Made by a program: the position numbers and the translations under genes
Notes under the pieces: model-generated
What the model saw: only the letters and a program-made list of their open reading frames with translations
Told to the model about the DNA's origin: nothing
Database searches by the model: none
Part shown: positions 1 to 64,000 of the stretch, piece after piece
How the letters are laid out: each line of letters starts with the position of its first letter
How positions within the stretch are numbered: the first letter of the stretch is position 1
Assembly (NCBI GenBank): GCA_949287595.1
Contig: CASEGV010000001.1
Coordinates: 129,982-193,981, forward strand
Length of the DNA stretch: 64,000 nucleotides
Origin: an uncultured Mycoplasmatota bacterium
GTDB taxonomy: Bacteria; Bacillota_I; Bacilli_A; RF39; UBA660
Reading direction: 5' to 3'

Positions 1-1594
1 CTCCTTGTTTTACTTTTTGTCCAATTTTTACTTTAGGCTCTGTAAATACGGCGACATCATTTATACTTTGAATAGCCGTACGTCTTAATATTTCAGTTTC
101 AGTTCCATCAGGTAACTCTATTACTACTTTATCGTCAGTAATATTTTTTACTTTTCCTTCTGGATATTGAAATTTCTCATTTAATATATTATCTTTTAAC
201 TCTTCCGATCTACCAGTATCAACTAATGGTCGTTCTGCATTAACTAATGGAATACTTTGTTTTAACATAGAAGTACCCATACTAATACGAACACTATCAG
301 TATAATTTACAAATGGTATTCTTCTAGTAGTTCCAGACAATCTATAGTCAGGATGTAGGTCTATTAATTCTATCTCCTCTACAGGAACCATTCTACGTTT
401 CATTCTATACTTAACTTCTACTTGTCCATCTTTATTAGGTTTTATAGTATTAGTTTCGTAATCTACAAATTCAGATGCACATACTTTATGGTTAAGATAA
501 TCAATATAAGGAATAGTTATTCTCATAAAATTTTTATCATAAACATCAAAAAGTATATCATCATCAGTAATATGGCATGAAACTGTTAATGAATTCTGGA
601 GATTAGTATTATTATTAATAGGCGTATCAGCAATATCTATCAAATCGCTAAATGTAGTATTATATGCTATGCTATCTGGTATAACAATTTTATTAGAAAT
701 TGCTTCTAGATTAATAGAGTTTACTCCAGGAGGAACCTGAATTCCTGTTTCTGCTGTAGAAATATCTTTTGCTCCTTTAAAATATCTGAAACATAAAGTA
801 GTAATAGCAGTAACTTGATCCTGTATTCTCCCATATTTAGTAAAGTATGAATTTATTCTTCTACAAGCAGAGTAATAGTTTCTTCGATTATTATCTCTAA
901 ATAGATATTTCATAAATCCATTAGGTACCGACTCTATAGTTTTATCGATGATTAAATCCTTAAGTCTATCATCTCCAAAAGCCATACAATCCTGAATAAG
1001 CTTTTGAGTTATATACTCAGGTTTATAATCTAGATCCAACTTAATCATTAATTTCTTAGACTGTCTTTCAGTAAGTTTAAGAATATCTTTTTTATCAGTT
1101 TCTAAGGTCTTATCAATATCATCAAAGTGAATATCCATAGCCTTTTCCGAAATTCCTAAATCTGGATTTATTCTAGTTATCTTTAGAATCTTTTTATTTA
1201 TATCATATGTTCTATCATAATCAAATTTTACTGTATATTCTCCAGTACCTGACATACGAATACGACAGTCAAAATCTGCATTCATTTTGTTAGTTGAAAT
1301 ACGATAAGCCCCCTCTATAATAAAAGCTCCATCTATTTCTTTAGGTACCTCAAATTCTGCATATTTTAGTTCATCGTCTTCATTAATGGTATAATTAATT
1401 CTTACTTTATGAGTAGCAGTCAAACCATTTTCTATATAGTAAGAAGCTGGCTGAGGTGGTTCTTCGATAATTTCATAATCCAAAGAAGTAATTTTATTAT
1501 CTGGATTATATTTATCTATATTACTCTGTCTGAAGAACTTATCTACCATTATTTTTACTCCAGTGTTTCTAAAATATTGATTAAAATTACTCAT
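1..1594 (-). CDS. Multisubunit RNA polymerase beta-like subunit, N-terminal 531 codons; gene runs off the left edge
   Basis: Not in the ORF track (no stop in window). My translation from ATG 1594-1592 stays open to nt 1. AFIIEGAYRIS resembles RpoB FIINGAERV. RRIPFVNYTDSVRISMGTSMLKQSIPL aligns with RpoB [25 protein letters not shown]. Confidence 0.8.
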   Translation of the reverse strand, partial: MSNFNQYFRNTGVKIMVDKFFRQSNIDKYNPDNKITSLDYEIIEEPPQPASYYIENGLTATHKVRINYTINEDDELKYAEFEVPKEIDGAFIIEGAYRISTNKMNADFDCRIRMSGTGEYTVKFDYDRTYDINKKILKITRINPDLGISEKAMDIHFDDIDKTLETDKKDILKLTERQSKKLMIKLDLDYKPEYITQKLIQDCMAFGDDRLKDLIIDKTIESVPNGFMKYLFRDNNRRNYYSACRRINSYFTKYGRIQDQVTAITTLCFRYFKGAKDISTAETGIQVPPGVNSINLEAISNKIVIPDSIAYNTTFSDLIDIADTPINNNTNLQNSLTVSCHITDDDILFDVYDKNFMRITIPYIDYLNHKVCASEFVDYETNTIKPNKDGQVEVKYRMKRRMVPVEEIELIDLHPDYRLSGTTRRIPFVNYTDSVRISMGTSMLKQSIPLVNAERPLVDTGRSEELKDNILNEKFQYPEGKVKNITDDKVVIELPDGTETEILRRTAIQSINDVAVFTEPKVKIGQKVKQG

Positions 1595-1944
1595 TATAAT
1601 AATGTTTTAATATTTAACTGCTTATAATCGCAATCTACTGAATTAAAAAAATCTTCTAATTCTTTCTTAATACTATCTTTTAGATCACGAGCCTCTACAT
1701 ATTCTTCCATAGGTTTACCATCTAAAGATCTAAAGAAAGCCTCATATGTAACTAAATAATTAAATGTATCTTTTAACTGATATAATACAAGCTTAACTGA
1801 AAATTTCTCATATTTAGGATAAATACTATCTTTTAATTTTTCGTAAAGTATATTTCTAGCCTGTATTACATTAGGATCTTGAGAATCTATGACGTTATAT
1901 GGAATTTCATATGATAAAGTAATTTTATAATAATTATCGTTCAT
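1594..1944 (-). CDS. Hypothetical protein between the beta-prime and beta genes
   Basis: Track ORF. Its stop overlaps the beta start (TAATG). No motif recognised. Confidence 0.6.
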   Translation of the reverse strand: MNDNYYKITLSYEIPYNVIDSQDPNVIQARNILYEKLKDSIYPKYEKFSVKLVLYQLKDTFNYLVTYEAFFRSLDGKPMEEYVEARDLKDSIKKELEDFFNSVDCDYKQLNIKTLL

Positions 1945-1965
1945 AATTAAATTCTCTTCTTTTTA

Positions 1966-2274
1966 TTAAATATCTGTCAAATTCATCAAATTACCTCCTC
2001 TTCCTTTAGGAGTTTTTGATGTAATAGATTGTTCTCCTACCTTATTTCCTATATTATTAGATAATGAATTTCCACTACCTTCCACGATAGGAGAAATTAC
2101 TTTATCTACTTTTTCTACAGAATTTTCCAATCTACCATTATTTTTTGAAAAAGAGTTATTTGTAGAAGAAGATGAGGTATTATAAATTACCTCACCATCT
2201 CTACGAATAATTAAATTCAAACTTAATTCTTTTTCAAATTCTGGAAGATCTATTTCAAATTTAATAGTTCCCAT
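1966..2274 (-). CDS. Hypothetical S/N-rich protein
   Basis: Track ORF. Its start abuts the beta-prime stop. Low-complexity middle section. Confidence 0.5.
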   Translation of the reverse strand: MGTIKFEIDLPEFEKELSLNLIIRRDGEVIYNTSSSSTNNSFSKNNGRLENSVEKVDKVISPIVEGSGNSLSNNIGNKVGEQSITSKTPKGRGGNLMNLTDI

Positions 2275-3134
2275 TATTTTTTATCATCAAGTTTATTATT
2301 TAACAATAATCCTAATATAGTTTCTGTCATAACATCACCACTAAGATTTAAATCTCCCTTAAGAGCTCTACTAACTACTCTACTAGAATAACCATAAGAT
2401 AACACTGTATAGAATGATTTCTTGTTTAATACACCAGATTGAGTTCCCAAATATTGGATATCTTCAATTTTCTGAGTATTAGTATCCACAATAATATCAG
2501 TTAAACCAGTAAATAATAACTCCACTAATTCCTCCTGAGTTGAATGTAGATCAGTTAATCCAGTAGATGCAAATTTTCCGTCGGTTAATGTATAGAATTG
2601 ATTTCTGAAAATTAAATAAATATCATTTAAATTATTATTCATACCTGGAATCACGTGGTTCATATTAACCACTCCACTGCAGAATCTTTGATATTTCTTT
2701 ATTTCAGTACCATCAGGATAATAATACATACACATTGGATTATAATCATATTGAATATCTCCAATCCATACCTCTATATCACCATCCTTAGTCTCCTTGT
2801 AATGAATCGTCCCCGATTTATAACAGTATGAGTCAGAAACTATAACATTATCTTTTTCAAAGTATCTAGTACCATCAGATCCCTTTGCTCTCATCAATTT
2901 AATAAGTGCATTAAGTTTATAAATAGGAGATGTAGTATTATATGCTGTTCCTATAGTATCTCCCTTTTCAAACTTTTCTTTTCCTACACTTACCCAGTTA
3001 TCAGGTCTTGGATATTTTAATTCTCCACCTCTAACTTTTAAATAAATCCACCTTCCTTCTTCTCTAAATTCGCACTGTTTTGGGGCTTTAAGTATTCCGT
3101 CCATTTGCAAAATACGCTCATGACCCCCATGTTT
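2274..3134 (-). CDS. RNAP beta-prime-like subunit, exon 6 (C-terminal part)
   Basis: Starts KHGGH, completing the trigger-loop motif (bacterial ..TFHxGG). SFYTVLSYGYSSRVVSRAL..GDVMTETILG resembles the beta-prime C-terminal SFISAASFQETTRVLTEAA..LKENVIVG. I read the TTG that opens track ORF 2274..3137 as the intron 3' end (..UUG|AAA). Confidence 0.8.
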   Translation of the reverse strand, partial: KHGGHERILQMDGILKAPKQCEFREEGRWIYLKVRGGELKYPRPDNWVSVGKEKFEKGDTIGTAYNTTSPIYKLNALIKLMRAKGSDGTRYFEKDNVIVSDSYCYKSGTIHYKETKDGDIEVWIGDIQYDYNPMCMYYYPDGTEIKKYQRFCSGVVNMNHVIPGMNNNLNDIYLIFRNQFYTLTDGKFASTGLTDLHSTQEELVELLFTGLTDIIVDTNTQKIEDIQYLGTQSGVLNKKSFYTVLSYGYSSRVVSRALKGDLNLSGDVMTETILGLLLNNKLDDKK

Positions 3135-4151
3135 CAATAAAATTCCTAATATGTTCTATTAGGTTAGACTATATTATCTTCTATAAAAGAAGTACTTACT
3201 GTAGTCGTTGAATATAAGATAAATTACTTTTTTCTCCATCCTTTTTGAGGGAAATGATTAACCCATCTAATCATTGTAGTTCTATGAACTTTAGCAGCTA
3301 TTGCTGCTTCTTCTATAGAGTTATATTCAATTCCATCTGGGGATATTACGGGAATTTTGTGTGCATTAGATAATTTCTCTTTCGTAGATTCTTTTAAATG
3401 TTTTCCAAATAATGGATGATTTTCTCCTCTTAATTTGTCAGACATCTTCTTCCTTGCTTCATCAGTATGATGTTTACCATACATCGGATGATTCTTTCCA
3501 GATAATCCCTTACTTAATGTCTTTTCTCTGAGAATTTGTTTAGTTTTATCAGTGTGATGTCTTCCTTTAAAAAATCCTGGTAATCCTTTTTTCTTTTCAG
3601 AAACTTTTTTCGAAATGTCTGGATTTTTCATAGGATTATTATCTCCTTTCATAAAAATAGATCTTTTATTTTTTATCTCAGATAAAGTATTTAAATCTAT
3701 TTCTAAGCTATTTTCAAAATTAAATCTTAATTCTACTAATAAACTAAAAGACAGAAATAAATCTTTACTATCGGGATTTATAATATATAATAACATATGA
3801 GCTAATATATGTTCTCTATATGTTAGTAATACTAAATTAGATTCATCATTATTTCCTCCCTTACATCTCGGAATTATATGATGTTTTTCAAAGTATCCAT
3901 CTAATTTACTTTTATCTAATCCACGTGTTTTAGCAGAATTTACTAATTGTTTGTAGTGTAATTCTGCTATATCTACATTTTCCTTATAATAATTTATAAT
4001 TTCAATTGTTATAATATCTATAGATTCAATTGATAACATAAATATTTAATAATTAATCCTATAATGCTGATTTTAATATTAATTATTTCCAGCAATTTAA
4101 AGTATTTTTCATTACAAGTCGTCGTTAACCTGTAATGCCTCAAACTTAATT
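3135..4151 (-). mobile_element. Group I intron 1 with HNH homing endonuclease ORF
   Basis: Minus-strand core elements in canonical order: P ATTGCTGGAA (4088-4097), Q AATCAGCAT (4064-4072), R TTCAACGACTA (3202-3212), S AAGATAATATAGTCTAA (3164-3180), then a P9-like hairpin. Exon end GCCUU pairs with intron GAGGC (4137-4141) with a terminal U-G. The intron ends in G. Confidence 0.75.
3224..4039 (-). CDS. Intron-encoded HNH homing endonuclease with NUMOD-like repeats
   Basis: HNH core HHIIPRCKGGNNDESNLVLLTYREHILAH. Repeated G-K/R-HHT/S-xE-x-K-xK motifs (NUMOD3-like) in the C-terminal half. Lies between Q and R of intron 1. Confidence 0.8.
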   Translation of the reverse strand: MLSIESIDIITIEIINYYKENVDIAELHYKQLVNSAKTRGLDKSKLDGYFEKHHIIPRCKGGNNDESNLVLLTYREHILAHMLLYIINPDSKDLFLSFSLLVELRFNFENSLEIDLNTLSEIKNKRSIFMKGDNNPMKNPDISKKVSEKKKGLPGFFKGRHHTDKTKQILREKTLSKGLSGKNHPMYGKHHTDEARKKMSDKLRGENHPLFGKHLKESTKEKLSNAHKIPVISPDGIEYNSIEEAAIAAKVHRTTMIRWVNHFPQKGWRKK

Positions 4152-4487
4152 AAGGCCTAGTGCGCTCTGTGTTGTCCCCTCAGTTAGAGAAGTTGCAAAA
4201 GAGAGTCCAATAGCTGCTCCGTCAGTAAATTTAAATTTCTTTCCAATAAGATCAGGAGTAATAGTATGAGTATCTCCTTTTCTTTTTGTTATGATTGATC
4301 TAACCGGTACCAAATCATCTTCTGAACCGTTTACTAGTGGCTTTTCTGGATATACTTTTCCATTAGGTGCAGTACGTCCTAAAGCTTTGTATCTAGGTAT
4401 CAAAAGACCATCATTTTCAGTATCTTCTCCTTCATGATATACGTAGCTATTTAAAAGGAAAGATATCTGACGAGTTAAATATCCGCT
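4152..4487 (-). CDS. RNAP beta-prime-like subunit, exon 5
   Basis: Begins SGYLTRQISF (bacterial SGYLTRRLVDV) and ends GAAIGLSFATSLTEGTTQSALGL (bacterial [24 protein letters not shown]). The N* in the track ORF after GL is an intron read-through tail. Confidence 0.75.
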
Positions 4488-4922
4488 CGAAGGTCATTCA
4501 AGGATATTAGGCTATAATATAAATTAAAAGCGCTTCCTAAAATCCTATCCTGCCTATGTTTATCACATAGGATTAGACTATATCATGATTAAAATTTATT
4601 TAATCTAACAATATATAGTCGTTGATCTTATTTATTTCTTTTATATCTTTTTTTCGGCTTTGGTAAATATTTTACTTTTTTCTTTTGATTTTCCCTATAT
4701 GCTTTTGTTTCTTGAATTTTTCTATATTCTTCCATTCCACAAAGCATAGTTTTAGCAATTCCTCCAACTACTTTTAAAATTTTTAAAACTTTTTCCAATC
4801 TCGCCATAAAATAGATTTAAAGATTATATAAGTTGCTGATTTTATATTTACATATTCTTTCCAGCATTTAATTGTTATTTTAAGTGGGCTACCATATTCG
4901 AGCTTAATATTTTAACACCACT
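4488..4922 (-). mobile_element. Group I intron 2 (no large ORF); boundaries about +/-10 nt
   Basis: P ATGCTGGAA (4859-4868), Q AATCAGCAA (4832-4840), R TCAACGACTA (4617-4626), S ATCATGATATAGTCTAA (4573-4590), followed by hairpin CCTATGT/ACATAGG. The exon frame is closed by TGA at 4494-4496. I could not find a clean P1 pairing. Confidence 0.6.
4628..4807 (-). CDS. Small basic ORF (59 aa) inside intron 2
   Basis: My translation: MARLEKVLKILKVVGGIAKTMLCGMEEYRKIQETKAYRENQKKKVKYLPKPKKRYKRNK. It is below the ORF-track size cutoff, lies between Q and R, and has no known motif. Confidence 0.25.
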   Translation of the reverse strand: MARLEKVLKILKVVGGIAKTMLCGMEEYRKIQETKAYRENQKKKVKYLPKPKKRYKRNK

Positions 4923-5667
4923 AACCTTAATAGACTGTAAGCTTCGATTTTCTATTGCATGTAACTGATAATCTTTTTCTGTATAACCAGATAACAATGT
5001 TCCACGAGTAATTACAGGTTTTTCATCAACTCCTGAAGTTATAAACTGTGGCATTGACATTGCTACAATAGATGATAATTTAACACGAGCTGCTCTATCA
5101 AGTTCATTTTTCAAATCAGAACTAAAGCTTGCAGAAACTTCATCCTCATATTTCTTAAATTCTTGAGTCATTATCAAAAGTTTCTGTTTATCTGTAAGTT
5201 CTTTAGAATCTGCTACGTTACAAATTCTCTTATAAGTTTCCGTATCACAGTCAGCATATAATGTTTTGTAGTCAAACGTTACTACTCCAGCCATACTAAC
5301 TACGCGAAGAGCAAATTTAGTAAGTGCTTTTCTTTTTTCAACTCCATCTTCAAATTGATTTAAATAAAGACTTAACTTAGCTGCACTCTTAGCGCCAATA
5401 CGTTCAAACTCATTATTAAATATACCAATTTTATCTATATCAGCATCAAGTATTTTAGAAATACGAAGTCTACCATAACTTGTAACTTTAGATTGATAAT
5501 CTACATTTCCTATCTTTCCTGTAAATACAATCGGTGTTCCAACTTTGATTTTCTTTTCTATTTCTACATCCTTTAATAACTGAACATAATCAGTATAAAA
5601 ATATTTAGGATCTTTCAATTCTCCCAAATCAGAGTATGAGTATTCAGTTGCAACTGCTAAACCATTG
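4923..5667 (-). CDS. RNAP beta-prime-like subunit, exon 4
   Basis: Its first nt (C) completes the codon CU|C, giving ..HETL|NGLAVATEY (bacterial QDVVLGLYYMTRD). TSYGRLRISKIL, SMPQFITSGVDEKPVITRG..GYTEKDYQLHAIENRSLQSIKV match beta-prime regions E-F (..[21 protein letters not shown]). Confidence 0.75.
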
Positions 5668-6868
5668 CGTTTTATTTGTATATTTCTATACATAAACAGA
5701 CTATATAATCAACAATATACTCGTTGTTTCACTTATAGTCGTTGAACAGAATTCTTAATTAAATTTATGCTTTAAAATTTCTAAAAATTATACTATATAT
5801 TTATAAATATATAAATTTTTATTAATTTGTTTTTTATGATTTATATGTTTATAAATATCTTTTTCAGTTAATGTAATATATTTAGCATTATTCTCTTTAC
5901 ACCATTTTAATCCAGCAATCCTTTTTGCAATTACTAAACTGTTATTTAATAAATTAAATGCTTTTACTTCTACCATTAACTTTATTCCTGAATCTGTTGT
6001 TATTAAGAAATCTGGATAATAATTATGATTCCCTCCAGAATAATAGTACTGTATAGGTTCAGGTACCTCTACATTTACTATAAACTTGCTATAATCACAT
6101 ATCATTAAGAAATCTCTTTCGTAAGAAGATAAATAATAAATATCCTCTTTACATTTAGTAGATTTATAAATACCAGATTTATAATATGATCTAGACTTAA
6201 CTTTTCCTTTTTTTGACCTAGATATTTTTTTCTTTAGCCTCTTGACTTAAATGAAAATGATAACCCCTAGGTCTTTTTAGTCTCTGTTCTTCTGTAAGCT
6301 TTTTTCCTTTTTTAGATAAACTTATATTCCTCTTATTTTCTTCACTTAAAGGTCTTCCTTTTAGTTTCTTACTAACTAACTCACTTACATGTTTTACTTT
6401 ATGTAAATAACAATAAGCATAATACCCTTTACTTAAAAGAAATTTTGCTTCATTATTACAGAATCTACACTTAGGTCTATCTTCAATTGAAGAAATACCC
6501 AAATAAACTAGATCATAGTATATTTGTTTATTAACATCATCTTTTAAATATTTAGATAATCTAAAAGATGCTACCCACTTATCTTCCCCTAATTTAGAAA
6601 TCCAACTAGGAAGATAATAATAAACTGTTTTATTTTCAATTTTTTTGAAATTTTCTCTTAATCCTTTGGAATTATAAGGATTTATTTTAGAATATTTTTC
6701 ATAAATTTTATCTACTTCATTCATTTATATAAATATTAAATAAATTATATAAAATCTTAAAGCTATAAATTTAATTAAGAAAATTCTGCTGCTGATTAAG
6801 AATAAATTCTATTCCAGCAATAATGTGAAATTTTCAATCTTTAAAAAGATTGCCCCCAATTAATTTCA
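5668..6868 (-). mobile_element. Group I intron 3 with decayed homing endonuclease
   Basis: P ATTGCTGGAA (6812-6821), Q AATCAGCAG (6789-6797), R TTCAACGACTA (5736-5746), S GATTATATAGTCT (5698-5710), and a P9-like hairpin TGTATA-GAAA-TATACA. Exon CCCU pairs with GGGG (6853-6857). The last intron nt is G at 5668. Confidence 0.7.
5788..6724 (-). pseudogene. Frameshift-disrupted NUMOD3 + TnsA-like (PD-(D/E)xK) homing endonuclease
   Basis: ORFs 6218..6724 and 5788..6105 align with the N- and C-terminal halves of the intact 330-aa ORF 7198..8190 (LPSWIS, DRPKC, YYPDF..VEVK, VIAKRI, KYITLTE). They lie in different frames with a gap between them. Confidence 0.65.
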
Positions 6869-7095
6869 AGGGTTTCATGATTAAATTTATAAATAGGTTC
6901 ATTATTCTTTTTATAAATTGTAACATATCTAGGACTCATTCTTTCATAAGTCTCTTCAGCTGCTTCAGGAGGTACTAACTGTATTGATACAGTATCACCA
7001 TCAAAGTCAGCATTTAATGGTTCACATACTTGAATAGGAAAATGTATTGTATAATCCTCATGAATTCTTAACTTCATTGCAAAAGTCGAGTATTC
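6869..7095 (-). CDS. RNAP beta-prime-like subunit, exon 3 (catalytic NADFDGD)
   Basis: EYSTFAMKLRIHEDYTIHFPIQVCEPLNADFDGDTVSIQLVP aligns with bacterial [41 protein letters not shown]. Confidence 0.85.
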
Positions 7096-8309
7096 CAAAT
7101 TTCTTAATTTGTTAAATTAAGTTTAGACTGTATCATTTATTATTAGTACACAGTCGTTGAGTTTATAGAGTAAGTATTATTATATACCTTAATTTTACTA
7201 AACTATATAATCAAAAATACTAAATGATCCATGTATTCTTTTGAATAATTCAATTTCTGTTAAAGTAATGTATTTAAAATTATTTTTTCTACAATATTTC
7301 TTTGCTGTAATTCTTTTTGCAATCACAATAGGATCATTTACTAGATTTTTTGGTTTTATTTCAACAATAATAATCTGTTTGTTATTTAATGTTAATTTAA
7401 AATCTGGTATATACAAACGATCTTTACCAGAATATGTATATGGAATAGCATTTGCAGAATCTATTTCAACTACATCCTTACTAAGATCGCACATTTTCAT
7501 AAATTTTAACTCCCAAGAAGATAAATATCTCATCTCTTTCTGAGATTTATTTGGCTTATAATATCCTTTTCTCCCTCTTTTAGATTTGATATTTATTAAA
7601 GCTCTTTCAGGATCTTTCTCAATTCTCCTCAAAGCTGCTTCTCTCTGTTTATCTTTCCAAGTAATCTTTCTTCCTTTATTAGCTTTAGATAGTTTTCTCC
7701 TAGTCTCTTCAGAAACTACATGAAATTTCTTTTTCCCTTTTTGGGAATTTGAAATTTTTCTTTTTGTTTCTTCTGAATGATGTAATCCCAACTTTGCCTT
7801 TCCTCCTAAATTGTAAGTTCTAAACATTTCGTTAGTTTCTCTAAATTTATACATACATTCACTATTACAATACGTTCTATATCCATAAAATATACCTATA
7901 AATTTAGTATAGTTTCCACATGGACATTTAGGACGATCTTTAGGAGATGATAAACCTAAAATAACTATATCGTAATAGATTTGAGAAGTTATTGAATACT
8001 CTCTTTTCAATTTAGCAGCAAAAATTTTTATTGGATAATAACTATCTTTTGAAGAATTGCTAATCCAACTAGGAAGAAGAATTTTTTTAACCCCGTTATC
8101 TATCTTTATTACTTGACTAAAGTCGATTTTCTTTCCGTTATTAGGGTTCTTACTTGAATAATATTTATATATCTCATTTTCTGTCATCATATTTAAACTA
8201 TTTTAAAGAGATATATAACAATACTTACCTATAAACTGCTGATTTAATACTTTATTATTCCAGCAATTCTCTAACTTTATTAAAGTCTCCACAAATACTC
8301 GTAATCATT
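7096..8309 (-). mobile_element. Group I intron 4 with intact homing endonuclease
   Basis: P ATTGCTGGAA (8259-8268), Q AATCAGCAG (8237-8245), R TCAACGACTG (7151-7160), S AATGATACAGTCTAA (7123-7137), hairpin CTTAATTT/AAATTAAG. 8-bp P1: exon GUCUCCAU with intron GUGGAGAC (8285-8292), terminal U-G. The intron ends ..UUUG. Confidence 0.8.
7198..8190 (-). CDS. Intron-encoded homing endonuclease (NUMOD3-like repeats + TnsA-like PD-(D/E)xK nuclease domain)
   Basis: HHSEETKRKISNSQKGKK and SEETRRKLSKANKGRK repeats. The C-terminal SSWELKFM..YIPDFKL..IIVEIKPKN pattern resembles the TnsA N-terminal endonuclease fold. Confidence 0.6.
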   Translation of the reverse strand: MMTENEIYKYYSSKNPNNGKKIDFSQVIKIDNGVKKILLPSWISNSSKDSYYPIKIFAAKLKREYSITSQIYYDIVILGLSSPKDRPKCPCGNYTKFIGIFYGYRTYCNSECMYKFRETNEMFRTYNLGGKAKLGLHHSEETKRKISNSQKGKKKFHVVSEETRRKLSKANKGRKITWKDKQREAALRRIEKDPERALINIKSKRGRKGYYKPNKSQKEMRYLSSWELKFMKMCDLSKDVVEIDSANAIPYTYSGKDRLYIPDFKLTLNNKQIIIVEIKPKNLVNDPIVIAKRITAKKYCRKNNFKYITLTEIELFKRIHGSFSIFDYIV

Positions 8310-8334
8310 ATGGAGACTCGGTTGACGGTTTACT
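8310..8334 (-). CDS. RNAP beta-prime-like subunit, exon 2: 25-nt micro-exon encoding (L)VNRQPSLH
   Basis: A GTA AAC CGT CAA CCG AGT CTC CAT. This restores QIVL-VNRQPSLH-EYSTFAM against bacterial HPVLLNRAPTLHRLGIQAF. It is flanked by the intron 5 terminal G and the intron 4 P1. Confidence 0.7.
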
Positions 8335-9217
8335 CTGTAGAATGATTATATTCGTCATTATAATCATTCTTTACCAGGATATCTCTATCCTGCAAGACTA
8401 TATTATCAAAAACTAGGTTATCACAACACTAATCTTAGTTTTGTCCATAGTCGTTGAATTGAATTTATTATAAAAGTGGATTCTGTATTAAAAATTCTAA
8501 CTCATTATTATCAGATACTCTAGATTTTAAGAACTCATAAACTTCTTTTCTTACTGATAAGTCTAAGAATTCAGTATATCTAGTTCCATCCTCTGATAAT
8601 TTTGTATAATTTTGAAATTTAACAAATGTATCAAATTCAAGATCGGCTAAATCATTTGTTGGTCCTGATATGATTGCTATAACTTTACCACCTAAGATAT
8701 GATTCAAGTTAGGTAATTGATAATTCAGTCTTCTTTCCCAATTTTTTGAAAAACCAACCTTAATACTCATAGGAAATTTAACAAAGTATAGATAACCTTG
8801 TTCTCCTTGAAATTTATTATGCAGTAAAGTTCTGTTAGCTAGTCTCATATGCCACTCACTACCATATCCTTTACTATTTTTATCTAAAGAATTTGCTAAT
8901 CGTATATTAGCCATTCTTTGTCTTTTTTCTTCGCTAACATTCCACAACCCTATCTTAGAAGTTCCTTTATATCTTCCTTCAGCATGAAGTTGTTTCATGT
9001 GTTCAGATCGATTCCATGGAGTTGTAGAAGATAGTGTAGAAAATAAATTAATCCTAAATATCTTCATAAGCTCTTCTTCTATATTTACTATTCTGCTTTT
9101 ATAATAAATTCAACTGCTGATTATTAATTATAATTAATTTCCAGCAATACACAAAATTAAATAAATGTAAACTACATTTATTTCAGGATTTTCACCTAAC
9201 GTACCAGTGAAAAATCT
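8335..9217 (-). mobile_element. Group I intron 5 with GIY-YIG/T5orf172-like endonuclease ORF
   Basis: P ATTGCTGGAA (9139-9148), Q AATCAGCAG (9114-9122), R TTCAACGACTA (8448-8458), S GATAATATAGTCT (8395-8407), hairpins CAGGATA/TATCCTG and AATGATTATA/TATAATCATT. 6-bp P1: exon CGUACU with GGUACG (9200-9205). The intron ends ..CUACAG. Confidence 0.8.
8468..9067 (-). CDS. Intron-encoded putative homing endonuclease (GIY-YIG/T5orf172-like C-terminal domain)
   Basis: GYLYFVKFPMSIKVGFSKNWERRLNYQ resembles the GIY..YIG/T5orf172 core. Lies between Q and R of intron 5. Confidence 0.45.
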   Translation of the reverse strand: MKIFRINLFSTLSSTTPWNRSEHMKQLHAEGRYKGTSKIGLWNVSEEKRQRMANIRLANSLDKNSKGYGSEWHMRLANRTLLHNKFQGEQGYLYFVKFPMSIKVGFSKNWERRLNYQLPNLNHILGGKVIAIISGPTNDLADLEFDTFVKFQNYTKLSEDGTRYTEFLDLSVRKEVYEFLKSRVSDNNELEFLIQNPLL

Positions 9218-10350
9218 AGTACGATTTGTTTTTCCGCAAATTCTTTAAACATCTTTAAAGTTTCCGGATTATTATACTCTTCTTTTGTTGCTCTGAGAGC
9301 TTCTTCTTTAGTAAAATTTAATTCCTTCATTAAATAGTCTAAGAATCCTTCTCTACACATCTCATATGCAATATGAATAGGTATAGAGATTTCATCAATA
9401 GCTAATGTAGTACTAGGAATAATTGGACATCTAGCAGAGCTTTTTGTTCTTACTGAATAAAGATCACGTGCTAAATTTTCCTTAGAGGTATTTAAAAGTG
9501 CTGTAGCCTCTTTCTTACCTGTATTAAGAAGTGCTCTTAGAAGTGCTGTATATCTAACTTTCTCACCTGGAGTCTTAAATTTAGAAGTTACTTCTGCATA
9601 ATTTAAGTCATTAGATTTAGTATCTTCTACGCAACAAAGTCTAATTATAATAGAATACCAGATACTAAGTTTATGAGATCCCATTATCTTTTTGCCATTT
9701 TTTACACCAAGAGTAAAAGGTCTCATCATAGCTGGCTGTACTAAGTAATACCTATTAATCAACTTTTTATATTCTACGAGACGACCAGGAAAATGTTCTT
9801 CTATAATCTTCATAAGTCCTTCATAAGAACATTTAGATTCATCATCTATAAATTCAGAAATCTTAAGCTCTTTTGTAGTAGGATTATAATCAAACTGACA
9901 AGTATCAAATACTTTAATACCTAATTTCTTTGCTCCTCTCGCACTATAACCATTTCTTCTAAGATCATCCCCGAAGAAATCTAAAACTATTTTGCTTTCT
10001 TTAAATATATCTTCAAATAATTCTTTAAAGATATCAAAGCGCAAATCATTTAAATAATAGAAAGGCAATTCTATTCTGGCAAATCTTCTAAGTCCTTCTT
10101 CTCTAGAAAATACTCTAGCTCCACAATTAGGACAAGGTTCCATAGAAGGTTGTCGAATTTTTCCACAGATACATCTATCTTCCATAGGAGATCCGAATAT
10201 TTCGACATCATATACTCCACCGGAGATAGGTTGTATACCGTTATACTTTAAGTCTAAGTCTCTATGATTATAGAGAACTCTATCCTTTCCATCACTTTTA
10301 GTATAATCGATGATTGCTTCATCGGTTAGTAACTCAAGAGATACTGACAT
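9218..10350 (-). CDS. RNAP beta-prime-like subunit, exon 1 (N-terminal, Zn ribbon)
   Basis: GGVYDVEIFGSPMEDRCICGKIRQPSMEPCPNCGARVFSREEGLRRFARIELP aligns with the beta-prime N-terminal Zn-binding region (GLF..IFGP..DYEC.CGKYK..C..CGVEV..RRERMGHI). The exon ends ..QIV-CU. Confidence 0.8.
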
Positions 10351-10367
10351 AAAATAAATTTAAAAAA

Positions 10368-11465
10368 TTAATTAGATTTAACTATTTCTGAAACATCTTT
10401 CCAAATAATCTTAGTAGCTAGTTCAGAATCATTAGAATTTTCTTTAGACCATTCTTTATAAACTTGCTTTACATCTGCTATTGCATCAGAACGCGTTTTA
10501 TCTTTTAATCTTTCAAAAATTCCAGAATCTTTATCTACTACTACTTCAATTAAATCTGAAATAACATCTTGTGTAATAGCTCTAGAAGTATTAGTGAATC
10601 TTCCTCTGTATTCTCGATAAACTAATACATCATCATAAGTAAGATCTAGATCAGAATATTCTGAAGAAGATCGAATTTCAGCTGGTTCTTTATTAAACCA
10701 GGATAATTGTAATTTTCTTACTCTATCCGCTACTTGCTGTCTTCCCATCTCTTCATACTTCTTAGCTAGTTCTTCTACAATATCATACTTAGCTTTCATT
10801 ATCTTTCTTAAAGCTTCTTTAATCTGAGTATCATATTCTTTTGGCATTGTAGGACAATCTAATATCAAGTCATACATTCCAGAAGAAAATAGAAATATTA
10901 TAAAAGCAGGAATTTGTCTTTGCTTTCTTCTTCTAGATACAACAGAATCTTTAGAAAGATCTCTATTAGCTAAGAAATCTATAAATCTAGCAATTTGATT
11001 TCTGGCTTCCTCAGCATATGCTTTATTAAATCCAGAATCATCCTCATCTCTAAAGTCAATATCAACATCTTCACCTCTTAACATAGTATCAGGTGTATAG
11101 AGTGAATTGACCATTCTAGAGTGACCTTGCTTATGAAATAGATCTTTAATGATATTTCCAATAGTAGTAATTGATGTGTGCTTTGGATTAGCTTGAACTA
11201 TAGTAGTTACTGCATCTTCTATAGCATTACTAGTATCTTTTTTTCCAGCAGCAATAATATCATCGTATGCAGTAGATAACCAAATTTCATCTTTAGTCAT
11301 CTTACCCTGATACTGTGATTCATCTACTTTTTCTCTAGCTTCCTCCGCATCTTCAAGGCTAATACCAGAATCATCATTATTGTCAGAATCATCGTCATTG
11401 TCTTGCCCGAGATATCCTTGGTTTTCCAAGTCTTCCTCTTCATCTAACAAAAATTCGTCTTCCAT
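10368..11465 (-). CDS. Hypothetical protein with a strongly acidic N-terminus, directly upstream of beta-prime
   Basis: Track ORF. D/E-rich first ~60 aa. No catalytic motif recognised. Confidence 0.6.
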   Translation of the reverse strand: MEDEFLLDEEEDLENQGYLGQDNDDDSDNNDDSGISLEDAEEAREKVDESQYQGKMTKDEIWLSTAYDDIIAAGKKDTSNAIEDAVTTIVQANPKHTSITTIGNIIKDLFHKQGHSRMVNSLYTPDTMLRGEDVDIDFRDEDDSGFNKAYAEEARNQIARFIDFLANRDLSKDSVVSRRRKQRQIPAFIIFLFSSGMYDLILDCPTMPKEYDTQIKEALRKIMKAKYDIVEELAKKYEEMGRQQVADRVRKLQLSWFNKEPAEIRSSSEYSDLDLTYDDVLVYREYRGRFTNTSRAITQDVISDLIEVVVDKDSGIFERLKDKTRSDAIADVKQVYKEWSKENSNDSELATKIIWKDVSEIVKSN

Positions 11466-11664
11466 CTTTTAGTCTTTTAATTGATTAATTTAAGTATTAT
11501 TTATTATAATTAAAGAGGGTAAAACTTTACCCTCTCCTTTATAAGGAAATAAGGGAATTTTATTGCACTTTTTTACATTATAGAAAATAAAAAATCATAA
11601 AAAATTAGTTATAAATTTCTATAACTATTTTTCTATGATTCAATTATTAGGCTTTCAATGATAA

Positions 11665-11706
11665 GTAAAAGCAAAATAAAGACTTAGGATCCAATCCTAA
11701 GTCTTT
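11665..11706 (-). terminator. Rho-independent terminator
   Basis: AAAGACTTAGGAT-(4 nt)-TCCTAAGTCTTT followed on the minus strand by ATTTTGCTTTT. Confidence 0.6.
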
Positions 11707-11726
11707 ATTTTTATTGATTTGTCTCT

Positions 11727-11894
11727 TTATTTCTTTTCACTACTATTACCTTCTGATAACTCTTCTTCAGATGGTGTAGTAGCTTCATGAATTTCGTCAA
11801 ATCCTTCTTTTGCCTTGTTCTTTGCATACAAGACAATAGCAATAACAGCGGATACTACCACTGTAATTCCCGAAATTATATAACCTTTTTTCAT
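11727..11894 (-). CDS. Small single-pass membrane protein (55 aa)
   Basis: My translation: MKKGYIISGITVVVSAVIAIVLYAKNKAKEGFDEIHEATTPSEEELSEGNSSEKK. It has a promoter-like motif upstream and a terminator hairpin downstream. Below the track cutoff. Confidence 0.4.
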   Translation of the reverse strand: MKKGYIISGITVVVSAVIAIVLYAKNKAKEGFDEIHEATTPSEEELSEGNSSEKK

Positions 11895-11928
11895 AATTTA
11901 TTAATTTTTATTATGTTATTTTTTATTA

Positions 11929-11951
11929 CATATATAAGGCTTTGAAGGATT
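11929..11951 (-). promoter_or_regulatory. Promoter-like motif (class 1 variant)
   Basis: The minus strand reads AATCCTTCAAAGCCTTATATATG, 34 nt before ATG 11894. Confidence 0.35.
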
Positions 11952-11968
11952 ATCAATCGGTTAATTAA

Positions 11969-12868
11969 CTAAATTTCACATTCTGTTATTAACTTCTTAA
12001 ATTCTTCAAAATTTACTGTACATCCTGCTGCACATTTTTGTCCACTAAACCATCTATATCCTCCGCAACTAAATTCTGGACATTTATTAGTATCTTTATA
12101 CATACTTAAATTATAAACATCTGGACCTCTTCTGTTGCAACATATTACTACATCATAATTGTCTCTAACTGAGTTAAAAATATTACTAGTAAACTCGGTT
12201 GTTAGAATGCATATTCCTCTATATTTTCCAGCTACTTTAACATCAAAGGAATAAACTTTACAAGCACTGTTCCAACTTCTATCTAGATATTTAAGAATTA
12301 TTTCTCCTTCATGAATAATTTCATCTAAATCTATATTTTCAAATATTAGATTATTGAATGCTTGAGGGGATATCATAAAAGCTTTAATACTATACCTAGT
12401 TCTTAACCCATATTGAAACGGTAATATAATATTATCCCAAGAATATCTTGTTTTATCCCAAACATCATAACACCCTATAAATTCTACTACTTTTGGAGAT
12501 ATTAAAGTAGGGTAAAAATATTCCCAACAAAGTTCACATGCAGCTGTACCATCTCTTCTAAGTCCTTTTATATCTGAATAATTATTGGAATAAGAATTAT
12601 TGATTGCTGTAGTGTGATGATCTATCCAAATAACTTCGAAGTTATTTTGAGATTTTAAATAAATCATAACCTCTGGTGGAAATGATAAATCTACTAATAC
12701 TACTCTATTAAATTTTTCTAAATATTTAATATCAGGTATATCATCTCCGTAGGTCCATCCAAACAATTCAGTGATACATCCAATCTCTCTTGCAAATTTA
12801 TTTGCTATACTCCCAGAGAAAGCCCCATCAAAGTCTACCCTGTGATAAATTATTAATACTTTTTCCAT
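11969..12868 (-). CDS. DHH-family phosphoesterase
   Basis: Motifs HRVDFDGAFSG (DxD), VVLVDLS and IWIDHHTTA (DHH). Confidence 0.6.
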   Translation of the reverse strand: MEKVLIIYHRVDFDGAFSGSIANKFAREIGCITELFGWTYGDDIPDIKYLEKFNRVVLVDLSFPPEVMIYLKSQNNFEVIWIDHHTTAINNSYSNNYSDIKGLRRDGTAACELCWEYFYPTLISPKVVEFIGCYDVWDKTRYSWDNIILPFQYGLRTRYSIKAFMISPQAFNNLIFENIDLDEIIHEGEIILKYLDRSWNSACKVYSFDVKVAGKYRGICILTTEFTSNIFNSVRDNYDVVICCNRRGPDVYNLSMYKDTNKCPEFSCGGYRWFSGQKCAAGCTVNFEEFKKLITECEI

Positions 12869-12963
12869 AATCCTCTTTTTTTATTTGTTTTTCTTCAAAG
12901 TAACTAATCAATATATTTAAATTACCTTCGATTTTATCTAATAAAATTAAAATTGAATCTATA

Positions 12964-13401
12964 TCAGCATTTTTCAAAACTTTCTAAAATATGTTTTTCA
13001 AATTCATCATTAATAATACTCATTGCCTTAATATCAACTATACAATTATACAATTGATATTTATGTAGCCAAAAATACTTTCCATAAAAGAATTCACTTC
13101 CTGGAATATTATCATTGTATAAATCTTTTACTACCTTTGAAAATTTAAAGAAAAATTGATCTTTTTCAGATTCTTTATATGCGAATGAATAGTTTAATCC
13201 GGATAAACATGTCCTTCCATATTCTGGCCCACACTTATTCTTTATATACTTCATAATATTTTTATCAAACGTTTTTAACGCCTGTATAGCAGTTATTATA
13301 GTATATCCTCTATTCTCTAAAAATTCTTTCATTTTTTCATATGAAATAACATATGAAAAAGCCCTACTAGTTGACTTATACATATTACTATTTAGATTCA
13401 A
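12964..13401 (-). CDS. Hypothetical protein (shares the KMxEFLxNRGYxII motif with 22557..22949)
   Basis: Track ORF; motif YEKMKEFLENRGYTII. Confidence 0.55.
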   Translation of the reverse strand: MNLNSNMYKSTSRAFSYVISYEKMKEFLENRGYTIITAIQALKTFDKNIMKYIKNKCGPEYGRTCLSGLNYSFAYKESEKDQFFFKFSKVVKDLYNDNIPGSEFFYGKYFWLHKYQLYNCIVDIKAMSIINDEFEKHILESFEKC

Positions 13402-13678
13402 TAAATTTTACTTTAGACTCTAATATTCCTCTAACTGACTTTTCTCTCAGAATTTTTACTTTAGGTACATAACTAGAATCCATAGGTTCTGTTAAATAAA
13501 ATAAATTATCTCCCTTAAATGTAGCCATTAAAACTCTTTCTCCAGGCTCGACATTAATTTCCATCGTTCCTCCAAAAATTCTTGTTGTTCTATTTTCTGG
13601 TAAAAAATACCATTTTAATATTAAACCAATAATTAAAACTAATAATACTGAAATTAATGTAATTTTTAATTTTCTCAT
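13388..13678 (-). CDS. Small membrane-anchored protein
   Basis: N-terminal hydrophobic helix LKITLISVLLVLIIGLILKWYF. Promoter-like motif upstream. Confidence 0.55.
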   Translation of the reverse strand: MRKLKITLISVLLVLIIGLILKWYFLPENRTTRIFGGTMEINVEPGERVLMATFKGDNLFYLTEPMDSSYVPKVKILREKSVRGILESKVKFIESK

Positions 13679-13702
13679 ATATTTTTATAATTTATATTTA
13701 TA

Positions 13703-13720
13703 CATTAATAAGGATTTAAA
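13703..13720 (-). promoter_or_regulatory. Promoter-like motif (class 1 variant)
   Basis: The minus strand reads TTTAAATCCTTATTAATG, 24 nt before ATG 13678. Confidence 0.35.
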
Positions 13721-13730
13721 TGTTCTCTAG

Positions 13731-13763
13731 ATAAAAAAAATCAAGGGAATTACTCCCTTGATT
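13731..13763 (-). terminator. Rho-independent terminator
   Basis: The minus strand reads AATCAAGGGA-GTAAT-TCCCTTGATT followed by T8. Overlaps the stop of 13750..14226. Confidence 0.7.
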
Positions 13764-14226
13764 CTAATATAATCATTATAATATTAAATAATTCAAATCT
13801 TCTCTTACTTTCCTGACTACATTCTAATCCCCAATTAAAACCAGACTGATTAGAATATTTATAACAGCCATTTTCATTTACTTGAATTTCAATACCAAAA
13901 TGATTTTCAATAACCTCTTTTAATTTTTCCGGAGATGACATAATTTCTACCTTAGCTCCAGAAATTTCTAATGCCTTTATAATAATAGCTGAAGTTCTGA
14001 CTCTCACTATTTTTTCTAAATATTCTGAGTCTAAGCCAGTAACATCGCATATATTTTTTAAGCAATTTTCTTCTTTTTTCAATTTACTTAATGTATAATC
14101 TTCATATAATTTTAGTGTAGATGTTATACTTCTATAACACCCTAAAGAATACACCAACCATAGTGTAAATCTTAAAGTGCTTGAAATAATTCCAAGCATA
14201 ATTTTTCTTAAAAAACTTTTTTCCAT
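13750..14226 (-). CDS. Hypothetical protein with an N-terminal hydrophobic segment
   Basis: Track ORF. A terminator hairpin overlaps its stop. Confidence 0.55.
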   Translation of the reverse strand: MEKSFLRKIMLGIISSTLRFTLWLVYSLGCYRSITSTLKLYEDYTLSKLKKEENCLKNICDVTGLDSEYLEKIVRVRTSAIIIKALEISGAKVEIMSSPEKLKEVIENHFGIEIQVNENGCYKYSNQSGFNWGLECSQESKRRFELFNIIMIILESRE

Positions 14227-14249
14227 TTTTCATTAATTTTATTAATATA

Positions 14250-14287
14250 AATAAAAAATCTACCTAAGTTTTTTTACTTAAGTAGAT
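14250..14287 (-). terminator. Hairpin with T-run
   Basis: The minus strand reads ATCTACTTAAG-(8 nt)-CTTAGGTAGAT followed by TTTTTTATTT. Confidence 0.5.
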
Positions 14288-14323
14288 TAAAATCTAATTC
14301 ACTTATGATTTATTATCATCTTC

Positions 14324-14346
14324 AATTATAAGGTTTTTAGGGTTTT
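14324..14346 (-). promoter_or_regulatory. Class 1-like motif
   Basis: The minus strand reads AAACCCTAAAAACCTTATAATTG. Here it precedes a hairpin (14258-14287) rather than following one. Confidence 0.25.
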
Positions 14347-14978
14347 TAAAAGGGTTTCCGAATTAACTCTTTTGGCAAATCCGAATCAGTATGTAATACA
14401 CTAGAATCAAACCCGCTTTCTATATATTTATACATCATATCTTTCCAAGTATTTAAAGATATTCCTCTCAATCTAACTAACTTATCTTTCTCTTGCAGGG
14501 TATCAGATAAATCATTTGAACCTATATTAAAATAATTATCATCTTTCCAATACCATAAAACAATGGGATTAGATATCATATTAGTTATTTCTTTGTTTAC
14601 TGACGAATGTCCAAAACTAGTACTCCACAAGAGATTATAATGATCTTTAGTATTAGATAATGGTGTTATTCTAGGACCATCCTCTAATATACACATTGAC
14701 AGACATGTATTAGATAAAATTTCTTTTGTACTTTTATCTGGAATAAACACATCAGTTAACATATCCATAAGTTCTAAAGTCGACTTATTGAAATCTTTCC
14801 ACTCATTTATATCTATTCCATTTCCTAAATATACTCTGGTAGAACTTTTATTATCTAGGATTTTATCTAAATACTGTATTTCTAAAACTTTATCTAATGT
14901 CCAATCTTCTTTATTCCAATACGAATCAAGTATTTCTTTGAACATCTCCATATCAATTTCATTCCAATTCTTTACCAT
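14346..14978 (-). CDS. Hypothetical protein
   Basis: Track ORF, co-oriented and overlapping the upstream ORF end. Confidence 0.55.
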   Translation of the reverse strand: MVKNWNEIDMEMFKEILDSYWNKEDWTLDKVLEIQYLDKILDNKSSTRVYLGNGIDINEWKDFNKSTLELMDMLTDVFIPDKSTKEILSNTCLSMCILEDGPRITPLSNTKDHYNLLWSTSFGHSSVNKEITNMISNPIVLWYWKDDNYFNIGSNDLSDTLQEKDKLVRLRGISLNTWKDMMYKYIESGFDSSVLHTDSDLPKELIRKPF

Positions 14979-15504
14979 ATTTTTCTAAATTTAAATTTTT
15001 TAAATCTTTACAATCTATTTTATCAAACAATCTAACATAGTTAATCTCCAAGTTATTCGAATATCTAGAAGGTGCATATTTTAATGGATTCTTATCTTTA
15101 TCGTACCAAATAATCTTCTTAAAAAATAAATATACTATAGATAAATTAAATGTTTTTAAAAAATATGATTCTTCTTTTGTAAGAAAGTATGGATAATCTT
15201 CTATAAGTTTATCAATATAATCTTTTGAATAACATTTATTTATCTTTAAATTATTTGAAAAATACCTTAAAAAAGGATCACCAAGTTTACTTCCGGATAT
15301 AACAAACTTTAATATAGTTTTGCTACTATGAAAACATGGAACTAAATAACTGTAATATTTAGATAAGTATATTAATTCCTTATCGTATATTAAATTATAT
15401 AAATATTTCTCAGGATATTGAGAAATAAGTAATAATTTTAATTTTTCAGCATAATTATTATCCTCTAAAGAATAATATCGTTTTAAAAATTCTACAAATT
15501 CCAT
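14959..15504 (-). CDS. Hypothetical protein
   Basis: Track ORF. Promoter-like motif 21 nt upstream. Confidence 0.55.
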   Translation of the reverse strand: MEFVEFLKRYYSLEDNNYAEKLKLLLISQYPEKYLYNLIYDKELIYLSKYYSYLVPCFHSSKTILKFVISGSKLGDPFLRYFSNNLKINKCYSKDYIDKLIEDYPYFLTKEESYFLKTFNLSIVYLFFKKIIWYDKDKNPLKYAPSRYSNNLEINYVRLFDKIDCKDLKNLNLEKYGKELE

Positions 15505-15525
15505 ATATTAATAAATTATCTTCTC

Positions 15526-15549
15526 ATATATAAAGATTTAAAAGGAAGA
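15526..15549 (-). promoter_or_regulatory. Promoter-like motif (class 1 variant)
   Basis: The minus strand reads CTTCCTTTTAAATCTTTATATATG, 21 nt before ATG 15504. Confidence 0.35.
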
Positions 15550-15583
15550 AAAAAGAGAAAGGTATAAATTACTATACCTTTCT
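15550..15583 (-). terminator. Rho-independent terminator
   Basis: AGAAAGGTATA-(6 nt)-TATACCTTTCT with T-runs on both strands. Followed on the minus strand by the promoter-like motif at 15526-15549. Confidence 0.65.
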
Positions 15584-15590
15584 TTTTAAT

Positions 15591-16139
15591 TTAGAATAAT
15601 TGATCCAATAAATTAGTTATATCACCTAATTCAGTATTAGCGTTTCTTATCTCTTTAACTTCAACTAGTTCTCCCTTCTGATTTACATAACTTGTTCCAG
15701 GGAAAACAATCTCTTTTTTCTGAATAGCCGCTTTATATTCAAAATTATCTTTAGCGGTATTTATTTTATTTATCCAATATTTAGAATACTCTCCTTTTAC
15801 CGTATCTATAGTATCTTCTTCAGTAAAAAAATCATCCCCAAAATAACTGGGTTGTGGACATTCATATTTAATTGTAGTATTAACATCATCATTCTCAGAA
15901 TCGGTCATTTTATATTCCCAATAAAAATAATTTTTTCCATTATATTTATATGTACCTTCTGATTTAAGATCTCCAACTACATCACCTATTAATTCTACAG
16001 TATTATTAGCAGCACCTTGTCCGGGAACTATTAGAGTCTGCTCCTGTACTAAACTATATAAGACTCTTCCTTTATTATTTTCAGGTCTTTCAACTATATA
16101 AGCTTGACCGTATATTATCTTTGATTTATCACTATTCAT
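15591..16139 (-). CDS. Hypothetical protein
   Basis: Track ORF with a terminator hairpin downstream. Confidence 0.55.
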   Translation of the reverse strand: MNSDKSKIIYGQAYIVERPENNKGRVLYSLVQEQTLIVPGQGAANNTVELIGDVVGDLKSEGTYKYNGKNYFYWEYKMTDSENDDVNTTIKYECPQPSYFGDDFFTEEDTIDTVKGEYSKYWINKINTAKDNFEYKAAIQKKEIVFPGTSYVNQKGELVEVKEIRNANTELGDITNLLDQLF

Positions 16140-16144
16140 AATTT

Positions 16145-16212
16145 TAAAATAAAAAAAAGAAGAACATTAGGACTAATTTACAATATCGTACGTAAATTGT
16201 TCTAATGTTCTC
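16145..16212 (-). terminator. Long hairpin terminator after the actin-like gene
   Basis: AGAACATTAG..CTAATGTTCT outer stem with AATTTAC/GTAAATT inner stem, followed on the minus strand by a T8-containing tract. Confidence 0.6.
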
Positions 16213-16221
16213 TAATATTAA

Positions 16222-17277
16222 TTAATTTAAACGACCTTCATCGATTAATTTTTCCGCAATTTTAAGATAACTGATTGAATTATAGAATTCACTATCACTA
16301 CCATTTCCACCTAACTTAATGAATGATTTTGGAAAGTGTTTTTCTATTTCTTTATTTAAAATCTCATCATCTTTCATTTTATTAAAGAAATAAGCAAGAC
16401 CTCCACAAACTAATATTCCTTCAATGGAATCTAGTGATTCACTAAATTTTTCTTCTAATAGTTTAATTACATTAATAAGATATTCTCTAGTAAATTCTAT
16501 TACTTTATCTGAAATATCATATTCTCTCATTCTTCGTGTGAATAAGCCATTATTATCTAATACAGTCTGACCTTCTTTTACACTCATCTTCATCTCAAAA
16601 TTCTGGAATAAATAATCTATAATTTTATATACTATACAGATAACCCCAGTATTAGCTAATCCTATAGCAGCACCAGCAGAAGATTTTCCATCAAGAACTT
16701 GTGCAGCGTCAATACTTAAAAATCCTCCATCAACTATTAAGTAATTTCGCATTTTAACATCGTTCTTCTTAGATACTTCTCTCAAATCCAACCCAAATTG
16801 TTGATAAGCAAGTTTACAACTCAATCCTTGAGGAAGACATAAAAAGAAATTATCTTTAGTAATATTCAATGATTCATATAAATGATCTAATAAATCTGAA
16901 GCTTTATCACTAAATGCTAAAGATAAACCTAGAATTACATGATCAAATCTATCTAACCAATTATCACCACCATATCTTTTCAATAAATAAGAAAGCCAAA
17001 TAGGATAAGTAGCTTTCATATCTTCATACGTCTCTAATCTATATAATAAAGATCTAGGAACTTTAAGTGCTGGAGTTCCTAAAACATAATACTCACCATT
17101 TAAACAAAATATAGTATCATCATTAGGATCTTCTACTAAATCCTTTCCCCCCAATTTAGCTGCTGCGCTTATAAATTTCTCGAATTGAAGAACTCCATTT
17201 TCATCATAAAAACTTGTCTTCAGAGAACTATATCCATAATCTAATGCTAGTAATTTCTTTTGATTATCTTTTCCCAT
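16222..17277 (-). CDS. Actin-like ATPase (ParM/Alp-like)
   Basis: Phosphate-1 LALDYGYSSLKTS, phosphate-2 LIVDGGFLSIDA and adenosine-like ILVCGGLAYFF motifs, in the order and spacing of the actin/Hsp70 fold. Confidence 0.6.
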   Translation of the reverse strand: MGKDNQKKLLALDYGYSSLKTSFYDENGVLQFEKFISAAAKLGGKDLVEDPNDDTIFCLNGEYYVLGTPALKVPRSLLYRLETYEDMKATYPIWLSYLLKRYGGDNWLDRFDHVILGLSLAFSDKASDLLDHLYESLNITKDNFFLCLPQGLSCKLAYQQFGLDLREVSKKNDVKMRNYLIVDGGFLSIDAAQVLDGKSSAGAAIGLANTGVICIVYKIIDYLFQNFEMKMSVKEGQTVLDNNGLFTRRMREYDISDKVIEFTREYLINVIKLLEEKFSESLDSIEGILVCGGLAYFFNKMKDDEILNKEIEKHFPKSFIKLGGNGSDSEFYNSISYLKIAEKLIDEGRLN

Positions 17278-17282
17278 ATTTT

Positions 17283-17729
17283 CTACTGTTTATAATTTTT
17301 AATTACTTCATTAAAACTATCTATTATCTTTTTATTAACTTTATATTTCTTAAGATCTTGAGTTACTTGATTTTCTAAGTAATCTAGTGGTACATGTGGA
17401 AGTAAAGAAGTATATCCTGATGTAACCATACCAATTCCAAAATCTGAATTAACTAATTTATTTCCAAATTTATCAAATAAATTAATCACTACAACTATTT
17501 GAACTAGCTCAGAATCGCTATTTAAACTTTTATAAGCAAATACTAATTCTCCATTTAATAATGAAGAATGTATACTTGACCAAATATCGGCTGCAACAGA
17601 CATAGCACTATCCCATCCATAAATATATTGTTTACTATATCTATATGGATTTGGATCTTTACATTTAATACTTTCTTTATTCTCCTCCGAACAAAGTATT
17701 TCTTTCTCCGATTTCTTTATCTCTTCCAT
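17283..17729 (-). CDS. Hypothetical protein
   Basis: Track ORF, 6 nt downstream of... rather, immediately upstream-adjacent to the actin-like gene. The true start may be internal, since it overlaps 17677..18114 by 53 nt. Confidence 0.5.
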   Translation of the reverse strand: MEEIKKSEKEILCSEENKESIKCKDPNPYRYSKQYIYGWDSAMSVAADIWSSIHSSLLNGELVFAYKSLNSDSELVQIVVVINLFDKFGNKLVNSDFGIGMVTSGYTSLLPHVPLDYLENQVTQDLKKYKVNKKIIDSFNEVIKNYKQ

Positions 17730-18114
17730 TACTTAATATATAAATTAATATATAATAATATTTTGCTTCACTACAATCTACTTCTTGTAATCCAATAACA
17801 TCAATTTCTATTTTATCAGACCAATCACTAATTATTTTTGAAATAGATTTAAATATATGATCTAAATATTCAATAGAATCATTATACTTTAATGCACTGA
17901 ATAATACATAATAATTATCCCAATCCCCTAATTCTTCAGTTCTTTTTCTAGTTTCTAGAAATCTTAAAGATATTCCTGGAGTATTCTCTGAATAATTATA
18001 ATTTAATATATGCTCAGTTAAGTTATTATCTACCTCTAACCTCTTAATACCTTTCATACTAAGAAGTCTTTTGATTTCACTATTATTATTGTAATCCTGA
18101 GTGTCCAAAGCCAT
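17677..18114 (-). CDS. Hypothetical protein
   Basis: Track ORF in a chain of overlapping start/stop genes. Confidence 0.5.
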   Translation of the reverse strand: MALDTQDYNNNSEIKRLLSMKGIKRLEVDNNLTEHILNYNYSENTPGISLRFLETRKRTEELGDWDNYYVLFSALKYNDSIEYLDHIFKSISKIISDWSDKIEIDVIGLQEVDCSEAKYYYILIYILSNGRDKEIGERNTLFGGE

Positions 18115-18517
18115 TTCCTCCTCTTTCAGTTATTTTTTCAATTTTATCTACTTCTTCCAAAGTTATAATTTCAACTTTTGCACAAACTATCTGAGCTATT
18201 CTCTCACCTGAATTAATAGTATGAGTTTCATTACTAAGATTTATCAGTGTGATCTTTAACTCACCTGTATAAGAAGAATCGATAGTTCCTAACTGGGCTA
18301 CTAATCCTTGATTACTAGTTAATCCGCTTCTTGGACGAATTTGAATTTCATAACCTTCAGGAATATCTAAATATATTCCTGTAGGAAAAGTATATCTCTC
18401 CAAAGGTCCTAACACTACAGGTTCATCCATAAAAGTTCTTATATCCATTCCGCTATCCCCTGGTTTAGCATACTTTGGATTTGGATTATTTGATTTATTA
18501 ACTATTTTTACAACCAT
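18086..18517 (-). CDS. dut: dUTP pyrophosphatase (trimeric dUTPase)
   Basis: All five motifs are present: GDSGMDI, RPRSGL, GTIDSSYTGEL, GERIAQIV, ERGGNGFGHSG. Confidence 0.9.
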   Translation of the reverse strand: MVVKIVNKSNNPNPKYAKPGDSGMDIRTFMDEPVVLGPLERYTFPTGIYLDIPEGYEIQIRPRSGLTSNQGLVAQLGTIDSSYTGELKITLINLSNETHTINSGERIAQIVCAKVEIITLEEVDKIEKITERGGNGFGHSGLQ

Positions 18518-19047
18518 GATACTGTATTACTATAAAAAGATTTATTACCTACTCCTAAAATATGAACTTGATTATTTGAATCTTCATAAAAATTAATATC
18601 TCCAATAAAATTAGGGATAATAGTATAACACCAATCTCCATAATTAGAAAGAAAATCTGGACAGTATTTCAATACTTCATCTAATTTGAATACTCCGAAA
18701 CTTCCAGAGTCTACACAAAATCTACCTATAGTTTTTCTAGATCTTATAAGATCTTCTAACTTTATTTGATTATCAATATTAGAATTTTTATAAAAACTAT
18801 AATAAGCATCTTCTATGTCTTCGACAAATTTCTCTAACTCTAGTTGACACATAACTTTATTCATTTCAGAGACTTTCCATCTTCCATCCCCAACTTTAGT
18901 AGCTTCCCAAATATAATCTGTAAATCCTAAAGAAGGATTTATTTTACAAGTTTTATAATTAAATCCAGTATCATTACTAGACCAATCTTCATCCCTTTTT
19001 ACAAAATAACAAGGATCTGTAATAATAATAGTTCCATCAATTTTCAT
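18508..19047 (-). CDS. Hypothetical protein
   Basis: Track ORF, translationally coupled to its neighbours. Confidence 0.55.
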   Translation of the reverse strand: MKIDGTIIITDPCYFVKRDEDWSSNDTGFNYKTCKINPSLGFTDYIWEATKVGDGRWKVSEMNKVMCQLELEKFVEDIEDAYYSFYKNSNIDNQIKLEDLIRSRKTIGRFCVDSGSFGVFKLDEVLKYCPDFLSNYGDWCYTIIPNFIGDINFYEDSNNQVHILGVGNKSFYSNTVSWL

Positions 19048-19487
19048 AATTTATACTTTTTTCTTGTTCTATACTTAAAGAACCAAGATGTTCCGGAAAT
19101 AAATCTTACTTGTCCGATTAATCCAGGTCCTTTATACATTTCATTTATATTTACTGCATATACATCAAATCCATAGTTTTCAGGACTAACACATGTTCTA
19201 TCTTTTATCAACTCTCCAGATGCAATTAATGATTGGAGAGTTGACATTAGATAGTCATAATCTTCTGGTAAAAGATATGTTGGCTTTTTTAAATCTTCTA
19301 ATGCTAAACAATAATATATAGGAAGATTTAAATAAACTGATTTACCTTTTTGTTCCATAATTAACAATCTAGTTTCTTTTTCATACCTAACTGTTATAGG
19401 AACTGGAAAATTAGATTTAACAGTATTATCTGAAAACTCAACTAATGAATTATATATTTCTAAAATATCATTTTGAAGAGTTGTCAT
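19044..19487 (-). CDS. Hypothetical protein
   Basis: Track ORF. Confidence 0.55.
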   Translation of the reverse strand: MTTLQNDILEIYNSLVEFSDNTVKSNFPVPITVRYEKETRLLIMEQKGKSVYLNLPIYYCLALEDLKKPTYLLPEDYDYLMSTLQSLIASGELIKDRTCVSPENYGFDVYAVNINEMYKGPGLIGQVRFISGTSWFFKYRTRKKYKL

Positions 19488-19495
19488 AATAATTA

Positions 19496-20119
19496 TTAAT
19501 CTTCACTAGTAGCACAAAATACTTTAATTCCCATCTGATCCAATAAATTATATATTTGAGAAGTAATAGATGGGCTTATAGAACCAGTGGTATTTTTAAT
19601 CTTATCCATACTATTTAATAAAACTGTAAATGGATTTTTTACACCAGACATTTTATTTTGATCAAATAAACCAGACTGTTCTACGATCTGACGAAGAACA
19701 TTTGGAATATCCATACCTTCACCTGGAATAATTTTAGTTGCTGTAGGATAGTCATTCTGAATAAAGTTATAATCAATAACATTCCATTCAACTACACTAC
19801 CTGAAGGAACCCCAGTAGAATTTTCTTCATCATCAGTTACATTCTGAATCTGAACCATAAATCCAGATTGAGCTAACCAATAATTAATACTAGAAAAATC
19901 CTTGGTACTCATAATACTACTAGAATTAATATAAGATACTAATTCTTCATTACCTAATGAACTTTCAAAATTAGATAAATTATTCTTAAGGAATCCTTTA
20001 ACAAATTCCATAATACTTACGCCCATACTTTCTTTATTAAATCTGCTACGAGCAACACAACGACCTACCATTGAATTTACATCTTGAGTAGGAATTGAAT
20101 ACAAATTTACTTCGATCAT
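19496..20119 (-). CDS. Hypothetical protein
   Basis: Track ORF. Confidence 0.55.
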   Translation of the reverse strand: MIEVNLYSIPTQDVNSMVGRCVARSRFNKESMGVSIMEFVKGFLKNNLSNFESSLGNEELVSYINSSSIMSTKDFSSINYWLAQSGFMVQIQNVTDDEENSTGVPSGSVVEWNVIDYNFIQNDYPTATKIIPGEGMDIPNVLRQIVEQSGLFDQNKMSGVKNPFTVLLNSMDKIKNTTGSISPSITSQIYNLLDQMGIKVFCATSED

Positions 20120-20143
20120 TTTATAAACTATTTAAATTAAATT

Positions 20144-20542
20144 TTACATATTAATATTAGGATTGGCTATTAATAAAAAAATAGCCCATAATCTTTCTTC
20201 AACTAAACCAGAGGTAAATAGGATTTTTTCATTCATGCTAAAATCTCCAGCCTCTAATATAGCATTGTATACCTGAATAAAATCTACTTCTTGCCCATTT
20301 CTCCAGTTAATAAAGATATCAACTAACCAGGACTCAAATTCAATACTTCTAATATTATTAAAGTCTAATAGTAAAAATTCTTTGATATCAAATGCATCTT
20401 TTAATAATATAAATATATCAGATATTCTTGCTGTATATCCATATTTTTCAGATAATAATTTATATACTGACCTTACTACATCAGTAAAGTCAGTATCATT
20501 TATTGTTTTTATAAAAGAATTTCTCGGAGTTATATTAAACAT
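20144..20542 (-). CDS. Hypothetical protein
   Basis: Track ORF. Confidence 0.5.
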   Translation of the reverse strand: MFNITPRNSFIKTINDTDFTDVVRSVYKLLSEKYGYTARISDIFILLKDAFDIKEFLLLDFNNIRSIEFESWLVDIFINWRNGQEVDFIQVYNAILEAGDFSMNEKILFTSGLVEERLWAIFLLIANPNINM

Positions 20543-21017
20543 ATACTTTTATTGGAAACAACCTAGCTATATCAAATAGTCTTATATACAATTTATTATA
20601 TTGATTCATAAAATCTGATACTAATGAATAATTGTTAAATACCCATTCACTATTCAGAGATTTTAATGTATCATCTTTACTCTTTAGATCCATCCAATAT
20701 TCCGTTACTATTGAATTACTTAACGAACCATGATACGATTGAGTATATGAATTAGACCTTATCATAAATATATTATCCCAAATTGGAATATTAGGTATAT
20801 CTAGAACATGAATGATAAGTTTTTTAATAAATATCGGTTCAAATTTATCATCAATTATACCAAATTCACTATTCCATTCAAATTCAAATGTTGATACTCT
20901 ATCTTCAATATTCCACTCTATAAATTTTTCTATCAATACCTTATATAAATCCTCCCATTCTTTCTTAGGAGAAGTTATTTTTATAGATTCTTTTTTAAAC
21001 TCTAATAAACTTTTCAT
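20535..21017 (-). CDS. Hypothetical protein
   Basis: Track ORF. Confidence 0.5.
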   Translation of the reverse strand: MKSLLEFKKESIKITSPKKEWEDLYKVLIEKFIEWNIEDRVSTFEFEWNSEFGIIDDKFEPIFIKKLIIHVLDIPNIPIWDNIFMIRSNSYTQSYHGSLSNSIVTEYWMDLKSKDDTLKSLNSEWVFNNYSLVSDFMNQYNKLYIRLFDIARLFPIKVYV

Positions 21018-22521
21018 AATATTCTCTTAAAACGATAAATCCTGCTTTCCAAACTAAGTTTAAATTTCTAAGCTGTAATTGAGTAGTTAAATATCCTGCT
21101 AGATATTCGAAAAATCCCTGTTCATTATTATTCTCTACAAATGAAAATAATATTGATAAATCTATATTAGTATTTTCCCACTTAAATCTATCAATAACAA
21201 GATATTTATTTAAGTCAAATCCTACTAAATTTGGTTGAAGAGAAGATAAATATGATCTCATTCTTCCCATTCTCTCACTACACAATTGATTGCCACATTT
21301 TAATAGACTTCCATATACATCTTTTTCAGACATTGTATATCCACATGGACAAGTAGGCCATTGAAAATCTCCATTACCTTCTTTAAATGATTCTCCAACC
21401 ATTGGAATAGTAGAGTTTGCCATTATAATACTAACAATAGATCCAGGAGTTATTTTCTTTGATACCATTTTACTAACACTTCCAGCAGAAGGTTTTTTTA
21501 TAGTACATCCTTTTATCTGTATTGGATTAATTAAAATATTCGCTGACCAACTATCTTTTCCTTTAGCAACTTGAGAATTCCATTGAATTCCTAATACTTC
21601 TGTTTTTACCAACTCAGTATCATTTCCAGCTCCAGAATATTTAAGCGCTCCTATACATACTCCCAACTTGTTGTATATTACCCAACCATCATTTAAAAAA
21701 TAACCGGTTGGAGTAATAGTTTTTAACGTTTCTGTATATCCAGGAGCAGATTCTAAATCCTTTAAAGTCCAAATTGATGCTGGTGCAAATAAAATATGTC
21801 CGTCTATAGGAGAATATGTGATTTCAAATGAATTTATTACATTTCTAAAATCATAATTATACGATTTCCAAAAACTTTCCTTATCGATATTAGGATCTAA
21901 ATAAAATCTATAAGCTCTTAATGTTAAATAATTATTTACTTCTGATACAAGATACTTAGAATTTACTAATCCATTAGCCTTTTGTCTTGCAGTATCTGGG
22001 TCAGAATCTCCCAATCTATTTAAATCTACAAGAGCTTCGGCTTGAATAGCAACAATACCTTTTGGAAACTTTTTCGGAAGAAAGCTTATTAATTTCCAAG
22101 TTTGATCTACACCATAGTTGTCTAAATTTAGATTTCCTACAGTTACAACTCTCATCGGAGTCCCAGTAGTAGGATCTATGTAAATAGCTATAGAAGCCCC
22201 ATCATATTTTAAATCATACAATAATTCTTCTCCAAACTCTCTCTCTACATTTCGAAGAGCATCTAACATAGATATTCCTTCTACTTTTTTCTTTTTTATT
22301 TTTTCTATCCAACTATTTTTGGTTTTTGTTCCTTTCAAATATGTATTAAATACATAATCTCTAGCAAAAAAACCATCTTCTTTTATTGCTCTTAATTCTA
22401 GCTCGTCAAATTCACTATCACTCATCCCTGTTGGAAGAGAATCGATATAATAATTTTTACAAGCTTGAATTAAAATTTTCCATTTTTCTAATGATTGTTC
22501 TGTAATGTTATTATTACACAT
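20995..22521 (-). CDS. NAD-dependent DNA ligase-like protein
   Basis: N-terminal YYIDSLPTGMSDSEFDELELRA (LigA Ia-domain pattern YY..D.P.ISD.EYD.L). Adenylation lysine context LYDLKYDGASIAIY (KxDG). Cys cluster WPTCPCG..LKCGNQLC at the LigA Zn-finger position. It is shorter than bacterial LigA and I saw no BRCT region. Confidence 0.6.
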   Translation of the reverse strand: MCNNNITEQSLEKWKILIQACKNYYIDSLPTGMSDSEFDELELRAIKEDGFFARDYVFNTYLKGTKTKNSWIEKIKKKKVEGISMLDALRNVEREFGEELLYDLKYDGASIAIYIDPTTGTPMRVVTVGNLNLDNYGVDQTWKLISFLPKKFPKGIVAIQAEALVDLNRLGDSDPDTARQKANGLVNSKYLVSEVNNYLTLRAYRFYLDPNIDKESFWKSYNYDFRNVINSFEITYSPIDGHILFAPASIWTLKDLESAPGYTETLKTITPTGYFLNDGWVIYNKLGVCIGALKYSGAGNDTELVKTEVLGIQWNSQVAKGKDSWSANILINPIQIKGCTIKKPSAGSVSKMVSKKITPGSIVSIIMANSTIPMVGESFKEGNGDFQWPTCPCGYTMSEKDVYGSLLKCGNQLCSERMGRMRSYLSSLQPNLVGFDLNKYLVIDRFKWENTNIDLSILFSFVENNNEQGFFEYLAGYLTTQLQLRNLNLVWKAGFIVLREYYEKFIRV

Positions 22522-22556
22522 AATTTAAAATTTTAATTATTTACATAATTAAGAAT

Positions 22557-22949
22557 TTAAGCTTCTTTTCCTATTTTTAATAACCAAGATAATAAAATAT
22601 CTTGAACTTCATTATCAAAAATTTCTCTTACATTACTGTAATCATCTTCAGGGATAGAAGAAGAACCAGCTTTTACTGCTACATTATAATCCTGTCCTCT
22701 AGATTCAGAATATCTCTTTATTATTCTATATCCACGATTCTTAAGAAATTCTTCCATTTTTTCTTGAGGAAACATATATCCCAATGGTTTTGGCATTACT
22801 AAAGAATTCAAAAGAACATCAGTTAATGGGCAGTCTGGTAATTCTTCTATATTTGGTAATTGATTATCTTCAAAATTATCATCATAATTTGACTCATCAT
22901 CATTATTACCGCCATCATATAATGGTAAATCTTTATCTTCGTTTTTCAT
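22557..22949 (-). CDS. Hypothetical acidic protein (KMEEFLKNRGYRII motif)
   Basis: Track ORF. Shares a short motif with 12964..13401. Confidence 0.5.
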   Translation of the reverse strand: MKNEDKDLPLYDGGNNDDESNYDDNFEDNQLPNIEELPDCPLTDVLLNSLVMPKPLGYMFPQEKMEEFLKNRGYRIIKRYSESRGQDYNVAVKAGSSSIPEDDYSNVREIFDNEVQDILLSWLLKIGKEA

Positions 22950-23012
22950 AATTAAAATTTTATTTATTAATAATATTTAAACTAAGATTAATTTATAAAT
23001 TAATCTCACATA

Positions 23013-23597
23013 TCAGGAAATCAAGGCATTTTGAGAGCGTTTTAAATAATCCGCTAAAAAATATATAAACCTTACTAATTCTATTTCATTTTTAGAATTA
23101 CAAAATTCTAAATAATCTTTAGCAGAAAGAAATTGATTATTTAAACTTTCTAGAAATTTATTAATTAATAGAACAATATCAAAGTCGATACCATAGTAAT
23201 ACTTTACATTACTAGGGATAGCAAGTTCTCCAAAAATCAAATAATTAGGAAGTATAAAAATACTTCTAGTATTTACTAAATTTTTTACAAGACATTTAGA
23301 AAATCCCATTTTAGTTGGATACATTGACATTGGAATACAAAATGTTATTTCATTTAAATGTTTTTCATCAGTATTATTACTATTAAATTCATTAACTGCA
23401 TCAACAGATTTCTTAAAAAAATCCTTAACTGATAAATTAAGATCTACTTTTTTCTTTATAGTTTCTAATAATTTATTATCATAGTCCTTAAAATTACTTA
23501 CTAATCCAATCTTATAGTTAAGAATTATATAAGTATATTTTAAATATAAATTTAATCCTGGAGAATATCTATTTTCTACTATTACATCAGTTATCAT
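23013..23597 (-). CDS. Hypothetical protein
   Basis: Track ORF. Confidence 0.5.
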   Translation of the reverse strand: MITDVIVENRYSPGLNLYLKYTYIILNYKIGLVSNFKDYDNKLLETIKKKVDLNLSVKDFFKKSVDAVNEFNSNNTDEKHLNEITFCIPMSMYPTKMGFSKCLVKNLVNTRSIFILPNYLIFGELAIPSNVKYYYGIDFDIVLLINKFLESLNNQFLSAKDYLEFCNSKNEIELVRFIYFLADYLKRSQNALIS

Positions 23598-23606
23598 AAT
23601 ATATTT

Positions 23607-23642
23607 AATAAAATAAAACCTACCTAGAGACTTCTAGGTAGG
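23607..23642 (-). terminator. Rho-independent terminator after groEL
   Basis: The minus strand reads CCTACCTAG-AAGTCT-CTAGGTAGG followed by TTTTATTTTATT. Confidence 0.7.
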
Positions 23643-23659
23643 CATTATATTTAAAATTA

Positions 23660-25285
23660 TTATTTAATTAAATTATCTTCGTTTTTATCTTCTTCATCTA
23701 CAACTGTACAATCAATTAATAATATCATAGATGCAGCAGATACACTATTTTCGAGTGCTACTCTTAATGCTTTAGAAGAATCTAAAACACCTTCTTCCTC
23801 AAGATTACAATACTTCTTTGTTTTTGCATTGAAACCTACACCAGGTTTAGATGTTTTAATCTTTTCTAATACTACATCAGGAGATACTCCACAATTTTCT
23901 ACTACGGATTTCATAATAATTGGCAATGATTCTTGAAGAATTTTTGCTCCTTCAATCTCATCATCAACTAATGTTTTCCAGAACTCCTTATCTTTAGCCA
24001 ATTCAAGTGATGCTTTGAAATAAGTATATCCAGATCCGAGAGAACAACCTTCTGCCAAAGCACTCTTAGATGCCAAAATAGCATCTTCAACAGTTGCTTT
24101 AAGGTTTGCCCTTTCAATTTCACTAGCAGAACCAACTTTAATTAATCCAATACCTCCAGCTAATTGAGATAATCTAGAGCTATATTTCTTCTTATCGTAA
24201 TCACTAATGTCAGGATCAGAAATTCGATTTTTCAAAGTTTCAATTCTTTCACTAATAACACTCTTATCTCCATTTCCTTCATAGATAATACAAGAATCTC
24301 TAGATACAACAACTTTATTTGCTGTACCAAAATCCTCTAATGTAGCCTGATTAATTGAAATTCCATTTTCTGGATCCAAATATGTTCCACCAGTAAATAC
24401 TGCTAAATCAGCCATAATATTTTTTCTATTATCTCCAAAGTCTACTCCTTTAACTACACAACAACGAATATTTCCTTGAAGAGTATTAAGAATAAAAATA
24501 CCATTTACTTGATCAGACATATCATTACATACAATCAAGAAAGGCCGTCCACTTTTACACAAAGGCTCAATAATAGGACCTACTTGATTAAAATTACTAA
24601 TATTTTCTCCAACTACTATAATGTATGGATTCTCCATTACACATTTTGCATCAGATGGACTATTTACATACTGTGGACTAGACCATCCTTTAGTAAGTTT
24701 AAATCCTTGAACAATATCAATAGTCGTATCAATACCAGAAGAATAATCTGCTTGAATTTCTGCATCAGTTCCGATTTTTTCCATACATGACACTATTAGA
24801 TCTCCAATAGTAGAATCATTGTTAGCAGAAATTGTTGCTACCTTATGAATTTTATTAAGATCACCATCTACCTTAATAGAGTTCTTAGCAATATAGTTAG
24901 TAACCCATTTCTGAGCTTTCTTCATACCATCCTTAATTTCATTTACATTAGCTCCAGTACGAATTGCTTTTTGACCTTTAATCACCATTTCTTCAATAAG
25001 AGCTACTGTAGTTGAGGTTGAATCACCAGCTTGATCTTCAGTACTTGCAGCTGCTTTACGAACAATTTGAGCTCCAATATTTTCTTCTTGATCTTTAAAA
25101 GATATAGATTTACTAACAATACTACCATCTCGAGAAATTTCGGGACCAGTCATACTATTAGCAATTACTACATGTTTTCCTGCAGGACCAATAGTTGTTT
25201 TTACTGCATCTGCAATCTTTATAACACCACTAATTACTTTCTCACGTGATTCAGCTCCTTTAATAATTTTTTTTCCTTCTGCCAT
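23660..25285 (-). CDS. groEL: Chaperonin GroEL (Cpn60) homologue
   Basis: ADAVKTTIGPAGKHVVI, VATISANNDSTIGDLI and GGIGLIKVGSASEIE..LKATVEDAILASKSALAEG align with canonical GroEL segments. Length 541 aa. Confidence 0.9.
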   Translation of the reverse strand: MAEGKKIIKGAESREKVISGVIKIADAVKTTIGPAGKHVVIANSMTGPEISRDGSIVSKSISFKDQEENIGAQIVRKAAASTEDQAGDSTSTTVALIEEMVIKGQKAIRTGANVNEIKDGMKKAQKWVTNYIAKNSIKVDGDLNKIHKVATISANNDSTIGDLIVSCMEKIGTDAEIQADYSSGIDTTIDIVQGFKLTKGWSSPQYVNSPSDAKCVMENPYIIVVGENISNFNQVGPIIEPLCKSGRPFLIVCNDMSDQVNGIFILNTLQGNIRCCVVKGVDFGDNRKNIMADLAVFTGGTYLDPENGISINQATLEDFGTANKVVVSRDSCIIYEGNGDKSVISERIETLKNRISDPDISDYDKKKYSSRLSQLAGGIGLIKVGSASEIERANLKATVEDAILASKSALAEGCSLGSGYTYFKASLELAKDKEFWKTLVDDEIEGAKILQESLPIIMKSVVENCGVSPDVVLEKIKTSKPGVGFNAKTKKYCNLEEEGVLDSSKALRVALENSVSAASMILLIDCTVVDEEDKNEDNLIK

Positions 25286-25305
25286 TTTTCTAATAATTTT
25301 AAATT

Positions 25306-25563
25306 TTACAATACTACAATAATTTCATTTAAAGTAATAACACGATATTTCTCCCCGTTTTCCATAAATTCCTTTCCAGACTTCGGATAAATATAAACCT
25401 TATCTCCAAGTTTTAAAATCTCTCCATCTTTATTAACTTCATTTCCAACTTCGATAACAGTAGCTTTCTCAATATCTTCTACAGGAACTGTAAAATTACC
25501 GAGCTTCTGTTGTAATTGATCGTTATCTACTTGTACTAAAACTTTTGATTGTAATACTTTCAT
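25306..25563 (-). CDS. groES: Co-chaperonin GroES (Cpn10)-like
   Basis: 85 aa, immediately upstream of groEL. KVLVQ.., ATVIEVGN, LKLGDKVYIYPKSGKEF..NGEKYRVITLNEII follows the GroES pattern. Confidence 0.7.
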   Translation of the reverse strand: MKVLQSKVLVQVDNDQLQQKLGNFTVPVEDIEKATVIEVGNEVNKDGEILKLGDKVYIYPKSGKEFMENGEKYRVITLNEIIVVL

Positions 25564-25647
25564 TTCTTTTTTAAATTTTTAAATGTTACACAATAAACTT
25601 TTTATACAATTATAAGAGATTGAGGACTGTTTTTATTCCTCTTTCTT

Positions 25648-25672
25648 CATTACTAAGATTATTTAGGGTTTT
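25648..25672 (-). promoter_or_regulatory. Class 1-like motif upstream of groES
   Basis: The minus strand reads AAAACCCTAAATAATCTTAGTAATG, 84 nt before ATG 25563. Confidence 0.3.
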
Positions 25673-25726
25673 AAAAAGCAAAATAATAAATAGATAGAAA
25701 ATTGATTCTCTATCTATTTAATATAA

Positions 25727-26611
25727 TTACTGTTTAAATTGTTCATTAAATTTTAAAATCTTTTCTAAAATATCTTCAGTCTCTTTAATTTTTTCTTTAA
25801 TTTCTTTTATCTTGTCAGGATTATCTTCACTTACTATAGAATTTAAAACATCACTATTGTCAAGAACTTCTTCTTCACTATCTGTATCTATTTTTACTAT
25901 ACATGAACCCAAAAAATCTGCCATATCAAAAGTATTTGGAATTTCTGCATCCCAAATTATATCATCTCCCTCATTAAAATTTAGATCAAAACTATAACTA
26001 AATATAGCTTTATTAAATGCAGAGTACCACCACTTTTTTGCAATATCACCTTGAAATACTTCTACTTGAATATCACTATTCATACTAAAAACATTTATTA
26101 CATTAGGTAAACAATTATTAATTGTAGTAGTGATATTATAATATGATCTATTAAAACAATACATACTATTTAAAGATACAGTTTGTAATGTTACTGAATC
26201 TGGATGATCTATTTCTTTTATTCTAAATACTGAAGATATTCTATAATACTTAGTATGCTGAACAAATACTAAATCTTTTAAATACTTATTATATAAATTG
26301 TGTGATGTTGTCATTTGCATATCATAAATTTTCTCTACATCATTTAATTCAAAAATCCATATTTTATTTTTAATTAGTTCATATGAATACATATGATATG
26401 CTCTAATATTTTTTAACTTATCTTTAATATATCTTGCTTCTTCATCATCTGAAGCTTTTAATATAGACCAATAATTTACATGATTAATTCTTTTTCCGCC
26501 ACGAGGAACACCATCCCATAATACCCATTTAATATCTGGAATTTCTAACTCTATCTTCTCAGTTCCATTATAAATTCCTTTTATTAATTCTATTTTCTCA
26601 AAATTTACCAT
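25727..26611 (-). CDS. Hypothetical protein
   Basis: Track ORF. Confidence 0.55.
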   Translation of the reverse strand: MVNFEKIELIKGIYNGTEKIELEIPDIKWVLWDGVPRGGKRINHVNYWSILKASDDEEARYIKDKLKNIRAYHMYSYELIKNKIWIFELNDVEKIYDMQMTTSHNLYNKYLKDLVFVQHTKYYRISSVFRIKEIDHPDSVTLQTVSLNSMYCFNRSYYNITTTINNCLPNVINVFSMNSDIQVEVFQGDIAKKWWYSAFNKAIFSYSFDLNFNEGDDIIWDAEIPNTFDMADFLGSCIVKIDTDSEEEVLDNSDVLNSIVSEDNPDKIKEIKEKIKETEDILEKILKFNEQFKQ

Positions 26612-26615
26612 AATT

Positions 26616-26984
26616 TCAACATTTTCTTAAGTTAATTAATAATGAACTATTTTTCTCATCTATATAGACTTTATCCACTTCTTTTCCATCAAAAATTTTA
26701 TCATAAATTTTAAATACTCTAGAAATATTATTAATAGCAGCCCTCAATACTAATGTACTATTAAACACCTCTGTATATACCCTAAACGAGTGTCTAACTT
26801 CATCAAAAACTTTTTCATTAATAAATATATTTATAGAATTTTCTCCAACTTGTAAAACTATTATAAAAATTTCCCAATCAGTATTATTAAACTCACTAGT
26901 CACATTACTATTATTTCCATACATTAATAATAAAAAATCTTCAACTGGGGTTTCTTGATTAATATCTGTTAATTCTCTAAGCAT
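26616..26984 (-). CDS. Hypothetical protein, tandem paralogue A (MLREL family)
   Basis: Starts MLRELTDI and ends ..IDEKNSSLLINLRKC. Similar ends and length to 26992..27372. Confidence 0.55.
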   Translation of the reverse strand: MLRELTDINQETPVEDFLLLMYGNNSNVTSEFNNTDWEIFIIVLQVGENSINIFINEKVFDEVRHSFRVYTEVFNSTLVLRAAINNISRVFKIYDKIFDGKEVDKVYIDEKNSSLLINLRKC

Positions 26985-26991
26985 ATTTTTA

Positions 26992-27372
26992 TTATTTTAG
27001 AATTATTAATATTGACTCATCTTTAATATCTATATCTATCTTCTGTATATCTCTTTCATAAAATATTTGATCAATTACTTTAACAGTATTAGATATTGGC
27101 CCAAGACATAACGATACTAGTAGACTATTAGGATCATCTTTACTAATCTTAAAATCTAGTTTATATGGATTTAATAAAACAATATCACTATTATAATAAA
27201 CCTTTACTTTATTATCGTCTACTTGAAATAAAGTAATACAATCTTTCAAATTTAATTTCTCTAATTCAAGTTTAGAAAAATCATTAACACCATATTCTAC
27301 ATTACTCGAAGAAAAAGTATTTATATAGTACCCAACTTTAACAAATTCGATTTTATTTAATTCTCTTAACAT
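26992..27372 (-). CDS. Hypothetical protein, tandem paralogue B (MLREL family)
   Basis: Starts MLRELNKI and ends ..IDIKDESILIILK. It is the first gene of the leftward block. Confidence 0.55.
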   Translation of the reverse strand: MLRELNKIEFVKVGYYINTFSSSNVEYGVNDFSKLELEKLNLKDCITLFQVDDNKVKVYYNSDIVLLNPYKLDFKISKDDPNSLLVSLCLGPISNTVKVIDQIFYERDIQKIDIDIKDESILIILK

Positions 27373-27389
27373 AAATTTCTTAATATTAT

Positions 27390-27410
27390 CATTTATAAGG
27401 ATTATAAACT
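27390..27410 (-). promoter_or_regulatory. Promoter-like motif (class 1: AATCCTTATAAATG), leftward
   Basis: The minus strand reads TTTATAATCCTTATAAATG, 17 nt before ATG 27372. It is inverted relative to the plus-strand copy at 27421-27444. Confidence 0.4.
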
Positions 27411-27420
27411 ATATAATTTA

Positions 27421-27444
27421 AATCCTTAAAATCCTTATAAATGG
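27421..27444 (+). promoter_or_regulatory. Promoter-like motif (class 1), rightward
   Basis: AATCCTTAAAATCCTTATAAATGG. The same motif recurs upstream of at least seven minus-strand genes. Confidence 0.4.
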
Positions 27445-27449
27445 ACATA

Positions 27450-27533
27450 GTTAAAGGCAATTAGTAAAACTGTCGTCTAAAGCATTATTAAATTATGATT
27501 AGCACTGTTTGTGAAAATGGTGCTAATTTTTTT
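27450..27533 (+). ncRNA. Candidate small RNA 1 (hairpin U1 plus T7 tract)
   Basis: Follows the promoter-like motif. Hairpin TTAGCAC (27499-27505) / GTGCTAA (27520-27526) with loop TGTTTGTGAAAATG, then TTTTTTT (27527-27533). No ORF. Confidence 0.3.
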
Positions 27534-27535
27534 CT

Positions 27536-27569
27536 TTCCTTTTATAAAACACTGAAACTCCTATATATG
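27536..27569 (+). promoter_or_regulatory. Promoter-like motif (class 2: TTCCTT-N20-TATATATG)
   Basis: TTCCTT 27536-27541, exactly 20 nt, then TATATATG 27562-27569. The same architecture occurs at 27712-27745 and 28524-28558. Confidence 0.4.
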
Positions 27570-27574
27570 TGAAA

Positions 27575-27711
27575 ATAAAAACAAAAAGAGGTACTTGTGA
27601 AAGTACTATGGGTTTTATCTTTCGTATTATCAGTATCTTTTGTGAAAACCGTACTGATAGTTTGATTTATTATTTTTAATTGTTAATCCCGCAGCGGCGG
27701 GATTTTTTTTC
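27575..27711 (+). ncRNA. Candidate small RNA 2 (hairpins U2, U3 plus intrinsic terminator)
   Basis: U2 GTACTT-GTGA-AAGTAC (27591-27606). U3 TATCAGTA (27628-27635) / TACTGATA (27652-27659) with loop TCTTTTGTGAAAACCG. Ends at the GC-rich terminator. No ORF. Confidence 0.3.
27685..27711 (+). terminator. Rho-independent terminator
   Basis: AATCCCGC-AGCG-GCGGGATT followed by T8. It is the most GC-rich stem in this region. Confidence 0.75.
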
Positions 27712-27745
27712 TTCCTTCTACTATCAACTAAAAGCCTTATATATG
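27712..27745 (+). promoter_or_regulatory. Promoter-like motif (class 2), abutting the start codon of 27747..28028
   Basis: TTCCTT 27712-27717, 20 nt, TATATATG 27738-27745, ATG at 27747. This implies a near-leaderless mRNA if it is a promoter. Confidence 0.35.
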
Positions 27746-27746
27746 T

Positions 27747-28028
27747 ATGGAAAGATATTTATTAAATGCATTTTCATTGCAGATGATAAACTTTCCAGCG
27801 GTAGTGAACTTTGAAGAAATAGATTCTCTACAGGATGGTTTGACCTCAGCTATTGGACATGCTGATACTGCTGCAATTCTGGGAGTACCAATGAACCGAA
27901 TTAACGTTAAGTTATCTAAAGGTGATATTGCGTACGTAGCTCAGTTGCAGGGAGGCAGATTACCAGAAGGGTCTACAAAACTTCCGGATGGATTTAGCTT
28001 CAAGTTCATTAAGGTTACCGTTGGATAA
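27747..28028 (+). CDS. acrIII-1: DUF1874 / AcrIII-1-like viral ring nuclease (candidate anti-type III CRISPR)
   Basis: YLLNAFSLQM, SAIGHADTA, KGDIAYVAQLQGGRLPEG resemble my recollection of SIRV1 gp29/STIV B116 (..LANAFSINML.., ..SIGH.., ..LYVVQ..RLEEG). About 93 aa as in that family. Visibly GC-richer than the flanks. Confidence 0.65.
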   Translation: MERYLLNAFSLQMINFPAVVNFEEIDSLQDGLTSAIGHADTAAILGVPMNRINVKLSKGDIAYVAQLQGGRLPEGSTKLPDGFSFKFIKVTVG

Positions 28029-28196
28029 TCTGAGTGAAATGCATCATTGGTTGCTGAACCAATTTAGACAAATCAGATAGAGTATAATAGTAGAAAAGGC
28101 TCAATAAATACGGACACTACTAGTATTTTAATAAAATTAATTAATATAATAAAATTTTTAAACTTTTAAAGAATACAATAACTTTAATTTAAATAT

Positions 28197-28448
28197 ATGA
28201 AAAAATTTATAAATAATCTGGAAGGTTTATTTTTATTTCCAGGTATAGCAGTTTGGTTTACTGTTCTTTTAATCGGAGTTTTAATAAAGAATAGTAGTTC
28301 AATAAATACATTATGTAATTTAAGAAGTTCTATTGATGATAATAATATAGGTATGTACTTAAAAGAATCTAAGATAATAAGAGATTTTTATATATTAAGT
28401 ATATTAATATATTTATATATCGGATTTATCATAGTAACTTTTTCATAA
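28197..28448 (+). CDS. Small membrane protein (two hydrophobic helices)
   Basis: LFLFPGIAVWFTVLLIGVLI and FYILSILIYLYIGFIIVTF. Terminator directly downstream. Confidence 0.5.
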   Translation: MKKFINNLEGLFLFPGIAVWFTVLLIGVLIKNSSSINTLCNLRSSIDDNNIGMYLKESKIIRDFYILSILIYLYIGFIIVTFS

Positions 28449-28482
28449 GTAAGATTAACTAATCTTACTTATTTATTTTTTG
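28447..28482 (+). terminator. Rho-independent terminator
   Basis: AAGTAAGATT-AACT-AATCTTACTT followed by ATTTATTTTTT. Confidence 0.6.
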
Positions 28483-28523
28483 TCCCTTATTTCTGAAGAC
28501 AAAGGCGTTAGCCCTTTCACTCT

Positions 28524-28558
28524 TTCCTTTTAAACTTGAATGAAACCCCTATAAAGTG
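28524..28558 (+). promoter_or_regulatory. Promoter-like motif (class 2 variant)
   Basis: TTCCTT 28524-28529, 20 nt, TATAAAGTG 28550-28558. Confidence 0.35.
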
Positions 28559-28586
28559 TTATAAGAAATTATTCTATTAAAATTGA

Positions 28587-28618
28587 TTCTCTCCCTCCCC
28601 TTCAAAGGAGGGAGAGAA
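28587..28618 (+). other. GC-rich 12-bp hairpin in a 350-nt non-coding gap
   Basis: TTCTCTCCCTCC-CCTTCAAA-GGAGGGAGAGAA. A T-rich tract (CTTTTTCTCTTTTTTG) begins about 20 nt later. Confidence 0.5.
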
Positions 28619-28804
28619 GGGAAATCTATCTTATCACTTTTTCTCTTTTTTGAAACTATATAATGAATACTACCAAAAATATCCATATAAAAGTGATAAA
28701 ATGCGTATATATTCCCCTATTATTCTTACAATTGAGTTAAAGGGAAACTCCTTTGACTTCATAAAAATAGGACAATTTAATGAATTCTATAATAAATATA
28801 AGTT

Positions 28805-30970
28805 ATGATAAATAAATTAAAACCATGGATTGTACCAGGAGGAATTAGATTTTTAAGTGATTGGAAAGACTTCTTTTTCTATAAATTACCTCCTAAATGT
28901 ATAATAAACAAACAAATACCTGGATGCGGATTTACAGAAAGAGTAATTAATGGGATAGAGAATACGATCCTTTGTAGTCCTCGTATAGTTCTTCTTGAAA
29001 GTAAGTATAGTAAGCATGATAGAGATGTTTACTTAGTTAAGAATGAGCTACAGGATAATGATCCAGATATCGATAAAGATATTAGTAAAGATGATTCATC
29101 TTATTTAAATTCAAAAAAATCATCTTCTAATATGTTCGAGGAGAAATTAAAAGATTGTATTGATCCTAATCAAAGAAAAAGAGATATATATAATCGATTA
29201 ATGAGAGAAATTAAAGATTATATTAATACTAGAGACTTCTATGGTAAACCTTATAAAATCTTAGTAACATACGATTCTTATAGGATAGTACAAGATATTT
29301 TAATAGCATTAGGAAAATTTGATACTTTCTATACAATAGTAGATGAGTTTCAAAGTATCCTACATGATTCTAGATTTAAAAGTAATACTGAGAATGAATT
29401 CTTGGGTTATTTAAAAAAATCTCATTCAGCTATATTTGTTTCTGCCACTCCAATGGTAGATAAGTATTTAAATATGTTAGATGAATTTGATGGTCTTCCA
29501 TATATTGAATTCGATTGGTTAACTGAAGATCCTACTAGAGTTATAAAACCTTCTCTTAAGGTGAGAACTATGAAATCAGTAGGTACTAAGGCAGTTGAGA
29601 TTATACAATCTTATCTTAATGGAAATTTCGAGAGAGCTACTAGAATTATTAATGGTTTTCCAATAGAGATAGAATCTAGAGAGGCAGTCTTATTTATGAA
29701 TTCTGTTAACCATATTATTAGTATCATCAAGAAGTGTAATCTAAGTCCTGATCAAGTATTAATATTATGTGCTAAGACAGAAGATAATAAGAAAAAGATA
29801 AGGAAGAAACTAGGGAAATCATTTGAGATTGGACATGTTCCTAATGTAGATAAAGGAGAGATTTTTCCGATGTTTACCTTCTGTACTTCAACGGTTTATC
29901 TAGGAGCAGATTTTGATAGTTATTGTGCTAGAACTTTTATATTTAGTGATGCTAATCTTGATACACTAGCAGTAGATATAAGTGATGACCTTCCACAGAT
30001 TTTAGGACGACAAAGGAAGTCTGAAAATCCTTGGAAAAATAGTGCTGAGTTCTATTATAGAGTGACTGCAGATTATAAGAAGATGTCACAAGAGGAATTT
30101 ATGAGAGAGATAGAGAGAAAAGTAGATGTAACTAATAGTTTACTTAGGACTTATGATAATGCTCTTGATAAAGATAAATTAGCTGTAGCATCTACTTACA
30201 AAGATGTAGCTGAACTTAAGCATTATAAGGATAATTATATTTCTGTAAATACTCATGGTGGTACTGGATTATTTCCAATATTTAATAATTTAGTTAAAAT
30301 AAATGATCTTAGAGTATTTGAGATTCAACAGTATGATTATGCAGATCGTTTTACAGTATTTAGTACTATAAATGAGAGATTAGATATAGGATATTCAGTA
30401 AATCAAGAAGTTGAGGCATTTTTCTATAAATATGATCAATTAGGAACATTTAAAGAAAAACTAAGACTTCTCTGTGAATATGATATGTCAGATGAAGCAA
30501 GAAGTATTGCTTTAGAACAGATTGGAGAACATGATAATATTAGATCTTACTACTTAACTCTAAAACCAGAAAGACTTAGGGCATTAAATTATAATAGAAC
30601 TTATATTGAAAGAGAATTAGGAATAGTAGTATTTAGTAAAGAACTACTGGTTAGAACTATATTTCAAAATTTTAAGGTAGGAGATAGAGTTAGTACTGCA
30701 AATGCGAAGATTAAGTTAGGACAATTATATAATTCTATAAATTATAAAGCAACTCCGAAGGCTACTGATCTTAATGAATATTTTGATACTAAGGAAACAA
30801 AATTAACGGAGACATTAAGTGATGGAACTAAAAGAGTTGTGAAAGCAATGAATATTGTTTCTATAAAATCAGAATATCAATTCTTTTATAATAATCTACT
30901 AGTAGCAAATAATTATGTAGAACAAGAAAATAAACTTAAAGATCAAAATAACAATGATATATTTAATTGA
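28805..30970 (+). CDS. SF2 (DExH/Q-type) helicase-like protein with a C-terminal module shared with the next ORF
   Basis: Motif II IVDEFQS, motif III FVSATP, motif VI-like QILGRQRK. P-loop-position sequence IPGCGFTE is atypical. Confidence 0.55.
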   Translation: MINKLKPWIVPGGIRFLSDWKDFFFYKLPPKCIINKQIPGCGFTERVINGIENTILCSPRIVLLESKYSKHDRDVYLVKNELQDNDPDIDKDISKDDSSYLNSKKSSSNMFEEKLKDCIDPNQRKRDIYNRLMREIKDYINTRDFYGKPYKILVTYDSYRIVQDILIALGKFDTFYTIVDEFQSILHDSRFKSNTENEFLGYLKKSHSAIFVSATPMVDKYLNMLDEFDGLPYIEFDWLTEDPTRVIKPSLKVRTMKSVGTKAVEIIQSYLNGNFERATRIINGFPIEIESREAVLFMNSVNHIISIIKKCNLSPDQVLILCAKTEDNKKKIRKKLGKSFEIGHVPNVDKGEIFPMFTFCTSTVYLGADFDSYCARTFIFSDANLDTLAVDISDDLPQILGRQRKSENPWKNSAEFYYRVTADYKKMSQEEFMREIERKVDVTNSLLRTYDNALDKDKLAVASTYKDVAELKHYKDNYISVNTHGGTGLFPIFNNLVKINDLRVFEIQQYDYADRFTVFSTINERLDIGYSVNQEVEAFFYKYDQLGTFKEKLRLLCEYDMSDEARSIALEQIGEHDNIRSYYLTLKPERLRALNYNRTYIERELGIVVFSKELLVRTIFQNFKVGDRVSTANAKIKLGQLYNSINYKATPKATDLNEYFDTKETKLTETLSDGTKRVVKAMNIVSIKSEYQFFYNNLLVANNYVEQENKLKDQNNNDIFN
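30461..30934 (+). repeat. Duplicated C-terminal module, copy 1 (partner 31599..32060)
   Basis: LRLLCEYDMSDEARSIALEQIGEHDNIRSYYLTLKPERLRAL..LYNSINYKATPKATDL..NNLLVANNYVEQENK against the copy in 30954..32072. A 27-nt identical stretch AATAATTATGTAGAACAAGAAAATAAA closes both. Confidence 0.8.
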
Positions 30971-32072
30971 ATCAAGTGGTTATAACAGAGTAGGAGATAC
31001 TATCTCTTATTTTCAATTATTAAAAATAGGATATACTGAAGATTTTAAAAAAGATAAGAGATATATTTCCTATAAACTTCATAATCCTACTTGTAAGGTA
31101 TTATATGAAGTACTAGGAGGTACTGAAGATCATGAAAAAAGAATACAGTATAAATTTAAAGATCTATTATATCCTGATTATGGAAGAGAATGGTTTTATT
31201 ATTCTGAAGAGATAATAGATTTCTTTGAAGATATTCAGAATAATGGATTAGATATTGTATTAAATCTTCCTAAAGGAGCTTCTAGTAATACTGTTTATAC
31301 AACCTATAGAAATAAAGTAAAAGATATATTATACAGTATTTATGGATTTTATAGAGAAGAAAATAATATATCTCCTAAAGAATCATTAGAAGATACTATG
31401 AAAGATTACTATAATAGATTAATAGTAGATTTAGGAGATAAGATTACTGTAGAATCTGAAGTATTAGAGTATATAAGAAAAGATTTTGGAGATATATTAG
31501 TAAATAAGTATATAGAAAATAATAAATTATTTCAATCTTCTCAAGAGATATCTAAATTTATGGAAGAGTTTTCCAAATTAGATACACCTAATGATAGATT
31601 AAGATTCTTTTGTAATTATGAATTATCTGATACAGAAAGAAACATAATTCTTAATCAATTAGGAGAATATGATAATATTAGATCTTACTATACTACATTA
31701 TCTCCCGAAAGATTAAGAGCATTAGGACATAACAGTACTAAAATTCGTAGAGAATTAGGAATAGTAGCATTTAGTAAGGAATTGCTTACTATGACTATAT
31801 TCAAAAACTTTAAGATAGGTACTAGAATTCCAAATACTAAGATTAAAAATACTCTTACTAATCTTTATAATTCTATTAATTATAAAGCAACACCAAAAGC
31901 AACAGACCTAGGAGAATACTTTGAAATTAAGAAATTAAAAGTTACATTACCAGATAAGACAAGAGTAAATGGAATTGAATTAGTAGGAGTTAAGCCAGAA
32001 TATCAAGGAACTTATAATAATCTACTAGTAGTGAATAATTATGTAGAACAAGAAAATAAAGAAGAGGATTAA
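30954..32072 (+). CDS. T5orf172 (GIY-YIG-like) domain protein with duplicated C-terminal module
   Basis: N-terminal MIYLIESSG..LLKIGYTED..KR..YK..(H)EKRIQYKF..YGREWFY fits the T5orf172 pattern. The C-terminal ~155 aa are roughly 60% identical to the helicase C-terminus. Confidence 0.6.
   Translation: MIYLIESSGYNRVGDTISYFQLLKIGYTEDFKKDKRYISYKLHNPTCKVLYEVLGGTEDHEKRIQYKFKDLLYPDYGREWFYYSEEIIDFFEDIQNNGLDIVLNLPKGASSNTVYTTYRNKVKDILYSIYGFYREENNISPKESLEDTMKDYYNRLIVDLGDKITVESEVLEYIRKDFGDILVNKYIENNKLFQSSQEISKFMEEFSKLDTPNDRLRFFCNYELSDTERNIILNQLGEYDNIRSYYTTLSPERLRALGHNSTKIRRELGIVAFSKELLTMTIFKNFKIGTRIPNTKIKNTLTNLYNSINYKATPKATDLGEYFEIKKLKVTLPDKTRVNGIELVGVKPEYQGTYNNLLVVNNYVEQENKEED
31599..32060 (+). repeat. 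Duplicated C-terminal module, copy 2
   Basis: See 30461..30934. Confidence 0.8.
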
Positions 32073-32093
32073 TTTCCTCTTCTTTCTATTTTT
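32061..32093 (+). terminator. Hairpin terminator between convergent genes
   Basis: GAAGAGGA-TTAATT-TCCTCTTC followed by TTTCTATTTTT. Overlaps the stop of 30954..32072. Confidence 0.5.
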
Positions 32094-32832
32094 AATTTCC
32101 TCCATATAATCTTACTATTCTTGATGGATCGTCTTCAGTTTCATATAATACTTTCTCTATATTTCTATAATATGCTTTTTTAGATTTATAGTTCTTCCCT
32201 GGTATAAGTATTGTATTATTCATTAATTTATTTCTGTCCCATTCTAATATATCAGGGTTATCAATATTATTTGATTTTTGTGTATTTATAATTATTGATT
32301 GTTTCTTATAATTTCTTTTAGAAAGTTTTAATCTTTTTCTTTTGACTTGTTTTATAATATTTTCGTTAAATATTACAATACTCTCACAGTCCCATCCATA
32401 CAGATCTAATTTTCCACTCATACTACAGTCATATGGAGAAAATCTAGTATCATGTTCCCCATTTTCAGTAAGATATATCCCATCATATCCATCTTTCATC
32501 ATTTTCTCGTAATCTATCATAACTTCATTAAACATTCTATTTTTATCATAGATCCAATACTTTTTCAACTTAATAAGATCTAGATAAGAATTTATGGTGT
32601 ATATTTTACTATTAGGATTTATTTTAAATAAAATATATTTCTTTAAAGTTCCAATATTGAAATTTTCATCCAAACAAAATTTTCTCCAAGAATGATTAGA
32701 ATTTAGTGGAGAAGCCCATATTCCCCCACTTGGTTTATTCCACCCTCTTCTATTCTTTATTGTTTTAAATAATTTCTCTTTAATTTTATTTGTCCCATAA
32801 TGAACAAATATAATATTTTTTAAATTTTTCAT
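32092..32832 (-). CDS. Hypothetical protein (opposite-strand island, downstream of flotillin)
   Basis: Track ORF. Promoter-like motif CTCCTAAAACTCTTATAGATG lies 25 nt upstream. No motif recognised. Confidence 0.6.
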   Translation of the reverse strand: MKNLKNIIFVHYGTNKIKEKLFKTIKNRRGWNKPSGGIWASPLNSNHSWRKFCLDENFNIGTLKKYILFKINPNSKIYTINSYLDLIKLKKYWIYDKNRMFNEVMIDYEKMMKDGYDGIYLTENGEHDTRFSPYDCSMSGKLDLYGWDCESIVIFNENIIKQVKRKRLKLSKRNYKKQSIIINTQKSNNIDNPDILEWDRNKLMNNTILIPGKNYKSKKAYYRNIEKVLYETEDDPSRIVRLYGGN

Positions 32833-32857
32833 AATTTTAATTATTTTTATATATTAT

Positions 32858-32878
32858 CATCTATAAGAGTTTTAGGAG
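32858..32878 (-). promoter_or_regulatory. Promoter-like motif (class 1 variant)
   Basis: The minus strand reads CTCCTAAAACTCTTATAGATG, preceded by the terminator at 32880-32913. Confidence 0.35.
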
Positions 32879-32879
32879 A

Positions 32880-32913
32880 AGAAAAATAGAGGGATAATTT
32901 TATCCCTCTATTT
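32880..32913 (-). terminator. Rho-independent terminator after the flotillin gene
   Basis: The minus strand reads AATAGAGGGAT..ATCCCTCTATT followed by TTTTTC. Confidence 0.6.
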
Positions 32914-32916
32914 TAT

Positions 32917-34425
32917 TTATTTTACAATATTATCCTTTAGTTCATCAATATCTTTAGAGATATTAATATTTCTAGTGGTAGCGGCTTCTATTGTACCAGT
33001 TTTCAGTATTTCTTTCATATCTACTCCAGTAGCTTGACTCATAGTATCAAATACTTGTTTAACTATTACTGGAATATTACCAGTTACTCCAGAAACCTCA
33101 TTACCATTAGTACCATAGATATTTACAGAATCAATAGATTCCATAGGTTTAGCAATATTTGCTGCCATTTCTGGAAGTATTTTTATCATCATTTCAGCAA
33201 CAGCAGCACCATTATATAATTTATAAGCTTCTGCTTTTTGTTTCATAGCTTCTGCTTCAGCTATACCTTTTTGTTGAATTGCATAAGCTTCTGCTTCACC
33301 TTTTGCTTTTATACCTTCTGCCTCTTGGATTAATTTGTATCTAATGGCATCTGCTTCAGCTTTCATAGCCTCTGCTTTTTGTTCTGTTTCGTATTTTTCA
33401 GCCTCAGCATTTCTTTTTCTTTGTTCCAGAATTGCTTTTGCTTCAGTTTCAGTCTTATACTTTTCTGCCTCAGATTCTTTTTCGGTTTTATATTTTTCAG
33501 CTTCTACCTTTTTATTTATTTCAGCTTTTAATTCATTTTCACGAATTATAATTTGTTCTTGACTAAGAATCTGTTGTTTCTTCGTTTTTTCAATTTCAGC
33601 TTCAACAGATTTAGTATTAATTATTTTTTGCTGTTCTTGTTTTTGTATCTCATAAGCGGTATCAGCTTCTGCTTTTTTAGCATCTTCCTTTAGTTTTAAG
33701 TCTGATTTTTTGAGAGATAGTTCATTATTTTTTTCAGCTATCCTCATTTCAGATTCTACTTTAAAATCATTAGCTTCTTTATTTGCCTGACTACTTTTTA
33801 TGCTAATTTCTTTTTCAGCAGTTATTCTAGTAATAGCTGCTTCTTTTTTTATTTTAGAAGTATTATCAGCACCTAAATCTTTTATTAACCCTTCTCTATC
33901 TGTAATATTTTGAATATTACAGGATAATATCTCAATACCTAATTTTTCCATATCAGGAGCAGCTTTTTCCATTACCTGATCAGAGAATCCATCTCTATTA
34001 GTATTAAGTTCTTTAAGTTCAAGAGTTCCTATAATTTCCCTCATATTTCCTTGAAGAGAATCTTGCAATTGATTTGCAATATCTAAAGGTTTCATATTAA
34101 GGAAGTTTTTTCCAGCTAATCTAATTCCTTCATCTGTAGGTTTTACTCTAATTTTTGCTACTGCATCTACATCTACATTAATAAAGTCATTAGTTGGAAC
34201 AGAAGTTTCCGTTTTTATATCTACAGTAATTTGTCCTAGATAGATTTTATCTAATCGTTCAAAGAATGGCAATCTAAATCCTCCTTTACCGATAAGAACT
34301 CTAGGATTTTTGTTTAAACCTGAGATTATAAAAGCTTGACTTGGAGGTGCTTTTACATAAGAAACTAACACAATAACTACTAGAATCAGAACAATAATTC
34401 CGATTAAAATAAAAGTACTAATCAT
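32917..34425 (-). CDS. Flotillin-like SPFH (band 7) domain protein
   Basis: N-terminal TM helix, SPFH-like GKGGFRLPFFERLDKIYLGQITVDIKT..DVDAVAKIRV, then a long E/A/K-rich coiled coil with AEKYKTE repeats, as in bacterial FloT/YuaG. Confidence 0.8.
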   Translation of the reverse strand: MISTFILIGIIVLILVVIVLVSYVKAPPSQAFIISGLNKNPRVLIGKGGFRLPFFERLDKIYLGQITVDIKTETSVPTNDFINVDVDAVAKIRVKPTDEGIRLAGKNFLNMKPLDIANQLQDSLQGNMREIIGTLELKELNTNRDGFSDQVMEKAAPDMEKLGIEILSCNIQNITDREGLIKDLGADNTSKIKKEAAITRITAEKEISIKSSQANKEANDFKVESEMRIAEKNNELSLKKSDLKLKEDAKKAEADTAYEIQKQEQQKIINTKSVEAEIEKTKKQQILSQEQIIIRENELKAEINKKVEAEKYKTEKESEAEKYKTETEAKAILEQRKRNAEAEKYETEQKAEAMKAEADAIRYKLIQEAEGIKAKGEAEAYAIQQKGIAEAEAMKQKAEAYKLYNGAAVAEMMIKILPEMAANIAKPMESIDSVNIYGTNGNEVSGVTGNIPVIVKQVFDTMSQATGVDMKEILKTGTIEAATTRNINISKDIDELKDNIVK

Positions 34426-34454
34426 AAATTATTAATTTTAAATTAAACATAGTT

Positions 34455-34480
34455 CATTTATAAGGATTTTAAGGTTTAAA
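34455..34480 (-). promoter_or_regulatory. Promoter-like motif (class 1)
   Basis: The minus strand reads TTTAAACCTTAAAATCCTTATAAATG, 29 nt before ATG 34425. Confidence 0.4.
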
Positions 34481-34559
34481 ACGCGGTGATAATCAGGGTA
34501 AATACTTAATAGTGTAATAAAAAGTATGTAGTTGTGTCGTACTTTATAAAAATAATACT

Positions 34560-35282
34560 ATGAATAATTATGAAAAGAATTTAGAAAAAATTAATAAATA
34601 TTTTAGCGAAATATTATTACTTTCAGATGTACTCTCGTTTAATTTCGATATAGTATCTAGTAAATCAAATGATTTTTATTTACCAATTCCTATAATTGTT
34701 TATAAAAACATGATTAAATGCAATATCGTTTCTAGGAGGAATTCTCAATTAACTAAAAGAGAAAAAAAATAATAATGAACTTCTTTTAGAAAATTTATTG
34801 GATAGATTTAAAATTAAGTATTTAAGTGAATATCCAATAGTGATTTCTAATAGAGAAAAGTGGGAATCTTTATGTATTGCTAATGACATAACTGATGACG
34901 ATGAGTTTTTTATCGAAAAGTAATATATGTAGATTTTATTCTTAGTGGTGGATTAATTTTAGAAGCTGATTCTAAAAAATTTCATCAAAAGACTAGTCTT
35001 CAAATAAAAAAAGATTCAATTAGGGATTCATATCTTTATGATGAGTTTAATTTATCTACTATAAGATTATTTCCTTTGATAGAGTTTCCTGAAAAAATAC
35101 AGAATAATCAGGATTTATTGAATATAAAATTTAAAAAGATTTTGAATTTATCTAAGGATAAAGAAAATCAAAATAAATCTAATTTTTATATTATTCAAAA
35201 TTTACTTAGTGAATTTTCTGGGTATGATTCTATTAAATTTAAAGAATTTTTAGATAAATTTTTTAATTCTGATAACGGTTGA
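34560..35282 (+). pseudogene. Vsr/DUF559-like endonuclease gene split by two homopolymer frameshifts
   Basis: Three consecutive frames join at A8 (34762-34769) and T6 (about 34904-34909). The third piece reads YVDFILSGGLILEADSKKFHQKTSLQIKKDSIRDSYLYDEFNLSTIRLF, the DUF559/Vsr-like pattern (DF..viE.DG..H....D..RD..L...G..v.R.). Confidence 0.5.
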
Positions 35283-35393
35283 GTTATTAATAAAAGATTT
35301 AGAAAAAAGAATGTGGAATTCTCAATATGATTATTTATTATACAATTTTTCTATCTCATATGTAATTAATGAATTTAAATTAACATCATTTTT

Positions 35394-36113
35394 ATGAAAA
35401 GTAGACAAGAACGAGATTTATATTTTTCTTCGGATTGGCATGGAGAAATTAAAACTAATTTATGGAATATTATAAATAGATATGATATAACTGATGCTAA
35501 TATTATTGTATGTGGCGATTTTGGTTTTGATGGATTTAATAAAAAATCTTATTATGATGATATATATAAGAAGATAGAACCAAAATTAGAAAAAAATAAT
35601 ATAGAAATTTTTGCTATAAGAGGAAATCATGATTCATTAGAATACTTTAATAATGACTATTATAATTATCCAAGAATTAAGTATGTTCCGGATCATGAAA
35701 TTATGGAGTTATCTGGAAAAACTATCTATCCAATAGGAGGGGCTCAGAGTATTGATATGAAATTTAGATTAGACTATAACTCTAAGATGGAAAAGTATGG
35801 ATCATCTAAAAGAATTTGGTGGGAAGATGAAAGACCAATAAAGAAATATAGAGATCTTCCTAATAAAGTAGATATTATAGTATCTCATGAGGCTCCAATT
35901 AGTTTTCTTCCTGTGATTACTAGAGATAGTAATATGACGGAAGAGGTTTATAATAATATTTTAGAAGATAGAAATTATTTAGATTATATTTTTAGAAATA
36001 TAAGATGTAGTAGATGGTTTTTTGGTCACTATCACTGTTCTTTAACATCCTCGTTAGAGAACGTATTATATAAATGTTTAGATATTAATGAATTATATAA
36101 ACTTAATAAATAA
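35394..36113 (+). CDS. Calcineurin-like metallophosphoesterase
   Basis: Motifs SSDWHGE (DxH), CGDFGFDG (GDxxD), IRGNHD (GNHD), VSHEAP, FFGHYH (GHxH). Confidence 0.8.
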   Translation: MKSRQERDLYFSSDWHGEIKTNLWNIINRYDITDANIIVCGDFGFDGFNKKSYYDDIYKKIEPKLEKNNIEIFAIRGNHDSLEYFNNDYYNYPRIKYVPDHEIMELSGKTIYPIGGAQSIDMKFRLDYNSKMEKYGSSKRIWWEDERPIKKYRDLPNKVDIIVSHEAPISFLPVITRDSNMTEEVYNNILEDRNYLDYIFRNIRCSRWFFGHYHCSLTSSLENVLYKCLDINELYKLNK

Positions 36114-36115
36114 TT

Positions 36116-36856
36116 ATGATTATGGAAGAAGACTTTAAAACAATTGATGTTAATAGTAATATTTCTGCAGATATTAGTTCTTTGAATTCTGCAAATGTGA
36201 GTGTAGGAGATTATACAATTTCTTCAGATTTATTATCTGCTGCTGCTATTAATACTATTAGTAAAGATGTAATTGGATATAGTGGATCTACTCCAATGTA
36301 TGGTTATAGTAGTAGTAAGAATCTATTTAATAGTTCTATTACTTCAACAAGCTCTTCGTTTAGTAAAACTCCCATTTGGAGTGACGTGGATGATTTACAA
36401 AGTAGAATAGAATTATCTGATGATTTTAAAAAAGATATATTAACAAAATTATTAGAATTAGATAAAGACACTTTAGATATTATTCTGAATCTTCTTAGGG
36501 GACACTTAGAAAATATAATTGATGATCCAGAACTATTAATAAAGATTGATGAAAGAGATAAAGAAATACTTGATTTAAAGAAAGAAGTATCTGATCTTAG
36601 GAAAGAAATTAATGAGATAAGGAAAGAATTGATTAGGAAGGTTCCTGGAAATTATGGGAATAATGGTATATCTATTGATCCTCATACTGGAGGAGGAATA
36701 ATGTATGATGGTCCATTGTATAATTATACTAGTGAAAATATTCATGAAGATGTTTATACTTATTTGGAATCAGAACTTAGAAAAAGTATATTGAATTGCA
36801 ATAATAAAAATAGTATATCTAATAATATTGATAATGCAGATAAAAACGCATTTTAA
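36116..36856 (+). CDS. Hypothetical protein with a coiled-coil segment
   Basis: Track ORF; KEILDLKKEVSDLRKEINEIRKEL. Confidence 0.55.
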   Translation: MIMEEDFKTIDVNSNISADISSLNSANVSVGDYTISSDLLSAAAINTISKDVIGYSGSTPMYGYSSSKNLFNSSITSTSSSFSKTPIWSDVDDLQSRIELSDDFKKDILTKLLELDKDTLDIILNLLRGHLENIIDDPELLIKIDERDKEILDLKKEVSDLRKEINEIRKELIRKVPGNYGNNGISIDPHTGGGIMYDGPLYNYTSENIHEDVYTYLESELRKSILNCNNKNSISNNIDNADKNAF

Positions 36857-36872
36857 AACCCTTGAAAATCTA

Positions 36873-36912
36873 AATAATGAGAGCTAATCAAGTTATTGGC
36901 TCTCATTATTTA
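36873..36912 (+). terminator. Hairpin terminator
   Basis: AATAATGAGAGC-(14 nt)-GCTCTCATTATT then T-rich sequence. Confidence 0.5.
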
Positions 36913-36958
36913 AGAAGTAAATTATATATAAAATTCACAAATTTAAAACATTAGAAAA

Positions 36959-38485
36959 ATGGCAAAGAAAAATGATTCTATTAATGTTCAAATTTTTACA
37001 GCATTAAAAGTTAGCGAAATTAGTAAAGTACCTGTATTGATTATGTCTAATCCAGGTTTGGGTAAATCAACATCAGTAGAAATGTTTGCTGAGGTTAGAG
37101 GATATAATCTTATACTTCTTAGAGGTAATAGTACTACTGCTGAAGAAGTAATGGGATATGATGTAGTAGATAACGATAATCCAGAATCAAAAACTACTAA
37201 ACATCTTCGCCCATCATGGTATACTGAAATTCGCAATATTGCAGAAAAAGGTGGTAAAAGTTTGTTATTTTTGGATGAAATTACAACTGCAAACGAGTAC
37301 GTTCAGTCTGCGTTGTTACACTTAGTTTTTGAACGTAAGGTAGGAAGTGAAAAATTACCTGAGAATACATTGATTGTATCTGCAGGTAACTATGCACAGA
37401 ATCTTTCTAATTCAATGCAGATGCTTCCTCCATTGATGAACCGTTTTATGATATTTAATATAACTCCTGATTATAACGATTTGGATACATTTTTGTGTAA
37501 GTATGAAGGAGCTATAGCATCTTCTGAAGGAAAGACAAATAATTATATGGAAAACTTGAGAAAGATTATGAAGAAATTGGATGCTCAAGAACAAGATATT
37601 TCAGAAGATCAGTATAATAAAATTGGTGAATATATCGAACGAGGTATTAAGATGACCGCAAAATCTCTTATGACTTCTGGATCTAAGGTAGTAGATTTGG
37701 CTATTACAGATCTTCAAGGATTATATTCAGATGCAGAGAATGAAACTAAACTTTATGGATTCGTTACATTCAGAACTCTTAATTATCTTAGAGATGTAAC
37801 TATAGCTTCTTTCAAGTGTTTTGGAAAAGCTGGTATTACTAGTGATAATTATAGAAATATGATTGATGGTCTTTGTGGAATTGGTATTTCTAGAGATAAA
37901 TCCTCTAAGAATATTATTAAAACTCCAATTTCAAAAGAGTTTTATGATACTATGGTCAATATTGTTAATGATATTGAGAAGATGAAGAATGATAAGTTGC
38001 CTAAATATACTAAATTCTTTAATGACATAGTAGACGGAAAGACTCAGTTCCAAATCCCTGAAATGCAGGCTATTATTAATAAGCTTTCTGAGTTGAAGGG
38101 AGATAAGGAAATTAATTCTATTGAACGTCCAATTGATCCTGAATGTATTGAGAAGATGTTTAAGATTTGTAAAACTTCTGGATCTAGTATCAGTAAGATT
38201 AAGATGGCACCAACAGATAAGTTCTTAGATAAAATATCTTCAGATACTTTCATTGGTTATGTTACTTATTGGAATGTTTTAGCAGATCTTATGACATCAA
38301 TGCAAGAATTAGTTATGGATTCTACTAAAGGTTATGGAAATAAAGATAATTCAGTATCTACACTTAAGTCTACTCAAGAAGACTTAAAGGTAGCTGGATT
38401 TAGATTGAAATCATTCCGTAAGATTATTTTGCAGGAAGATCCAGCTCTTGCATCTATAGTACCTGAAATTAGAGGTTTTAAATAA
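36959..38485 (+). CDS. AAA+ ATPase (MoxR/AAA_5-like)
   Basis: Walker A MSNPGLGKST and Walker B LLFLDEITTA. Paired with the downstream VWA protein. Confidence 0.7.
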   Translation: MAKKNDSINVQIFTALKVSEISKVPVLIMSNPGLGKSTSVEMFAEVRGYNLILLRGNSTTAEEVMGYDVVDNDNPESKTTKHLRPSWYTEIRNIAEKGGKSLLFLDEITTANEYVQSALLHLVFERKVGSEKLPENTLIVSAGNYAQNLSNSMQMLPPLMNRFMIFNITPDYNDLDTFLCKYEGAIASSEGKTNNYMENLRKIMKKLDAQEQDISEDQYNKIGEYIERGIKMTAKSLMTSGSKVVDLAITDLQGLYSDAENETKLYGFVTFRTLNYLRDVTIASFKCFGKAGITSDNYRNMIDGLCGIGISRDKSSKNIIKTPISKEFYDTMVNIVNDIEKMKNDKLPKYTKFFNDIVDGKTQFQIPEMQAIINKLSELKGDKEINSIERPIDPECIEKMFKICKTSGSSISKIKMAPTDKFLDKISSDTFIGYVTYWNVLADLMTSMQELVMDSTKGYGNKDNSVSTLKSTQEDLKVAGFRLKSFRKIILQEDPALASIVPEIRGFK

Positions 38486-38510
38486 AATATAGTTAAATAG
38501 ATAGCATATA

Positions 38511-38559
38511 ACCTTAGAGAGAATATAGTTTGATTTATATGAATCTCTAAGGTTTTTTC
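38511..38559 (+). terminator. Rho-independent terminator
   Basis: ACCTTAGAGA-(23 nt)-TCTCTAAGGT followed by TTTTTT. Confidence 0.55.
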
Positions 38560-38589
38560 ATTAAGAACAATTTAAAAAAATTTAAAATT

Positions 38590-40320
38590 ATGAGAACTCA
38601 ATCAGAATTAGAGTTTATAAAAAGATTTGTAGACAACACTTATTGTAGATTTGGAAACTTATTAATGGTTAATACAGAAAAACCATTTAATCCAGATAAT
38701 CCAGAGTTAGGATATTGTTATAAATATAAAGATGATTCTACTGGATATGTTACATATAAGATAGTATGTTCTGAGATAGGGATTCCAAGAACAGACTTTA
38801 GAGTACTTATGCATGAGTACGGTCATATATATTTAGGTCACTTGGATGGAATTCATGAAGAATTAGATGTTCAGATCTGTAATGCTTTTAGAGATCATAG
38901 AGGAGAGCTTATAGATAGAATTAATAAAGAGTGTGGAATTGATTTTGCGGATAAACTTATTGAAAGAGTAATTGATGATCCTGTATTAAATCACAGTATT
39001 CATAATATAGCTATGGATATGGAAGTAAATTCTAAGATATTATCTAAAGATGATATTGAAGAAATGGAAAAAGATATTTCAGAAAAACTTCCAGATTATC
39101 AAGCAGAATTACTTAGATATCAGAGAGATCACACTGATGATGAAGAAGTAAAGAAACAGATAGATGAGGCTCTTAAGAAAATGGAGAACGAGACAAAAAT
39201 TAAATTAATTGTCCCAGAGAGATATCATCTAGATAATGCATTACCAGATCCTACACCATTTCCAAAAGAACGTTCTTATTCGGAATATCTTATGTTGATT
39301 ATCATGCATTTGGATCAATTTGTTAAGATGTTGGTATCAATTAAAAATGGAGGAAATGGAGATACTTCTGATATAACTGCCGAAGATGTACAGAATGCAT
39401 TAGGTGGCAGTGGAGATGGAGGTTCTTCTCAAGGAGGAGGAATGCAAGGACTATCCGATTTGATGGAAGAAATGGGTATGTCTTCTGGTTCTGGAAATGG
39501 TAATGGTCAAGGACAAAAAACACCTAGAGATTGTCCATATAAAGGGAATAGAGATTCTGGAACAAATGAGTTAGATCCTAATGGAAATAATAAAGGAGGA
39601 ACTCACAGAGACCACGGAACAGATTCTAGAGATGATGCAGATAAAAAGAGAGAGCTAGGACAAATTCGTTCCGGTGGTGGAATTGGATGTGGAAACTCGG
39701 GTGGTCCAGATGCTACTAGAACAGTAACTGATACTGATGAAGTAGATATGGCTCTAGATGAAGTTATGTTGAACTATAAATCTAGAGTAGTAAAAGTAGA
39801 TACAAAAAAAGATTTAATGTATATGTATAATAGGGGGATTAATAGAAGTGTTATTACTCCAACTATTAGAAGAAAAGTTACTATCTCAAATGATCCTACT
39901 ATTGTATTTTTAATAGATGTGTCAGGATCTATGGATACTAGACTTGTGGACAGAATACTTAATACTATTGCTAATAAGATGAAACGACTTGGAAGAGGTC
40001 TTACTTACAATATTATATCTTGGTCTACTTGTTTAGGTGAGCACATAAAGAATATTAATCCAAGAAAAGGTGTTCCTCGTATATCTATGGGAGGTGGAAC
40101 AAGAATGGCTAGAGGTATAAAATACTTTAGAGATAATTATGGACCAGAAGCTATATTGATTCTTATCTCGGATTTTGAAGATTACTTGGAAGAATGGCAT
40201 GAAGAAGAGTCTAAGATGCCGGAATATACTATGTATGGATTTAATTATGGCTCTAGTAATTATAATCAAAATTTTAAATATTTCAAAGTAAAAAATTTTA
40301 AAAATAGTTATGGCTACTAA
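38590..40320 (+). CDS. Putative metallopeptidase (HExxH) + VWA-like domain protein (DUF2201-type)
   Basis: LMHEYGHIYLGH near the N-terminus, a G/S/N-rich linker, and a MIDAS-like VFLIDVSGSMD in the C-terminal third. Confidence 0.7.
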   Translation: MRTQSELEFIKRFVDNTYCRFGNLLMVNTEKPFNPDNPELGYCYKYKDDSTGYVTYKIVCSEIGIPRTDFRVLMHEYGHIYLGHLDGIHEELDVQICNAFRDHRGELIDRINKECGIDFADKLIERVIDDPVLNHSIHNIAMDMEVNSKILSKDDIEEMEKDISEKLPDYQAELLRYQRDHTDDEEVKKQIDEALKKMENETKIKLIVPERYHLDNALPDPTPFPKERSYSEYLMLIIMHLDQFVKMLVSIKNGGNGDTSDITAEDVQNALGGSGDGGSSQGGGMQGLSDLMEEMGMSSGSGNGNGQGQKTPRDCPYKGNRDSGTNELDPNGNNKGGTHRDHGTDSRDDADKKRELGQIRSGGGIGCGNSGGPDATRTVTDTDEVDMALDEVMLNYKSRVVKVDTKKDLMYMYNRGINRSVITPTIRRKVTISNDPTIVFLIDVSGSMDTRLVDRILNTIANKMKRLGRGLTYNIISWSTCLGEHIKNINPRKGVPRISMGGGTRMARGIKYFRDNYGPEAILILISDFEDYLEEWHEEESKMPEYTMYGFNYGSSNYNQNFKYFKVKNFKNSYGY

Positions 40321-40915
40321 TGGAAACATAAATAGAGATAAAATTCATTCACTGGTTGAAGTATTTTATCAACCAGCATTTAAAACATTTTATGTAAATT
40401 CAGTTGATGGAAATACATTTGTTAAACCATTTGGAGTATTTGTTAGTTTAGGCATTACAACATCTATGAAAGTATTAGAGGATATGAGAAATATCATATC
40501 CTCTAAGGATGAATATAATGCTGTTATTGCTGAGATTTCTAGTAAAAAAATAGCAGGACAGTTTCTAAATACTATTAAAAGTACTAGTGATATTAAGCAA
40601 TATAAATTAACTGAGTTTACTAGTGATATTATGAATGAGGAAGAATCCAATAAAGAACTTGCAAAATTAAAAGAGTTTATGGATCCTTCTCAAGATATAG
40701 AAGTATTAAAAGAGTATGCTCCTAAAATATCTAGATTACAAGATCTAATAGATAAATTAACAACTACTCATGGATGGGATGCACATCTTATTCAAAGAGA
40801 GAATGATGGATATTATAGAATATTTCATCAGTATGTTAATTATAAAAAAGAAGATGATATCGAGTATCGAATCGGTATATTTGTAACTGAAAATGAAGGT
40901 AAAGGAGTTAATTAA
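40310..40915 (+). CDS. Hypothetical protein
   Basis: Track ORF. Confidence 0.55.
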   Translation: MATNGNINRDKIHSLVEVFYQPAFKTFYVNSVDGNTFVKPFGVFVSLGITTSMKVLEDMRNIISSKDEYNAVIAEISSKKIAGQFLNTIKSTSDIKQYKLTEFTSDIMNEEESNKELAKLKEFMDPSQDIEVLKEYAPKISRLQDLIDKLTTTHGWDAHLIQRENDGYYRIFHQYVNYKKEDDIEYRIGIFVTENEGKGVN

Positions 40916-41231
40916 ATCTATTTTAATTACTTTTATAAGTATATCAATAGGATGGTGTCTGGGATATTTTTTATTTAAAGAGGAGAATTCCCAGACTCCT
41001 TCTGTAAATGTACCTATTGAGGTTATTAAACCAGAGAAAGATAAGATAGATTCTCTTAAGAAGGTGATTCTTAAGAGAGATAGTGTTATAGATTATCTCA
41101 GAGATAGTATCAGAAAAATTGATACTACTCGAATCTATAAAGTTGATAGTATTAGAAATTTACCCACTACACAAGGGGTGGAATTTTTAAGATCTAAACT
41201 TAGAGAATTTGAGAGTAAGTATAATAATTAA
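40893..41231 (+). CDS. Membrane-anchored hypothetical protein
   Basis: N-terminal helix ILITFISISIGWCLGYFLF. Confidence 0.5.
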   Translation: MKVKELIKSILITFISISIGWCLGYFLFKEENSQTPSVNVPIEVIKPEKDKIDSLKKVILKRDSVIDYLRDSIRKIDTTRIYKVDSIRNLPTTQGVEFLRSKLREFESKYNN

Positions 41232-41236
41232 ATATA

Positions 41237-41280
41237 ACTTAGAGAACTTACTTATTAATCAAGTTCTCTAAGTTTTTTAT
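41237..41280 (+). terminator. Rho-independent terminator
   Basis: ACTTAGAGAACTT-(11 nt)-AAGTTCTCTAAGT followed by TTTTTT. Confidence 0.7.
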
Positions 41281-41297
41281 TTTTTAATATAAATTTT

Positions 41298-41690
41298 ATG
41301 AAAAGATTAATCTATTGTCTCTTGTTATCTCTATTGCCTTCACTAAGTGTAAGAGCTCAAGAGATAATAGAGCATAAGGGGGATACTATGATAGTAATTT
41401 CTCCCAATAATTTAAAAACTATAAATTCAATTATTATTGATCTTGAAGATTCTAAAAAAATAATAAATCTTCAAAATAAAATTATTAAAAATGACTCTAT
41501 AGTTAAGTCAGAAAGAGATTCTATAATAGTTAATCAAACTAGTATAATTAATAAGCAGAATGAATACTATACTGAATCTATAAATAATTTAGAAAAAACA
41601 TTAAAAAAAGAAAAGATAAAAAAGACAGTATGGACTAGTGCTTTAGGTTTAGTAGCAGTTATCTTTGGCACTATAGCTATATCTAAATAA
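41298..41690 (+). CDS. Secreted/membrane protein (signal peptide plus C-terminal TM)
   Basis: MKRLIYCLLLSLLPSLSVRAQ signal and C-terminal WTSALGLVAVIFGTIAI. Confidence 0.55.
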   Translation: MKRLIYCLLLSLLPSLSVRAQEIIEHKGDTMIVISPNNLKTINSIIIDLEDSKKIINLQNKIIKNDSIVKSERDSIIVNQTSIINKQNEYYTESINNLEKTLKKEKIKKTVWTSALGLVAVIFGTIAISK

Positions 41691-41698
41691 AAGATATT

Positions 41699-42142
41699 AT
41701 GGTAGAAGTAGTAATAAATTATAACAAGGATAATCAGAATTTTCAGGTATACGAGCCGACTACTGATACATTATTAGTATCTAGTAATTTAACAGAGGCT
41801 TTAGTTAATCTTTCAATTTTTTTAAATTCTGCTGGGTTATTACAAGGTGATATTTTAGATTATCCAGAGATATCTTATCACTTAGATTCTTATACTGTAA
41901 AGAGTATGGTAGAAAGTAATGTTAATTTAATAAAAAGATTACAAACAGCTCCTTCTGGATTTACTATAAGTAGTCAACGTTTTGGAGGAACTTCTGGATT
42001 AATATCGTCTAAAAAATCTAATTCTTCTGGATTTTCAGAATCTTATAAAAATTCAGATAGAAAATTTAATAAAAAATCATCTTCTAATTTTTCCGGAAAA
42101 TCAGGGTTTCGAACGGCGAATAAGAAATTTGGAGGAAAATAG
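41699..42142 (+). CDS. Hypothetical protein with an S/K-rich tail
   Basis: Track ORF. Confidence 0.5.
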   Translation: MVEVVINYNKDNQNFQVYEPTTDTLLVSSNLTEALVNLSIFLNSAGLLQGDILDYPEISYHLDSYTVKSMVESNVNLIKRLQTAPSGFTISSQRFGGTSGLISSKKSNSSGFSESYKNSDRKFNKKSSSNFSGKSGFRTANKKFGGK

Positions 42143-42174
42143 AAGAAATTATTAATTAAAAAATTTATAGAAAA

Positions 42175-42600
42175 ATGAGTTACCAATTACAAGTAAAAAC
42201 ATCTTTTGTGTCTCCAATGACATTAAAAGTTCTTCCAGAGTATGGATATTTACCTATATTTATTATTAGAAATATAGGAAATTCAAATTTAATAGGAAAG
42301 TATTCTGGAACAGCAATTCACATGAGAGAATTAGCTCCTAGTAATGAATTATTTAGAGAAAGAAGAGATAATTTAATAAGTTTTGAGGAATTCTCTAAGA
42401 GGTATGTTATAGAAATGTCTGAAGTTAATTTTGTTAGTATAATAGATAGATTAAATTATTTAGCTAATCTATCTGATGCTAAAGGAGTAGTTTTAATGGG
42501 ATATGGATCAGATGATAAGAATTGTCATAGATCTATATTATCTAGTATATTAAATAATATGAAGATTCTAGATGATAGAGTTACTGAGTTAATATTATGA
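42175..42600 (+). CDS. DUF488-like protein
   Basis: HMRELAPSNELF..ISFEEFSKRY.. and VVLMGYGSDDKNCHRSILSSIL resemble the DUF488 pattern (..LC.E.....CHR..ia). Confidence 0.45.
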   Translation: MSYQLQVKTSFVSPMTLKVLPEYGYLPIFIIRNIGNSNLIGKYSGTAIHMRELAPSNELFRERRDNLISFEEFSKRYVIEMSEVNFVSIIDRLNYLANLSDAKGVVLMGYGSDDKNCHRSILSSILNNMKILDDRVTELIL

Positions 42601-42866
42601 AAGTTCCTAGAGAAATAGAAATTCAAGATGAAATAGAAAAAAGACTTAGTAGCTATGATATAAACCCATATTCTATTATTTGTTCATTTGCATTTGATAG
42701 TGGGATTGTATCTATAACATTTTATTTAAATTCTGATTTATTAGAATTTTTAGATATTCTAGATTATAAAAATCAGTGTGATAAATCAGGATATTTAATA
42801 TTAGAAGATAATAATACTATAATTCTTAGTGGTCTTGGATTAATAAACTTATATACATTATTATGA
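42597..42866 (+). CDS. Hypothetical protein
   Basis: Track ORF with an ATGA overlap. Confidence 0.5.
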   Translation: MKVPREIEIQDEIEKRLSSYDINPYSIICSFAFDSGIVSITFYLNSDLLEFLDILDYKNQCDKSGYLILEDNNTIILSGLGLINLYTLL

Positions 42867-43351
42867 AAGTAGTAACTGATCCTTGGTTTAAGAGAATTTT
42901 TAGTGAATTCTATAGACTATATTATTCTGATATAAAAGACAAAAAAATAATATTGAATTTTAATGATAGTTTAGTATCTGATTATATTTTATATAGAGTT
43001 ACAGAATTTGGTCATTATATTATATATCTATATAATGGAACTTCAATTTATATACCTCCAAAATGGATTTATTTATTCTCTGCTTTAAATTGTCATTCAG
43101 GTGATGAAATTTTATATCATAGTGTAAATTATGAAGATGATAAATTTAATAATTTTGGATATCTAATGACTAAATTCGTTTGCTATCTTGAACCAAATTT
43201 ATCATCTATTAATGGAGATGAACTATTAGATGTTTTAGGGAATATTAGTGTAATTGGTACTAAAGATTTTAGAGATTGGGTTTTTAATGACTTTAGTCTA
43301 GATTTAGATCCATTAGAATATAGATCTCTTAATAAAAATATTGATATATGA
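42863..43351 (+). CDS. Hypothetical protein
   Basis: Track ORF with an ATGA overlap. Confidence 0.5.
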   Translation: MKVVTDPWFKRIFSEFYRLYYSDIKDKKIILNFNDSLVSDYILYRVTEFGHYIIYLYNGTSIYIPPKWIYLFSALNCHSGDEILYHSVNYEDDKFNNFGYLMTKFVCYLEPNLSSINGDELLDVLGNISVIGTKDFRDWVFNDFSLDLDPLEYRSLNKNIDI

Positions 43352-43839
43352 AACAATTTGATGTTTATACAGATGGATCTCATTTAGATAAACAAAATAA
43401 TGGTCGTTTAGGTGTTGGAGGTGTTATAGTAAATTTATCTGGTCCTGGAATGGGAACTATACTCGGAAAATTTTCTAACGAATTAAAACAAGATTATATG
43501 TACGATAATTTTGGAGCATCTAAATGTAGTAATCCTAGTGCTGAGTTAGTAGGAGTATTATTTGCTCTTAGAGAATTCTCTAAATTTTGGGGTCCATTAG
43601 ATAAGGTAGTAATTCATGCAGATTACTTAGGAGTAAAGGAATGGATGACGGGAAAATGGAGAATTAAAGAACCTTATATTGCTAAAATAAAGAGCGAAAT
43701 AGATAAAGAAATAATGAAACAGGGTTTACAAGGTAGACTAAGTTATGAATGGGTAAAAGGACATCAAAAGTTTGATGGAGTTAATCCAGACATATATTGG
43801 AATAACCATGTAGATTCGCTAGCTAAAGGAATAGATTAA
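43348..43839 (+). CDS. rnhA: Ribonuclease H (type 1)
   Basis: DEDD-type landmarks: VYTDGS, AELVGVLFAL, VIHADY, WVKGH, NHVDSLAK. Confidence 0.8.
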   Translation: MKQFDVYTDGSHLDKQNNGRLGVGGVIVNLSGPGMGTILGKFSNELKQDYMYDNFGASKCSNPSAELVGVLFALREFSKFWGPLDKVVIHADYLGVKEWMTGKWRIKEPYIAKIKSEIDKEIMKQGLQGRLSYEWVKGHQKFDGVNPDIYWNNHVDSLAKGID

Positions 43840-43840
43840 G

Positions 43841-44356
43841 ATGTTAAATAGTTGTAAAAATGCAAGAATAGTAAGCCCATCCGGAGTTTGGGAATATGAA
43901 CAACTAATTGGTGCGAAAGTTAAAGTAAAATCAATGCCGATTAGTAATTTTTTCGGGTGTTTTAGTGGAGTAAATGAATTGCTTACTATAAAAGATATAT
44001 TTTTTAGAATATCTTTAGATGGGAAGACTATAACAGTTATTGAGCTAGTTGAATATCCCGGAAAAATATTTACATGGAAAGACCTAGAAGTAGTAGAGCT
44101 TAATGTAATAAGTAAGTTTAAATCTGCTTGTGGAGAATTTTTAGCAGGTCAAACTGTATGTGGGCATGGAGTTGATACTAATCCATCTTGGTTAAATAAT
44201 GTAAATGGTATAGCAATTATCGATGAAAACGGAAATGTAATAACTAATAGAATTGTTCGAATTGTTGGAGCTACGGTAGAAGATATTACTAAAGATGTTG
44301 ATGATATATCTGATATCGATGTTAATTTTAATGGGGACATTCTAGATAAAAAATAA
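43841..44356 (+). CDS. Hypothetical protein
   Basis: Track ORF. Confidence 0.5.
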   Translation: MLNSCKNARIVSPSGVWEYEQLIGAKVKVKSMPISNFFGCFSGVNELLTIKDIFFRISLDGKTITVIELVEYPGKIFTWKDLEVVELNVISKFKSACGEFLAGQTVCGHGVDTNPSWLNNVNGIAIIDENGNVITNRIVRIVGATVEDITKDVDDISDIDVNFNGDILDKK

Positions 44357-44365
44357 ATATATAAT

Positions 44366-44944
44366 ATGGCACAAGGACAGTTAACTAGATTTGAATGTAT
44401 TTATTCAAGTCGAGAAGAAGCGTTAAAGGCTCTAAGTTGTTCAAGTAGACAATACGCTGAATTAGTAGCAGTTAGATATTATAATGAAAATGAAGAAGTT
44501 TGTATTATCTTAGCTATTTATAAAAGCGCTGATCTTGGTGATTTTGAGATAGTATCAGATAGTTTTTTATGTTGTAATCAACCTAGAATATTTACGGCAA
44601 AGAAACAGTCTGAAGATCAATCTGATGCTGAGTGTATATTAATAGCATTATTTGGTGAGAAACCAAAAAATGGCGATGTAGTAATTTTAACATCATATGA
44701 TGGAACTACATCTATTACTTATACGATGATAGGAGGAGAATGGATTAAGACTGGAGGTACTACTGCAGATGGTTTAGGAATTATATTTGAAGATTCTGGA
44801 ACTATTGATTTTACTCTTTCTCCTGGACCAACAGAAAGTAAAAAAATTCTAAAAGCAGATGTTAAACTTGACGATAATAGTCTAGTTTATGATAAAGATA
44901 TAGATGCTATTAGAGTAAATAAGATTTATGGAGGAACATTCTAA
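44366..44944 (+). CDS. Structural protein sharing the N-terminal domain of fibre 59658..62387
   Basis: SSREEALKAL..VAVRYYNENEEVCIILAIYK against STEEEALQAL..VAIYGKTEEDARVILAIGK. Confidence 0.5.
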   Translation: MAQGQLTRFECIYSSREEALKALSCSSRQYAELVAVRYYNENEEVCIILAIYKSADLGDFEIVSDSFLCCNQPRIFTAKKQSEDQSDAECILIALFGEKPKNGDVVILTSYDGTTSITYTMIGGEWIKTGGTTADGLGIIFEDSGTIDFTLSPGPTESKKILKADVKLDDNSLVYDKDIDAIRVNKIYGGTF

Positions 44945-45132
44945 TGAAAAAAGTAAGAAGTCCTAAAGATATAAGATTAAAAGTTGGGAAGTCATCTGGA
45001 AAAAATTATTCTCCATTTCTTGGCAGATTAAATCATCCTATTCCAAATGCTCTCAAGAAATTAATAGATTCTGGAAAAGTTAGTGGAAATGTCTTTGGTG
45101 ACTATAATCTAGATCTAATGAAACTTAAATAA
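44944..45132 (+). CDS. Small basic hypothetical protein
   Basis: Track ORF with a TAATG junction. Confidence 0.4.
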   Translation: MKKVRSPKDIRLKVGKSSGKNYSPFLGRLNHPIPNALKKLIDSGKVSGNVFGDYNLDLMKLK

Positions 45133-45134
45133 TT

Positions 45135-45497
45135 ATGGATTTATTAAATACGTCTGGTGTAGGAATGAAGAAATTAGGAGATTCTTTATCACATCAGGAT
45201 TTCAACTCTGTAAATAATACAGCTAATTCTGGTGTAAATTATATAAATGAGATAATAAAGGATTTCTGTAATATTAATTCCGAAGCTAATGATTTCTCAA
45301 GAAAGTTTAATTTAAGTACCGCTGTATTATTAGTTCCCGAGTCTAGAAGAAGATTAGGTATGAAAATAAGATTTTTAGGATCTGAAGGAAATTTTCTAGA
45401 GTTTATTTATAAAGGTGCTAATACTGACGAGGAAAATTGGATAAACGAAGATAATTGGTCTGCTCCATTTGATATAATTGATGGAGGAGAGTGGTAA
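45135..45497 (+). CDS. Hypothetical (structural module)
   Basis: Track ORF. Confidence 0.5.
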   Translation: MDLLNTSGVGMKKLGDSLSHQDFNSVNNTANSGVNYINEIIKDFCNINSEANDFSRKFNLSTAVLLVPESRRRLGMKIRFLGSEGNFLEFIYKGANTDEENWINEDNWSAPFDIIDGGEW

Positions 45498-45516
45498 ATA
45501 ATTATAATATAAAATT

Positions 45517-45900
45517 ATGAAAAATAATTACATAAAAACAACCTGGATTGATAATAAAACTCCAGTTAATGCAGCTAATCTTAATAAGATTGAAAACGCT
45601 ATTTCAGATTTATATACAAATGCAATAAGTCCTTCTGAAATATTAGAAGGAGATGGTATTAGAATTGCAGATGCTACTTGTAACTCTGATTGTTATGGAA
45701 ATACAAAAAAGGGTATTCAAATTTCAGTTTCTGATAAAATAATGCAATCAGAAAGTTGTAAAGGAATTGATGTGGTAACTGATGCTAGCAGTATTCTTCA
45801 ATTTGAAAAGGATAGATTATACTTTTTCTTAAATCCAGAAACAAAATCATTGGTTAAAATAATGATTAATGGTGTTACTATTTTTGAAGTAAAAGATTAA
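45517..45900 (+). CDS. Tail-fibre-associated protein (N-terminal W.D..TPVNAANLNKIENAI motif)
   Basis: TTWIDNKTPVNAANLNKIENAISDL is a motif common at the N-termini of phage fibre/tail proteins. Confidence 0.4.
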   Translation: MKNNYIKTTWIDNKTPVNAANLNKIENAISDLYTNAISPSEILEGDGIRIADATCNSDCYGNTKKGIQISVSDKIMQSESCKGIDVVTDASSILQFEKDRLYFFLNPETKSLVKIMINGVTIFEVKD

Positions 45901-45901
45901 T

Positions 45902-46501
45902 ATGAAATGGAATGATAAAAATGGATATATCATTTACAAAGTAGCTCTTCAAAATATTAAATCTGTCTTAGGAATATCACAAATAGATTATTCTTTAAGA
46001 TGTGAATTAGCACCATACATTACTTATACTTTAGACTATATAAGTAAAAGATTAACTTTACTCCCAGAAGGTTCAGATATTAAAGTAAGTATTCAAGAGA
46101 TATTTGATATTAAGGAACATGGAGAAACAAAGATTATATACGGGGATGTTGATGATCTTAGAAGAGAGTTAGGAATAGATAATGGAGAGATTTATGTAGA
46201 TAATGAAGAAATTCCATATAATCAAGATAGATTTATCTATTCTTGGAGTAATGTAATTACAGCTTTATTAGTTAGAATAAAGTTTCAATATCAAAATCTT
46301 TTATATCAAAATCCGATAAATGAATGTCCATGTGGAGATGAATGTTCTCCTGGACAAAGTGTATCAGACTTTGAAAATTGGACTTCCGGGGTTTATCCCG
46401 AAGATGAAAGTTATTCTTATTATAATTATAATGATGTAACGAATACAGGATGGAGAGTAAATAATGATATTCCTGAATGTACTAAATGTCTTAGGAAATG
46501 A
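45902..46501 (+). CDS. Hypothetical (structural module), Cys-rich C-terminus
   Basis: Track ORF. Confidence 0.5.
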   Translation: MKWNDKNGYIIYKVALQNIKSVLGISQIDYSLRCELAPYITYTLDYISKRLTLLPEGSDIKVSIQEIFDIKEHGETKIIYGDVDDLRRELGIDNGEIYVDNEEIPYNQDRFIYSWSNVITALLVRIKFQYQNLLYQNPINECPCGDECSPGQSVSDFENWTSGVYPEDESYSYYNYNDVTNTGWRVNNDIPECTKCLRK

Positions 46502-47991
46502 ATAATAGTGAAGAATTAAAAAATGTAGTGGATAATACCCAGCTTCCTCTTCCTTCTATTATTATATTAAAGAATTCTATAGAAGAAGGAAAAATGCCTA
46601 AACCAGAACAATTAGAGGTTGGAGAACTTGGTTTAGGATTATTTGAAGGTTATGAAAGTATTTGGGCAAAAAATTCCGCTGGAAATATTATAGATTTAAG
46701 AGATCCTAGAGTAGATTTATTTTGGGGTAATTTCTTTAGAGTTTATGATTTAATTGAAAGCTTTGAATTAGATCTATCTGCAGGAGCAATTCCTGAATCA
46801 TCTATAGTGTATATAAAAGAGACTAGACAGATTTGGACTGCTGGTACTTTTTTTGCATTGTCTGAAAATGAAGTATTAAATTTAATAAATAGTAAAGTTT
46901 TATTACTTCCATTAAAGACCTCAGAATTAACTAGCGAAAGTACTAGTGAAGAAATTTCTGAAGTTTTTGGAGGAGCAGATGAATTTAAGAAACTTTGTGA
47001 ATCATTGAAATTATCTGCGTCTATAGTAGCAATGAAGGTAAATGAAGGAAGAGGAATAGTTCCTGTAACAGCTTCTGCATGTACTATAGAATGTGAATAT
47101 CAATGTAAACATATTCTTACTATTGAGTGGATATTTAAAGGAAAATATTATAAAGAAGTAATTACTCTTAATAACGATACTTTAGTATTTACATCAGCAG
47201 TAGAAAGTACTTCTAAATCATTACTAGAGATAGTAGATAATTTAGATAGTTTATTGGATGAAAATAAAGAATTAGTAGTTCCTAAAATTAGTTGTTCTTG
47301 GGAATTTTATAATAATTCATTTAAACCTATTTCAATATATCCAAGTCCTGATAGAGATAATCCAATTATAGAAAAGGGTTATAAAGTAGTATTTAAAGGA
47401 GTGTATTCTTGGAAATCTGAAGAAGGGAAAAAAGATCCAATTAGCATATCGGAAGATTCAACTTGGAAAGAATTAACTACTAGTGGGGTAGAGTCTTCTA
47501 TGTTTACATCTACATATGTTACTGAAGATACAGAGTTTTTAGTTAAACTTGAAGCTCCTAAAACTGGATTTATGGTTAGAGGAGAAGATGTAATTTATAG
47601 TAATGGGAAAATAGATGTAACTGAAGATAAGAGAAAAGTATCTTTTGCTGATAGAATATATTACGGAACTTTACATAAAGGATCTGAAAAAGATATAGTT
47701 GAATATGATATTAGATCTTTATCTGATACTAAACTAATTTTAGAAGGAAACTTAGAAACTAAAGTAGAAGGTGTAACTACAGATGAAGATGAGTATTATT
47801 TAATAGCCTTTCCAGATTCTTTAGGTGACTTGAAAGGTATTTATCAGGATGGTTTTCCAATTTTAGGAGCTTTTCATAAATTTGAAAACTCAATAGAAGT
47901 TATCAATGCAGCTGGAATTGGAATTGATTATAAAGTATATATTACAAATCATCCAGGAGTATTTACTAATGTTACTATAGAATTTAAATAA
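46498..47991 (+). CDS. Tail/fibre-module protein sharing a C-terminal domain with 56129..57112 and with the giant fibre
   Basis: RIYYGT..YYLIAFPDSLGDL..INAAGIGIDYKVYITNHPGVFTNVTIEFK against RLYYGV..YYCYAFPKDLGAL..NNAGLAITYYVYTSKNKGAFQNVKLDFK. Confidence 0.55.
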   Translation: MNNSEELKNVVDNTQLPLPSIIILKNSIEEGKMPKPEQLEVGELGLGLFEGYESIWAKNSAGNIIDLRDPRVDLFWGNFFRVYDLIESFELDLSAGAIPESSIVYIKETRQIWTAGTFFALSENEVLNLINSKVLLLPLKTSELTSESTSEEISEVFGGADEFKKLCESLKLSASIVAMKVNEGRGIVPVTASACTIECEYQCKHILTIEWIFKGKYYKEVITLNNDTLVFTSAVESTSKSLLEIVDNLDSLLDENKELVVPKISCSWEFYNNSFKPISIYPSPDRDNPIIEKGYKVVFKGVYSWKSEEGKKDPISISEDSTWKELTTSGVESSMFTSTYVTEDTEFLVKLEAPKTGFMVRGEDVIYSNGKIDVTEDKRKVSFADRIYYGTLHKGSEKDIVEYDIRSLSDTKLILEGNLETKVEGVTTDEDEYYLIAFPDSLGDLKGIYQDGFPILGAFHKFENSIEVINAAGIGIDYKVYITNHPGVFTNVTIEFK

Positions 47992-48002
47992 ATATAAATA
48001 CA

Positions 48003-51000
48003 ATGGCATTAAAATTTGCAGATAGATTAGTGTCTAATAATCCTAAAAGTTATGGGATTGCGAGAGCTATAGAAATCTCAGGACACAAAACCGTATCATC
48101 TCTAGAAGCTTTATATAAAATACCAGATTGTATATTGTCTGATAGTGGAGATAATACTGGAGATGATGCAATTGGTCAAGAATGGTATGTAGTTAGTGAA
48201 GCATCTAATTATAAATTAATTAGTTGGGATAATCGTCATTCAGGAGAGGGTTGGAAATCCTCTTTAGGTGAATATGTTACCGAAGATCAATTACAAGAAG
48301 AATTAAAGAAAAAACAAGATAAGTTAACAGCCGGTACAGGAATTAATATTTCAGAAGATAATATCATTTCTTGTACGTTGGATACTGAAATTTTTATATT
48401 TGTTGATGAACTTCCTCCTTTAAAAGAAGCAAAGTTTAATAAGATATATGTCTTAAGAAAAACAGAAAATGAAGGAGAGAATCAAAAATATATAGAATAT
48501 ATTCTTACTACTGTCTATGATGAGGCTGGATTTGAATCTAGAGCTTGGGAAAAGTTAGGAGAATATGATTTAGGTATCGAATTAGAGCCGTATCTTAAGA
48601 AGGAAGATGCTGAAAAATTATATGTAAAGAAAACTGATATAATTAATTCTTTAGAAGGAGGTGAATCTGAACAAGTATTAGGAGCATCTCAAGGAAAAGA
48701 GTTAAAAGATCAGATAGATTCATTAAATGAAAATACAGTTCATAGCATCACCGCTACAGAAGGAAAGGGTATTATTATAGAAGGAACAAAAAATGATCCT
48801 ACTATTGGAATACTTAGAGACGAAAGTAGTGAAGATTTTTTAAGTTTATCTGAAAACGGGCTAAAATTAAGCGGGGTTCAAGAAGCCATTGATGCAGGAG
48901 ATAATAAAGTAAGAGAAGAGTATAAGTCTGATCTAGATGAAATGCAATCTCATACAGAATATCTCTATAATATCAATACTCTTTTTCCTAATGAAGGAAT
49001 GGAAGATAATAAGAATCAATGGACTTTAACTAGAGCCATATCTAAATTAGATTCACTATTATCAGATGAAGAAAGATTAGCAGGTATTAAAATAAAATTT
49101 TTATCTAATGAAGATAAGTGGAGAACTTATACTTTCTATGGAGAATCTTCCGAAATATTAGATGAATCTAAATGGAACTATGATCTAACTTCTAAAGATT
49201 TTATTGAATTAGCTACAACAAATTTACCTACAGCCACACAAGAAGCTAATGGTACTATGTCTAAGGAAGATAAGAAAAAATTCGATACTCTTTCTGAAGG
49301 CATAGAGGAAGGTGTTTCTATAGTAGATAAGATTAATGAAATCGTAGAAGATACTAAAGAAGTAATAGATAATTATACTGTTAATGGTTATAAGATATCT
49401 GAAAATCCTGTCTTAAATAAAGAAGATGTTGGTCTTGGAAACGTAGATAATACTTCTGATATGGATAAACCTATATCTACTGCTACTCAAGAAGCTTTAG
49501 ATGAATTAATTTCACATACTGAAGTATTATTTAATATAGTTGATCTCTTTCCAGGAGAAGGACAAGGAGATAATAAAGATCAATGGAATTTACAATCCGC
49601 AATATCTAGACTAAGTGGTACAATTGATAGTAAATACAAAGTTCCAGGAGTTAAGATTAAATTAATAACTGAGGATGGAAAGTGGAGAACTTATACTTTC
49701 TATGGAGAAGTATTTACTGACGTAAGTTCTTGGAAATATGATCTAACTTCTAAAGATTTTACTGAATTAGCAACTGTAGATTTACCTACCGCTACACAAG
49801 AGGCTAACGGTACTATGTCTAAGGAAGATAAGAAGAAATTAGATACTCTTTCCGAAGGTATAGAAGAAGGCGTTTCTATAGTAGATAAGATTAACGAAAT
49901 TGTAGGAGATACTAAAGAAGTAATAGATAATTATACTGTTAATGGTTATAAGATATCTGAAAATCCTGTCTTAAATAAAACTGACATTGGCCTTGGAAAT
50001 GTTACAGACGATGCTCAAGTTAAGCGCTCTGAGATGGGAGTTGCTAATGGTGTTGCTACCCTTGATGATAATGGAAAAGTACCAGATTCACAACTTCCTG
50101 ATTCTGTATTAGGAAATGTTAAGTTTATGGGTACTTGGAACGCTTCTACAAATACTCCTGAACTAGTAGAAGGAAATGAAGAAGATAATGGACATTACTA
50201 TATCGTTGATGTTCCAGGATCTCAATTTGGATTTGATTTTGACGCAGGAGATTGGGTAATTAATAGTAATGGATCTTGGTCTAAGGTAGATAATGTAGAT
50301 GCAGTAAAATCTGTTAATGGTAAAGATGGAATAGTAGAATTAGTTATTGAAGATATTCCAGATTTAAGAGATGAATTAGATTCTAAAGCTTCTCAGGTAG
50401 ATTTGGAAGCTCATACTTCTAATACTGAAAATCCTCATAATGTTACTAAAGAACAGGTTGGCTTAGGAAATGTAGATAATACATCTGATATGGATAAGCC
50501 GATTTCTACTGCTACATTAGATGCATTGAAGAAATTACAAGAGCATTCGGATATAGTATATAATGTTACATCTCTTTTCCCAGGAGAGGGACAAGGAGAT
50601 AATAAAGATCAGTGGACTATTCAATTAGCCGTATCTAAATTAGATAGTTATGCTGATTCTAAATATAGAGTACCTGGAGTTAAGTGTAAATTTTTAGATA
50701 CTACAGGAGTATGGAGAACTTATACTTACTATGGGGAAATATTTGCTGATTCTAATAGTTGGAGTTATGATCTAACTTCTAAAGATTTTACTGAATTAGC
50801 AACTACAAATTTACCTACAGCTACACAGGAAGCTAATGGTACTATGTCTAAGGAAGATAAGAAGAAATTAGATACTCTTTCTGAAGGTATTGATGAAAAT
50901 ACTTCGATTAAAGATATAGTAGATGAAGCCGTAAATGTAGCAAAAGAAGAATTACAAGGAAATATTGATACAGTAGATTCTAAAGTAGAGGCTCATATTG

Positions 51001-54000
51001 CAGATAAGTCTAATCCTCATCAAGTAACAAAAGAACAGGTAGGATTAGGTAATGTTACTAATGATGCTCAAGTTAAAAGAGCTGAAATGGGTATAGCAGA
51101 AGGAGTTGCTACACTTGATGAATCTGGAAAAGTTCCTAGTTCTCAATTACCTGATTCAGTATTAGGAAATGTTAGATATTCAGGAACTTGGGATGCTTCT
51201 AAAAATACACCAGAACTAACAGATAATTCTCCAGAAAATTCTGGAAAATATTATGTTGTTTCGATTGCTGGATCTCAATTCGGTATAAATTTCGAACCTG
51301 GAGATTGGGTAATTAATAACGGTGGAAATTGGGCTAAGGTAGATAATGTAGATGCAGTAAAATCTGTTAATGGAAAGTCTGGAGAAGTAGTAATTGAAAT
51401 TGCAGATATTAGTGGTTTAACAGATGAATTGAATTCTAAAGCAGCACAATCTGATTTAGATTCAGTTAAAGAACTAACTAATGAATTAAATGATTCATTA
51501 GCTCAACCTGATGGTATTGCTACTCTGGATTCTAATGGAAAATTGGTAGAATCTCAAATTCCAAGTAAAGCAATTAATGTACTAGAAGGTAAGTATATTA
51601 ATGAAACTACTTTTAATGATAGATCAGATTCTCCATACACTCCAGCATTAGGAATAATTTATGTAGATATTACTGATGGATCTAATAATAATATATATCG
51701 TTGGAATGGTACAGCGTTTGTTAAACTTTGCCAAACTGGAGATATAGAGCAAGATATATTAGATCACATTGATAATAAATCTAATCCTCATGAAGTAACT
51801 AAAGAACAGATAGGTCTTGAAAATGTTACTAATGATGCTCAAGTTAAGAGAACAGAAATGGGAGTTGCTGAAGGAGTCGCTACTCTTGATATAAATGGAA
51901 AAATTCCAACATGGCAATTACCAGGTCAAGTAGATGAAGTATTTGGTATCGATCATTTTGTAGATAGCAAAGATCAAATTCCTACCTCTAGATTAGATAT
52001 CGGTACTACTTATTATGCAGAACTTGAGAAGAAAATATTCACTGCTATTAGTGATACATCTCTAGATGAGGGAAAGACTCCTGAAAAAGGAGTAATATAC
52101 TCAAATAGAGATACTAATATAATTTATAGATGGGATGGTACTGATTTAGTAGAAATTGGAAATCCTATACACTTAGGAGAAATAGCTGGAACAGCATATC
52201 CTGGAGATAAAGGTAAAGAAACTACTGATAAAGTAAATTCTCATTTAGAAGATTTCGAAAATCCACATCAAGTTACTAAAGCTCAAGTTGGTTTAGGAGA
52301 TGTAGATAATACAAGTGACGTTAATAAACCAGTATCTAAAGCTCAACAAGCAGCATTAGATGCAGTTAAAGATGAACTTAAACAAAATATTGATTCTAAT
52401 AAAGAAGCTACAGATAATTATACTATTAATGGTTATAAGATATCTGAAAATCCTGTATTAGATAAAGAAGATATTGGTTTAAGTGAAGTTGATAATACAA
52501 GTGACTTGAATAAACCTATATCTACCGCTACACAGGAAGCTTTAGATGTATTAACTAGTGGATTAAAAGCTATTAATGATTCTTTAGCACAACCTAATGG
52601 TATTGCTACTCTAGATTCTAATGGAAAATTAGTTCAGGCACAAATACCTAAGGAAGCTATAAATGTATTGGAAGGTAAATACATTAATGAAACTACTTTT
52701 AATGATAAACAGGGACATCCATATGAGCCTATTACAGGAGTTATTTATGTAGATATTACTTCTGGATTGGGGAATAAAATGTATCGTTGGGATGGTTCTA
52801 TCTTTGCTGAATTAAATCAACTTAATGATGTTGATTCAAAAATTGATGAACATATTTCAGATAAAAATAATCCTCACGAAGTTACTAAAGAACAAGTAGG
52901 TTTAGGTAACGTTACTAATGATGCTCAAGTTAAACGTTCTGAGATGGGTGCTCTTAACGGAGTTGCTACTCTTGATGATAATGGAAAAATTCCAGATTCA
53001 CAACTTCCTGGAAAAGTAGTTCAAGTATTTGGTATTGATCATTTTGTAGATAGTAAAGATCAAATTCCTACTTCTAGATTAGTAATTGGTACTACTTACT
53101 ACGTAAAAGAAGATAAGAAGATTTATACAGCTATTAGTGATACAACTGTTGATGAAGGAAAGACTCCTGAAAAAGGAACTATTTATTCTAACAGAGATAC
53201 TAATTATATCTATAGATGGGATGGTACTGATTTAGTAGAAATTGGAAATCCTATACATTTAGGAGAAACTGAAGGTACAGCTTATGAAGGAAATAAAGGT
53301 AAAGAAACTACTGACAAAGTAAATGAACATGTAGCTAATACTGAAAATCCTCATAATGTTACTAAAGCTCAAGTAGGTTTAGCTAATGTAGATAATACAT
53401 CTGATATAGATAAACCTATATCTACTGCTACACAAGAAGCTTTAGATAAAATAACATCTGATGTAGAATCTCATACTACTAATAAATCTAATCCTCATGA
53501 AGTAACAAAAGCTCAAGTAGGTTTAGGTAATGTAGATAATACTGCAGATTTAGATAAACCAGTTTCTAATGCTACTAAAGAATTAATAAATAGTACGAAA
53601 GATAGTTTAACTCAAACTATTACACTTCATATAGAAAATAAAAATAATCCTCACAGAGTAACGAAGGAACAAGTAGGTTTAGCAAATGTAGATAATACAG
53701 CGGACTTAAATAAACCAGTATCTATAGCTCAACAAGCAGCAATAGATAAGGTTAAGAGTGAAATTCTTCCAGAGGTTGATAAAGTAAATTCATCATTAAC
53801 TGCTCATGTTAGTAGTGAAAATAATCCTCATAAAGTTACTAAAGCTCAGATTGGTTTAGGTAACGTTGATGATACTAGTGATGAAAATAAGCCTGTATCA
53901 TTAGCTCAAGAAGCAAGAATTTCTAAAGTTGAATCTGATTTAACTGCTAAAATTACTATTCATACTTCAGATAAGAATAATCCTCATGAAGTTACTAAAG

Positions 54001-56129
54001 CTCAGATTGGTTTAGGAGATGTAGATAATACAAGAGATATAGATAAACCTATATCTACTGCTACACAAAGAGCATTAGATGAATTAGATAGTAGATTAAG
54101 TGAATCTGTAACTACTCATATTGCAGATAAATCTAATCCTCATCAAGTAACAAAAGAACAAGTAGGATTAAGCAATGTAACTAATGACGCTCAGGTTAAA
54201 CGTTCTGAGATGGGAGTTGCTAGTGGTGTTGCTACTCTTGATGAATCTGGAAAAGTTCCTAGTTCTCAATTGCCTTCCTTCGTAGATGATATTGTTGAAG
54301 CAGATAGTCTTGATGAATTCCCAGAAGTTGGAGAAGTTGGAAAGATCTATTTAGCCAAAGATACTAATATCATATATCGTTGGAGTGGATCTAAATACGT
54401 TGAGATATCTTCTTCTTTAGCACTTGGTGAAACTTCTAGTACAGCATATCCTGGAGATAAAGGTAAAGCTACTACTGATAAATTAAATGAGCATATAGCT
54501 AATACTGAAAATCCTCATCAGGTAACAAAAGAACAGGTAGGTTTAGCTAATGTAGATAATACTTCTGATATGGATAAACCTGTATCTACTGCTACTCAAA
54601 CAGCGATAGATAAGGTTAAAGAAGATTTAGAGCAAAGTATTGGAGAAGGAAGTGAAACACTTACTTCACATATAGAAAATAAATCTAATCCTCATGAAGT
54701 AACAAAAGAACAGGTAGGATTAGGCAATGTAGATAATACAGCTGATAAAGATAAACCTGTATCTACTGCTCAGTCAGAAGCTATTAGTGCAGCTAAAGCA
54801 GAAGTAACTAAAAGTATTAATGATCATATTGCTGATGTAAGAAATCCTCATCAGGTAACGAAAGAACAAGTTGGTTTAGGTAATGTAGATAATACTAGTG
54901 ACTTAAATAAACCAGTTTCTAATGCTACTAGAGAAGCTTTATCAGCATTAAGTGATAGTGTTACTCAAATAGTAAATGCTCATGCTCAAAATTATAGCAA
55001 TCCTCATCAGGTAACAAAGGCTCAAGTTGGTCTTGATAGAGTAGACAATACTAATGACTTAGAGAAACCAGTCTCTAATGCAACTCAAGAATTAGTAAAT
55101 AAGATTAAGTTAGATCTTACTACTACAATTACATCTCAAGGAGAAATCTTAAATGCTCATGTTGCAGATAAGAATAATCCTCATAATGTTACTGCTTTCC
55201 AAATTGGATTAGGAAATGTGAATAATACAGCTGATATGGATAAACCTGTATCTACTGCTACACAAATAGCTCTTGATAAGAAAGCAGATTTAGTAGATGG
55301 TAAGGTTCCTACTACTCAATTACCTGATCAAGTTATTCATAGTTTACATTATCGTGGTTTCTGGGATGCTGATATTAATTCTCCTAAGTTAGAGAATGAT
55401 TTAGGAAATAATGCGCAAGAAGGAGATTACTATATTGTAAGAGGAAAAGGTGTAAGATTTGGTTATGAGTTTTTACCTTATGATATTATATTTAATGCTT
55501 ATGGTACTTGGTATCGATTAAGTGGATCAAATCAAAGAGATGAAATTACTAGATTTGATATTACTTCATTTACAGCAAATAAATATGAATGTGAAATTGG
55601 AGAAAATGCTACTATTAGATTTAACTGGGAATATAATGGTTTAGGTGAAGGAGAAAATCCTGAATCTCAAAATATTAACGGTAATGTAGCGGAACCTGCA
55701 TCTAGAACGTTATCAATCACTGACGTTTTAACTGATACTACATTTGTATTATCTGCCGGATATAGAGGTATTTCAGCTAGTGCAGAATTGCAAGTTAAAT
55801 TCTATAGTAAAGTATATGTAGGAACTTCAACTAATAATACTGTTAGTGATTCTGAATTACAAGCTATGACTTCATTCTTTGATAATGAGAAAAATAGTCT
55901 TCCTTTAACTAAGCTTGATTGTACAGGTGGAAAATATATTTATGTTGCAATACCTAAAGTGAATGCAACTAATTATACTATCTATGCAAATAATATCTTA
56001 GTTACTGATGTTGTTGAAACTAGTAGAACTGTTGTAAATGCTTCAGGAGGAAAAGCTGAATATACAATCTACCGATTAAGCAATAAGTATAATGGAATAT
56101 TGAATATTGAAGTTAAATTGAATAAATAA
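48003..56129 (+). CDS. Giant repetitive tail fibre protein (2708 aa)
   Basis: By my count, 16 copies of NPHxVTKxQ(V/I)GLxNVxNT(S/A)DxxKP(V/I)S, several DAQVKRxEMGVAxGVATLDxxGK(V/I)PxSQLP units, and three ~150-190-aa repeats. The N-terminal domain is shared with 57588..59603. Confidence 0.85.
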   Translation: MALKFADRLVSNNPKSYGIARAIEISGHKTVSSLEALYKIPDCILSDSGDNTGDDAIGQEWYVVSEASNYKLISWDNRHSGEGWKSSLGEYVTEDQLQEELKKKQDKLTAGTGINISEDNIISCTLDTEIFIFVDELPPLKEAKFNKIYVLRKTENEGENQKYIEYILTTVYDEAGFESRAWEKLGEYDLGIELEPYLKKEDAEKLYVKKTDIINSLEGGESEQVLGASQGKELKDQIDSLNENTVHSITATEGKGIIIEGTKNDPTIGILRDESSEDFLSLSENGLKLSGVQEAIDAGDNKVREEYKSDLDEMQSHTEYLYNINTLFPNEGMEDNKNQWTLTRAISKLDSLLSDEERLAGIKIKFLSNEDKWRTYTFYGESSEILDESKWNYDLTSKDFIELATTNLPTATQEANGTMSKEDKKKFDTLSEGIEEGVSIVDKINEIVEDTKEVIDNYTVNGYKISENPVLNKEDVGLGNVDNTSDMDKPISTATQEALDELISHTEVLFNIVDLFPGEGQGDNKDQWNLQSAISRLSGTIDSKYKVPGVKIKLITEDGKWRTYTFYGEVFTDVSSWKYDLTSKDFTELATVDLPTATQEANGTMSKEDKKKLDTLSEGIEEGVSIVDKINEIVGDTKEVIDNYTVNGYKISENPVLNKTDIGLGNVTDDAQVKRSEMGVANGVATLDDNGKVPDSQLPDSVLGNVKFMGTWNASTNTPELVEGNEEDNGHYYIVDVPGSQFGFDFDAGDWVINSNGSWSKVDNVDAVKSVNGKDGIVELVIEDIPDLRDELDSKASQVDLEAHTSNTENPHNVTKEQVGLGNVDNTSDMDKPISTATLDALKKLQEHSDIVYNVTSLFPGEGQGDNKDQWTIQLAVSKLDSYADSKYRVPGVKCKFLDTTGVWRTYTYYGEIFADSNSWSYDLTSKDFTELATTNLPTATQEANGTMSKEDKKKLDTLSEGIDENTSIKDIVDEAVNVAKEELQGNIDTVDSKVEAHIADKSNPHQVTKEQVGLGNVTNDAQVKRAEMGIAEGVATLDESGKVPSSQLPDSVLGNVRYSGTWDASKNTPELTDNSPENSGKYYVVSIAGSQFGINFEPGDWVINNGGNWAKVDNVDAVKSVNGKSGEVVIEIADISGLTDELNSKAAQSDLDSVKELTNELNDSLAQPDGIATLDSNGKLVESQIPSKAINVLEGKYINETTFNDRSDSPYTPALGIIYVDITDGSNNNIYRWNGTAFVKLCQTGDIEQDILDHIDNKSNPHEVTKEQIGLENVTNDAQVKRTEMGVAEGVATLDINGKIPTWQLPGQVDEVFGIDHFVDSKDQIPTSRLDIGTTYYAELEKKIFTAISDTSLDEGKTPEKGVIYSNRDTNIIYRWDGTDLVEIGNPIHLGEIAGTAYPGDKGKETTDKVNSHLEDFENPHQVTKAQVGLGDVDNTSDVNKPVSKAQQAALDAVKDELKQNIDSNKEATDNYTINGYKISENPVLDKEDIGLSEVDNTSDLNKPISTATQEALDVLTSGLKAINDSLAQPNGIATLDSNGKLVQAQIPKEAINVLEGKYINETTFNDKQGHPYEPITGVIYVDITSGLGNKMYRWDGSIFAELNQLNDVDSKIDEHISDKNNPHEVTKEQVGLGNVTNDAQVKRSEMGALNGVATLDDNGKIPDSQLPGKVVQVFGIDHFVDSKDQIPTSRLVIGTTYYVKEDKKIYTAISDTTVDEGKTPEKGTIYSNRDTNYIYRWDGTDLVEIGNPIHLGETEGTAYEGNKGKETTDKVNEHVANTENPHNVTKAQVGLANVDNTSDIDKPISTATQEALDKITSDVESHTTNKSNPHEVTKAQVGLGNVDNTADLDKPVSNATKELINSTKDSLTQTITLHIENKNNPHRVTKEQVGLANVDNTADLNKPVSIAQQAAIDKVKSEILPEVDKVNSSLTAHVSSENNPHKVTKAQIGLGNVDDTSDENKPVSLAQEARISKVESDLTAKITIHTSDKNNPHEVTKAQIGLGDVDNTRDIDKPISTATQRALDELDSRLSESVTTHIADKSNPHQVTKEQVGLSNVTNDAQVKRSEMGVASGVATLDESGKVPSSQLPSFVDDIVEADSLDEFPEVGEVGKIYLAKDTNIIYRWSGSKYVEISSSLALGETSSTAYPGDKGKATTDKLNEHIANTENPHQVTKEQVGLANVDNTSDMDKPVSTATQTAIDKVKEDLEQSIGEGSETLTSHIENKSNPHEVTKEQVGLGNVDNTADKDKPVSTAQSEAISAAKAEVTKSINDHIADVRNPHQVTKEQVGLGNVDNTSDLNKPVSNATREALSALSDSVTQIVNAHAQNYSNPHQVTKAQVGLDRVDNTNDLEKPVSNATQELVNKIKLDLTTTITSQGEILNAHVADKNNPHNVTAFQIGLGNVNNTADMDKPVSTATQIALDKKADLVDGKVPTTQLPDQVIHSLHYRGFWDADINSPKLENDLGNNAQEGDYYIVRGKGVRFGYEFLPYDIIFNAYGTWYRLSGSNQRDEITRFDITSFTANKYECEIGENATIRFNWEYNGLGEGENPESQNINGNVAEPASRTLSITDVLTDTTFVLSAGYRGISASAELQVKFYSKVYVGTSTNNTVSDSELQAMTSFFDNEKNSLPLTKLDCTGGKYIYVAIPKVNATNYTIYANNILVTDVVETSRTVVNASGGKAEYTIYRLSNKYNGILNIEVKLNK
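48951..50900 (+). repeat. Three long intragenic repeats (units start near 48951, 49516 and 50544)
   Basis: Each unit reads H(T/S)(E/D)..YN(I/V)..LFP(N/G)EG..DNK(N/D)QW..KWRTYTFYGE..YDLTSKDF.ELAT..LPTATQEANGTMSKEDKKK.DTLSEGI. DNA stretches 49195-49440 and 49745-49990 are about 90% identical. Confidence 0.8.
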
Positions 56130-57112
56130 TGCCAAATAATAATTTAAAAGGAACGGTGCTCTATTCGGGCATCGTTCCATCTAATACAGCTGATGTTTAT
56201 CCTACTCATTCCGCTATATATGGAATGGGTGGATTTAAATCAGTAAAGTCAATTTCTGATAGAGATGCTATTCCAGTTGAAAGATTGGAAGTTGGAGCTA
56301 AAGTATTAGTAACAGATGAAGAAACTGGATATTATGTTCAATCTATAAGTGAAGAAGGGGAAGTTACTTGGGCACTAGATACTAGATTATTTGCCGATAG
56401 ATTATTAGCTACTCCTTCAATATCAGGAACTTGGACATTCAAAGATAATTCTGGAGACGAAGCTACTAAAGAGGAAGTAGGAGTATCTGATGAACATGCT
56501 AAATCAATTACTATTGAAAGAGGTTATAAAGCAAAGTATGTTGGACAGTTTAAATGGTCAAAGACAATTACTAATAAAGCTCCTACATCTTGTAGTGGTG
56601 ATTTAGGAACAAAACTTCCTACTACAGATGTACTATCTGATCCTGTTACTATAGATAACATAACAGCTTCTAGAACAATAAGAGAAACTCTAACTGCAAA
56701 GAAAAAAGGATTTATGGTTAGTGGTTCCTCTGTAGTAGAAGCTACTGGAAATGATAATACTTCTGATCAAGTATCTATTAATATATGGTCAAGGTTGTAT
56801 TATGGAGTAACTACAGCAAGCGCTCCTAATCAAAGTCAAGTGAAAGCTTTGGCTGGATCAAAATTATCTAATAATAACGACTTATCAGTTTCTGGAGTTA
56901 CAGCACAAAGTACAGAATATTATTGTTATGCATTTCCAAAAGATCTTGGAGCACTAACTACTGCTGTACAAAATGGTGCTGCACCTGTACTTGAGGATTT
57001 TAATAGAACTGAAGTTAGTGTTACTAATAATGCTGGTTTAGCTATCACTTATTATGTATACACCTCTAAAAATAAAGGTGCATTCCAAAATGTTAAATTA
57101 GACTTTAAATAA
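56129..57112 (+). CDS. Tail/fibre-module protein (paralogue of the 46498..47991 C-terminal region)
   Basis: Shared C-terminal domain, see 46498..47991. Confidence 0.55.
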   Translation: MPNNNLKGTVLYSGIVPSNTADVYPTHSAIYGMGGFKSVKSISDRDAIPVERLEVGAKVLVTDEETGYYVQSISEEGEVTWALDTRLFADRLLATPSISGTWTFKDNSGDEATKEEVGVSDEHAKSITIERGYKAKYVGQFKWSKTITNKAPTSCSGDLGTKLPTTDVLSDPVTIDNITASRTIRETLTAKKKGFMVSGSSVVEATGNDNTSDQVSINIWSRLYYGVTTASAPNQSQVKALAGSKLSNNNDLSVSGVTAQSTEYYCYAFPKDLGALTTAVQNGAAPVLEDFNRTEVSVTNNAGLAITYYVYTSKNKGAFQNVKLDFK

Positions 57113-57117
57113 TAAAA

Positions 57118-57561
57118 ATGATTGAAAATATATTAGTTCATTATAATACGTATAATACTTTTAAATCAGATTTAGATTCCGGACTAATATCCCAAACATC
57201 GGTATGTTTTATTAAAGATACTAATCAGATATATACACATGGACAGTATTATAATTCATCTAACAATATAGATTCGCAGAAAATAGAATATATTGAAGGG
57301 ACTTCTGACAGTGATGGAGTAATAAGTAGTATAAATTTACCCGAGCCCGAAGAAGGATATGAAAATATGATAATCTCTATTGTATATTACGATACCAATG
57401 CTGGAATGTGGTCTAATTGCGTTTGCTATAAGCCTGCTGGAAACACACAACTTATTACAGGAGGTCCTAAATATGGAGTATCTGTTGTAGTTGGTGGTGT
57501 TGAAGCATATAGATGTGGAAATGCTAAATATAGAGTATTTTATATGAAAATTAAATCTTAA
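57118..57561 (+). CDS. Hypothetical (structural module)
   Basis: Track ORF. Confidence 0.5.
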   Translation: MIENILVHYNTYNTFKSDLDSGLISQTSVCFIKDTNQIYTHGQYYNSSNNIDSQKIEYIEGTSDSDGVISSINLPEPEEGYENMIISIVYYDTNAGMWSNCVCYKPAGNTQLITGGPKYGVSVVVGGVEAYRCGNAKYRVFYMKIKS

Positions 57562-57587
57562 TGAACTTATTTAAATAATAATATAAT

Positions 57588-59603
57588 ATGGCACGTTATC
57601 CTGGAACTCTTGAATCTGCAAATACTAATGAATTTGGTATAGTATTTGCAGATCATATTCAAGGTCATAGAACAGTTGCTAATCTGGAAGCACTATATAA
57701 ATTGTCCGATGCAATTCTTAGTAAATCTAAGAATAATACTGGAAATGATGCAATTGGTCAAGAATGGTATGTAATTTCGGAAAAAAGTGTATATAGATTA
57801 GATGATTGGGCTAATAGAAAACAAGCTAGTGGATGGAGAAAATTGCAAAATGTTGATACTGAATTTGACAGTCTTCAATCTCATGGTGCAGATAAGATAA
57901 AGAATTTTACCACTACTGCAAATGATGTAACCTTGAATTATAATACTTGGAAAAATTCAGAAACTAGTGAAGATGGAACAGCAGTTATTCCTGCTGCAAC
58001 CGGAGATAATGCTGGAGTACTAACAGCTAATGGAAAGGATCAATTAGATCAATTAAATAAAATAGGTTCAGTATCTCACATGAAAGATGCTGGAATATTT
58101 ACTAAATCAGCTAGTAAACTTACATTTAACTATAATTGTATTAGTACAACAGCTGGAGCTACCAGTGCAATTGAAACTAAGTATGAAGATATACCTGCTG
58201 CAACTGGAGATTTAGCCGGTGTATTAACAGCCGATGGAAAAGATCAGTTAGACCAATTAAATAAAATAAGAGAAGTTACTCACTTAAAAGATGGTGGAGT
58301 AATAACTACAGATGCAACTAAGGCTACAATTCACTATACATGCATTGATACAACAGCTGGAGCTACTAGTGAAACTGTAGAAAAAACTGCAGATATTCCA
58401 GCAGCTAGTTTAACCAATGCTGGAATGTTAGCTGCTGATCAGAGGAATCAGCTTGAACAGTTGAATAAATTAGGAGCAATATCTAAGATAAATGATTCAG
58501 ATGATGATACTACTCCTACATTTACTACTACAGAAGATACAGTAACTTTAAACTATAAGAATATATCATCAACAGCTGGAGCTAATTCTTCAGTAGTTAC
58601 TAAAACTGCAGATATTCCTGTAGTAACTCAGTCTAAAGCAGGAATAATGACATCAGCTGATAAAATTAATTTAGATATAACTATTCCTAATAAAATATCT
58701 GCTGAAACTAGTAGAGCTACTACTAAGGAAAATCAATTAGAGTCTACTATTAATAGTAATAAGGGAACTATAGATAATTATACTGTTAATGGTATAAAAA
58801 TATCTACTAATCCAGTAATAACTGGTGCTAATGCAAAAGTTACTGGATATACTAAACCTTCATCTACATCTGCTATCGCTGCTACAGATAGTATTAATGC
58901 CGCTTTAGGTAAGTTAGAGAAAAAAGCAGATGACCATATAGCAAATAAATCTAATCCTCATGGAGTAACTAAAGCTCAAGTAGGTTTAGGAAACTGTGAT
59001 AATACTAGTGACTTAAATAAGCCTATATCTACAGCTACACAAACTGCTTTAAATTCTAAGGTACAAACTGTAGAAGTCACAGGTACTGGTAATGCTATAA
59101 CAGCTGCATCTATTAGTGGAACTAAATTAACTTTAACTAAAGGTGCTACATATAATAATCAAACTTATACAGCTGGAACTAACTTAAGTTTATCAGGAAA
59201 TACATTTAGTTTAAATAGTACTATATCATTAACAAGAGTAAATGCTTCTAGTGGATTTTTTCAAACTTCTGATAAGAGATTGAAATCTGACATAAAACCG
59301 CTAGATCATTCTCTTGAAGATATTTGTTCTATCCCTACAGATTCATTTATCTTAAATGGAAAGAATGATTTTGGAACTATTGCACAAGAAGTTGAAGATA
59401 AATTTCCAGAACTAGTTTCTGAAGCTAGATTAAAAGAATCTGATGTAGATGAGCCTAGCAAGTTTGATAAAGTAGAAATTAACGGCGAATCTTATGTTTT
59501 AGTAAAAGAGGTAGATTATTCAAAGCTTAGTATATTAGCTATTGAAGGAATTAAACTTCTTAAGAAAGAAATAGAGGAGCTTAAAAAACAACTTAATAAA
59601 TAA
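57588..59603 (+). CDS. Tail fibre with a C-terminal intramolecular chaperone (peptidase S74-like) domain
   Basis: N-terminus is homologous to the giant fibre (GHRTVANLEALYK..NDAIGQEWYV). Repeats PAATGD.AGVLTA.GKDQLDQLNKI. C-terminal SDKRLKSDIKPL..FGTIAQEVEDKFPELV..DYSKLSILAIEGIKLLKKEIEELK fits the S74 autoproteolytic chaperone domain. Confidence 0.8.
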   Translation: MARYPGTLESANTNEFGIVFADHIQGHRTVANLEALYKLSDAILSKSKNNTGNDAIGQEWYVISEKSVYRLDDWANRKQASGWRKLQNVDTEFDSLQSHGADKIKNFTTTANDVTLNYNTWKNSETSEDGTAVIPAATGDNAGVLTANGKDQLDQLNKIGSVSHMKDAGIFTKSASKLTFNYNCISTTAGATSAIETKYEDIPAATGDLAGVLTADGKDQLDQLNKIREVTHLKDGGVITTDATKATIHYTCIDTTAGATSETVEKTADIPAASLTNAGMLAADQRNQLEQLNKLGAISKINDSDDDTTPTFTTTEDTVTLNYKNISSTAGANSSVVTKTADIPVVTQSKAGIMTSADKINLDITIPNKISAETSRATTKENQLESTINSNKGTIDNYTVNGIKISTNPVITGANAKVTGYTKPSSTSAIAATDSINAALGKLEKKADDHIANKSNPHGVTKAQVGLGNCDNTSDLNKPISTATQTALNSKVQTVEVTGTGNAITAASISGTKLTLTKGATYNNQTYTAGTNLSLSGNTFSLNSTISLTRVNASSGFFQTSDKRLKSDIKPLDHSLEDICSIPTDSFILNGKNDFGTIAQEVEDKFPELVSEARLKESDVDEPSKFDKVEINGESYVLVKEVDYSKLSILAIEGIKLLKKEIEELKKQLNK

Positions 59604-59612
59604 CATTAATAG

Positions 59613-59650
59613 ATAGGGAGGAGACTTATAACCTCTTCCCTATTATTTTA
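59613..59650 (+). terminator. Hairpin terminator
   Basis: ATAGGGAGGAG-(9 nt)-CTCTTCCCTAT followed by TATTTT. Confidence 0.5.
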
Positions 59651-59657
59651 ATATATT

Positions 59658-62387
59658 ATGGCAGCTCGAATTGTTTTAAAGAAAAATGAAGAATATTTTA
59701 GTACTGAAGAAGAAGCACTACAGGCTTTAAGAAATATTATATTTCAAAAAGGTGAACCTGCAGTAGCAATATATGGAAAAACTGAAGAAGATGCTAGAGT
59801 AATTCTTGCAATAGGTAAAGATAATGGAGTTGGAGATTCTTGTTTTGATGTAATTGCTACAACTCAATCTATAGATAATATATCTTCTATAATTAATTCA
59901 TTAGAGAATTCATTTAGTTCTCATGAATTATTATTAGCTAATGGGGATACTGTAGGACATGTAAAATCTAGTAATGATATAACATTTACTGATGGTGGTG
60001 GTATAGTTAATTCTGCAGGGAAAGTAAAAAATAAATTAATTTTTCAAGGAGGTTCAACAGGAGAATTTGATGGATCTAATAAGGTTACAATTAATATTCC
60101 ATTATCTAGTAATGAAACTCCAAAAATAAATTCAGGTAGTGGATCTCCTGGAACAAAAAATGATTGGTCAAGAGCTGATCATGTACATCCAGAGCAGATT
60201 AATATATCAGGAAATTCAGGAACAACTACTAAATTTCAAAATCCAAAATCTATAACTATTAAAGGAGCTGTTAATGGTAATGTTAGATCAGATTTTAGTG
60301 GAGATGTTGTAATTAATACTACACTCTCAGATCATACACACAGTATATCTCAGATTACTAATTTAACCGATGAGTTAAATAATAAAGCTCCTATTAATAA
60401 TCCAGTATTCACAGGGGTACCACAAGCACCAACAGCAAGTAAAGGAACTAATACTAAGCAACTAGCTACTACAGAATTTGTTATAGCAGAAATTCAAGAT
60501 AAGATACAGGCAGCAATAGCTCTTAGGTTTAAAGGAACTATAGGTAATGGTGGAACAATAACTGAATTGCCAAGTTCTCATACTACTGGAGATGTTTATC
60601 TATCTTTAATGGGTGCTCCAAATGTAGGAGATGAAGTATTAGAGCCAGGAGACTTAGTTATTTGTATAAAAGATGGATCTGAGAAAAATGACCTAGATTG
60701 GACTGTTGTTCAAACAAATATTGATGGCGCTGTAGTTGGGCCGTCAAGTTGTGTAAATGATAATATTCCAATTTTTAATGGAAATACTGGAAAATTAATA
60801 AAGGATTCAGGATTATCCTTATCTAATTTAGCAAAAACTTCTATAGCTATTCTTCCAGGAAAAGGTTTAGTTGGAGGAGGTGATCTAGGATCTACTAGAA
60901 CATTATCACATCAAGATAAACCATCTTCTGGGAATGATGCTGGAGGTAATGGTTCTTTTGTTACTGCTGTAAAGATAGATGATTTAGGACATGTAGTAGA
61001 AACATCTAAGGTATCATTAAGTGGGTCAGTTACTGCAGAATCTGGAAAATATATATCAAGTGTTAATCTTTCTGGAACTAAGTTATCAGGAACTACTTCA
61101 GATTTACCAAGATTATCAGTTTCTGGGGGAGAAGAAATATCTAATAACTATGTAACTGGAATATCTGTTGATGATCACTCTATAAAGGTTACTAAATCTC
61201 AATTAATAATACCTAATGTAGTTATTGATAATGGGGAAGAAGAAGATAATAAGTATATATCTTCAATTACATCTGAAGGGCATAACATAACTGTATCTAA
61301 AGTTTCTTTACCAGAAGAGTCCGGAAAAGTAAAAGTAACTGCAAATGGTCCTGCTGACTATCTATCTGAGAAAATAAAAACAGTTAGTAGAGAGAATAAT
61401 ATTTATCCAATTAACATTGAACATACTGATGAGGATATAGAATTAGGTATTACTATAGATAAAATTGATGGATCTGTATCAGATATTATTAGTAAAATTA
61501 TTCCAGAGTCTTCTACTCCTAACTTGAGTAATAAAGGAGAAATTGGTATTAGATTTAGTAATGATGGAACGTATGGATACCTTTATTCTAATTCAGGTAA
61601 TAGTACTATAAGACTTTATCCAAATGCTACAGAAACATTAGATGGATTAATGTCTAAGGAAGATAAAGTTAGACTAAACAATTTAGAAGATTCTACAATA
61701 GGAGGAATCAATAATAAAATAACAGAAGTATCTAATAAAGTTAATCAAGAAATTATTGATAGAGAGAATGCAGATACTCAATTAAATACTAAAATAGACG
61801 AAACTAATAGTAGCTTAGAAGAAAAAATAAATAATTTAGATACAAAAGTAGATAATCTAAGAGTAGTAAAATCTATTCAATTAGGTACTAATAAAGAATT
61901 ACTATATCCTTCTAGCGATGGAAATTTAATTATAAATGAAGTCTCCGGAGTTGATGGGAATCCCCCTGGACTTATGAATAATGCAGATAAAATAAAGTTA
62001 GATAGAATTATTTTTAATGGAGATGGGGAAAATTTTTTATCTAATTCTGGATATAAGACAATTCAAATAAGTAATGTATATAATTTAAATAGTGAATTAA
62101 GTAATATAAAAAGTTCTATTGAAAAAGTAAAAGATACTATTGGAACTTCAGAAGACGGATCTTTACCGAGTTTATCTGGAACAAATTATTTAAATGGAAA
62201 AACAACTATAATTGATTGTCTTAAAGCATTAGATTCACAAATAAAACTAATTTCTGATAAAATAGATTCTCACATAAGTAATAGTAATAATCCTCATAAT
62301 GTTACTAGAGATCAATTATCTCTTGGAGAAAATAATGAAGTTAGATTTAAAAAAGTATCATCTACAGATGGTTTTTTCGATGTATAA
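59658..62387 (+). CDS. Tail fibre protein (909 aa)
   Basis: NPVFTGVPQAPTASKGTNTKQLATTEFV (a common fibre motif), WSRADHVHP and DHTHSISQITNL His motifs, a C-terminal NNPHNVTRDQLSLG unit. Confidence 0.75.
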   Translation: MAARIVLKKNEEYFSTEEEALQALRNIIFQKGEPAVAIYGKTEEDARVILAIGKDNGVGDSCFDVIATTQSIDNISSIINSLENSFSSHELLLANGDTVGHVKSSNDITFTDGGGIVNSAGKVKNKLIFQGGSTGEFDGSNKVTINIPLSSNETPKINSGSGSPGTKNDWSRADHVHPEQINISGNSGTTTKFQNPKSITIKGAVNGNVRSDFSGDVVINTTLSDHTHSISQITNLTDELNNKAPINNPVFTGVPQAPTASKGTNTKQLATTEFVIAEIQDKIQAAIALRFKGTIGNGGTITELPSSHTTGDVYLSLMGAPNVGDEVLEPGDLVICIKDGSEKNDLDWTVVQTNIDGAVVGPSSCVNDNIPIFNGNTGKLIKDSGLSLSNLAKTSIAILPGKGLVGGGDLGSTRTLSHQDKPSSGNDAGGNGSFVTAVKIDDLGHVVETSKVSLSGSVTAESGKYISSVNLSGTKLSGTTSDLPRLSVSGGEEISNNYVTGISVDDHSIKVTKSQLIIPNVVIDNGEEEDNKYISSITSEGHNITVSKVSLPEESGKVKVTANGPADYLSEKIKTVSRENNIYPINIEHTDEDIELGITIDKIDGSVSDIISKIIPESSTPNLSNKGEIGIRFSNDGTYGYLYSNSGNSTIRLYPNATETLDGLMSKEDKVRLNNLEDSTIGGINNKITEVSNKVNQEIIDRENADTQLNTKIDETNSSLEEKINNLDTKVDNLRVVKSIQLGTNKELLYPSSDGNLIINEVSGVDGNPPGLMNNADKIKLDRIIFNGDGENFLSNSGYKTIQISNVYNLNSELSNIKSSIEKVKDTIGTSEDGSLPSLSGTNYLNGKTTIIDCLKALDSQIKLISDKIDSHISNSNNPHNVTRDQLSLGENNEVRFKKVSSTDGFFDV

Positions 62388-62399
62388 TATAGTACAACT

Positions 62400-62720
62400 A
62401 TGAAAAAAATTATATATTCAGTATTATTAGCTATTTTTATTCTTTTTATTGTATCTTGTGCAACTAAAAGAAAGTTTTTAACTACTTTTTTCGAAATATA
62501 TACAAATACCCCAGAAAATGTAATAGATAGTATTTGTGCTAGCAATCTAATCCCTGAAAGTAATTTTTATAATTGGAGTAAAAGTATGTATTTTGGATCT
62601 GATTCCGTTATAACAGAGCAATATGTTAAATATATTCAAAAAGAAGATACTACATACATATTCTCAGTAACAAAGGAAAAAGGTGATAGTATTTATTTTA
62701 TAAAATTTAGAAAGGAGTAA
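62400..62720 (+). CDS. Putative lipoprotein
   Basis: MKKIIYSVLLAIFILFIVSC, a lipobox-like leader. Confidence 0.55.
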   Translation: MKKIIYSVLLAIFILFIVSCATKRKFLTTFFEIYTNTPENVIDSICASNLIPESNFYNWSKSMYFGSDSVITEQYVKYIQKEDTTYIFSVTKEKGDSIYFIKFRKE

Positions 62721-62724
62721 ACAT

Positions 62725-63039
62725 ATGGACATTATATCATGTTTTGAAACTTTTGCTGCAGTAGTAGCATTAATCCCAGTAGTAACTGAAGGAATTAAAA
62801 GTTTAATTAAAAAAGAATTACCTAGTTGGGCAAACCAATTAATATCTTGGATAGTTGCTTTATTAATAGCAATATTTGGACAGTTCTTTAACCTCGGCGT
62901 ATTTGCTGATGTAAATTGGTGGCAATCTTTAATTATTGGAGCTTTTGCAGGACTAGCATCTAATGGTATTTGGGATATTAATGTTGTACAGCAATTATTA
63001 AAACTTATTTTCAGTAAAATTAAAGTAAGTAGTAAATAA
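62725..63039 (+). CDS. Holin-like small membrane protein
   Basis: 104 aa, three hydrophobic segments, immediately upstream of the peptidase gene. Confidence 0.5.
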   Translation: MDIISCFETFAAVVALIPVVTEGIKSLIKKELPSWANQLISWIVALLIAIFGQFFNLGVFADVNWWQSLIIGAFAGLASNGIWDINVVQQLLKLIFSKIKVSSK

Positions 63040-63057
63040 ATTTTAAAAAATTAATCT

Positions 63058-63642
63058 ATGAAACATTTTTATGGTTATATTAAAACAGATAACTTAGAAT
63101 CTTATCAAGAATATAATCCTGAGGTTAGTGAATTACCCAAAGAATATAAACTTAAGGATCTAGGTGAAGTATGGGACCAAGGAAATAAAGGATCCTGTGT
63201 TAGCTGCAGTATTTCTGAAATGTATAACTTTTATCAAGTATCTCATGGGAAAAAGTTAGATATCCCATTTACATATGTATATGATAAAAGATCAGATAAA
63301 AGTTTAGACGGAATGCAACCAGCTGAAGGATTTAAAATATTATCTAATGAAGGGAAGATAAAAATGTTTTCTAGAATATCAACTCTAGATTCATTAAAAC
63401 AATCTATATTAGCTAATGGACCAGCTCTTATTGGCATGACAGTTAGAGATACAGATAGAACAGATTTTTGGAATGGTCCTACTGCACAAAATATAGGACA
63501 TGCTGTGGCAGTGGTCGGATATAATCAGGATTCTTTAATTATTAAAAATTCTTGGGGATATTCGTATGGAGAATATGGATATTGGTATTTACCATTTAGT
63601 GATTTTCGAGTAGTTAAGGAGGCTTGGACTATAATAAAATGA
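63058..63642 (+). CDS. Papain-like cysteine peptidase (C1 family pattern); candidate endolysin
   Basis: QGNKGSCVSCS (papain QGxCGSCWAFS), IGHAVAVVGY (GHAVxxVGY), IIKNSWGYSYGEYGYWYL (xxKNSWGxxWGxxGY). Confidence 0.7.
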   Translation: MKHFYGYIKTDNLESYQEYNPEVSELPKEYKLKDLGEVWDQGNKGSCVSCSISEMYNFYQVSHGKKLDIPFTYVYDKRSDKSLDGMQPAEGFKILSNEGKIKMFSRISTLDSLKQSILANGPALIGMTVRDTDRTDFWNGPTAQNIGHAVAVVGYNQDSLIIKNSWGYSYGEYGYWYLPFSDFRVVKEAWTIIK

Positions 63643-63983
63643 AAAATATAACTAATTATATTATAGTAGTGTTATCTATCTTCATATCAATTATAATAAG
63701 TTGTACAAATACAATTAACACATTATCAGAAGATCAACTTATTGGAGTGTGGAGGATTAATAATAACAATGATATAATATATTTTAAAAATGATAATACA
63801 TTTGTACTAACGGATTGGACTTGTAATAGAGTATATAAAAAAGGAAATTGGGAATTAAAAGAGGAATACTCTATGATAGAAATTAATGATAGTTTATTAT
63901 TTAAAATAGATGATATTGAATATGATAAAATAATTTTTAATAATGATACTATATTTAAAGTTTATAATTTAAATCCCAAATAA
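63624..63983 (+). CDS. Putative lipoprotein (spanin-like position)
   Basis: Leader IIVVLSIFISIIISCT. Overlaps the end of the peptidase gene. Confidence 0.45.
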   Translation: MDYNKMKNITNYIIVVLSIFISIIISCTNTINTLSEDQLIGVWRINNNNDIIYFKNDNTFVLTDWTCNRVYKKGNWELKEEYSMIEINDSLLFKIDDIEYDKIIFNNDTIFKVYNLNPK

Positions 63984-64000
63984 TAATAAAAAAGATCATA

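Follow-up and report, generated by a model that had tools for sequence, protein, structure and literature searches.

A flotillin gene in a promoter-to-terminator cassette, and its probably independent neighbour, in a huge phage genome

Within the 64,000 nucleotides analysed here (the window, taken from contig CASEGV010000001.1), a long run of rightward genes is interrupted by two that point the other way. The minus strand carries an open reading frame of 246 amino acids at 32092..32832, referred to below as ORF246, and one of 502 amino acids at 32917..34425 that encodes a flotillin, and all remaining reading frames of at least 120 amino acids between 28805 and 64000 lie on the plus strand, just as an earlier note on this DNA had described when it placed two leftward genes inside a rightward block. 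On its 5' side the flotillin gene is bordered by a promoter and then by a divergent, broken gene of 280 amino acids. ORF246 occupies a recombination-prone spot adjoining a helicase-like paralogue. The window is part of a huge phage of 370,971 bp and 27% GC that assembles as a circle, an identity supported by an 80-bp overlap between the ends of the 371-kb contig, its tail-fibre genes, an identical record in IMG/VR and the density of a promoter-like motif described below. The bin from which the contig was recovered is bacterial, with 7% contamination and a remainder of 1.74 Mb, and the phage contig has probably been mis-binned into this small-genome MAG. The phage probably infects a Prevotellaceae-type bacterium, an indirect assignment drawn from the position of Prevotellaceae flotillins as sister clade to the phage copies. 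No signs of lysogeny or of a prophage context were seen around the locus.

Both leftward genes are preceded by the motif CTTATA[A/G]ATGA, which starts 35-39 nt from the ATG. Upstream of the flotillin it takes the form CTTATAAATGA (34454..34464, minus strand), which the related contigs L127 and L010 share as far as the breakpoint discussed below, and upstream of ORF246 it reads CTTATAGATGA (32857..32867, minus strand), a copy conserved in relatives that carry no flotillin. The 371-kb contig holds 78 copies of the motif core, CTTATANATG, against 12.4 expected from shuffles, and the remaining 1.74 Mb of the bin holds 16, a density about 23-fold higher in the phage contig; this class of motif is absent from the tail-fibre block of the window. 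Between the two genes lies a hairpin terminator (32883..32914, minus strand) with a perfect 14-bp stem followed by a T-run, a fold energy of -18 kcal/mol and a z-score of -5.6, and a bidirectional hairpin terminator at 32058..32085 is common to ORF246 and a convergent gene of 372 amino acids. A promoter-like motif for each gene and a terminator to part them had both been proposed in the earlier note and are borne out here; judged from these predicted promoters and terminators, flotillin and ORF246 are separate transcription units. Being adjacent and having a promoter type in common, they are probably co-expressed, and a functional link particular to this lineage is conceivable, though improbable.

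Flotillins are membrane scaffolds whose role in bacteria is still debated. The copy encoded here runs from a hydrophobic N-terminal anchor (residues 3-22) through an SPFH/Band_7 domain (25-204) and an EA-rich coiled coil to a C-terminal Flot domain. Band_7 (PF01145) matches residues 25-204 at 1.9e-22, with 80.6 bits against a Pfam gathering score of 23.6; Flot (PF15975) matches at 2e-9, with 38 bits against a Pfam cut-off of 27; and the NCBIfam FloT model matches the 502-residue protein at 2.5e-77, the 261 bits obtained falling short of the cut-off of 700 for the FloT equivalog (NF058507). On these profile matches the protein is a member of the flotillin family and not a FloT equivalog. Human flotillin-1 (PDB 9l3g) is homologous over residues 26-330 of the phage protein (E 2.4e-55), a homology which suggests that the phage flotillin may likewise form cages. 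Residues 3-22 (STFILIGIIVLILVVIVLVS) are all hydrophobic and are predicted to form the N-terminal membrane anchor, and the coiled coil contains AEKYKTE twice and AEKYETE once, with AEAMK repeats also readable in the translation; the repetition exists at the protein level only, no tandem repeats being found in the DNA of this region. The original call of a flotillin/SPFH protein with an N-terminal transmembrane helix and an AEKYKTE coiled coil is upheld by all of these matches.

ORF246 is a predicted soluble protein of two domains, recognised by its match to phrog_8582 and by AF2 models with pLDDT values of 86.8 (whole protein) and 91.9 (N-domain). The sequences GGIWASP and DLYGWDCESIV, given in the earlier note as marks of a second gene of 246 amino acids, can both be read in its translation, and no membrane or hydrophobic segment is found in it. 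With its N-domain (approximately residues 1-165), ORF246 falls into phrog_8582 (7.4e-9), a large viral family that is uncharacterised and counts 5,255 representative clusters at 50% identity; after this domain come a basic linker and a C-domain of about 80 amino acids, both found in close relatives only. This N-domain family lives in phages, has structural look-alikes in giant eukaryotic viruses and is without a solved structure; no Pfam or NCBIfam model matches it, and a sequence-profile search of the PDB with ORF246 returned nothing. In other phages, relatives of ORF246 are found among small nucleotide-metabolism and early-type genes, and a gene of 279 amino acids fused upstream of the homologue in contig L005 has no Pfam match. 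ORF246 itself, with a dN/dS of 0.10-0.18, is to judge from sequence comparison a resident accessory gene of the phage lineage under purifying selection; the very large viral family to which its N-domain belongs, still uncharacterised, merits biochemical study.

The flotillin unit, of about 1.57 kb, is present here, and four close relatives (L127, L128, L010 and the more distant L009) lack it at the corresponding position; all four retain ORF246 together with its own promoter. Alignment by blastn runs collinearly, with 97-98% identity, from 36200 to 34455 and then skips to 32895; the flanks of L127 and L128 are 98% identical in nucleotide sequence, and L010 likewise aligns to 34455 and resumes at 32895. 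When the junctions are read directly, the segment 32893..34457 (minus strand), which contains the 5' UTR, the flotillin reading frame and the 5' arm and loop of the terminator, proves to be swapped for about 62 nt in L127, L128 and L010, the slot in the relatives being filled by a strong hairpin (sRNA-like) unit of about 62 nt. One breakpoint falls within the promoter motif (directly after CCTTATAA) and the other within the 3' arm of the terminator (CCTCTATTTTT), and the junctions are identical in the independent assemblies L019 and L129, which are the same phage type, L129 carrying the same insertion. As read from these alignments, the motif in front of the flotillin is a resident promoter, which in the relatives would drive the small hairpin unit. 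Parsimony suggests that the swap was a gain here and not a loss in the relatives, a direction which rests on four flotillin-less contigs that are short, so that these relatives could have a flotillin at another locus.

Morons, as described in lambda and HK97, are accessory units with their own promoter and terminator that sit between conserved genes. The flotillin unit shows the marks of an accessory cassette, being present or absent between close relatives and bounded by a promoter and a terminator, and the moron-type insertion that the earlier note had proposed for both genes holds for this 1.57-kb unit and fails for ORF246, which is a resident gene of the locus. It resembles a moron as a single accessory gene, variable between near-identical relatives, with promoter and terminator at its bounds; it differs in that the flotillin appears to have brought no promoter of its own and to have taken over that of the hairpin unit, in that its composition is not foreign, and in that nothing seen at the locus points to lysogeny.

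In a phylogenetic tree the flotillin of the window falls within a clade of 12 rows, all of them from phages or metagenomes (SH-aLRT 98), which is sister to the flotillins of Prevotellaceae and Alistipes (SH-aLRT 97). The nearest cellular homologues are Prevotellaceae flotillins, 62-68% identical over the full length, and the nearest bacterial entries are annotated as 'flotillin family protein' in rumen Prevotella/Prevotellaceae and Alistipes. No foreign base composition was found in the flotillin cassette, its gene having a GC fraction of 0.302 against 0.283 for the window (about 27-28% for the phage) and 47-56% for the bacterial copies. Its dN/dS is about 0.15 against L014 and L011, a rough value given that dS is saturated in both comparisons (1.3-1.5). 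Flotillins are also carried by the related huge phages L011 and L016, in other contexts, where again a similar motif precedes the gene and a hairpin follows it. Together the all-phage clade, the phage-like GC, the low dN/dS and the presence of flotillin in related huge phages mark it, at the level of sequence, as a long-term phage gene. Phage-borne flotillins are less unusual than the earlier note had implied, being found at a minimum of 28 IMG/VR loci and on several contigs of 379-389 kb, and full-length flotillins are found in other tailed phages whose genomic contexts differ from this one: Vibrio phage KIT04 (LC487410.1), with an annotated 'flotillin family protein', and the uncultured phage MT835492.1, whose copy is 52-54% identical. 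A literature search for phage-encoded flotillins found no such paper in the library searched; one candidate, PMC13245101, was rejected as such a report, its subject being a phage that uses the host floA gene as its integration site.

Set beside the cellular systems, the phage protein comes closest to bacterial flotillins of the FloT (Bacillus subtilis YuaG)/YqiK (Escherichia coli) type, with which it has the whole domain order in common from the N-terminal anchor to the Flot domain, and is set apart from the bacterial flotillins by being phage-encoded, 30% in GC and placed behind a phage promoter motif. Unlike the NfeD-flotillin operon, it has no adjacent gene for an NfeD/YqiJ-like small membrane protein; an NfeD-type partner was likewise not found in two Prevotellaceae loci, and by a crude count of transmembrane segments the nearest clade has no consistent membrane neighbour. 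The human flotillin-1/flotillin-2 complex (PDB 9l3g, 9bq2), a dome-shaped membrane cage of 44 subunits, shares clear sequence homology with the phage protein and differs in being eukaryotic and hetero-oligomeric and in relying on acylation and a hairpin for its anchorage; the phage has one gene, whose product has a hydrophobic N-terminus.

We put at roughly three in four the probability that flotillin and ORF246 are two independent units that are neighbours by chance, a resident ORF246 and a single-gene flotillin cassette with a membrane-scaffold role in which ORF246 takes no part. The cassette, comprising the 5' UTR, the reading frame and the first half of the terminator, would have replaced the transcribed body of a hairpin (sRNA-like) unit of about 70 nt by recombination inside the repeated promoter motif and inside the 3' arm of the terminator, so that the flotillin would be driven by the resident promoter and end at a hybrid terminator. 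The clade to which it belongs circulates among huge rumen and gut phages and, as sister to the Prevotellaceae flotillins, would go back to an old capture from a host, the GC of the gene ameliorating afterwards and the gene spreading in monocistronic form. Made during infection, the protein would anchor in the host inner membrane through its N-terminal hydrophobic segment and oligomerise into SPFH cages. Throughout the lengthy infection of a huge phage, such cages might lend the membrane stability, alter its organisation or regulate a membrane-bound protease or complex. The flotillin is in all likelihood a membrane scaffold of host origin that the infecting phage produces, and its proposed physiological role is drawn only from knowledge of FloT/YqiK and of SPFH cages.

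Other readings of the locus fare less well. The earlier note had seen a two-gene island in which flotillin was the scaffold and ORF246 its private partner, in a module for superinfection exclusion, membrane remodelling or counter-defence, and this now appears highly improbable. Adjacency on one strand behind one class of promoter-like motif would suit such a module, as would purifying selection on both genes and the recurrence of the arrangement in L019 and L129, though these are the same phage type; yet close relatives keep ORF246 without flotillin, and no ORF246-family gene is present at 107 other flotillin loci, the family HMM finding none at 27 viral loci (8 kb to either side) or at 80 bacterial loci (3 kb to either side), nor anywhere in the genomes of five near-complete flotillin-bearing huge phages (91-100% complete; positive control 6.8e-58). 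The ORF246 loci L005-L010, L127 and L128 carry no flotillin. A strong terminator and a second promoter lie between the genes, the relatives of ORF246, itself lacking a hydrophobic segment, sit elsewhere among nucleotide-metabolism and early-type genes, and neither protein matches the defence models of PADLOC-DB 2.0 at E <= 0.1. Genes of 244-247 amino acids near the flotillins of L011 and L016 were considered as ORF246 homologues and rejected. The earlier note had named, as outcomes that would count against it, a pair that does not co-occur elsewhere and a clear unrelated function for the second gene; the former is what we find, and ORF246 is still without a clear function. The idea of a new two-gene system is corrected, there being none here. 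Flotillin might instead be a moron of defence or exclusion whose cages block the DNA injection or lysis of competing phages to the benefit of the resident one, and a self-contained promoter-to-terminator unit found in some close variants and missing from others is typical of accessory fitness genes; we consider this unlikely, given the lack of a PADLOC match, of an effector or sensor partner and of a prophage context, and given that retention throughout a deep all-phage clade, under strong purifying selection, is explained no less well by some part in the infection cycle of the phage itself. That the flotillin is bacterial DNA, through mis-assembly or very recent capture from a host, and no true phage gene, is scarcely credible: cellular homologues of 62-68% identity and the placing of the contig in a bacterial bin with 7% contamination speak for it, but its GC of 30% is far from that of the bacterial copies, its flanks are phage DNA with phage promoter and terminator elements, its junctions recur unchanged in independent assemblies and its closest relatives are all on phage-like contigs.

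For ORF246 a function independent of flotillin is conceivable, if somewhat doubtful, as a divergent enzyme of the ADP-ribosyltransferase (ART) fold, PARP-like or ART-PolyVal-like, that would act early to modify host protein or nucleic acid. With the N-domain model as query, the best Foldseek matches in the PDB are almost all ART catalytic domains, headed by PARP4 (E 0.055, probability 0.60) and followed by PARP1, ARTD2, PARP13 and tankyrases, and in BFVD a protein of Salmonella phage Mutine with an 'ART-PolyVal-like domain' is matched at E 8e-4 (TM 0.36/0.54). The order of residues is also ART-like, with H11-Y12-G13 in strand one, W39-x-S41 in the next strand and D148-x-E150 just before a late strand, putative counterparts of the catalytic H-Y-E (or R-S-E) triad, these being conserved across the family at 71% (H11), 96% (G13), 100% (W39), 91% (S41), 99% (D148) and 93% (E150), and one family member carries a fused HNH/DNA-binding-like domain. 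The likeness to ART-PolyVal (PF18760) and PARP domains, seen as top fold-search matches in both libraries and in the H-x-G / W-x-S / D-x-E order, is countered by low TM-scores (0.30-0.36, 0.35 for the top PDB matches, with an rmsd of 8-12 A), by no PDB match at E <0.01 and by a histidine missing from 29% of the family, and sequence profiles lend no support, the ART Pfam models matching neither ORF246 nor 75 family members and PF18760 matching nothing in the phage genome. Membership of ART-PolyVal was rejected on hhalign probabilities of 0.55% (2-sequence alignment) and 1.3% (11-sequence alignment of genuine ART-PolyVal), and PHROGs gave no link. The resemblance of the modelled N-domain to ART folds is thus a weak and unproven one at the level of the fold, and it is rather unlikely that the family forms a new, highly divergent PARP-like clade engaged in viral host takeover or counter-defence.

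That phages of 300-400 kb infecting rumen and gut Bacteroidota keep a flotillin clade under purifying selection suggests that they gain from a scaffold of their own in the host membrane, and may offer a clue to how the cell envelope stays intact or organised through infections of very long duration. The swap from promoter to terminator points to repeated regulatory elements as candidate recombination sites at which the accessory genes of huge phages are shuffled. Natural phage variants, among them one with a flotillin of 462 amino acids, provide ready-made comparisons: some carry the cassette, some lack it and others have a coiled coil shorter by 40 residues.

Two genes on the minus strand, encoding a 502-aa protein (32917..34425) and a 246-aa protein (ORF246, 32092..32832), are enclosed by a run of plus-strand genes that starts at 28805 and continues to the window's end. 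The earlier note had described them as a leftward island with a private promoter-like motif for each gene and a terminator in between, and every detail of this layout was borne out by ORF listing and by motif and hairpin searches. The motif CTTATA[A/G]ATGA occurs upstream of both genes, with 35-39 nt from motif start to ATG, and the copy serving ORF246 (32857-32867, minus strand) is kept in all relatives. Between the two stands a terminator hairpin (32883-32914) with a perfect 14-bp stem and a T-run; ORF246, whose product carries both motifs quoted previously (GGIWASP and DLYGWDCESIV), is followed by a bidirectional hairpin (32058-32085). The assignment of the 502-aa protein to the flotillin/SPFH family was likewise confirmed: matches to Pfam Band_7 (1.9e-22) and Flot (2e-9), to NCBIfam FloT (2.5e-77, under the equivalog cut-off) and to human flotillin-1 (PDB 9l3g, 2.4e-55), together with AEKYKTE/AEKYETE repeats in an EA-rich coiled coil and a hydrophobic N-terminal segment (residues 3-22), show that it is a genuine flotillin.

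The contig bearing these genes, C1 (370,971 bp, 27% GC; the window spans its positions 129982-193981), has ends that overlap by 80 bp, carries genes for tail fibres and for a fibre-like protein of 2,708 aa, and is matched by an identical 254-kb record in IMG/VR (L019). The promoter-like motif is concentrated on it, with 78 copies of the core CTTATANATG compared with 12.4 in shuffles and 16 across the bin's other 1.74 Mb; copies share a conserved upstream context (tttcct...ccttNaaaNc), usually lie 27-50 nt ahead of a start codon, and were not found in the tail-fibre block of the window. As genomes of the bin's family relatives span 0.8-1.3 Mb and the motif is concentrated on C1, this contig is probably a complete huge phage that ended up in the bin of an unrelated bacterium with a small genome.

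The history of the locus can be read from relatives with ORF246 and without flotillin, which are known from short contigs. Three of these (L127, L128 and L010) are collinear with the window from 36200 to 34455 at 97-98% nucleotide identity, and collinearity resumes at 32895 and continues through ORF246; the interval skipped in between (window 32893-34457, ~1,565 bp) has a counterpart of ~62 nt. Reading the junctions directly places the left breakpoint inside the promoter motif, where common sequence ending ...aaaccttaaaatCCTTATAA gives way to divergence, and the right breakpoint in the terminator's descending arm, with common sequence resuming at CCTCTATTTTTCTTCTCC... In the relatives the slot (L127:5877-5940, L010:5875-5940) is filled by an sRNA-like promoter-to-terminator unit of ~70 nt, whose very stable hairpin bears a GUGA cap in L127 and a GGGA cap in L010 (z-scores -5.2 and -4.7). 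ORF246 homologues retain 94% protein identity in L127 and L128, 88% in L010 and 71% in the more distant L009, which also lacks flotillin; L129, of the window's own phage type, carries the same insertion. By parsimony, flotillin would have replaced the hairpin unit in the window's lineage, the incoming gene capturing the resident promoter and its own terminator joining the 3' arm of the resident one. The moron-type insertion proposed earlier therefore holds for flotillin alone, which is absent at the slot in L127, L128 and L010; this comparison makes flotillin a single-gene cassette that was inserted beside a resident ORF246, which retained its own promoter. The cassette resembles a phage moron, but is driven by a resident promoter and its composition is ameliorated. 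Beyond the slot, a gene in pieces at 34560-35282 is an intact 280-aa ORF in L127 and L128; a different split in L010 leaves ORFs of 120 and 111 aa. Downstream of ORF246 the neighbouring gene differs as well: in the window it is T5orf172-like, convergent and 372 aa long (30954-32072), in L010 it is a coiled-coil ORF of 170 aa (6846-7358), and in L009 an ORF of 113 aa whose N-terminus has a TM segment (6809-7150). With both sides variable, the flanks of ORF246 are cassette-exchange sites.

The suggestion that ORF246 is a private partner of flotillin found no support in comparison with other loci. An HMM of the ORF246 family, searched over viral (+-8 kb) and bacterial (+-3 kb) loci, found a member adjoining flotillin in a single case, L019, the same phage as in the window; none occurred at 27 other IMG/VR flotillin loci or at 80 bacterial ones. 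Genome-wide, no family member is encoded in any of five records of huge phages with a flotillin (327-416 kb, 91-100% complete), the same search recovering the family in L019 at 6.8e-58. Conversely, no flotillin lies close to the ORF246 homologues of L002, L005-L010, L127 and L128. The conserved neighbour of ORF246 in this phage group is a convergent helicase-like paralogue, its relatives in other phages are set among small early-type and nucleotide-metabolism genes, and the protein has no hydrophobic segment. On these comparisons, flotillin and ORF246 do not make up a real two-gene 'system'. The helicase-like gene (721 aa, 28805-30970) has other copies in C1 at ~73.6k, 215.3k, 284.9k and 362.5k, giving five full-length paralogues 52-55% identical to the homologue in L005, and several further copies comprise its C-terminal module alone; in L005, L009 and L010 the ORF246 homologue is always convergent with such a paralogue, while the accessory genes around them vary.

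ORF246 is itself under purifying selection (dN/dS 0.10-0.18), and its family is the more novel element of the locus. The N-domain (~residues 1-165) belongs to a family of 5,255 representative clusters at E <= 0.001 (phrog_8582, with no assigned function), whose members are mostly stand-alone proteins of 140-180 aa; the basic linker and ~80-aa C-domain are confined to close relatives. Profile searches and structure prediction gave confident AlphaFold models (pLDDT 86.8 for the full protein, 91.9 for the N-domain) and this large family, but no Pfam or NCBIfam model. Against the PDB, the full-length model has no neighbour (best E 1.9), and the best matches of the N-domain are nearly all ADP-ribosyltransferase (ART) catalytic domains, led by PARP4 (E 0.055) and followed by PARP1, ARTD2, PARP13 and tankyrases. 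BFVD matches include proteins of Klosneuvirus and Fadolivirus and, at E 8e-4, one from Salmonella phage Mutine labelled 'ART-PolyVal-like', and near-invariant family residues fall in ART order (H11-Y12-G13, W39-x-S41, D148-x-E150). However, sequence profiles gave no support for ART membership, and TM-scores were ~0.35. An ART fold for the modelled N-domain is a tentative proposal, at somewhat under even odds, and ORF246 is not assigned to the superfamily.

The closest cellular homologues of the flotillin are those of rumen Prevotella/Prevotellaceae and one Alistipes (62-68% identity), which suggests a Prevotellaceae-type host for the phage; those that come nearer (70-74%) are carried by contigs of 379-389 kb and by other phage-like contigs. 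A maximum-likelihood tree of 89 sequences (quick search, midpoint root) puts the window's flotillin inside a 12-member clade of phage and metagenome contigs only (SH-aLRT 98), sister to the Prevotellaceae/Alistipes clade (SH-aLRT 97), with further viral clades deeper. The phages L011 (379 kb) and L016 have many genes in common with C1, scattered and 45-70% identical, and their flotillins are set in other contexts, with a similar promoter-like motif upstream and a hairpin downstream. The GC content of the window's flotillin (30%) is near that of its phage (28%) and below that of bacterial copies (47-56%), and dN/dS is ~0.15 with dS saturated. Together, these features argue that flotillin is a long-standing, selected gene of the huge-phage gene pool, mobile as a monocistronic unit. 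In a crude TM count of neighbouring genes, neither the Prevotellaceae clade nor the phage clade sister to it showed an NfeD-like membrane partner with any consistency; a multi-TM ORF does lie upstream of flotillin in some deeper viral and Butyrivibrio loci. In one deep viral clade (L038-L043, including a 411-kb phage record), an ORF of 246 aa with two predicted TM segments, absent from the window's clade, is conserved ~38-41 nt upstream of flotillin and may be an NfeD-like partner. In L001 (MT835492.1, 4546-6839), a LAGLIDADG-type homing-endonuclease ORF (4928-5590) seems to interrupt an AAA-ATPase-like gene directly upstream of flotillin.

Established studies of FloT/YqiK and HflK/C indicate effects on membrane fluidity, membrane-complex assembly or membrane-protease control, any of which might serve a huge phage. 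The phage flotillin would be transcribed from a promoter class missing from the tail-fibre block, its N-terminal segment would anchor it in the inner membrane of the host, and the anchored protein would assemble into an SPFH cage like those of flotillin-1/2 and QmcA. It may instead act in exclusion or defence; however, nothing here supports such a role, with no PADLOC match and no effector partner at the locus. The literature searched contained no paper on a phage-encoded flotillin; Vibrio phage KIT04 already carries an annotated one, and the window's gene thus adds a member to a known family, in a previously annotated setting. The flotillin of L129 lacks residues 351-390 (40 residues, in-frame, 33256-33375) between two AEAMK repeats and otherwise differs from that of the window by three synonymous changes only, a natural length polymorphism, within one phage, of the putative cage-forming helix.

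Follow-up and report, generated by a model that had tools for sequence, protein, structure and literature searches.

A papain-type cysteine peptidase and an orphan lipoprotein form a two-gene phage module, with a holin-family gene between them in a jumbo-phage clade

Introduction

The Bacteroidota count among them the most abundant bacteria of the human gut, and little is known of the way in which their phages break through the outer layers of the cell. Four tightly packed genes at positions 62400-63983 of a 64-kb window (the whole stretch of DNA that was analyzed) bring this question to a single locus. In order, their products are the lipoprotein LP1, a holin-like membrane protein, a peptidase of 194 aa, and another lipoprotein, LP2. 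An earlier note, drawn from the sequence only, described them as a lysis-like cassette built around a papain-type (C1) cysteine peptidase, and suggested that this enzyme was either the endolysin or a protease with a protein target at the host surface. Is the peptidase the endolysin of this phage, and if it is not, with which partner does it act? Short C1A peptidases acquired by Myoviridae and Siphoviridae are already on record (PMC10380794). In the literature searched, no function was assigned to these phage copies or to the LP1-peptidase pair.

Results

The window was taken from contig C1, a circular jumbo phage genome of ~371 kb (~370.9 kb) that had been binned into a MAG. The contig has an 80-bp terminal overlap and carries 15 tRNAs, GroEL, and a NAD ligase. 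These features identify it as a circular phage genome, and they rule out a prophage inside the MAG. The host is probably a member of the Bacteroidota. By its type, the ~371-kb phage is a giant gut-type phage. Two tail-fibre genes on the forward strand (57588-62387), encoding proteins of 671 and 909 aa, are located directly upstream of the cassette. The 671-aa protein matched the PHROG families phrog_35419 and phrog_1980 (both ~1e-12), and the 909-aa protein matched phrog_7032 (4e-12). A terminator-like hairpin flanked by T runs begins on the forward strand two positions after LP2 (63985-64000) and continues ~23 nt beyond the window end. In the terminator scan its 18-pair stem was placed at L001 2428-2466, which corresponds to window positions 63985-64023. 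The cassette is the end of a late tail-fibre operon, ahead of this hairpin. ORF coordinates bore out the gene order given in the earlier note: lipoprotein, holin-like protein, 194-aa enzyme, and overlapping lipoprotein. The last of these, LP2 (63639-63983, forward strand, 114 aa, lipobox IIIS-C), has an ATGA overlap with the stop codon of the peptidase gene. Its most likely start is ATG 63639 rather than TTG 63624.

The peptidase gene (63058-63642, forward strand) is present as a single copy in the assembly and encodes a true short, xylellain-type peptidase of the C1A papain family with an active site that is intact by sequence. The 194-aa protein matched Pfam Peptidase_C1 (PF00112) with E = 8.8e-10 and 39.5 bits (cut-off 20.7 bits), and among PDB sequences it matched xylellain (2.6e-9, phmmer) and papain (3e-7). 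Its AF2 model (pLDDT 93.5, pTM 0.90) has the two-lobed papain fold. The best 50 Foldseek matches of this model in the PDB were all C1A enzymes, headed by xylellain (3OIS, TMq 0.83, E 5e-12). Precomputed Pfam entries were available for 50 of 53 database homologues, and all 50 were PF00112. The predicted catalytic residues, a Cys47-His148 dyad with Asn164 and the oxyanion-hole residue Gln41, lie in the papain motifs QGxxGSC, GHA, and NSWG and were, together with Ser165 and Trp166, invariant in 24 homologues. The three motifs from which a C1 papain-type enzyme had originally been recognized, QGNKGSCVSCS, GHAVAVVGY, and KNSWGYSYGEYGYWY, are present in the sequence, and that identity was upheld, far beyond what chance would give, by Pfam, by the PDB sequence matches, and by the AF2 model with Foldseek.

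The earlier note had also named profile classification as a check and had stated that the enzyme lacks the usual endolysin folds. Classification by profile gave C1A and not CHAP/NlpC-P60, and the enzyme did not match any profile of the CHAP, NlpC/P60, lysozyme, or amidase kind. The Pfam scan returned only C1 and a weak Peptidase_C39_2 match, with neither PF05257 nor PF00877 at E<=1, and CHAP and NlpC structures were absent among the best 50 Foldseek matches. No signal peptide, transmembrane helix, or hydrophobic N-terminus was found in the peptidase. Pfam gave no match to an I29-type prodomain, and only ~40 residues precede Gln41. Without signal peptide and I29 prodomain the enzyme falls into the short xylellain-type subgroup, still inside C1A. 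Xylellain itself, a C1A enzyme of Xylella fastidiosa, has the same Gln-Cys-His-Asn catalytic set, a short N-terminal extension in place of the I29 prodomain, and an N-terminal YGYI motif that it has in common with the phage peptidase (printed alignment). The two proteins are 22% identical in the structural alignment. The phage protein is the shorter one (194 aa) and, unlike xylellain, it is phage-encoded and tied to a dedicated lipoprotein gene.

The gene between LP1 and the peptidase gene (62725-63039, forward strand) encodes a 104-aa membrane protein that has 2-3 TM helices and ends in a C-terminal tail rich in Lys. By homology and neighbourhood this protein belongs to a holin family, and hole formation is predicted. 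It matched the PHROG holin families phrog_1299 (1.1e-6) and phrog_1129 (4.6e-4), and weakly Pfam Phage_holin_3_1 (0.036). Matches in tblastn were confined to Bacteroidota phages. The homologue in P. gingivalis phages is annotated 'holin', and in PP754930.1 and BK010646.1 (Porphyromonas and Bacteroides phages) homologues are located directly after Amidase_2 lysins. Of the initial description as a three-helix holin-like protein, the holin family was supported by PHROG and by the neighbours of homologues, and the helix count was not, as only two of the three helices passed a strict hydropathy threshold.

LP1 (62400-62720, forward strand, 106 aa) has a signal helix and a lipobox (LFIVS-C20), followed by a folded alpha/beta domain of ~85 aa. 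In the alignment of homologues C20 and W59 were invariant, and D43-S44 nearly so. The AF2 model (pLDDT 93) shows the secondary-structure order strand-helix-four strands. LP1 homologues formed 498 clusters in a library of 1.84 billion proteins. No Pfam or PHROG family was found for LP1, and its fold had no PDB match in Foldseek, where the best hit was an unrelated protein (E=1e-3, TMq 0.42). As LP1 is without recognisable fold or family, it would be guesswork to call it an anchor, an activator, or an inhibitor. Neither of two candidate classes found support. For a spanin the only indication was a PHROG Rz-like match with E=0.013. An o-spanin or u-spanin was rejected because LP1 has the lipobox but no C-terminal TMD, and an o-spanin also because the cassette has no type-II TM coiled-coil i-spanin partner and LP1 is a compact folded domain. 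A cystatin-, chagasin-, or staphostatin-type inhibitor was unsupported, with no such fold among the best 50 PDB Foldseek matches, and Foldseek against BFVD gave no support for a cystatin-like inhibitor.

The conserved unit is LP1 plus peptidase, an obligate two-gene module. An LP1 homologue adjoined the peptidase on its upstream side in 82 of 90 peptidase-seeded loci, on contigs of 4.5 to 412 kb. Start and stop codons of the two genes often overlap. In the reverse test seeded with LP1, a PF00112 gene was located directly downstream in 18 of 18 cases (13/13 viral motif-seeded loci and 5/5 contigs). The LP1 motif used for viral seeding was derived from a sub-alignment, as the full LP1 alignment has no conserved stretch. 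The holin gene is inserted between the two partners in 31 of the 90 loci (this phage and 30 related ones), all on jumbo-phage-type contigs, and in the jumbo clade only. In ~29 of 39 non-redundant lineages there was no holin-like ORF near the pair. Over the 39 non-redundant loci, the density of small multi-TM ORFs was raised ~3-fold at distances of up to 1.5-1.8 kb from the pair (11 in 151 kb vs. 7 in 306 kb), a modest enrichment (roughly p~0.04, Poisson estimate).

The surroundings of the pair vary. It is often found beside genes of replication and nucleotide metabolism (DnaB, NrdD, Rep3, dUTPase), and elsewhere at the start of baseplate modules, so that its position in general does not imply a role in lysis. 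A Lak megaphage homologue of the peptidase has no adjacent LP1 and follows a 428-aa protein. Among 185,579 species-representative cellular genomes no close relative of the compact peptidase family was found (best 27% identity). The family therefore looks specific to phage contigs, and as the scan returned only distant C1 relatives, at no more than 27-30% identity, it gave no prophage or host clue.

These neighbourhoods could be taken to mean that the peptidase works in the cytoplasm, where it would degrade or process host or phage proteins (takeover, anti-defence, or maturation), its adjacency to LP1 reflecting co-inheritance only. The missing export signal, the many phages in which the pair is placed among replication and nucleotide-metabolism genes, and the Lak homologue without LP1 are in line with this. 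We nevertheless regard it as very unlikely, because the reciprocal linkage (18/18) to an exported lipoprotein, kept over highly diverged phages, is difficult to account for unless there is a functional tie to the envelope, to which the holin insertion in the jumbo clade also points, and because a C1 protease of broad specificity, left unregulated in the cytoplasm, would put the phage's own proteins at risk.

The same linkage can be read as that of an enzyme and its dedicated inhibitor. LP1 would then be a periplasmic lipoprotein inhibitor in an immunity or exclusion pair, and the peptidase would act outside the producing cell, carried or ejected by virions or freed at lysis, against host surface proteins, receptors on debris, or competitors. 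LP1 would shield the infected cell or block the same enzyme of superinfecting phages. T4 Spackle, which acts against gp5 lysozyme, is an analogue. Enzyme-inhibitor pairs typically show a linkage of this kind, strictly one to one and in many cases with translational coupling. In this window, as often elsewhere, the pair also borders on baseplate or tail genes. We also counted in its favour that the strand-helix-four strands order of LP1 resembles what we take to be the cystatin layout, an assumption of ours rather than the result of a tool. A precedent is known in Bacteroides fragilis, where the Bfp C10 papain-fold proteases are co-transcribed with predicted lipoprotein inhibitors of 116-138 aa, the staphostatin-like Bfi, and where one Bfp-Bfi pair is located on a prophage-like element (PMC2873492). 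The two systems have in common a papain-fold cysteine protease gene beside a small lipoprotein gene, in Bacteroidota or, for the phage, in a probable Bacteroidota host. They differ in that Bfp is a C10 enzyme with a signal and lipoprotein leader and a prodomain, that Bfp and Bfi are both exported, and that LP1 has no sequence or fold similarity to staphostatins. An inhibitor pair is further opposed by the absence of cystatin, chagasin, and staphostatin among the best 50 PDB matches for LP1, and by the different compartments predicted for a signal-less enzyme and an exported lipoprotein, which mean that LP1 cannot protect the cytoplasm. Finally, the peptidase is a free 194-aa protein without a virion-attachment domain. 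Overall we consider an inhibitor pair unlikely, while still giving it some weight.

A search of the rest of the genome for a conventional endolysin, another check named in the earlier note, was positive. Twelve Pfam hydrolase families were profile-searched over the whole assembly, with CHAP, VanY, M15_3, and Hydrolase_2 outside the search of contig C1. A canonical stand-alone Amidase_3 (198 aa, 93.6 bits) was found at G000:C1:111728-112324, ~18 kb upstream of the window. The same phage has a glucosaminidase domain inside a 1076-aa protein (domain at C1:350903-351262). On contig C1 the Pfam search gave no Amidase_2, Phage_lysozyme, SLT, Peptidase_M15_4, GH108, GH25, NLPC_P60, or M23, and no GH19, a negative that carries no information, as GH19 was not matched in any control genome either. 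A phage without a canonical hydrolase is ruled out by the Amidase_3 and the glucosaminidase on C1. Each of the four further phage records that were checked, relatives with the same peptidase among them, also has ordinary wall hydrolases: Amidase_3 in G003 and MT121960.1, and glucosaminidases of 170-190 aa in G001 and G002, the one in G002 with an N-terminal membrane helix (SAR-type). Since canonical wall hydrolases were found in every genome checked, peptidoglycan cleavage does not require the peptidase, and with an Amidase_3 elsewhere in the phage the peptidase is more likely an extra envelope-breaking factor than the endolysin.

An endolysin or co-endolysin would, after holin action, cut stem peptides or cross-links, with LP1 and LP2 as spanin-like outer-membrane factors. 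Multi-enzyme endolysin sets exist, and the layout of the cassette fits such a role: the enzyme has no signal peptide or prodomain, is encoded directly downstream of a holin-family gene, and stands between lipoproteins at the end of a late operon. The papain-fold CHAP, NlpC/P60, and Amidase_5 enzymes are, moreover, established wall hydrolases, but every papain-fold enzyme known to cleave the wall falls in the NlpC/P60-CHAP cluster and none in the papain/C1 cluster (PMC10318531). The catalytic domain of the peptidase is thus outside the families with demonstrated peptidoglycan hydrolase activity. The Amidase_3 in the same genome and the canonical hydrolases in 4/4 other records also speak against an endolysin, as do the many lineages in which no holin adjoins the pair, and LP1, a folded domain without C-terminal TMD or i-spanin partner, is unlike o-spanins and u-spanins. 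We therefore judge this role to be quite improbable. The proposal that the peptidase is the endolysin was weakened by the Amidase_3 on C1, by the lack of an adjoining holin in most lineages, and by LP1 being the one constant neighbour. Of the outcomes that had been named as speaking against it, a canonical endolysin elsewhere was found and a reclassification of the enzyme as CHAP/NlpC-P60 was not. The alternative offered in the earlier note, that the enzyme acts on a protein of the surface or envelope, is now the more likely of the two.

Discussion

The explanation that we favour, at somewhat less than an even chance, is an accessory envelope or lysis module in which the peptidase is released through the holin, has LP1 as a partner in the periplasm, and cleaves a target protein. 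The peptidase would build up in the cytoplasm late in infection and would get to the periplasm only once the holin permeabilises the inner membrane. There LP1, already anchored in the envelope, may dock, activate, or regulate it. The substrate would be an envelope protein, for example the tethers between outer membrane and wall or other outer-membrane proteins, so that the peptidase would aid a step after wall degradation, the wall itself presumably being cut by the conventional Amidase_3 of the phage.

Several results argue for such an accessory module. The peptidase has neither signal nor TM helix while the lipobox Cys of LP1 is invariant, the two genes are strictly linked (82/90 and 18/18), and the enzyme combines C1A identity with intact catalytic residues. 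The holin family that flanks Amidase_2 endolysins elsewhere is placed between the partners in the jumbo clade, multi-TM ORFs are enriched near the pair, and the cassette lies between the tail-fibre genes and the terminator. Canonical hydrolases in each genome checked, the lack of a known wall cleaver in the C1 cluster (PMC10318531), and a compact peptidase family without close cellular relative are also consistent with it. Against it stand the ~29 of 39 lineages without a holin-like ORF, the pairs beside replication genes, the Lak homologue without LP1, the lack of a recognisable fold in LP1, and the modest size of the multi-TM enrichment. A bolder version, which we hold to be unlikely, is that LP1 and the peptidase are a new class of outer-membrane release in Bacteroidota phages that replaces spanins. 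LP1 would capture the protease at the outer membrane after holin and amidase have acted, the tethers between outer membrane and wall would be severed, and virions would be freed by proteolysis and not by membrane fusion.

Compared with a lambda S-R-Rz/Rz1-type cassette, the locus has the same small multi-TM holin-family gene beside genes for a signal-less enzyme and lipoproteins, and the same place at the end of a late operon before a terminator. It differs in that the enzyme is a C1 protease and not a known wall hydrolase, with a separate Amidase_3 elsewhere, that there is no i-spanin, and that LP1 forms a folded domain where an o-spanin would be short and Pro-rich. In most lineages, moreover, the pair is without any holin. 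The proposed role may, by analogy only, resemble that of mycobacteriophage LysB (PMC5707550) and that of the phiKT disruptin (bioRxiv 10.1101/515445), extra factors encoded among the lysis genes that act against an outer layer other than peptidoglycan after the wall has been cut. LysB is an esterase and disruptin a cationic peptide, whereas the phage factor here is a cysteine protease, and neither is known to have a lipoprotein partner.

The module unites a true papain-family protease with an orphan lipoprotein and surrounds a holin in one clade. It is also widespread, LP1 comprising ~500 sequence clusters and the pair occurring on phage contigs of up to ~410 kb. These properties make it a concrete candidate for the lysis step that is missing or, alternatively, for an exclusion system of a new protease-inhibitor type. 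In either case, if true, the repertoire of phage lysis and exclusion would gain a new enzymatic activity and the LP1 family a function. As ordinary amidases or glucosaminidases are also present in these phages, the peptidase gene should not be annotated 'endolysin'.

LP2, for which no Pfam match was obtained, had homologues in 4 of the 90 loci, confined to the closest relatives. The LP1-peptidase gene pair is common to hundreds of related phages.

A phage cassette with a papain-type peptidase

The cassette consists of four same-strand ORFs, located downstream of two tail-fibre genes according to the ORF listing and the raw sequence. The first encodes the lipoprotein LP1 (62400-62720; 106 aa), whose hydrophobic N-terminal helix has the lipobox LFIVS-C at its end. 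It is followed after 4 nt by the gene of a holin-like membrane protein (62725-63039; 104 aa), and after a further 18 nt by the peptidase gene (63058-63642; 194 aa). Translation of the second lipoprotein, LP2, most plausibly begins with the ATG at 63639, whose overlap with the stop codon of the peptidase gene reads ATGA. A long hairpin with T runs on either side begins 2 nt past LP2 and extends beyond the window end. The gene set and order of the earlier note were thus retained, whereas its LP2 start was not, and the third of its holin helices is only weakly hydrophobic. In a relative on a 379-kb contig (L002, 1782-4985), two LRR-repeat proteins of 465 and 600 aa, with weak to faint Pfam LRR matches, lie between the LP1-holin unit and the peptidase, which shows that the cassette can be interrupted with all its parts retained.

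The three peptidase motifs quoted in the earlier note were all found in the sequence, and its assignment to the C1 papain-type peptidases was borne out. Pfam scanning of the 194-aa protein returned Peptidase_C1 (E = 8.8e-10; 39.5 bits against a cut-off of 20.7 bits) and, more weakly, Peptidase_C39_2 of the same clan; no wall-hydrolase family was among the Pfam matches, and PHROGs annotates the protein as "peptidase" only. Phmmer searches of PDB sequences gave xylellain as the best match (3OIS, 2.6e-9), followed by papain, cathepsins, and other C1A enzymes. Across 24 aligned homologues (34-79% identity), Gln41, Cys47, His148, Asn164, Ser165, and Trp166 were invariant. The AlphaFold2 model built from this alignment (pLDDT 93.5) was compared with the PDB by Foldseek, and the best 50 matches were all C1A enzymes, with xylellain on top (TMq 0.83). 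A signal peptide, a TM helix, and an I29 prodomain were searched for and none was present; the stretch ahead of the oxyanion Gln is approximately 40 residues long, and the protein has an N-terminal YGYI motif in common with xylellain. Taken together, profile, PDB match, invariant residues, model, and the lack of signal, TM helix, and I29 indicate that the protein is a genuine short xylellain-type C1A peptidase with an intact active site, and apparently active. An identity as CHAP or NlpC/P60 was ruled out.

Of the 53 homologues in the protein database, which are 154-230 aa long, 50 have a PF00112 entry, and a scan of 185,579 representative cellular genomes gave no close relative of the compact family. 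That tailed phages carry xylellain-type C1A genes is already published, short forms having been acquired by Myoviridae and Siphoviridae (PMC10380794); we found no published paper assigning them a function.

Phage genome and host

The window (G000:C1:129982-193981) belongs to a contig of 370,971 bp and 27% GC whose first 80 bases recur at its end, and which is therefore circular. Its 15 tRNA genes lie in a cluster between 20 and 53 kb, and the window encodes, on the minus strand, a GroEL-type chaperonin (23660-25285; PHROG match 2e-121) and a NAD-dependent DNA-ligase-like protein (20995-22521). From these features we conclude that the contig is the complete genome of a jumbo phage that was binned into a 2.1-Mb, 29%-GC MAG, and on the same grounds we rejected a prophage. 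In size, GC content, and the use of code 11 it agrees with the published account of the "Jug" gut jumbo phages (PMC12880540).

The host is likely a member of the Bacteroidota, an indirect assignment based on the relatives of the phage. Tblastn with the holin-like protein matched only Bacteroides, Porphyromonas, and Croceibacter phages and three faecal "Bacteriophage sp." records, and a related phage with the same gene pair encodes BACON domains. The MAG itself may not be the host, since its other contigs hold five GH25 genes and numerous M23 genes, with no SLT or Amidase_2 in a profile search of the assembly.

Conventional wall hydrolases

Twelve Pfam families of wall hydrolases were surveyed over the whole assembly and, from the second family on, in up to four other peptidase-carrying phage records. 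Amidase_2, Phage_lysozyme, SLT, Peptidase_M15_4, GH108, GH25, NLPC_P60, and M23 had no match on the phage contig. GH19 had none there nor in any control genome, making that search uninformative. A stand-alone Amidase_3 of 198 aa (C1:111728-112324; 93.6 bits over the full model) was found 18 kb ahead of the window start, amid nucleotide-metabolism genes and with no convincing holin beside it. This N-acetylmuramoyl-L-alanine amidase is most likely the true endolysin of the phage. A Glucosaminidase domain (PF01832; C1:350903-351262) lies within a 1076-aa ORF, whose product may be a virion-associated wall hydrolase for entry.

Close homologues of the same Amidase_3 occur in the closest relative (G003, from IMG/VR) and in MT121960.1. 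A second relative, G001, has a glucosaminidase of 190 aa, and a third, G002, has one of 170 aa that carries a membrane helix at its N-terminus and lies 4.5 kb away from the LP1-peptidase pair; G002 also has a Peptidase_M15_3 domain at the start of a 905-aa protein. Every genome examined (the phage contig, G001-G003, and MT121960.1) thus has an ordinary wall hydrolase, and the role of "the" endolysin does not call for the peptidase. The earlier note had raised that role, which the Amidase_3 and glucosaminidase domain on the contig speak against; we consider it improbable that the peptidase is a true endolysin or co-endolysin.

The phage genome G002 (IMGVR_UViG_3300012662_000001, loci L173-L178) is complete, with terminal repeats, a length of 106.5 kb, and 45% GC. 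A 62-aa TM protein adjoins its glucosaminidase, and further genes are those of 5-hmdU DNA kinases (enzymes of base hypermodification), of GroEL, DNA pol III alpha, and BACON-domain proteins, and of an intein/LAGLIDADG element.

The peptidase is paired with a lipoprotein

A viral-contig scan with the peptidase yielded 191 relatives, from which 80 loci were kept; ORFs were called in 90 loci and searched iteratively with all four window proteins. LP1 homologues were present in 82 of the 90, nearly always directly upstream on the same strand and often overlapping the peptidase start, and LP2 homologues in four. In MT121960.1 the place of LP1 is taken by an alignable 108-aa lipoprotein. All 13 viral loci retrieved with the LP1 motif were on contigs already known to carry the peptidase, and with divergent LP1 proteins as seeds a PF00112 gene lay directly downstream on five of five contigs. 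The linkage is reciprocal. An exception is a Lak megaphage (Prevotella phage Lak-B7, MK250026.1; L197, 1486-2115), where a 209-aa peptidase homologue, open only with five in-frame TAG codons read as Gln, directly follows a 428-aa Gly-rich-tailed protein and has no LP1-type lipoprotein upstream.

The LP1 profile matched 498 clusters among 1.84 billion representatives; among the matches listed, almost all have a single domain and a length of about 100-125 aa, and there is no fusion to a peptidase. The lipobox Cys and one Trp are invariant, and an Asp-Ser nearly so. The model is confident (pLDDT 93), with a signal helix followed by a strand, a helix, and four strands. LP1 had no family in Pfam or PHROG, and BFVD held only two homologues, neither named. 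LP1 could be an inhibitor of the protease, or the two an exclusion pair; B. fragilis C10 proteases with their lipoprotein Bfi inhibitors (PMC2873492) offer a precedent. The fold search, in which LP1 had no significant PDB match, lends this explanation no support, and we consider it unlikely. Neither the LP1 family, nor its strict pairing with the peptidase, nor the variant that contains a holin was described in any paper that we found. We regard the cassette as a good starting point for experiments rather than as a proven new system.

A possible accessory role in lysis

PHROG holin families matched the 104-aa protein at 1.1e-6 and 4.6e-4. Its homologue in the P. gingivalis phage PP754930.1 is annotated "holin" and directly follows an "endolysin" (Amidase_2), and that in Bacteroides phage p00 (BK010646.1) directly follows a "lysin" (Amidase_2). 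Homology and neighbourhood together support a putative holin function. The protein occurred in 31 of the 90 loci, all on jumbo-phage-type contigs and between LP1 and the peptidase.

Four points are firm: the peptidase, predicted to be active, is unable to exit the cytoplasm unaided; LP1, an exported lipoprotein, is its obligate genetic partner; in one clade a holin is inserted between them; and the genome has ordinary wall hydrolases elsewhere. A cytoplasmic role of the peptidase is improbable. In the simplest model, peptidase and LP1 would come together only once the holin opens the inner membrane; in the periplasm, the protease would be positioned, activated, or regulated by LP1 and would cleave an envelope protein. 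Such a protein-cutting step after the holin would make the pair an accessory, post-endolysin lysis function, a reading that we favour tentatively, at somewhat below even confidence. By analogy only, this role would resemble that of LysB or the disruptins, which are accessory lysis factors.

In the phage of the window, the late operon closes with the pair and the holin together, a clear association. Outside the jumbo clade the pair adjoins dUTPase and helicase genes, a Rep3-type initiator, DNA methylases, or DnaB, NrdD, and homing endonucleases just ahead of baseplate genes. Close to the pair (within 1.5-1.8 kb), small multi-TM ORFs show an approximately three-fold enrichment (11 in 151 kb vs. 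7 in 306 kb); of the 39 non-redundant lineages, only about 10 have them there. Given these varied neighbours, the pair is not a lysis module in general by position alone. In several lineages (L194, L196, L061, and L077) it lies exactly where an anaerobic ribonucleotide reductase/replication block meets baseplate genes (gp25-like and Baseplate_J-like), a position that gives a hint of late or structural co-expression also where no holin is present.
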